A stretch of DNA of 32,000 nucleotides, from positions 2,940,001 through 2,972,000 of the forward strand of contig NZ_LT934425.1 in NCBI RefSeq assembly GCF_900232105.1. Direction: 5' to 3'. Position numbers and translations under genes: made by a program. Source of the stretch: Candidatus Kuenenia stuttgartensis (GTDB taxonomy: Bacteria > Planctomycetota > Brocadiia > Brocadiales > Brocadiaceae). Of the stretch, positions 1 through 32,000 are shown one piece after another. The stretch's first letter is position 1. The number at the start of each line of letters is the position of its first letter. The notes under the pieces were generated by a model, which was not told the origin of the DNA, did no database searches, and saw only the letters and a list, made by a program, of their open reading frames with translations.

Positions 1-8999: not shown

Positions 9000-9502
9000 C
9001 AGAATACCACCTTAAGATAAGCTGCAATAGTAGGCAGGTCGTGTTTAGAAAACCACTTCCCAAGAATCTCAGCCTTATTCCCATCATCCCTGATTTGCCC
9101 TTTCAAAGTTTTTTTGCGACCAGGGAGTTGTGTTAAATTGCGAGGATACAATTTGCCACTATCAGCATCCCAGACCATTAATCCTTCAGCAATAGCAATA
9201 TCAATTGCCGCCAAGGTATACTCACGCTTCTCTCTTGCCCGCTCCTGTATGGTTAACAATATGTCTGAGTCTTTTGAGACTTCAAAGCTACGAGCAAATG
9301 ATTGTAGATCGTTTCTTTTATTGCTTATTGGTTTAAGAAGTGTCTTATTCGTCAGTATGGCACTAGCCACAAAATGTAACAGCCCAATTGGAGCATCCCC
9401 GTGCGGATGTCCATTGCAGTATCCTTGAGTAAACCTCCAAAGCAAATAGGCACCTACCAGAGGAGTGTTCCAGAGTTTTACTTCCTCCACTAATTGTCCC
9501 AT
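8999..9502 (-). CDS. lmuC: Small middle component (LmuC / ABC-3C MC-like).
   Basis: The preferred start is ATG 9502, 6 nt after AAGGAGGA and 2 nt after the upstream stop (9505-9507). The track start at 9541 lacks an RBS. The N-terminus LWNTPLVGAYLLWRFTQGY...PIGLLHFVASAILTNKTLLKPIS fits my recall of ABC-3C middle components (N..LGA..L..F...Y ... lFlvlP.vLh). Confidence 0.65.
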   Translation of the reverse strand: MGQLVEEVKLWNTPLVGAYLLWRFTQGYCNGHPHGDAPIGLLHFVASAILTNKTLLKPISNKRNDLQSFARSFEVSKDSDILLTIQERAREKREYTLAAIDIAIAEGLMVWDADSGKLYPRNLTQLPGRKKTLKGQIRDDGNKAEILGKWFSKHDLPTIAAYLKVVF

Positions 9503-9504
9503 AA

Positions 9505-10662
9505 TCAATCCTCCTTTTGTTTTGGAAATAGTTTTTCCCAATTAGGATGCCAGCCAAGAACTGGTTTATTAGTCAGAGCATGATATGTCCCAGCGATCGT
9601 TGAGCATGGGGGCGACATATCTCTGATTGTTTCCGCCCTTGACTTACAATCTCTGAAAAGCAATTGTCCTTTATCTTCTTCACTTAAACTTTTTTCAGTA
9701 ATGTCTATTCTTATTCTTTGGTTTTTCCAAAAGTTATTTAACTTTGTCTCAAAATCAGAAGCAATATCTTCGTCAATGATGCCGCTCTCTATCCACCGTT
9801 CACGATTTACATCTGCTCTCAAAAAATCTGACACTGCCTCTAATATATCATCATCAGTAGTGCCGATTACATCAAGCTGTTTCAGATATACCGGACGAAC
9901 TTTTACCTGGCTTTGGATATCTTCGTCCTTTAGAGGATACTGCAATGTAAAATCAACAAGTTCTCGACAACGAGCACGATTAAACAGAACTAAAAACTGT
10001 TGATCAAATTTTTCCCAACTTATGATTGCTAGTTCCCGTGCTGCAATTTTTTCAGTGATTACTTTCTGTAACCAACCACTGATTTGATCCATAAGAAATT
10101 CAATTTGGCTTACTGGAACATGCTTGCGCCGAATTTCGTAGCGCACGTTATCATAACCAGTGTCACTTCCGATTTGAAGCTCAAATCTTTCCACAACTTT
10201 TACCAGCAAAGACTCGTTTTGATTAACCACTAAATCATAGTATTCCCAAATATCATGGTCCTTTTTTATATCATTAAGCACTTTTTTTGCGTCATCAATT
10301 GCAGATTGCGCTTCCTTTTGGTTTCGCGCAGAACTAAATTTATCGACAATACCGCTTCTTCCAGACTGATTACAATACAGGATAAATTTTGTTTTTCCTA
10401 CACCTAGGTTTCTACTTGTGATTGCTTTTATCCAATTTGAAAATGTTTTCCACAAATCGGTCGATTTGTCGGTCAGGGGATTTCCAACTATTGAAGATTT
10501 GTCTTCCTCGGTAATTACCCCTCCATCTGGTTTAAGAGTTGCTACATCGCCCCGAACTTCAACACAAACAGCATCGCCTGGGCCACTCCTAAGAAGGTGG
10601 TACAATGCACGTGGAAACTGAATTGTATACCCTAGTAACTGACCTGGTGCATTTGATTTCAT
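9505..10662 (-). CDS. lmuA: Effector protein: N-terminal PD-(D/E)xK (Cap4/DUF4297-like) nuclease domain plus a helical C-terminal ABC-3C/LmuA domain.
   Basis: QLLGYTIQFPRALYHLL...VCVEVRGDVATLKPDGGVITEEDKSS (10498-10560) carries E..GD...13 aa...E-D-K, which is a restriction-endonuclease-fold motif. The remaining ~300 aa are helical. I prefer the start at ATG 10662 (MKSNAPGQLLGY...); the ORF remains open to a TTG at 10791. Confidence 0.7.
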   Translation of the reverse strand: MKSNAPGQLLGYTIQFPRALYHLLRSGPGDAVCVEVRGDVATLKPDGGVITEEDKSSIVGNPLTDKSTDLWKTFSNWIKAITSRNLGVGKTKFILYCNQSGRSGIVDKFSSARNQKEAQSAIDDAKKVLNDIKKDHDIWEYYDLVVNQNESLLVKVVERFELQIGSDTGYDNVRYEIRRKHVPVSQIEFLMDQISGWLQKVITEKIAARELAIISWEKFDQQFLVLFNRARCRELVDFTLQYPLKDEDIQSQVKVRPVYLKQLDVIGTTDDDILEAVSDFLRADVNRERWIESGIIDEDIASDFETKLNNFWKNQRIRIDITEKSLSEEDKGQLLFRDCKSRAETIRDMSPPCSTIAGTYHALTNKPVLGWHPNWEKLFPKQKED

Positions 10663-10958
10663 TCGTATCCGCCTATTAGCATTCCAGAGAAGTCGCTGTC
10701 GTTTCACGAAGGTTGACCTATAGAGAAGGGCGCATTCCCAAATATTTGTAGATCCCCCATCCTTGTTCTCGATCTCCTCAGACTGGGTCAAATGGGCAAT
10801 TTTCCTCTATTTCGAGATATGCATTTCCTACTTTAATGGAAAAACAGTAATAAATAGGGCATGAAACAGGTAAAATATAAGGAGTTGCCACCACTTTTGA
10901 GATAACAAAGTTCATTTGACCCAGTCTGTGCGCGCCTTGCCTACAAGGAAAATGTTTT

Positions 10959-10980
10959 GTGCCTGTTATATAACAGGCAC
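10959..10980. promoter_or_regulatory. Perfect 22-bp palindrome upstream of the three-gene operon, a possible operator.
   Basis: GTGCCTGTTAT|ATAACAGGCAC has an AT-rich TATATA core and lies 170-300 nt upstream of the candidate start codons. No adjacent T-run is present on either strand, so it is not a typical terminator. Confidence 0.35.
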
Positions 10981-11092
10981 ACGTGAATATCTTTTTCAAA
11001 AAACAAAACTAATACAGAATCCTTAATTTTATTGAGTTTTTTCAAAAAACTAAAATCTTACCAATTGTAAAGGAAGCTCATGCTTTCTATTT

Positions 11093-11144
11093 TAGAAGCA
11101 GAGCTTCTAAAGCAATTACGTTCCAAAGCTGGAGCTTTGGAACG
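11093..11144. repeat. Pair of REP-like hairpins.
   Basis: tagaagc-aga-gcttcta followed by gcaattaCGTTCCAAAGC-tgga-GCTTTGGAACG. The second hairpin is a sequence relative of CGTTCCCAAAC-tcca-GTTTGGGAACG inside the MITE at 22591-22616. The 12-mer gcaattacgttc recurs at 22737-22748. Confidence 0.6.
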
Positions 11145-11207
11145 AGTTGTGATCCTATTTTTAAATTTACAAATATTTGGAAATGCTTCTCATAGAGAAT
11201 TAGGGAA

Positions 11208-11285
11208 AGCCGATGTCACATTTTGAATAGTGAATTAATTTTGGTTAATATTTTTTTTATTTGCGGTTCTTTTGCTCAACTAAAC
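11208..11285. repeat. Copy 2 of the ~78-bp direct repeat. Its partner is at 6540-6617.
   Basis: See copy 1. Both copies lie immediately 3' (minus-strand sense) of a Y1-transposase-like remnant. Confidence 0.7.
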
Positions 11286-11426
11286 CTTTATATTACTTAC
11301 TTGTTTGCTGACAGAAGAATAACCATGATTAAATATTTTTGCAATTTCATTATTTTCAAATTTAGAAATTCGGTTTCCTCCATTAAATATTTTGCCAAAA
11401 AGTGCAAAGAAATACCTTTTAGGGTA
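11280..11426 (-). pseudogene. C-terminal HTH fragment of an IS200/RAYT-like (long-form) transposase, with no start codon.
   Basis: The open frame between stops reads YPKRYFFALFGKIFNGGNRISKFENNEIAKIFNHGYSSVSKQVSNIKV*. The segment ..EIAK.F..GYSSVSK.V resembles the C-terminal DnaA-C-like HTH (EIA..LG..YSTVSR) of long Y1 transposases (recall). Confidence 0.4.
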
Positions 11427-11442
11427 CTATGCGTGAACTATA

Positions 11443-13104
<1,662 letters not shown>

Positions 13105-13126
13105 TTAAAGCTCCAATAGGGGTATT

Positions 13127-13429
13127 CTAACTGATAAGTGGCAATTTTGCCCGGATTGTTTTCGCGGCTGGCAACCAGCCATAAAAAGCTCTTTTTATCC
13201 AATGAAGATGCTGGACCAGGGTGTTCCACTCGTGAATTAAGAACATGGCATTGTCTGCGCTGTATTCTATATCTCCTGATTCCTTGAAGCCTAATCTTGT
13301 AGCTAGTTCATGCGCCGAAAGGTATGCCTCCGGTGTGTTGTTTACCACAATAAAAATATAGTTTATGTAGGCAAACCGTTCCGGACTCAGATGCTCTAAA
13401 TCCGTCGCATCTTCTTTAACTATAGTCAA
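13127..13429 (-). CDS. Hypothetical protein with a TTG start and no recognisable motif.
   Basis: 100-aa ORF co-oriented with pgi and 34 nt upstream of it. It is supported only by ORF length. Confidence 0.3.
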   Translation of the reverse strand: MTIVKEDATDLEHLSPERFAYINYIFIVVNNTPEAYLSAHELATRLGFKESGDIEYSADNAMFLIHEWNTLVQHLHWIKRAFYGWLPAAKTIRAKLPLIS

Positions 13430-14048
13430 AAGCGTATTGATAGGGGGGACTTCCCGTTTTTCTCTCTAAAAAGAGGGTGGCAGCGGAGCTGACGGGATGT
13501 TTATTAAACGCCGGGTTACCAGGAATTTCCAAAATCTGATTTCTTTGACTATAAATATACGGTTCGTCATACGTAAAACAACCCCCTTCCTCCCCTTTTT
13601 AAGGGGGGACTTTTGCTGCTGGTAATGCCAATATGAATATTTTTGTGTGGGGGATATTAAATCAGAAAGGTTAAAGATAGCAAGTTTTTAATTCTTCCGG
13701 CTTCGCCAAATACTATAGTATACGCACAAATGATTCTTCCCTTGTCTCTTTATTCTGTATTTTGGTTCATCTTATTTGTTTATTTAAATACCCAAATTCC
13801 AAGCTCAATTTATACACTACAAATTATAAAGAGCAATAAAGTAAGATAAATCAATGTCTTTTCGACTAATTGAATTATGTATAGTGTATATTGTATACAC
13901 TACACGAATAGTTTATGTTTTTATTAAAGGAAGCGAAAACTATTGAATATACAGGCTTTCCGCATATATATTCAATGTAGTGTATAAAATTAGCTTCGAA
14001 GTCAGGTAAATAGTGACGTAACTAATTTATGAATACAAATAAATGCTG

Positions 14049-14077
14049 TTGACAATTTTGCATTTGATAAATATTAT
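14049..14077 (+). promoter_or_regulatory. Near-consensus sigma70-type promoter for the peroxidase gene.
   Basis: TTGACA (14049-14054), a 17-nt spacer, then TATTAT (14072-14077). This lies about 90 nt upstream of ATG 14168, which is itself preceded by AAGGA. Confidence 0.5.
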
Positions 14078-14167
14078 TAAATAAAAATCGTTGTAGGTAA
14101 CATGGGATTATGTTGTTATGGATCACTTAATGGCTACGTTTTCATTACACACGAAAAAGGATGATAT

Positions 14168-15244
14168 ATGAAGATTACTAGATTTGCTACCATGTGTTGT
14201 TTGTTGGCATTTGCTGCTATTACCTTTGTATTACCTGTACTGGTTTCTGCGGAGGAACCGCCCCGGAATATCGGCTATGGCAGAGGCGGAAGAATGCAGG
14301 GAGGCGCTGTATCTTCACGGTCAAAAGAACCCATCAAGCCGATCCCGATTAATTTTGACGATAACAGGGCAAAGACGGATTTAGGGAAAAAGTTATTCTT
14401 TGAACCAAGGTTGTCTAAATCCGAATGGATTACGTGCAATTCCTGCCACAATCTTTCTACGGGCGGTACGGATAATCTGCCGACTTCTATTGGACATAAA
14501 TGGACGCTTGGTCCTATAAATTCACCAACCGTCCTGAACTCAAAATTTAATCTGGCGCAATTCTGGGATGGACGCGCCAAGGATTTGAAGGAGCAGGCAA
14601 AAGGCCCTATCGCCAATCCTATGGAAATGGCTTCGAACTATCAACTTGCGGTAGATGTATTGCAATCGATCCCGGAATATGTGGGGTGGTTTAAGGATGT
14701 CTATGGAGAGGGAAAGATTACTATAGATAACGTTGCGGATGCCATCGCAGCATTTGAAGAAACGCTGACTACTCCAAACTCACGGTTCGATTCATGGCTA
14801 AACGGTTATGACGAAAAAATCACCGCTGAGGAAAAGGCGGGGTACGACCTTTTTAAGGAAAAAGGATGCATAGGCTGCCATAACGGATTCGGGGTGGGAG
14901 GAAACTCTTTTGAGAAATTTGGCATTGCAAAACCCTATGACAAAGACACCCAGACGCTCGGACGCTATAACGTGACAAAGGATGAGAATGATAAATACGT
15001 TTTCAAGGTGCCGCTGCTCAGAAATATTGAGCTCACAGCGCCCTATTTTCATGATGCAAGCACGTGGAGTTTGAGTGAGGCGGTGAATGTGATGGCGGAA
15101 TATCAGTTAGGCATAAAACTTACTGAAAATGAAACAAGCAGGATTGTTGCGTTTCTCAAAACACTGACCGGTGATCAACCCGAACTTATTTATCCCATTT
15201 TGCCACCTTCAAGCGCAAATACACCGCAACCAAACCGGAATTGA
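14168..15244 (+). CDS. Di-haem cytochrome c peroxidase (CcpA/MauG family), periplasmic.
   Basis: 358 aa with an N-terminal signal peptide (MKITRFATMCCLLAFAAITFVLPVLVSA). It has two CxxCH haem sites (CNSCHN, CIGCHNG) and typical motifs FWDGRA, PMEM, VPLLRN, PYFHD. Confidence 0.9.
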   Translation: MKITRFATMCCLLAFAAITFVLPVLVSAEEPPRNIGYGRGGRMQGGAVSSRSKEPIKPIPINFDDNRAKTDLGKKLFFEPRLSKSEWITCNSCHNLSTGGTDNLPTSIGHKWTLGPINSPTVLNSKFNLAQFWDGRAKDLKEQAKGPIANPMEMASNYQLAVDVLQSIPEYVGWFKDVYGEGKITIDNVADAIAAFEETLTTPNSRFDSWLNGYDEKITAEEKAGYDLFKEKGCIGCHNGFGVGGNSFEKFGIAKPYDKDTQTLGRYNVTKDENDKYVFKVPLLRNIELTAPYFHDASTWSLSEAVNVMAEYQLGIKLTENETSRIVAFLKTLTGDQPELIYPILPPSSANTPQPNRN

Positions 15245-15587
15245 GGGCATTGGCGGAAGAAACAAGAATATCCTCCATTTTTGTCCAGTTGTATATGGAT
15301 GGTCTCACAGGTCATTATGAGCAATTCTTTAGGGTCATCCGGAAACAATGCCAGGCACTCGACGGGTCTCCACTACGCTCCAATAACGGTACATTTTGCC
15401 ATCCTTTATCCTTGATTTCGCTCGTAAAAGCATGAAAGCATTTTCTCCGTTTTTATTGGACTCGTCAAGAGGGTCGGTAGGCACTACAGCGCATTTTGAA
15501 AACCTACTTTAGCAAAATCAAGGGTTTCAAGGCGATATATGTCTAAAAATCATCGTTTTTCGGTGCGAATTGCGAAAGTCGGGTTAA

Positions 15588-15743
15588 CAGGGAGATTGTA
15601 TCAAGCTTGTCCTCGCAGTATTTCAGCGGGGAAAGATATGTGAAATCGATCCATTATGTTGTCCAAAATGTAGCTGTGAGATGAAAGTCATCCGTTTCAT
15701 TACCGTCGTTTCATTACCGTGCATAATTTTAAAAAATAGTTGA
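15588..15743 (+). pseudogene. C-terminal remnant of an IS91-family-like transposase.
   Basis: The open frame without a start reads QGDCIKLVLAVFQRGKICEIDPLCCPKCSCEMKVIRFITVVSLPCIILKNS*. The ..EIDPL.CPKC..EMK.I.FIT block is the conserved C-terminal zinc ribbon of IS91-type transposases (recall). Confidence 0.4.
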
Positions 15744-15818
15744 ATTGTGAGAATATTTTACTACACTCATGAAAATAATTTTATTTACACTTTTAGTAAA
15801 AGCCACTGTTGCATATTT

Positions 15819-16214
15819 ATGGATAAACAATTCTCAAAAATAATTCTTTCATTAATTTTTATAAGTAGCACTCTCTGCTTTTTTGGATTTGGAGAGTCTT
15901 TTACCTTTAATACTCAGTCAAATCATCATCAAGTTGAGATTTCGCTTGATTCACATCTGGATAGCTTTTCCGGTTTTATTGTTAGTGACCACAGTGATCC
16001 TCTGAACATCTATTTCACATCTTTTCCTGGAGACGAATGTGGACTGGAAGAAAAAAAAGCGAAAAAGAAACGAGAGAATCTTCGAGGATATTATTCCAAC
16101 GAGGAGCAATTAACACATAATGTAAATGCACCATCGTTCCGGTCTGTCCCCTTATCAACGTGCTACCTTTACCATTCCTCCCTTTACCTTCTTTTTGAAG
16201 TATTCCTACTTTGA
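15819..16214 (+). CDS. Hypothetical small secreted or membrane-anchored protein.
   Basis: Internal ATG 15819 gives MDKQFSKIILSLIFISSTLCFFGFG..., which looks like a signal or anchor. There are no family motifs, and the track ORF starts further upstream at 15747. Confidence 0.3.
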   Translation: MDKQFSKIILSLIFISSTLCFFGFGESFTFNTQSNHHQVEISLDSHLDSFSGFIVSDHSDPLNIYFTSFPGDECGLEEKKAKKKRENLRGYYSNEEQLTHNVNAPSFRSVPLSTCYLYHSSLYLLFEVFLL

Positions 16215-16423
16215 TTCTTTCTGAATCAAGGAGCCTTTGCTACTTGGCGTTTAATTAATTTACTTACTGCTTAAAGCGCTACATTTAGTATGTGGACGCA
16301 TCGGTGATGTAAACAGGTTAAGCTGGTTTTCAAGTTGAGGCTCTATCTACCCTTTTTGCTTACAAACTCAGCACAAAATATACCCGTTTTAATTTTCTAA
16401 TTGTTTAATAATAAAGATTTTCA

Positions 16424-17524
16424 ATGTCTGGAGTATTGATGAAAAGAATGCTCATACTCGTAAGCCTGATTGCTTTGTTATGCCATGCAGGCTGTGGAAC
16501 AGAACACGAAGAACATAAAAAAGAGGAAGTCAAATTTCTGGTTACCAGCCCGTTGAGAAAAGACACTTCCCTCACCACGGAGTACGTATGCCAAATCCAT
16601 GCCATACAACATATTGAAATAAGAACGTTCGAAAGAGGCTACTTAAATAAGATTTTTGTGGATGAAGGGCAGTTGGTCAGGAAAGGGCAGCTTATGTTCC
16701 AGGTCCTGCCCGTCATATACCGTGCCGAATTTCACAAAGCACAGGCCGAAGCAAAGGGGGCAGAAATTGAATACTTAAATACAAAATCGCTTGCAGACAA
16801 CAATATAGTATCTCCTAATGAATTGGCACTGGCTAAGGCCAGATTTGATAAAGCAAAGGCTGAACAGGCATTGGCTAAGGCACGCTTAGGGTTTACGGAT
16901 ATCAGAGCTCCCTTTAATGGTTTGATGGATCACTTCCATGTAAGGCTTGGAAGCCTTTTGGATGAAGGCGAACTGCTTACCACTTTATCGGATAACAGTG
17001 AAATGTGGGTGTATTTCAATGTGCCGGAAGCGGAATATTTGGATTACAAAACAAAGATAAATAAAGACAACCAGGTACAAGTAAAGTTACTAATGGCAAA
17101 TAATCAGCTTTTTGAATACCCCGGAGTGGTTACCACCATTGAAGCCGATTTTAACAACGAAACAGGTAATATTGCTTTCAGGGCAACATTCCCCAACCCG
17201 GAAGGGCTGTTAAGGCATGGAGAAACAGGTAATATCCTAATGACCAAACCGCTCGAAAACGCACTGCTGATTCCGCAGAAAGCCACTTTTGAGATCATGG
17301 ATAAGAAATATGTTTTTGTGATAGATGAAAACAATGTAGTAAGAACAAGGCACATTACCATAGGAGCGGAAATGCCACACCTATTTGTGGTAAAAGAAGG
17401 TTTAACTGAAAACGATAAGATACTTTTAGAAGGCTTGCGTAAAGTAAGAGATAAGGAAGAAATAACTTATGAATTTATGGATCCAGATTCGGTAATGGCA
17501 CATCTGGATTTATATGCAGAATAA
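16424..17524 (+). CDS. RND efflux periplasmic adaptor (membrane fusion protein, HlyD/AcrA family) lipoprotein.
   Basis: 366 aa. The lipobox is LLCHAGC. It has a coiled-coil hairpin (AEFHKAQAEAKGAEIEYLN...LAKARFDKAKAEQALAKARLGFTDIRAPFNG) and a beta-barrel C-terminal part. It sits directly upstream of the RND pump. Confidence 0.9.
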   Translation: MSGVLMKRMLILVSLIALLCHAGCGTEHEEHKKEEVKFLVTSPLRKDTSLTTEYVCQIHAIQHIEIRTFERGYLNKIFVDEGQLVRKGQLMFQVLPVIYRAEFHKAQAEAKGAEIEYLNTKSLADNNIVSPNELALAKARFDKAKAEQALAKARLGFTDIRAPFNGLMDHFHVRLGSLLDEGELLTTLSDNSEMWVYFNVPEAEYLDYKTKINKDNQVQVKLLMANNQLFEYPGVVTTIEADFNNETGNIAFRATFPNPEGLLRHGETGNILMTKPLENALLIPQKATFEIMDKKYVFVIDENNVVRTRHITIGAEMPHLFVVKEGLTENDKILLEGLRKVRDKEEITYEFMDPDSVMAHLDLYAE

Positions 17525-17559
17525 TGTAAGTATTAGAAAAGAGAAGAAAGAAAAAAAAC

Positions 17560-20500
17560 ATGTTCAGTAACATTCTTCACAGGCCCATATTTGCAATTGT
17601 CATATCGCTCGTCATTGTTTTCATGGGTGGATTGTCCATAACACAGCTACCTATATCACAGTTTCCTGAAATTGCTCCCACAACGGTAAATATTTTTATT
17701 GCCTATCCTGGCTCCAATGCCGATGTGTTGGTTAAATCCACCCTTATTCCATTGGAAACGGCTATCAATGGTGTTCAGGGAATGAGGTACATAGCATCTG
17801 ACGCTACCAGTGCAGGAGAAGCTACCATCCGGATAATATTTGAACCCGGTACTGATCCTAATCAAGCGGTTATAAGGGTGAAAACAAGGGTGGATCAGGT
17901 GATGCCCCTTCTTCCTCCGCTGGTTCAGCGGGAAGGAGTTATCATCACACCTATACAACCCAGTATGTTGATGTATGTGAACTTATACAGTGAAGATGAA
18001 AATACCGATGAAAAGCTCCTTTACAATTACGCCTATACCAAAATGATACCGGAAATACAACGAATTAACGGTATAGCGATGGCGCAAATACTGGGGAGCC
18101 GGAAATACGCCATGCGCATCTGGTTGAAACCTGATCGGATGCGTGCATATAACATCTCGGCAGAAGAAGTGATGAAGTCAATGTCGGAGCAAAGCATCAT
18201 AGCCAGGCCGGGAAGATTAGGGCAAAGTTCAGGAATACATGCACAATCGATGGAATATGTGCTGACATATCAGGGAAGGTATAACAAGCCGGAACAATAT
18301 GGGAATATCATCATTCGGGCCAATGAAAAAGGCGAAATACTCTACCTTAAAGATATAGCCAATGTAGAGCTCGGAAGCGAATTTTTTGACATCTATTCCA
18401 ACATTGACGGTCATCCGGCGGCATCCATTGTTTTAAAACAAACAGTCGGCAGTAATGCCAAAGAGGTCATTAAGCAGGTAAAGGCCAAACTGAAAGAATT
18501 AAAAGCGGAATTCCCACCTAAAATGGATTATAAGATCAGTTATGATGTATCGCAATTTTTGAGTGCCTCTATTGAACAAGTGATGCATACGTTACGAGAC
18601 GCATTTATATTGGTAGCTTTAGTCGTATTTATCTTTCTTGGCGATTGGCGCTCCACGTTAATTCCAACACTGGCCGTTCCTGTATCCCTGATCGGCGCCT
18701 TCTTTTTTATGCAGTTTATCGGACTTTCCATCAACCTGGTCACCTTATTTGCCCTTGTGCTGGCCATTGGTATTGTCGTTGACGATGCCATTGTGGTGGT
18801 AGAAGCCGTACATGCCAAAATGGAAAAGGAAAACCTGTCGCCATACAATGCCACCCAACAAGTGATGCGTGAGATCAGTGGCGCCATTATTGCAATTACG
18901 CTGGTAATGACAGCAGTATTTATCCCTGTCTCATTCTTGTCGGGCCCGGTAGGTGTATTCTACCGGCAGTTTTCCATTACGATGGCCGCTTCCATTGTTA
19001 TTTCGGGTATTGTTGCACTTACGCTTACACCGGTGCTGTGTGCCATTATATTGAAGAATACGCACGGTAAACCGAGAAAAAGATCACCGATTAAGTGGTT
19101 GCTAGGCTATTTTAACAAGGGGTTCGGAAAGCTGACAGGAAGATATGTAGGATTGCTGAAATTAATAGCAAACAGAAGATTGGTCACTTTCGGGATATTG
19201 CTGGTATTTGGTGTCGGGATATTCTTGGAAAGCACAGTTGTTCCAACAGGATTTGTTCCCGGTGAAGACCAGGGTACAATCTATGCCATTATACAAACCC
19301 CTCCAGGCTCCACTCTGGAATTAACCTATCAGGTAGCCCAAGAACTGCAAAAAGTTTGCAAAGAAATTGATGCAGTTGAATCGGTTGTTTCATTGGCCGG
19401 TTATGAGATCATGACAGAAGGACGAGGCTCTAATGCGGGGACATGCCTGATCAGCCTGAAAGACTGGTCGGAGCGTAAACAATCGGTTCGTGAGACCATA
19501 GAGGAAATGGAAGAAAAAACGAAGGATCTTGGAGCCATCATAGAGTTTTTTGAACCACCTCCTGTGCCGGGATTTGGTTCTTCCGGCGGTTTTTCTCTGC
19601 GCCTGCTCGATAAAACCAATTCTACAGATTACCATGAATTTGAAAAAATAAATAGTGAATTTATGGACGCCATGCGCGAGCGAAAAGAGCTGTCCGGCTT
19701 ATTTACTTTTTATGCGGCCAATTATCCTCAATATGAGTTGGAGATAGACAACAAAGCTGCTATGCAGAAAGGGGTGTCTATCGAAAGAGCAATAGAAAAC
19801 CTCAACATTCTGATAGGGAGTACTTATGAGCAAGGGTTTATTCGATTTGGCCGTTTTTTCAAAGTTTACACACAGTCGGTTCCGGAAAGCCGAAGGTTCC
19901 CATCGGATATTGAGAAACTGTATGTAAAAAATAAATATGATGAGATGGTGCCTTATTCATCATTTATGAAGATGAAAAAAACACAGGGCCCCAATGAAAT
20001 TACCCGTTACAACTTATACAATTCGGCTGCCATCAGGGGGTTTCCCGCACGGGGGCACACTACTGGCGAGGCCATACAAGCGATACGGGAGGTAGCTGAG
20101 GAAGTTTTGCCCATAGGGTATGACATCGCCTGGGAAGGCCTTTCGTTTGATGAAGCCGCACGGGGAAATGAAGCGATTTATATCTTTGCTATCGTGCTCA
20201 TTTTTGTCTATTTGGTGCTTGCCGCACAGTACGAGAGCTTCGTCTTGCCTTTAGCGGTAATCTTTTCCCTGCCGATCGGAATATTTGGTTCGTTTTTACT
20301 GCTCAAACTCACGGGATTGGCCAACGACGTTTATGCCCAGGTAGGGATGATCATGTTGATCGGCTTGCTGACAAAGAATGCTGTGCTGATCGTGGAATTT
20401 GCCGTTCAGAACCATCATCAGGGAGCGACCATAATCGATGCGGCTATAGAAGGTGCCAGGATGCGTTTTCGACCGATCCTGATGACTTCCTTTGCCTTTT

Positions 20501-20796
20501 GTGCGGGATTGATACCCCTGGTTACTGCCACCGGTCCTGGCGCCATTGGTAATCGTACCATAGGCTCATCTTCTCTTGGGGGTATGCTTATTGGAACCGT
20601 TTTCGGGGTAATCGTTATTCCCGGATTGTATTACATATTCGGTAAACTCATAGAAGGCCGTCAACTCATAAAAGATGAATATTTAGAACCCCTGAGCGAA
20701 GAATATGTGCATTCAAGAGACAAATATCTCAGCGTTTGTACTGGTTTTCCCACAGGCCTGAACGAAGAAGAAAATGAACATACAAAAGAAAGTTAG
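17560..20796 (+). CDS. RND efflux permease (AcrB/HAE1-type inner-membrane transporter).
   Basis: 1078 aa. The start is MFSNILHRPIFAIVISLVIVFMGGLSITQLPISQFPEIAPTTV. Motifs include DDAIVVVE and two 6-TM bundles with large periplasmic loops. Confidence 0.95.
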   Translation: MFSNILHRPIFAIVISLVIVFMGGLSITQLPISQFPEIAPTTVNIFIAYPGSNADVLVKSTLIPLETAINGVQGMRYIASDATSAGEATIRIIFEPGTDPNQAVIRVKTRVDQVMPLLPPLVQREGVIITPIQPSMLMYVNLYSEDENTDEKLLYNYAYTKMIPEIQRINGIAMAQILGSRKYAMRIWLKPDRMRAYNISAEEVMKSMSEQSIIARPGRLGQSSGIHAQSMEYVLTYQGRYNKPEQYGNIIIRANEKGEILYLKDIANVELGSEFFDIYSNIDGHPAASIVLKQTVGSNAKEVIKQVKAKLKELKAEFPPKMDYKISYDVSQFLSASIEQVMHTLRDAFILVALVVFIFLGDWRSTLIPTLAVPVSLIGAFFFMQFIGLSINLVTLFALVLAIGIVVDDAIVVVEAVHAKMEKENLSPYNATQQVMREISGAIIAITLVMTAVFIPVSFLSGPVGVFYRQFSITMAASIVISGIVALTLTPVLCAIILKNTHGKPRKRSPIKWLLGYFNKGFGKLTGRYVGLLKLIANRRLVTFGILLVFGVGIFLESTVVPTGFVPGEDQGTIYAIIQTPPGSTLELTYQVAQELQKVCKEIDAVESVVSLAGYEIMTEGRGSNAGTCLISLKDWSERKQSVRETIEEMEEKTKDLGAIIEFFEPPPVPGFGSSGGFSLRLLDKTNSTDYHEFEKINSEFMDAMRERKELSGLFTFYAANYPQYELEIDNKAAMQKGVSIERAIENLNILIGSTYEQGFIRFGRFFKVYTQSVPESRRFPSDIEKLYVKNKYDEMVPYSSFMKMKKTQGPNEITRYNLYNSAAIRGFPARGHTTGEAIQAIREVAEEVLPIGYDIAWEGLSFDEAARGNEAIYIFAIVLIFVYLVLAAQYESFVLPLAVIFSLPIGIFGSFLLLKLTGLANDVYAQVGMIMLIGLLTKNAVLIVEFAVQNHHQGATIIDAAIEGARMRFRPILMTSFAFCAGLIPLVTATGPGAIGNRTIGSSSLGGMLIGTVFGVIVIPGLYYIFGKLIEGRQLIKDEYLEPLSEEYVHSRDKYLSVCTGFPTGLNEEENEHTKES

Positions 20797-20890
20797 AACA
20801 TGATCTCAAAAAACCTGCGGAAGGCTTCTAACAAGCTAATTAAAAAATTGTTAAGGTCGAAATAAAGAGTAATCAAAGAAATTAAAGACA

Positions 20891-22330
20891 ATGAAAAGAA
20901 ACAGCATATTGAGCTATATAGGGATAATCTGTATTTCGCTGGTATTCAAAGGCTGTGCGCCTATGTTGTCACAAAAAACAGAAAATAGCAGCGTTCCTGA
21001 AAGTTATAATAATGTACAGGATACAGTCAATACGGCAGAGGTTAGTTGGATGAAATTTTTCACCGATACCAGTCTTATAGCCCTGATTGATACCGCACTG
21101 CAAAACAACCAGGAACTGAATATCACTTTGCAGGAAATTATCATTGCCGAAAATGAAGTACAAGCCAGAAAAGGGGAATATCTGCCTTTTGTAAATCTTA
21201 AGATGGGAGCCGGGGCTGAAAAGGTGGGCGAGTTTACCAGAAATGGGGCTGTTGAAGAAAACCTTGATATTAAATCCGGTAAGGAGTTCCCTGAACCACT
21301 GCCGGATTATTTGATATCTGCCAATGTTTCATGGGAAGTGGATATATGGAAAAAGTTGCGGAATGCCAAAAAAGCAGCAGCATTGAGGTATCTGTCCACA
21401 ATTGAAGGGAAAAATTTCATAGTAACTAAGCTGATTGCCGAAATATCCAGTTCTTATTACGAACTGATGGCGCTCGATAACATGCTTGAAGTAGTAAAAA
21501 AGTACATTGAAATCCAAAAAAATGCCCTGAAAACCGTAAAGCTACAGAAAGAAGCAGCTAAAGCCACCGAACTGGCAGTGCGTAAGTTTGAAGCAGAGGT
21601 GCTCAAAAACCAAAGTTATCAGTACAATATTGAACAAAAGATCACGGAAACGGAGAACAGGATCAATTTCCTGGTGGGTAGATTCCCACAGCCTGTTCAG
21701 CGAAATTCTCAGGGATATAATGATTTGGTGCCAGACACGATCCATGCCGGTCTCCCATCACAATTATTGACCAACCGTCCTGACATTAAACAAGCAGAAC
21801 TGGAGCTGGCAGCAGCAAAGCTGGATGTGAAAGTGGCGAGAGCACGGTTTTACCCTTCTTTAGACATTGTTGCAGGTGTAGGTTACCAGGCATTTGATCT
21901 GAAGTATTTAATAAGAACGCCAGAATCCATACTGTATAACCTGGCCGGAGAGTTGGCGGTACCCCTGATCAACAGAAACGCAATAAAGGCGACTTACAAC
22001 AATGCAAACGCAAAGCAAATACAGGCTGTTTACAATTACGAACGTACCGTTCTGAACGCTTACATTGAGGTTGTCAATAAACTGTCAAAGATCAGTAACC
22101 TGGGAAAAAATTATGACCTGAAGGCAAAGCAGGTGCAGGCGCTTACCCAGTCGATTACTATTGCAGATAACCTGTTCAAATCAGCCAGGGCCGATTATCT
22201 GGAAGTGTTAATGACCCAACGTGATGCGTTGGAAGCGAAAATGGAACTGATTGAAACGAAAGTACAGCAAATGAACGCAATGGTTAATATTTACCAGGCA
22301 TTGGGTGGGGGATGGAAGTCGATTATGTGA
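20891..22330 (+). CDS. Outer-membrane efflux factor (TolC/NodT family lipoprotein).
   Basis: 479 aa. The lipobox is LVFKGC. It has two tandem OEP repeats and ends ...NIYQALGGGW, as is typical of NodT-type OMFs. It is the third gene of the efflux operon. Confidence 0.9.
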   Translation: MKRNSILSYIGIICISLVFKGCAPMLSQKTENSSVPESYNNVQDTVNTAEVSWMKFFTDTSLIALIDTALQNNQELNITLQEIIIAENEVQARKGEYLPFVNLKMGAGAEKVGEFTRNGAVEENLDIKSGKEFPEPLPDYLISANVSWEVDIWKKLRNAKKAAALRYLSTIEGKNFIVTKLIAEISSSYYELMALDNMLEVVKKYIEIQKNALKTVKLQKEAAKATELAVRKFEAEVLKNQSYQYNIEQKITETENRINFLVGRFPQPVQRNSQGYNDLVPDTIHAGLPSQLLTNRPDIKQAELELAAAKLDVKVARARFYPSLDIVAGVGYQAFDLKYLIRTPESILYNLAGELAVPLINRNAIKATYNNANAKQIQAVYNYERTVLNAYIEVVNKLSKISNLGKNYDLKAKQVQALTQSITIADNLFKSARADYLEVLMTQRDALEAKMELIETKVQQMNAMVNIYQALGGGWKSIM

Positions 22331-22373
22331 TATACTAGTACATCGTTTCGTTAAAATGTGTACGTAAAAAAAT

Positions 22374-22453
22374 GTCATCGCGAGGGGTGGAGCGACGAAG
22401 CAATCTCTTGTTCCCAAAAAACTTAAGATTGCTTCGCTGTCGCTTGCAATGAC
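22374..22453. repeat. Long imperfect palindromic (REP-like) element between the efflux operon and the CRISPR trailer, a possible terminator.
   Basis: The outer arms are gtcatcgcgag and cttgcaatgac. The inner arms are gcgacgaagcaatct (22392-22406) and agattgcttcgctgtcgc (22426-22443). It belongs to the widespread gtcattgcgag...cgacgaagcaatc palindrome type (recall). Confidence 0.5.
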
Positions 22454-22474
22454 GGTATCAATGTAGATATTTTA

Positions 22475-25400
22475 ATGAAATGCCATACTAGGTAGAATGA
22501 AAACGAGGGCGGATAGCGGCTGGGTTTTTCCAGTTTCAAATTCTCATAGGTAGAATGAAAGTAACTATTCAGCGTAAACGATACACGGCTCGTTCCCAAA
22601 CTCCAGTTTGGGAACGCAATTGTTCGAGAAACTCCGGTTTCTCGCCTGTTTGCTGATAGATAGGGAATAAAATCACAGGGTTAAGACAGTTTGTAATTTG
22701 TAAAGTCAGACCCTCACCGGAAACAAAGTTTCCCGTGCAATTACGTTCTGATCTCCGGTAGTTTAATAAATTACGCTGAATAGTTACGAATGAAAACTCG
22801 CGGCGGGTAAGGTACAGCCACTCAAATAGTTGGTTTCAATTCCTCATAGGTAGAATGAAAACTCATTATAATAGTGCAACTTGTAATTCTCCCGTACCCG
22901 TTTCAATTCCTCATAGGTAGAATGAAAACACAAACGTGCAGATTAATAATACAGTTAGTGAAGGCCTGTTTCAATTCCTCATAGGTAGAATGAAAACAAG
23001 TTGCCGGAAAGTTGTATCAATCGGGAAAGTTTGTTTCAATTCCTCATAGGTAGAATGAAAACCGCGATCTTTGTGTTGCAGAAGACGAACAAGTTATTGG
23101 TTTCAATTCCTCATAGGTAGAATGAAAACATCCTGTCGCTTTTGGAAAGTGGATTTCGCCATCTTGTTTCAATTCCTCATAGGTAGAATGAAAACGCAGC
23201 TCGAATGGGCAAGGCATGTCGCGGCGCACGCGTTTCAATTCCTCATAGGTAGAATGAAAACGCTGGAGAGGCCACATTATAAAGGAGATATGGGAAAGTT
23301 TCAATTCCTCATAGGTAGAATGAAAACACTTCCATGACGAGACGGTGCTCTGGTACGTACCCGGTTTCAATTCCTCATAGGTAGAATGAAAACCAGGCGG
23401 CATCGATCCAATGTGCTTTGGGATAATCCGTTTCAATTCCTCATAGGTAGAATGAAAACAAAACTGTCAACATAAATTAACGAATGGTTTTTGCACGTTT
23501 CAATTCCTCATAGGTAGAATGAAAACTCGTCTTTCTCTCGTATTTCCCTGTATTCGTCTATCTGTTTCAATTCCTCATAGGTAGAATGAAAACTCTCGTT
23601 TAGAGTTAATGTATGGACTAGGACAAAGTTAGTTTCAATTCCTCATAGGTAGAATGAAAACGTCTGTCCGTATCCATTGCTGTCCTTTTTGCGGCTGTTT
23701 CAATCCCTCATAGGTAGAATGAAAACATTCACATAGAGAGACACTTAATATCCCTGCAATGTAGTTTCAATTCCTCATAGGTAGAATGAAAACATGAATT
23801 AAGCATTATGATTAAAATGAATTCTCAGAAGTTTCAATTCCTCATAGGTAGAATGAAAACCAAAAATCAAATGCTTCTGCATTTCCTTTTGAAAAAGTTT
23901 CAATTCCTCATAGGTAGAATGAAAACCATGCATATTTGGTAAATTCCCTAATGCAACATTTAAGTTTCAATTCCTCATAGGTAGAATGAAAACAAGGATT
24001 TTTTTGACGTCTCGAAAACTGGAAGTGTCGTTTCAATTCCTCATAGGTAGAATGAAAACCTGAATGCCAGGCGCAAAAGGAATTTGAAAAGGCGCGTTTC
24101 AATTCCTCATAGGTAGAATGAAAACCAAACTGTAGAGATGTTGGGAAACTGGACATTGCATTGTTTCAATTCCTCATAGGTAGAATGAAAACCAACCGCT
24201 GTAAAACAAATTTTTACGAGAAACATGGGTTTCAATTCCTCATAGGTAGAATGAAAACACTCAAGGGAACATTACATCAAGGACTTTATTGTCTTTGTTT
24301 CAATTCCTCATAGGTAGAATGAAAACGCGATAAATATTTTGTTTGTTCAAGTTGTAGAGATGTGTTTCAATTCCTCATAGGTAGAATGAAAACATTAAAA
24401 TCATAGCGAATAATAAAACTACTTACACTGGTTTCAATTCCTCATAGGTAGAATGAAAACGAAAAATGGCTAGTTCAGAAAAGAAAAATCGAACTCTGTT
24501 TCAATTCCTCATAGGTAGAATGAAAACGTCGTGCCGGGGGTGGAAAATTATTCACACGCGCAAGGTGGTTTCAATTCCTCATAGGTAGAATGAAAACGAT
24601 GCAGGATTCAAGGCAAAAATAGATGCCCTTCGGTTTCAATTCCTCATAGGTAGAATGAAAACTCGATTGCGTTCCCCGGCGTTGTCTCTAAGAATCCAGT
24701 TTCAATTCCTCATAGGTAGAATGAAAACAAACAAATACTCGCTAACATCCTCCCCCCGAACGAAGTTTCAATTCCTCATAGGTAGAATGAAAACTTGTGC
24801 CGCCAGTAAAATAATCAACCAGCCATTGCGTTTCAATTCCTCATAGGTAGAATGAAAACGGATTGGGTTTGGCGGGGCACTGGCTTTTGAACAAATGTTT
24901 CAATTCCTCATAGGTAGAATGAAAACATAAACTCCATTCTTTTCAAGTTTGCAGTCCATTGTCTGTTTCAATTCCTCATAGGTAGAATGAAAACCCCAGT
25001 TCAAATCCCAGGACGCAGGGATTTAACTTCGTTTCAATTCCTCATAGGTAGAATGAAAACTGTATTCCATGTATAGGCGTTTTCAATGCAATCTTCCAAG
25101 TTTCAATTCCTCATAGGTAGAATGAAAACGAAACTGCTGGGGACTATACCACTTTTGCGCCTTATCGGTTTCAATTCCTCATAGGTAGAATGAAAACCCG
25201 ATGCTTGTTTTTCCTCTCCGCTCATTTCCCCCGGTTTCAATTCCTCATAGGTAGAATGAAAACTTATTAATTGAAGAAATTTTTAGCGCGTCTGTGAGGG
25301 TTTCAATTCCTCATAGGTAGAATGAAAACTGAGACAACAACGATTGGATAGGTGGTATGATAGGCGTTTCAATTCCTCATAGGTAGAATGAAAACCAGAC

Positions 25401-28400
25401 AAATCCTGAATCTCTTTACCAATATTTTCCCGAGTTTCAATTCCTCATAGGTAGAATGAAAACGTAAAGAGGCATTAGCAACAGGCAGGGTACTGACCCG
25501 TTTCAATTCCTCATAGGTAGAATGAAAACATAAATCACATAACATTAATATATCATTATCAATATAGTTTCAATTCCTCATAGGTAGAATGAAAACCCGC
25601 CTCTGTTCAGCTTTTCGTTCTGTTTCTGTCTTGTTTCAATTCCTCATAGGTAGAATGAAAACGGCTATGCAGTACCAATACGTTGCGAGGTGGACTAGTT
25701 TCAATTCCTCATAGGTAGAATGAAAACGCGCTATAGAATCAAGTACCATGCTTGCCATATTCGTTTCAATTCCTCATAGGTAGAATGAAAACGCTTTTCC
25801 ACCGTCTTGAAAAAAGAGGAAAAGATAAGTTTCAATTCCTCATAGGTAGAATGAAAACTTTTAGAAGTGTCTAATAGATTTTGGGGGATAGAGGAAGTTT
25901 CAATTCCTCATAGGTAGAATGAAAACCAACTGCGGCGTTAACCCTTGCATTAGTATAATATGTTTCAATTCCTCATAGGTAGAATGAAAACCCTGCAATC
26001 ATCCTTTAAACCTTTATGCTTCAAACAGTTTCAATTCCTCATAGGTAGAATGAAAACTTGCATATCTACCTATGTAATTTTGTGCAAGGATTATGTTTCA
26101 ATTCCTCATAGGTAGAATGAAAACTTAAATTTAGAATGGGATTTCGTCAAATTTTGGTTCTGTTTCAATTCCTCATAGGTAGAATGAAAACGATTACTAT
26201 TATCAATTATATTTCGGACATAATACTTGTTTCAATTCCTCATAGGTAGAATGAAAACTAAAGTTTGTCCGAATTGCCTAATTCGCAAAGGGAATTGTTT
26301 CAATTCCTCATAGGTAGAATGAAAACAAAAACAAACATTGTTTCGGGCCACGGCAATAATTTAGTTTCAATTCCTCATAGGTAGAATGAAAACGGCAGTT
26401 CTACATTATATGTCTTTTTCTTTAACACTGTTTCAATTCCTCATAGGTAGAATGAAAACCTATATCTTTTCCTCCAACATAATATATTATGTTTTTGTTT
26501 CAATTCCTCATAGGTAGAATGAAAACGCACTACAAACACAACATTATCGCTGAGGGGGAAGAAGTTTCAATTCCTCATAGGTAGAATGAAAACGTTTTTG
26601 TTGTCTCAATATTCATTTCGGCTCCTTTTCGTTTCAATTCCTCATAGGTAGAATGAAAACATATAAAATTGTAACCGCAACACAAATGTACATCGTTAGT
26701 TTCAATTCCTCATAGGTAGAATGAAAACTTGTACCCGGATTGCTGAATTGCACAAAGCTGGGTTTCAATTCCTCATAGGTAGAATGAAAACGGTACTAAG
26801 GTACTAAGGTACTAAGGATAATACCAGGTTTCAATTCCTCATAGGTAGAATGAAAACTTGGAATTATGCAGAACTCTTTGATAAATTGGAAATAAAGTTT
26901 CAATTCCTCATAGGTAGAATGAAAACATAATTACAAACAGTAACATTATCGCCCAAACGATGTTTCAATTCCTCATAGGTAGAATGAAAACGGAAACGCT
27001 TGATACAGCTTTTCCAGCACATCTAGAGTTTCAATTCCTCATAGGTAGAATGAAAACCTGCTGCAAAGATTGCCAAAAGAAAAGCATTGCGGGTTTCAAT
27101 TCCTCATAGGTAGAATGAAAACCTGGCGTAGGTATTACGCTTACAGCCGCAAGACTGGGTTTCAATTCCTCATAGGTAGAATGAAAACGGGCATTGCACG
27201 CACAAGAATGGTTTTTAGGAAAAAGTTTCAATTCCTCATAGGTAGAATGAAAACGCTCAATTCCGCGAAAAGGCATTAGCAACGCTTGCGGGTTTCAATT
27301 CCTCATAGGTAGAATGAAAACTACCGGCATTTCAAAAAGAAGTAGAAGATTACTTCAAGTTTCAATTCCTCATAGGTAGAATGAAAACTGTGGCAAAAGA
27401 ATCCAGTATAATAGATTTCGGGTTGTGTTTCAATTCCTCATAGGTAGAATGAAAACCTTCAAATTCTCACGCCGTGGTTGATATGGAATTTTATGAGTTT
27501 CAATTCCTCATAGGTAGAATGAAAACAAATCCGAATGGAGCTGCAAGACCGGATTTCTTCCCTGTTTCAATTCCTCATAGGTAGAATGAAAACTAGATAT
27601 TGGAATTAAAACTATTAGTGGAATTAATTAGTTTCAATTCCTCATAGGTAGAATGAAAACTCAAGGGAACATTACATCAGGGACTTTATTGTCTTTGTTT
27701 CAATTCCTCATAGGTAGAATGAAAACTCTTTTTGGACACCCAAATAACCACATTAAACATATGTTTCAATTCCTCATAGGTAGAATGAAAACAATTCTTA
27801 AAAAAGATTTTCCTAAAGAAAGATTAAAGTTTCAATTCCTCATAGGTAGAATGAAAACGAATGGTTTTTCCACCTAACTTTGTTGTAGGCATTGTTTCAA
27901 TTCCTCATAGGTAGAATGAAAACTTTATTGCACTTGAATGGCAATGACCAATTATTATGTGTTTCAATTCCTCATAGGTAGAATGAAAACCCCCGATAGT
28001 AAACAACCATTCTTTGGACTTAGGGGTTTCAATTCCTCATAGGTAGAATGAAAACGCAAATTAAATAAACTTTTTGCTTCGATCTTGCACTCGTTTCAAT
28101 TCCTCATAGGTAGAATGAAAACTGGTATCCCTATCGCAGATGGAAGCGGCAAAATCGAGTTTCAATTCCTCATAGGTAGAATGAAAACGGCAGTACAAAT
28201 AAATATTATACAGACGCAAGGGTTAAGTTTCAATTCCTCATAGGTAGAATGAAAACGATAAATATCCCGTAGTACCGCTACCAGTCACGCTTTGGTTTCA
28301 ATTCCTCATAGGTAGAATGAAAACATTGAAATCGTACCGTATTTTAAGCGTGCTTGTGGTGGTTTCAATTCCTCATAGGTAGAATGAAAACTTGGTTCTG

Positions 28401-29923
28401 GCGTAACCGGAACAAGTACTTCTACGGGGTTTCAATTCCTCATAGGTAGAATGAAAACTACACAGACGCAAGGGTTAATGCTGCCGTTGGAAGTTGTTTC
28501 AATTCCTCATAGGTAGAATGAAAACTTATCTGTGCCGGTGCCGGCATTAGACAGGATGTACGAGTTTCAATTCCTCATAGGTAGAATGAAAACTTTTAGA
28601 CTCTGGCGAGATTTTGAGCGGTAATATTTAGTTTCAATTCCTCATAGGTAGAATGAAAACGTTTGCTTTTTCTTTGTTCAAAGCATGCCATTTTTTGTTT
28701 CAATTCCTCATAGGTAGAATGAAAACATTTTAAATTATTTTATTATTTTATTATTTTAATATGTTTCAATTCCTCATAGGTAGAATGAAAACCCAAGAAG
28801 GAGATTATGTTTGGGTTCAGTTGCAAGAGTTTCAATTCCTCATAGGTAGAATGAAAACAGATGAAAATGGTATGCTTTTTGAGAAGTATGGAAAAGGTTT
28901 CAATTCCTCATAGGTAGAATGAAAACAACTCACTCAGTGGTGAAAACCATCGAGGGTAGCAGGTTTCAATTCCTCATAGGTAGAATGAAAACGGACATAT
29001 TTTCTGGTTTGTTCATAATTATAGTCTAGTTTCAATTCCTCATAGGTAGAATGAAAACGGTATGCTGCGCATAAAGAAGATCGAAAAATTTACAGTTTCA
29101 ATTCCTCATAGGTAGAATGAAAACGGTTTTGTCAAATTTGCGCAAGAAGGAGATTATGTTGTTTCAATTCCTCATAGGTAGAATGAAAACGCAAGCCATT
29201 AAAAAGTCTTAAAAATGGTTCGGTTTCTTGTTTCAATTCCTCATAGGTAGAATGAAAACCAGTGCAGTGCAGTGCAGTGCGTAGCACTGAAGCACGTTTC
29301 AATTCCTCATAGGTAGAATGAAAACCTTAAAGAAACGCAGGAAAGAAAAGCTAAATATTTGGTTTCAATTCCTCATAGGTAGAATGAAAACACTTAAAGA
29401 AACGCAGGAAAGAAAAGCTAAATATTTGGTTTCAATTCCTCATAGGTAGAATGAAAACTTAAACTAAAGGCAAAAAAAGCCTATGCCGAAAACCCGTTTC
29501 AATTCCTCATAGGTAGAATGAAAACCAAAAAATCGCATTTTTCATGGGGTTTTTCAACAGCAGTTTCAATTCCTCATAGGTAGAATGAAAACAAATTATT
29601 AGAAAAGCAAAAAGTTTTTGCAAAACTAGGTTTCAATTCCTCATAGGTAGAATGAAAACGTTAGAGAATATCTTAAAAAGGAGAAAAAGCCTAAGTTTCA
29701 ATTCCTCATAGGTAGAATGAAAACGCATGATGGGGAAGATTATTGTCAAGATTGTTTTGAGTTTCAATTCCTCATAGGTAGAATGAAAACGTAGTAAAAT
29801 CAATACAGACCGGAGATATAATAATATGTTTCAATTCCTCATAGGTAGAATGAAAACTTATTGCCGTATCTCTTACATATGCTCTAAACAATTGTTTCAA
29901 TTCCTCATAGGTAGAATGAAAAC
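22475..29923 (-). CRISPR. CRISPR array with 109 repeats and 108 spacers. The repeat on the transcribed minus strand is GTTTTCATTCTACCTATGAGGAATTGAAAC.
   Basis: I located every repeat by hand.
- 107 copies of GTTTCAATTCCTCATAGGTAGAATGAAAAC lie from 22833 to 29923 at a 65-70 bp period. One copy carries a SNP (23697-23726, T>C at position 9).
- One copy has 2 mismatches and is split by an insertion (22533-22560 plus 22788-22797).
- The terminal copy is half-degenerate (22475-22504).
- Spacers are 33-40 nt; the terminal one is 28 nt.
- Orientation follows from the degenerate end lying distal to the cas genes, the AT-rich leader next to cas2, and the repeat ending ATTGAAAC, the 8-nt tag typical of Cas6-processed type I-B/III repeats. 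Confidence 0.98.
22561..22787. mobile_element. 227-bp non-autonomous element (MITE) inserted in the second-oldest CRISPR repeat.
   Basis: It has perfect 17-bp terminal inverted repeats: GTAACTATTCAGCGTAA (22561-22577) and TTACGCTGAATAGTTAC (22771-22787). They are flanked by an 8-bp direct duplication, gaatgaaa (22553-22560 and 22788-22795). Removing the element plus one duplicate restores a 30-nt repeat. There is no ORF, and the interior holds two REP-like hairpins. Confidence 0.8.
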
Positions 29924-30061
29924 CAGCCATTTAAGCGAGATAAGACGTTCTGCAGCGCTTTTTAAACAATTTTAAAAGGAAAAATGCCATAAATTTCTAA
30001 AAATGTTATACATTTTCTGTCGATCTTTAATAGATTTTTCTGTATCAAAGGTCGACAGATG
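29924..30061 (-). promoter_or_regulatory. CRISPR leader.
   Basis: A 138-bp AT-rich segment between the cas2 stop (30062) and the first repeat (29923). It contains the inverted repeat tctgtcga.c ... g.tcgacaga (about 30017-30026 and 30050-30059). The promoter is not pinpointed. Confidence 0.6.
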
Positions 30062-30334
30062 TTAAATAAATTGAATATCATCCTTTTTATCCATGCCATA
30101 AACACATCTATCATAGTATTTCATTTGTCTGAATTTATAAACGATAATTGAATCGTTATCTTCACTTTTAATTATTTTTTTAAGTTCTAAAATCATTTTT
30201 TCATATGCAGCTTCTGATATTTCACCTTCAAAAACCGAATTTTGAACCCATTGAAGATACTTACGGCAAGCCTTCACCATTTTTCCGCAATGCTTACTGT
30301 TGACATCATAGTACAATATAACAAACATTACCAA
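30062..30334 (-). CDS. cas2: CRISPR-associated endoribonuclease Cas2.
   Basis: 90 aa. The sequence MVMFVILYYDV...KACRKYLQWVQNSVFEGEIS...SIIVYKF is a typical Cas2 ferredoxin-fold pattern. It overlaps cas1 by 7 nt and adjoins the leader. Confidence 0.9.
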   Translation of the reverse strand: MVMFVILYYDVNSKHCGKMVKACRKYLQWVQNSVFEGEISEAAYEKMILELKKIIKSEDNDSIIVYKFRQMKYYDRCVYGMDKKDDIQFI

Positions 30335-31323
30335 TCCATAACAAAGGGTTTGTATGTTTCCTCTTCCATAAGATGTTTTTCCAGTTTGTAAAGCTCCAGC
30401 CTCATGAGTCTTCGATAACTTACCTGTTTATTCAACCCGGAATGTTTAATCGTTTCTTTCAGACGTTCTTCCATGTATTGAAGAAATCGTTTTCTTGCGG
30501 AGTCTTTTAATAGTATTCCGTTCAACTGTTTTTCAAAATCGTTTTCTGTAATGATTTTTTTGTTGAGTACGGCAAAAATTGTCCTGTCACCTATAACGGG
30601 CTTAAATATTTCTGCCACATCCAGGTTAAGTGTGAATCTCCTGAAGTTGGTTGTGTGGAGAAACCCTATGCGCGGGTCAAGGTGTGTCTGGTATATTTCG
30701 GAAAGCACATAGGAATATATCACTGAATTAGAGAAACTTATCAGGGTGTTTAAAAAATCTCTGGGCGGCCTTTTTGTACGCCTTTCAAAGGAAAACTCCG
30801 GATCGTCAATAATACAATTAAAGGCGTTGTAGTATAATTGCTTTATCTGGCCTTCAATGGCCATTGCCTTTTCAATACTTTCCTGTTCTTCAAGTTTTGA
30901 AAGAATATCTTCTATCCCGTTTATGTACTGCGTGAGGTCTTTCCCCCGTCTTTCATAATACTTCAGAATCTTAAGGCAGTTTTTTACGGCGCCCTCAATG
31001 AACTTCTTTGCAATAAACTGTCTTTTCGTCTCGTCGGTATAATGGTCTGCCTGTCTTAGAATCATAAAGCCTGAATTGTAATGCTCCCTGGGATAAAAAC
31101 TGCCGGCATAATAGCCGTAGTAATTAAAATAGGAGAGGACGATTTCGTTTTGGGATAGAAAGTTAAGCACCTTCGAGTTCAGATCCGTCTCTCCGAACAT
31201 AAAGATTTCCTTTGTGTTCTCAACGGGAATAAATTTCTTATTTCCATCTTCGGTTTCAAAGAAAAGGGTATTGTCTTTCCGTTTAAGGCGTCCGTTTGAA
31301 AATATATATACAGTTTCTTTCAT
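30328..31323 (-). CDS. cas1: CRISPR-associated integrase Cas1.
   Basis: 331 aa. MKETVYIFSNGRLKRKDNTLFF..., AMAIEGQIKQLYYNAFN, RTKRPPRDFLNTLISFSNSVIY, DPRIGFLHT and NLDVAEIFKPVIGDR match the conserved Cas1 blocks, with a type I-B-like flavour. Confidence 0.92.
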   Translation of the reverse strand: MKETVYIFSNGRLKRKDNTLFFETEDGNKKFIPVENTKEIFMFGETDLNSKVLNFLSQNEIVLSYFNYYGYYAGSFYPREHYNSGFMILRQADHYTDETKRQFIAKKFIEGAVKNCLKILKYYERRGKDLTQYINGIEDILSKLEEQESIEKAMAIEGQIKQLYYNAFNCIIDDPEFSFERRTKRPPRDFLNTLISFSNSVIYSYVLSEIYQTHLDPRIGFLHTTNFRRFTLNLDVAEIFKPVIGDRTIFAVLNKKIITENDFEKQLNGILLKDSARKRFLQYMEERLKETIKHSGLNKQVSYRRLMRLELYKLEKHLMEEETYKPFVMDW

Positions 31324-31329
31324 GATTGT

Positions 31330-31881
31330 TTACGACCAGCAAAATTCAAGATATGAGCACGTCTTGCAAAACTTTACCCAAACTTTTTCCGGGGCAGATT
31401 CTTGTTGAATCAGATATTTGATTTTTGCGATTAAATTTTCGACCTCTATTATGCGTTCATCTGTTAATTCTACTGGCACTACCTTTTTTTCTTTTGGTAT
31501 CCGGATCTCCCCTTTGATGGTTCGATCTTTTCTTGAAACATTATAAAGATAAAAGAGCAATTGCATTTGGGAAGCCTCAATCATCCTGGAACTCTTTTTC
31601 GTTTCAATTAAGGTAATAATGCCATCTTTCTGTCTGATAACGTCAATTTTACTACCGTCTATCAGTATTTCCTTTTTATCCCTTTTGTATGTTTCTTCTG
31701 AAAGCAGGCGACCGATAGCAATAAATTCATTATACTGATTACCCGATATATTCCTGGACATCAACCACGCCTGTCTTTGGCAAACAACATATGCCTGCAA
31801 TATTGACCCTGTTACTTTTAGCTGGTCAGACAAAAATAGCCTCTCTTTCTCCGACAGTCTTTTTAAATCCCTCCTGATCAA
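31330..31881 (-). CDS. cas4: CRISPR-associated exonuclease Cas4 (RecB-like, Fe-S).
   Basis: 183 aa. It has an N-terminal Cys (YVVCQRQAWL), a D...E.K core (IDVIRQKDGIITLIETKKS) and a C-terminal C..C.....C (FCKTCSYLEFC). The track start is a TTG that overlaps the upstream ORF by 56 nt. An internal TTG at 31833, preceded by GAGAAAGAGAGG, is an alternative start. Confidence 0.85.
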   Translation of the reverse strand: MIRRDLKRLSEKERLFLSDQLKVTGSILQAYVVCQRQAWLMSRNISGNQYNEFIAIGRLLSEETYKRDKKEILIDGSKIDVIRQKDGIITLIETKKSSRMIEASQMQLLFYLYNVSRKDRTIKGEIRIPKEKKVVPVELTDERIIEVENLIAKIKYLIQQESAPEKVWVKFCKTCSYLEFCWS

Positions 31882-32000
31882 GTCCTTTTTCTATGCTATA
31901 AAATTGATGCCAGTTTTCACAATAGTAAAATCCGTGCCTTATCTCTTCATCGATTATTTTTCTAAGTTTTCCATGTTTCGTATAACAGTTGAAAACATTT
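31826..32000 (-). CDS. 3' end of an upstream CDS running off the right edge. It is presumably another cas gene but is not identifiable.
   Basis: Own translation: ...NVFNCYTKHGKLRKIIDEEIRHGFYYCENWHQFYSIEKGLDQEGFKKTVGEREAIFV*, with the stop at 31828-31826. Its position upstream of cas4-cas1-cas2 suggests an effector-module gene such as cas3, but no motif supports a specific call. Confidence 0.35.
   Translation of the reverse strand, partial: NVFNCYTKHGKLRKIIDEEIRHGFYYCENWHQFYSIEKGLDQEGFKKTVGEREAIFV

Follow-up and report, generated by a model that had tools for sequence, protein, structure and literature searches.

The type I-B CRISPR array of Candidatus Kuenenia stuttgartiensis MBR1 (109 repeats) is interrupted near its trailer by a 227-bp element, designated here MITE-1, that is a miniature inverted-repeat transposable element: short, without an ORF, bounded by terminal inverted repeats (TIRs) and a target-site duplication (TSD), and present in many copies. 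Very probably, a MITE of the IS66 family (ISBst12 group) transposed into this type I-B repeat and has since become fixed. As is typical of bacterial MITEs, the element carries no transposase gene (its longest ORF is 35 aa), has TIRs together with a TSD of fixed length (8 bp) and multiple dispersed copies, and has ends that match those of an autonomous insertion sequence (1.72 kb, three intact copies) that could act in trans. Coordinates (Table 1) refer to the window, the whole stretch of 32,000 nt that was analysed.

Table 1. Features of the MITE-1 insertion and its surroundings, in window coordinates
Feature	Coordinates	Strand	Remarks
Outer-membrane efflux (TolC-like) gene	20891–22330	+	convergent with array
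MITE-2, 149 bp	22339–22487	.	unrelated to MITE-1; CTAG at 22335–22338 and 22488–22491
Terminal repeat remnant, 16 nt	22489–22504	-	ends exactly at MITE-2
Spacer 108, oldest	22505–22532	-	between interrupted repeat and truncated repeat remnant
Interrupted repeat (repeat 108 from leader), larger part	22533–22560	-	minus-strand nt 3–30; 2 substitutions
TSD copy 1, GAATGAAA	22553–22560	.	repeat plus-strand positions 21–28
MITE-1, 227 bp, non-autonomous, IS66/ISBst12 type	22561–22787	.	longest ORF <=35 aa
Left TIR, GTAACTATTCAGCGTAA	22561–22577	+	outer 14 nt identical to left end of 1.72-kb IS
Hairpin module, CGTTCCCAAAC, loop TCCA, GTTTGGGAACG	22591–22616	.	exact; 11-bp stem, 4-nt loop
Hairpin, 8-bp stem, then T-rich tail	22625–22644	+	from terminator scan
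Third hairpin of MITE-1	22715–22737		imperfect
Right TIR	22771–22787	-	exact complement of left arm
TSD copy 2, GAATGAAA	22788–22795	.	
Interrupted repeat, smaller part	22788–22797	-	minus-strand nt 1–10
Spacer 107	22798–22832	-	
107 canonical 30-nt repeats, type I-B array	22833–29923	-	match Rfam CRISPR-DR2
Leader, 138 bp	29924–30061	-	between cas2 and first repeat; also in PMC7709395
cas4, cas1, cas2	30062–31881	-	

Anatomy of the interrupted repeat

The two arms of MITE-1, 17 nt each and separated by 193 nt, are 100% complementary, and removal of the element in silico, joining 22533–22560 to 22796–22797, yields a 30-nt repeat that departs from the consensus GTTTCAATTCCTCATAGGTAGAATGAAAAC by two substitutions (plus-strand position 8, T>A, and position 10, C>T). 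An earlier sequence-only reading had described a 227-bp element with perfect 17-bp TIRs, flanked by an 8-bp TSD, devoid of coding capacity and leaving a 30-nt repeat upon excision, and each of these properties was recovered on recomputation. Its designation of the target as "repeat 2" holds if numbering runs from the trailer and starts with the 16-nt remnant. Of the two REP-like hairpins it placed within the element, the first is exact, whereas the second lies at 22625–22644 and not, as had been given, 4 nt away at 22629–22648.

The MITE family and its candidate mobilizer

MITE-1 belongs to a family of about 85–87 elements in this genome, which is known for rearrangements driven by transposases. 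Ends matching the 17-mer with up to two mismatches number approximately 174 genome-wide, MITE-1 itself has 71 BLAST matches, and 52 elements could be paired, in size classes of 127, 227, 258, 280 and 302 bp; perfect 8-bp TSDs accompany 30 of these, and three more have TSDs with one mismatch. The perfect duplications follow a pattern, N-A-W-W-W-W-W-N with 77% A+T, to which GAATGAAA conforms. The internal build of the family is modular, with hairpins varying as modules between constant ends. Sibling copies (127-, 258-, 280-, 302- and 412-bp classes) thus resemble MITE-1 in their 17-bp ends, 8-bp TSDs and hairpin modules, whereas MITE-1 is the sole 227-bp variant, with a short first hairpin and without the second hairpin module. 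Because of this unique length, and because it differs by 3–4% from the nearest siblings across the segments they have in common, no copy stands out as its direct source. The family is also found in genomes of the same genus, and some copies are identical to one another at different sites, which together with the TSDs suggests that it has been mobile. At the site of a 258-bp sibling copy, those sequences of other strains that reach the site are filled. MITEs go unmentioned in two genome papers on this organism.

The best candidate for a mobilizer is the 1.72-kb IS, whose three intact copies in the same genome (1717–1724 bp) have one long ORF (442/473 aa) and, in a scan limited to long ORFs, no TnpA or TnpB accessory gene. 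The 473-aa transposase matches both PF03050 (E 5e-50, 170.9 bits, cut-off 23.1) and NF033517 (309.8 bits, cut-off 180), and scores as IS66 family, ISBst12-like. The left end of the IS, GTAACTATTCAGCG, begins with 5'-GTAA and equals the MITE-1 end over 14/14 outer nt, the right end starts GTAT or GTAA depending on the copy, and the intact copies are flanked by the 8-bp duplications AAATTTTG, CAAATTTC and GACAAAAG. An IS with matching ends and 8-bp TSDs, whose transposase satisfies the IS66 models of both Pfam and NCBIfam, sustains the assignment to IS66 that had been made from the GTAA ends and 8-bp duplication characteristic of the family. The expectation that a genome search would reveal sibling MITEs and a related IS was likewise borne out, and the view of the element as a non-autonomous derivative agrees with the absence of any ORF above 35 aa, the TIRs and TSD, and the many copies.

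A published member of the ISBst12 group is ISDge4 of Deinococcus geothermalis, which encodes only one transposase, of 449 aa, and has GTAACTGCTCAGCA as its TIR along with an 8-bp repeat (PMC12898284). The 1.72-kb IS resembles it in having a single transposase ORF (473 vs 449 aa), 8-bp direct repeats and GTAAC ends, with 12/14 positions matching between the left end and the ISDge4 TIR. MITE-1, unlike ISBst12 and ISDge4, is a 227-bp non-coding element that has only its ends in common with them; a limited literature search found no published MITE descriptions for this group.

The correspondence between MITE-1 and the 1.72-kb IS is confined to the termini: positions 15–17 of the ends differ (TAA vs AAA or TAT), and the core and subterminal sequence of MITE-1 are unrelated to the IS. 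MITE-1 is therefore not a simple deletion derivative, and the 1.72-kb IS is the best candidate rather than a proven mobilizer. That only the 14 outer nt are common to both also leaves room for a different mobilizer, either an IS66-group element now lost or a second IS66-family IS of 2.38 kb, which has GTAAC ends and 8-bp TSDs and is present in 4–5 copies. The TIR of this second IS (GTAACACTTTAGTTC), however, agrees with MITE-1 over GTAAC only, against 14/14 nt for the 1.72-kb IS, of which intact copies persist; moreover, several MITE subfamilies with different cores carry exactly these ends, as expected with one resident transposase. A different mobilizer is accordingly considered unlikely. 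In the favored scenario, the 473-aa DDE transposase of the 1.72-kb IS, or of a close relative, would have recognized the 14–17-nt ends of MITE-1 and inserted it into GAATGAAA, an A/T-rich stretch of 8 bp in the repeat, duplicating that site.

Choice of target

With ~87 elements in 4.4 Mb, 0.15 insertions are expected in the 7.4-kb array, or 0.8 on the assumption that they occupy only the 18.8% of non-coding DNA, and the single insertion observed is therefore unremarkable. The array contains 107 other identical GAATGAAA sites, all unoccupied. With regard to the earlier proposal that the array is itself a transposition target, preferential targeting was rejected, a single hit in 7.4 kb being at chance level for non-coding DNA. 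None of 169 spacers matches MITE-1 or the IS66-family IS, and the notion of this transposon as a target of the array was therefore abandoned. Mis-integration by Cas1-Cas2, or a casposon-like origin, was also rejected, because the insertion lies off the repeat-spacer boundary and the ends are of DDE type.

Position in the array and predicted consequences

Of the genes associated with this array, those encoding Cas6, a Cas8b-like protein, Cas7, Cas5 and Cas3 lie past the right edge of the window. A type I-B set was identified, comprising a 279-aa Cas6, Cas7/Csh2, Cas5b, Cas3 (HD and helicase), Cas4, Cas1 and Cas2, in agreement with the published designation of the locus as I-B (PMC7709395); where cas8b would be expected, a 655-aa protein is encoded that had no family match. 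The genes from cas6 through cas2 are on the minus strand and adjoin the leader, and strain-specific spacers are found at the cas end, with shared spacers at the MITE end (also PMC7709395). The location of the leader at the cas end places MITE-1 at the old end of the array. Rfam scores the array repeat on the plus strand, and a crude sigma-70 scan detected no minus-strand promoter in the leader.

If, as this polarity suggests, transcription of the array starts from the leader next to cas and follows the minus strand, 28/30 repeat nt would stay contiguous downstream of MITE-1 owing to the 8-bp duplication, in the portion (22533–22560) where Cas6 is expected to cut. Both read-through and Cas6 cutting are likely to persist. 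No terminator-like site faces the direction of the array: none was found on the minus strand in 22250–23000, nor was any terminator or promoter found within MITE-1 in that direction. The crRNA of spacer 107 would then be the only one altered, through a structured 3' extension of ~255 nt carrying MITE-1, while spacer 108 would already be impaired, its 5' handle being mutated and the last repeat truncated. One, at most two, of 108 crRNAs should be affected, and the insertion is probably near-harmless and close to neutral. We propose that MITE-1 persists because the array trailer is dispensable DNA.

The surroundings of the array trailer allow other functional readings. The remnant of the last repeat abuts MITE-2, which has ~22 full copies in the genome and for which no autonomous partner was found at up to five mismatches in 26 nt; the stop codon of the TolC-like gene precedes the MITE-2 CTAG by 4 nt. 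One such reading, which we regard as quite unlikely, holds that MITE-1 and MITE-2 form a fixed, hairpin-rich insulator that ends convergent RND-efflux transcripts before they become antisense to the array and that also ends the pre-crRNA; MITE RNA in pre-crRNA would then be a regular product of the locus. Another, to be deemed very unlikely, is that MITE-1, perhaps with MITE-2, was co-opted, either to act as terminator or insulator where the array and the convergent RND/TolC efflux operon meet or to regulate trailer transcripts. It draws on the fact that the sole plus-strand terminator-like site in 22250–23000, downstream of the TolC-like gene, is the hairpin at 22625–22644 inside MITE-1, in an arrangement conserved in all strains examined. 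However, matches to the terminator consensus occur there at background frequency (1 found vs 0.6 expected), and further ISs at or inside these MITEs in some strains do not suggest constraint. Kuenenia strains exceed 99% nucleotide identity (PMC7709395), so that conservation of the arrangement carries no weight.

The hairpins also bear on the identity of the element. The 22591–22616 hairpin family is dispersed in this genome and related genomes, and REP-like hairpins (GTTCCCAAAC...GTTTGGGAAC) occur outside MITEs, in distant relatives and in both orientations, as might be anticipated if MITE-1 were a hairpin cluster of the REP/BIME kind that owed its spread to recombination or to a Y1 (RAYT) transposase. 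Yet REP and BIME elements, which a Y1 transposase spreads, lack long terminal inverted repeats and do not generate 8-bp target duplications, whereas MITE-1 has 17-bp TIRs and an 8-bp TSD, and only its internal hairpins are REP-like. Since, in addition, 30 elements have perfect 8-bp TSDs, the ends match a DDE IS, and these ends stay constant around internal hairpin modules that vary, such an origin is highly improbable.

Age and fixation of the insertion

Transposition of an IS66-type MITE into the repeat, followed by fixation, is consistent with its distribution among strains. Exact 227-bp copies with the same TSD occur in CP049055.1 (CSTR1), GCA_048500235.1, GCA_027493735.1 and JAANMT010006384.1, partial copies lie at contig ends in four more assemblies, and a metagenome scan for the site returned two contigs, both filled. 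The uninterrupted repeat that the sequence-only reading had suggested looking for in related strains did not emerge: no empty site was found in any Kuenenia assembly covering the locus, neither mobilization nor presence/absence polymorphism is evident there, and the pre-insertion state is thus a reconstruction. An exact-pattern junction scan of genome contigs gave no match, and two species-level relatives have the TolC-like orthologue with no array downstream. The occurrence of an identical insertion in every other covering assembly, despite differing spacer sets, argues that it is old and fixed; judged from these comparisons, it predates the divergence of the sampled Kuenenia strains. An assembly or chimeric artefact, which the repetitive nature of the element (liable to mislead assemblers) and the breaks inside it in several short-read assemblies might bring to mind, can practically be disregarded, given that the genome is a single SMRT contig at 419x (PMC5854607), that identical junctions and TSD recur in CSTR1 and at least three further independent assemblies with differing spacer content, and that the insertion is present in at least five independent assemblies in all.

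Precedents and significance

CRISPR arrays have been known to contain MITEs and ISs before, and the MITE-1 insertion is of an ordinary kind. IS6110 is inserted in the direct-repeat locus of Mycobacterium tuberculosis. IS or MITE insertions also occur in cas genes (PMC10359306). Like MITE-1, these cases illustrate that transposable elements land, and can be fixed, in CRISPR-Cas loci; they differ in that the inserted elements are autonomous ISs or inactivate immunity by hitting cas genes, whereas Kuenenia has intact cas genes and 106 spacers upstream of MITE-1. A closer parallel is the 134-nt MITE that separates arrays CR_6 and CR_7 in Anabaena sp. PCC 7120, according to the statement in bioRxiv 10.1101/2020.04.14.041012 that cites Hou et al. 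2019. As described in that statement, a miniature inverted-repeat element was likewise inserted in, and divides, a CRISPR array; the organism, MITE family and CRISPR type all differ, and the Kuenenia insertion lies at the extreme trailer, where almost nothing is cut off from the leader.

The finding leaves knowledge of CRISPR or transposition unchanged; it does offer a clean worked example of an IS66/ISBst12-type MITE family with several size classes and a likely driver. Being fixed, MITE-1 also provides a stable reference point in an array that is used to order Kuenenia strains, at its ancestral end. CRISPR finders would call this array one or two units too short, and the "four CRISPRs" reported at 489,976–498,766 in MBR1 belong to a single array that three ISs have split.

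Structure of the locus and of the inserted element

The cas gene content identifies this CRISPR-Cas locus as type I-B, and the repeats of its array match Rfam CRISPR-DR2. With its leader at the right-hand end, the array reads along the minus strand, on which the repeat terminates in ATTGAAAC; MITE-1, the IS66-type element that splits repeat 108 (counted from the leader), is located at the oldest end. The same I-B locus was described by Ding and Adrian as having a 30-bp repeat and a 138-bp leader beside the cas genes, with 45 spacers common to three strains at the array's far end (PMC7709395). The genome of this strain, Ca. Kuenenia stuttgartiensis MBR1 (41.1% GC), was obtained by SMRT sequencing at 419x (PMC5854607).

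Features of the type I-B locus and of MITE-1 (window coordinates)
Feature	Position	Description
Interrupted CRISPR repeat with MITE-1	22533-22797	28 nt of repeat, 227-bp element, then GAATGAAA plus AC
Target duplication GAATGAAA	22553-22560 and 22788-22795	one copy on each side of MITE-1
MITE-1 body	22561-22787	227 bp
MITE-1 terminal arms	22561-22577 and 22771-22787	17 nt, 100% complementary (repeat finder)
MITE-1 hairpin 1	22591-22616	
MITE-1 hairpin 2	22625-22644	
MITE-1 hairpin 3	22715-22737	imperfect
Array, 107 canonical repeats	22833-29923	plus the interrupted repeat and a 16-nt remnant
Stretch between cas genes and array	29924-30061	138 nt
cas4, cas1, cas2	31881-30062	minus strand
cas3, cas5b, cas7, unassigned 655-aa gene in cas8b position, cas6	beyond window	same strand as cas4-cas1-cas2

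The sequence-only reading had described an element with perfect 17-bp terminal inverted repeats (TIRs), an 8-bp duplication splitting a repeat, and no coding capacity. All three descriptions hold, the longest ORF within MITE-1 being 35 aa. In-silico removal of the element with one copy of GAATGAAA does restore a 30-nt repeat, as had been claimed, one that departs by two substitutions from the consensus of the other 107. The first of two reported hairpins was recovered as described, and the second lies four bases from the position assigned to it; overall, the predicted fold of MITE-1 RNA is strong (-78 kcal/mol, z = -6.5).

A modular family and its probable partner

The expectation that MITE-1 would have siblings in the genome was borne out, and a probable autonomous partner is present as well. 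Searching the single contig of MBR1 (4,406,153 bp) with MITE-1 yielded 71 matches, and its 17-mer end occurs about 174 times with up to 2 mismatches, in several subfamilies having common termini and differing cores. Scripted pairing of ends recovered 52 elements, grouped by length into classes of 127, 227, 249-258, 280 and 302 bp and larger, most of them bearing 8-bp duplications, and some classes include identical copies. Alignment of the family reveals a modular architecture in which the ends are constant and hairpin modules (GTTCCCAAAC, a short or long loop, GTTTGGGAAC) vary in presence from copy to copy; the 227-bp combination was seen solely in the CRISPR copy. The family extends to three genomes of the same genus and to one further Brocadiaceae genus, and an exact 28-nt MITE-1 end turns up in MAGs that bear the titles Candidatus Kuenenia sp. 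and Candidatus Brocadiaceae bacterium; in more distant relatives, matches are confined to the hairpin segment.

The likely partner is a resident IS with three copies of 1717-1724 bp, each having an 8-bp duplication and one ORF of 442/473 aa, plus four or so further copies that are interrupted. Its protein matches both Pfam DDE_Tnp_IS66 (E 5e-50) and NCBIfam transpos_IS66 (309.8 bits; cut-off 180), upholding the earlier assignment of MITE-1 ends to IS66, since its left end, GTAACTATTCAGCG, is identical to that of MITE-1 over 14 nt. Further in, the sequences are unrelated; MITE-1 thus has only its ends in common with this IS and is no simple internal deletion of it. Size, single ORF, 8-bp repeat and end sequence are all those of the ISBst12 group within the IS66 family; ISDge4 of that group (ends GTAACTGCTCAGCA and GTGACTACTCAGCA) likewise has an 8-bp repeat, and its transposase is of 449 aa (PMC12898284). 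These features are textbook. The genome's second IS66-family IS (2380 bp) differs in its TIR (GTAACACTTTAGTTC...) and is a poorer candidate. Found, for example, at 1937971-1940350 (TIR GTAACACTTTAGTTCTTTGAAAAATTAA), it occurs in 4-5 copies with 8-bp duplications; its transposase and that of the 1.72-kb IS share only 24% identity.

Does the MITE-1 family favor the array?

Thirty perfect 8-bp duplications from the family conform to the pattern N-A-W-W-W-W-W-N (A+T 77%, versus 59% for the genome), as does the duplication at the CRISPR site. The suggestion that the array is itself a transposition target stands to the extent that one insertion is present; a preference for it is unsupported. With about 87 elements in 4.4 Mb, 0.15 insertions are expected in 7.4 kb, or about 0.8 if elements are limited to non-coding DNA (18.8% of the MBR1 genome, from its coding density; PMC5854607), and the array has 107 identical copies of GAATGAAA that remain unoccupied. 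There is no evidence that the MITE-1 family prefers the array; mobile DNA is simply abundant in this genome.

Age of the insertion

The locus was retrieved from other assemblies via exact matches to the Cas1 and TolC-like proteins. An assembly artefact, which would have made the insertion a chimera, is dismissed by the identity (100%) of 570 bp that start at the TolC stop and extend into the array, both MITEs included, in CP049055.1 (strain CSTR1), GCA_048500235.1 and GCA_027493735.1. Three more assemblies have this stretch as far as their contig ends; one metagenome contig carries the full insertion, and another carries it up to 22754, followed by other sequence. No uninterrupted version of the split repeat was found among the other assemblies and metagenome contigs covering the site. 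The arrays of other strains have only 56-83 spacers in common with MBR1, all trailer-side; the filled site being identical despite these differing spacer sets, the insertion is older than the divergence of these strains and than the gain of dozens of spacers.

The break at 22754 recurs in two assemblies, JAANMU010024503.1 (265 onward) and the contig end of a second retrieved piece (L067), and may represent a nested insertion or rearrangement in some populations; past it, JAANMU010024503.1 continues into unrelated sequence, later matching MBR1 at 2108159-2109465. Between cas7 and cas5, other assemblies (pieces L053-L062) have gene calls for a 64-aa ORF and a PemK-like toxin gene (110-113 aa), a pair inside the cas operon that corresponds to a gap in MBR1 (piece L047, 4167-4734).

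Predicted effect on crRNAs

Read along the minus strand, the trailer end runs spacer 107, repeat nt 1-10, MITE-1, repeat nt 3-30, spacer 108 (the oldest) and the 16-nt remnant. Because of the 8-bp duplication, 28 of the 30 repeat nucleotides stay contiguous downstream of the element. Cas6 of type I-B systems cuts the repeat 8 nt from its 3' end, a position included in this contiguous segment. No terminator-like site was found in the array's transcribed (minus-strand) direction, and transcription probably reads through MITE-1. The crRNA of spacer 107 would then be lengthened at its 3' end by about 255 nt, and spacer 108 would have a handle altered at its first base, with no proper repeat downstream. 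The other 106 spacers are untouched, as are all cas genes; the cost should be negligible, which fits the long persistence of the insertion.

Insertions of ISs and MITEs in CRISPR-Cas loci have been reviewed (PMC10359306), and a 134-nt MITE inside a CRISPR array is reported for Anabaena 7120 (Hou et al. 2019, as cited in bioRxiv 10.1101/2020.04.14.041012). The phenomenon is therefore known in kind; the description of this family is new, as no mention of MITEs in Kuenenia was found in two Kuenenia genome papers or by text search.

Neighboring elements and other arrays

The terminal repeat is shortened to 16 nt by MITE-2, an unrelated 149-bp element (22339-22487; 22335-22491 with flanks) whose TIRs are imperfect and whose duplication is CTAG; it starts 4 nt past the TolC-like gene's stop codon. 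Full copies number about 22 in MBR1, where a search for an autonomous partner found none; some other strains carry a further IS, about 1.9 kb long, at the left CTAG.

The MBR1 genome paper lists four CRISPRs within 8.8 kb, at 489,976-498,766 (PMC5854607). We find here (489976-498765) a single second array of 51 repeats, one unit having a half repeat, divided by three ISs in spacers (IS4-, IS1634- and ISAs1-family), which explains that count. A third array (93784 onward) has a truncated MITE-1 copy and a lone end (92118-93207) no more than 1.7 kb away. Two spacers from other arrays, at 490331-490366 and 109470-109506, each match the MBR1 chromosome perfectly over 36 nt (2982506-2982471 and 1837323-1837288, respectively), possibly reflecting self-targeting or prophage targets.
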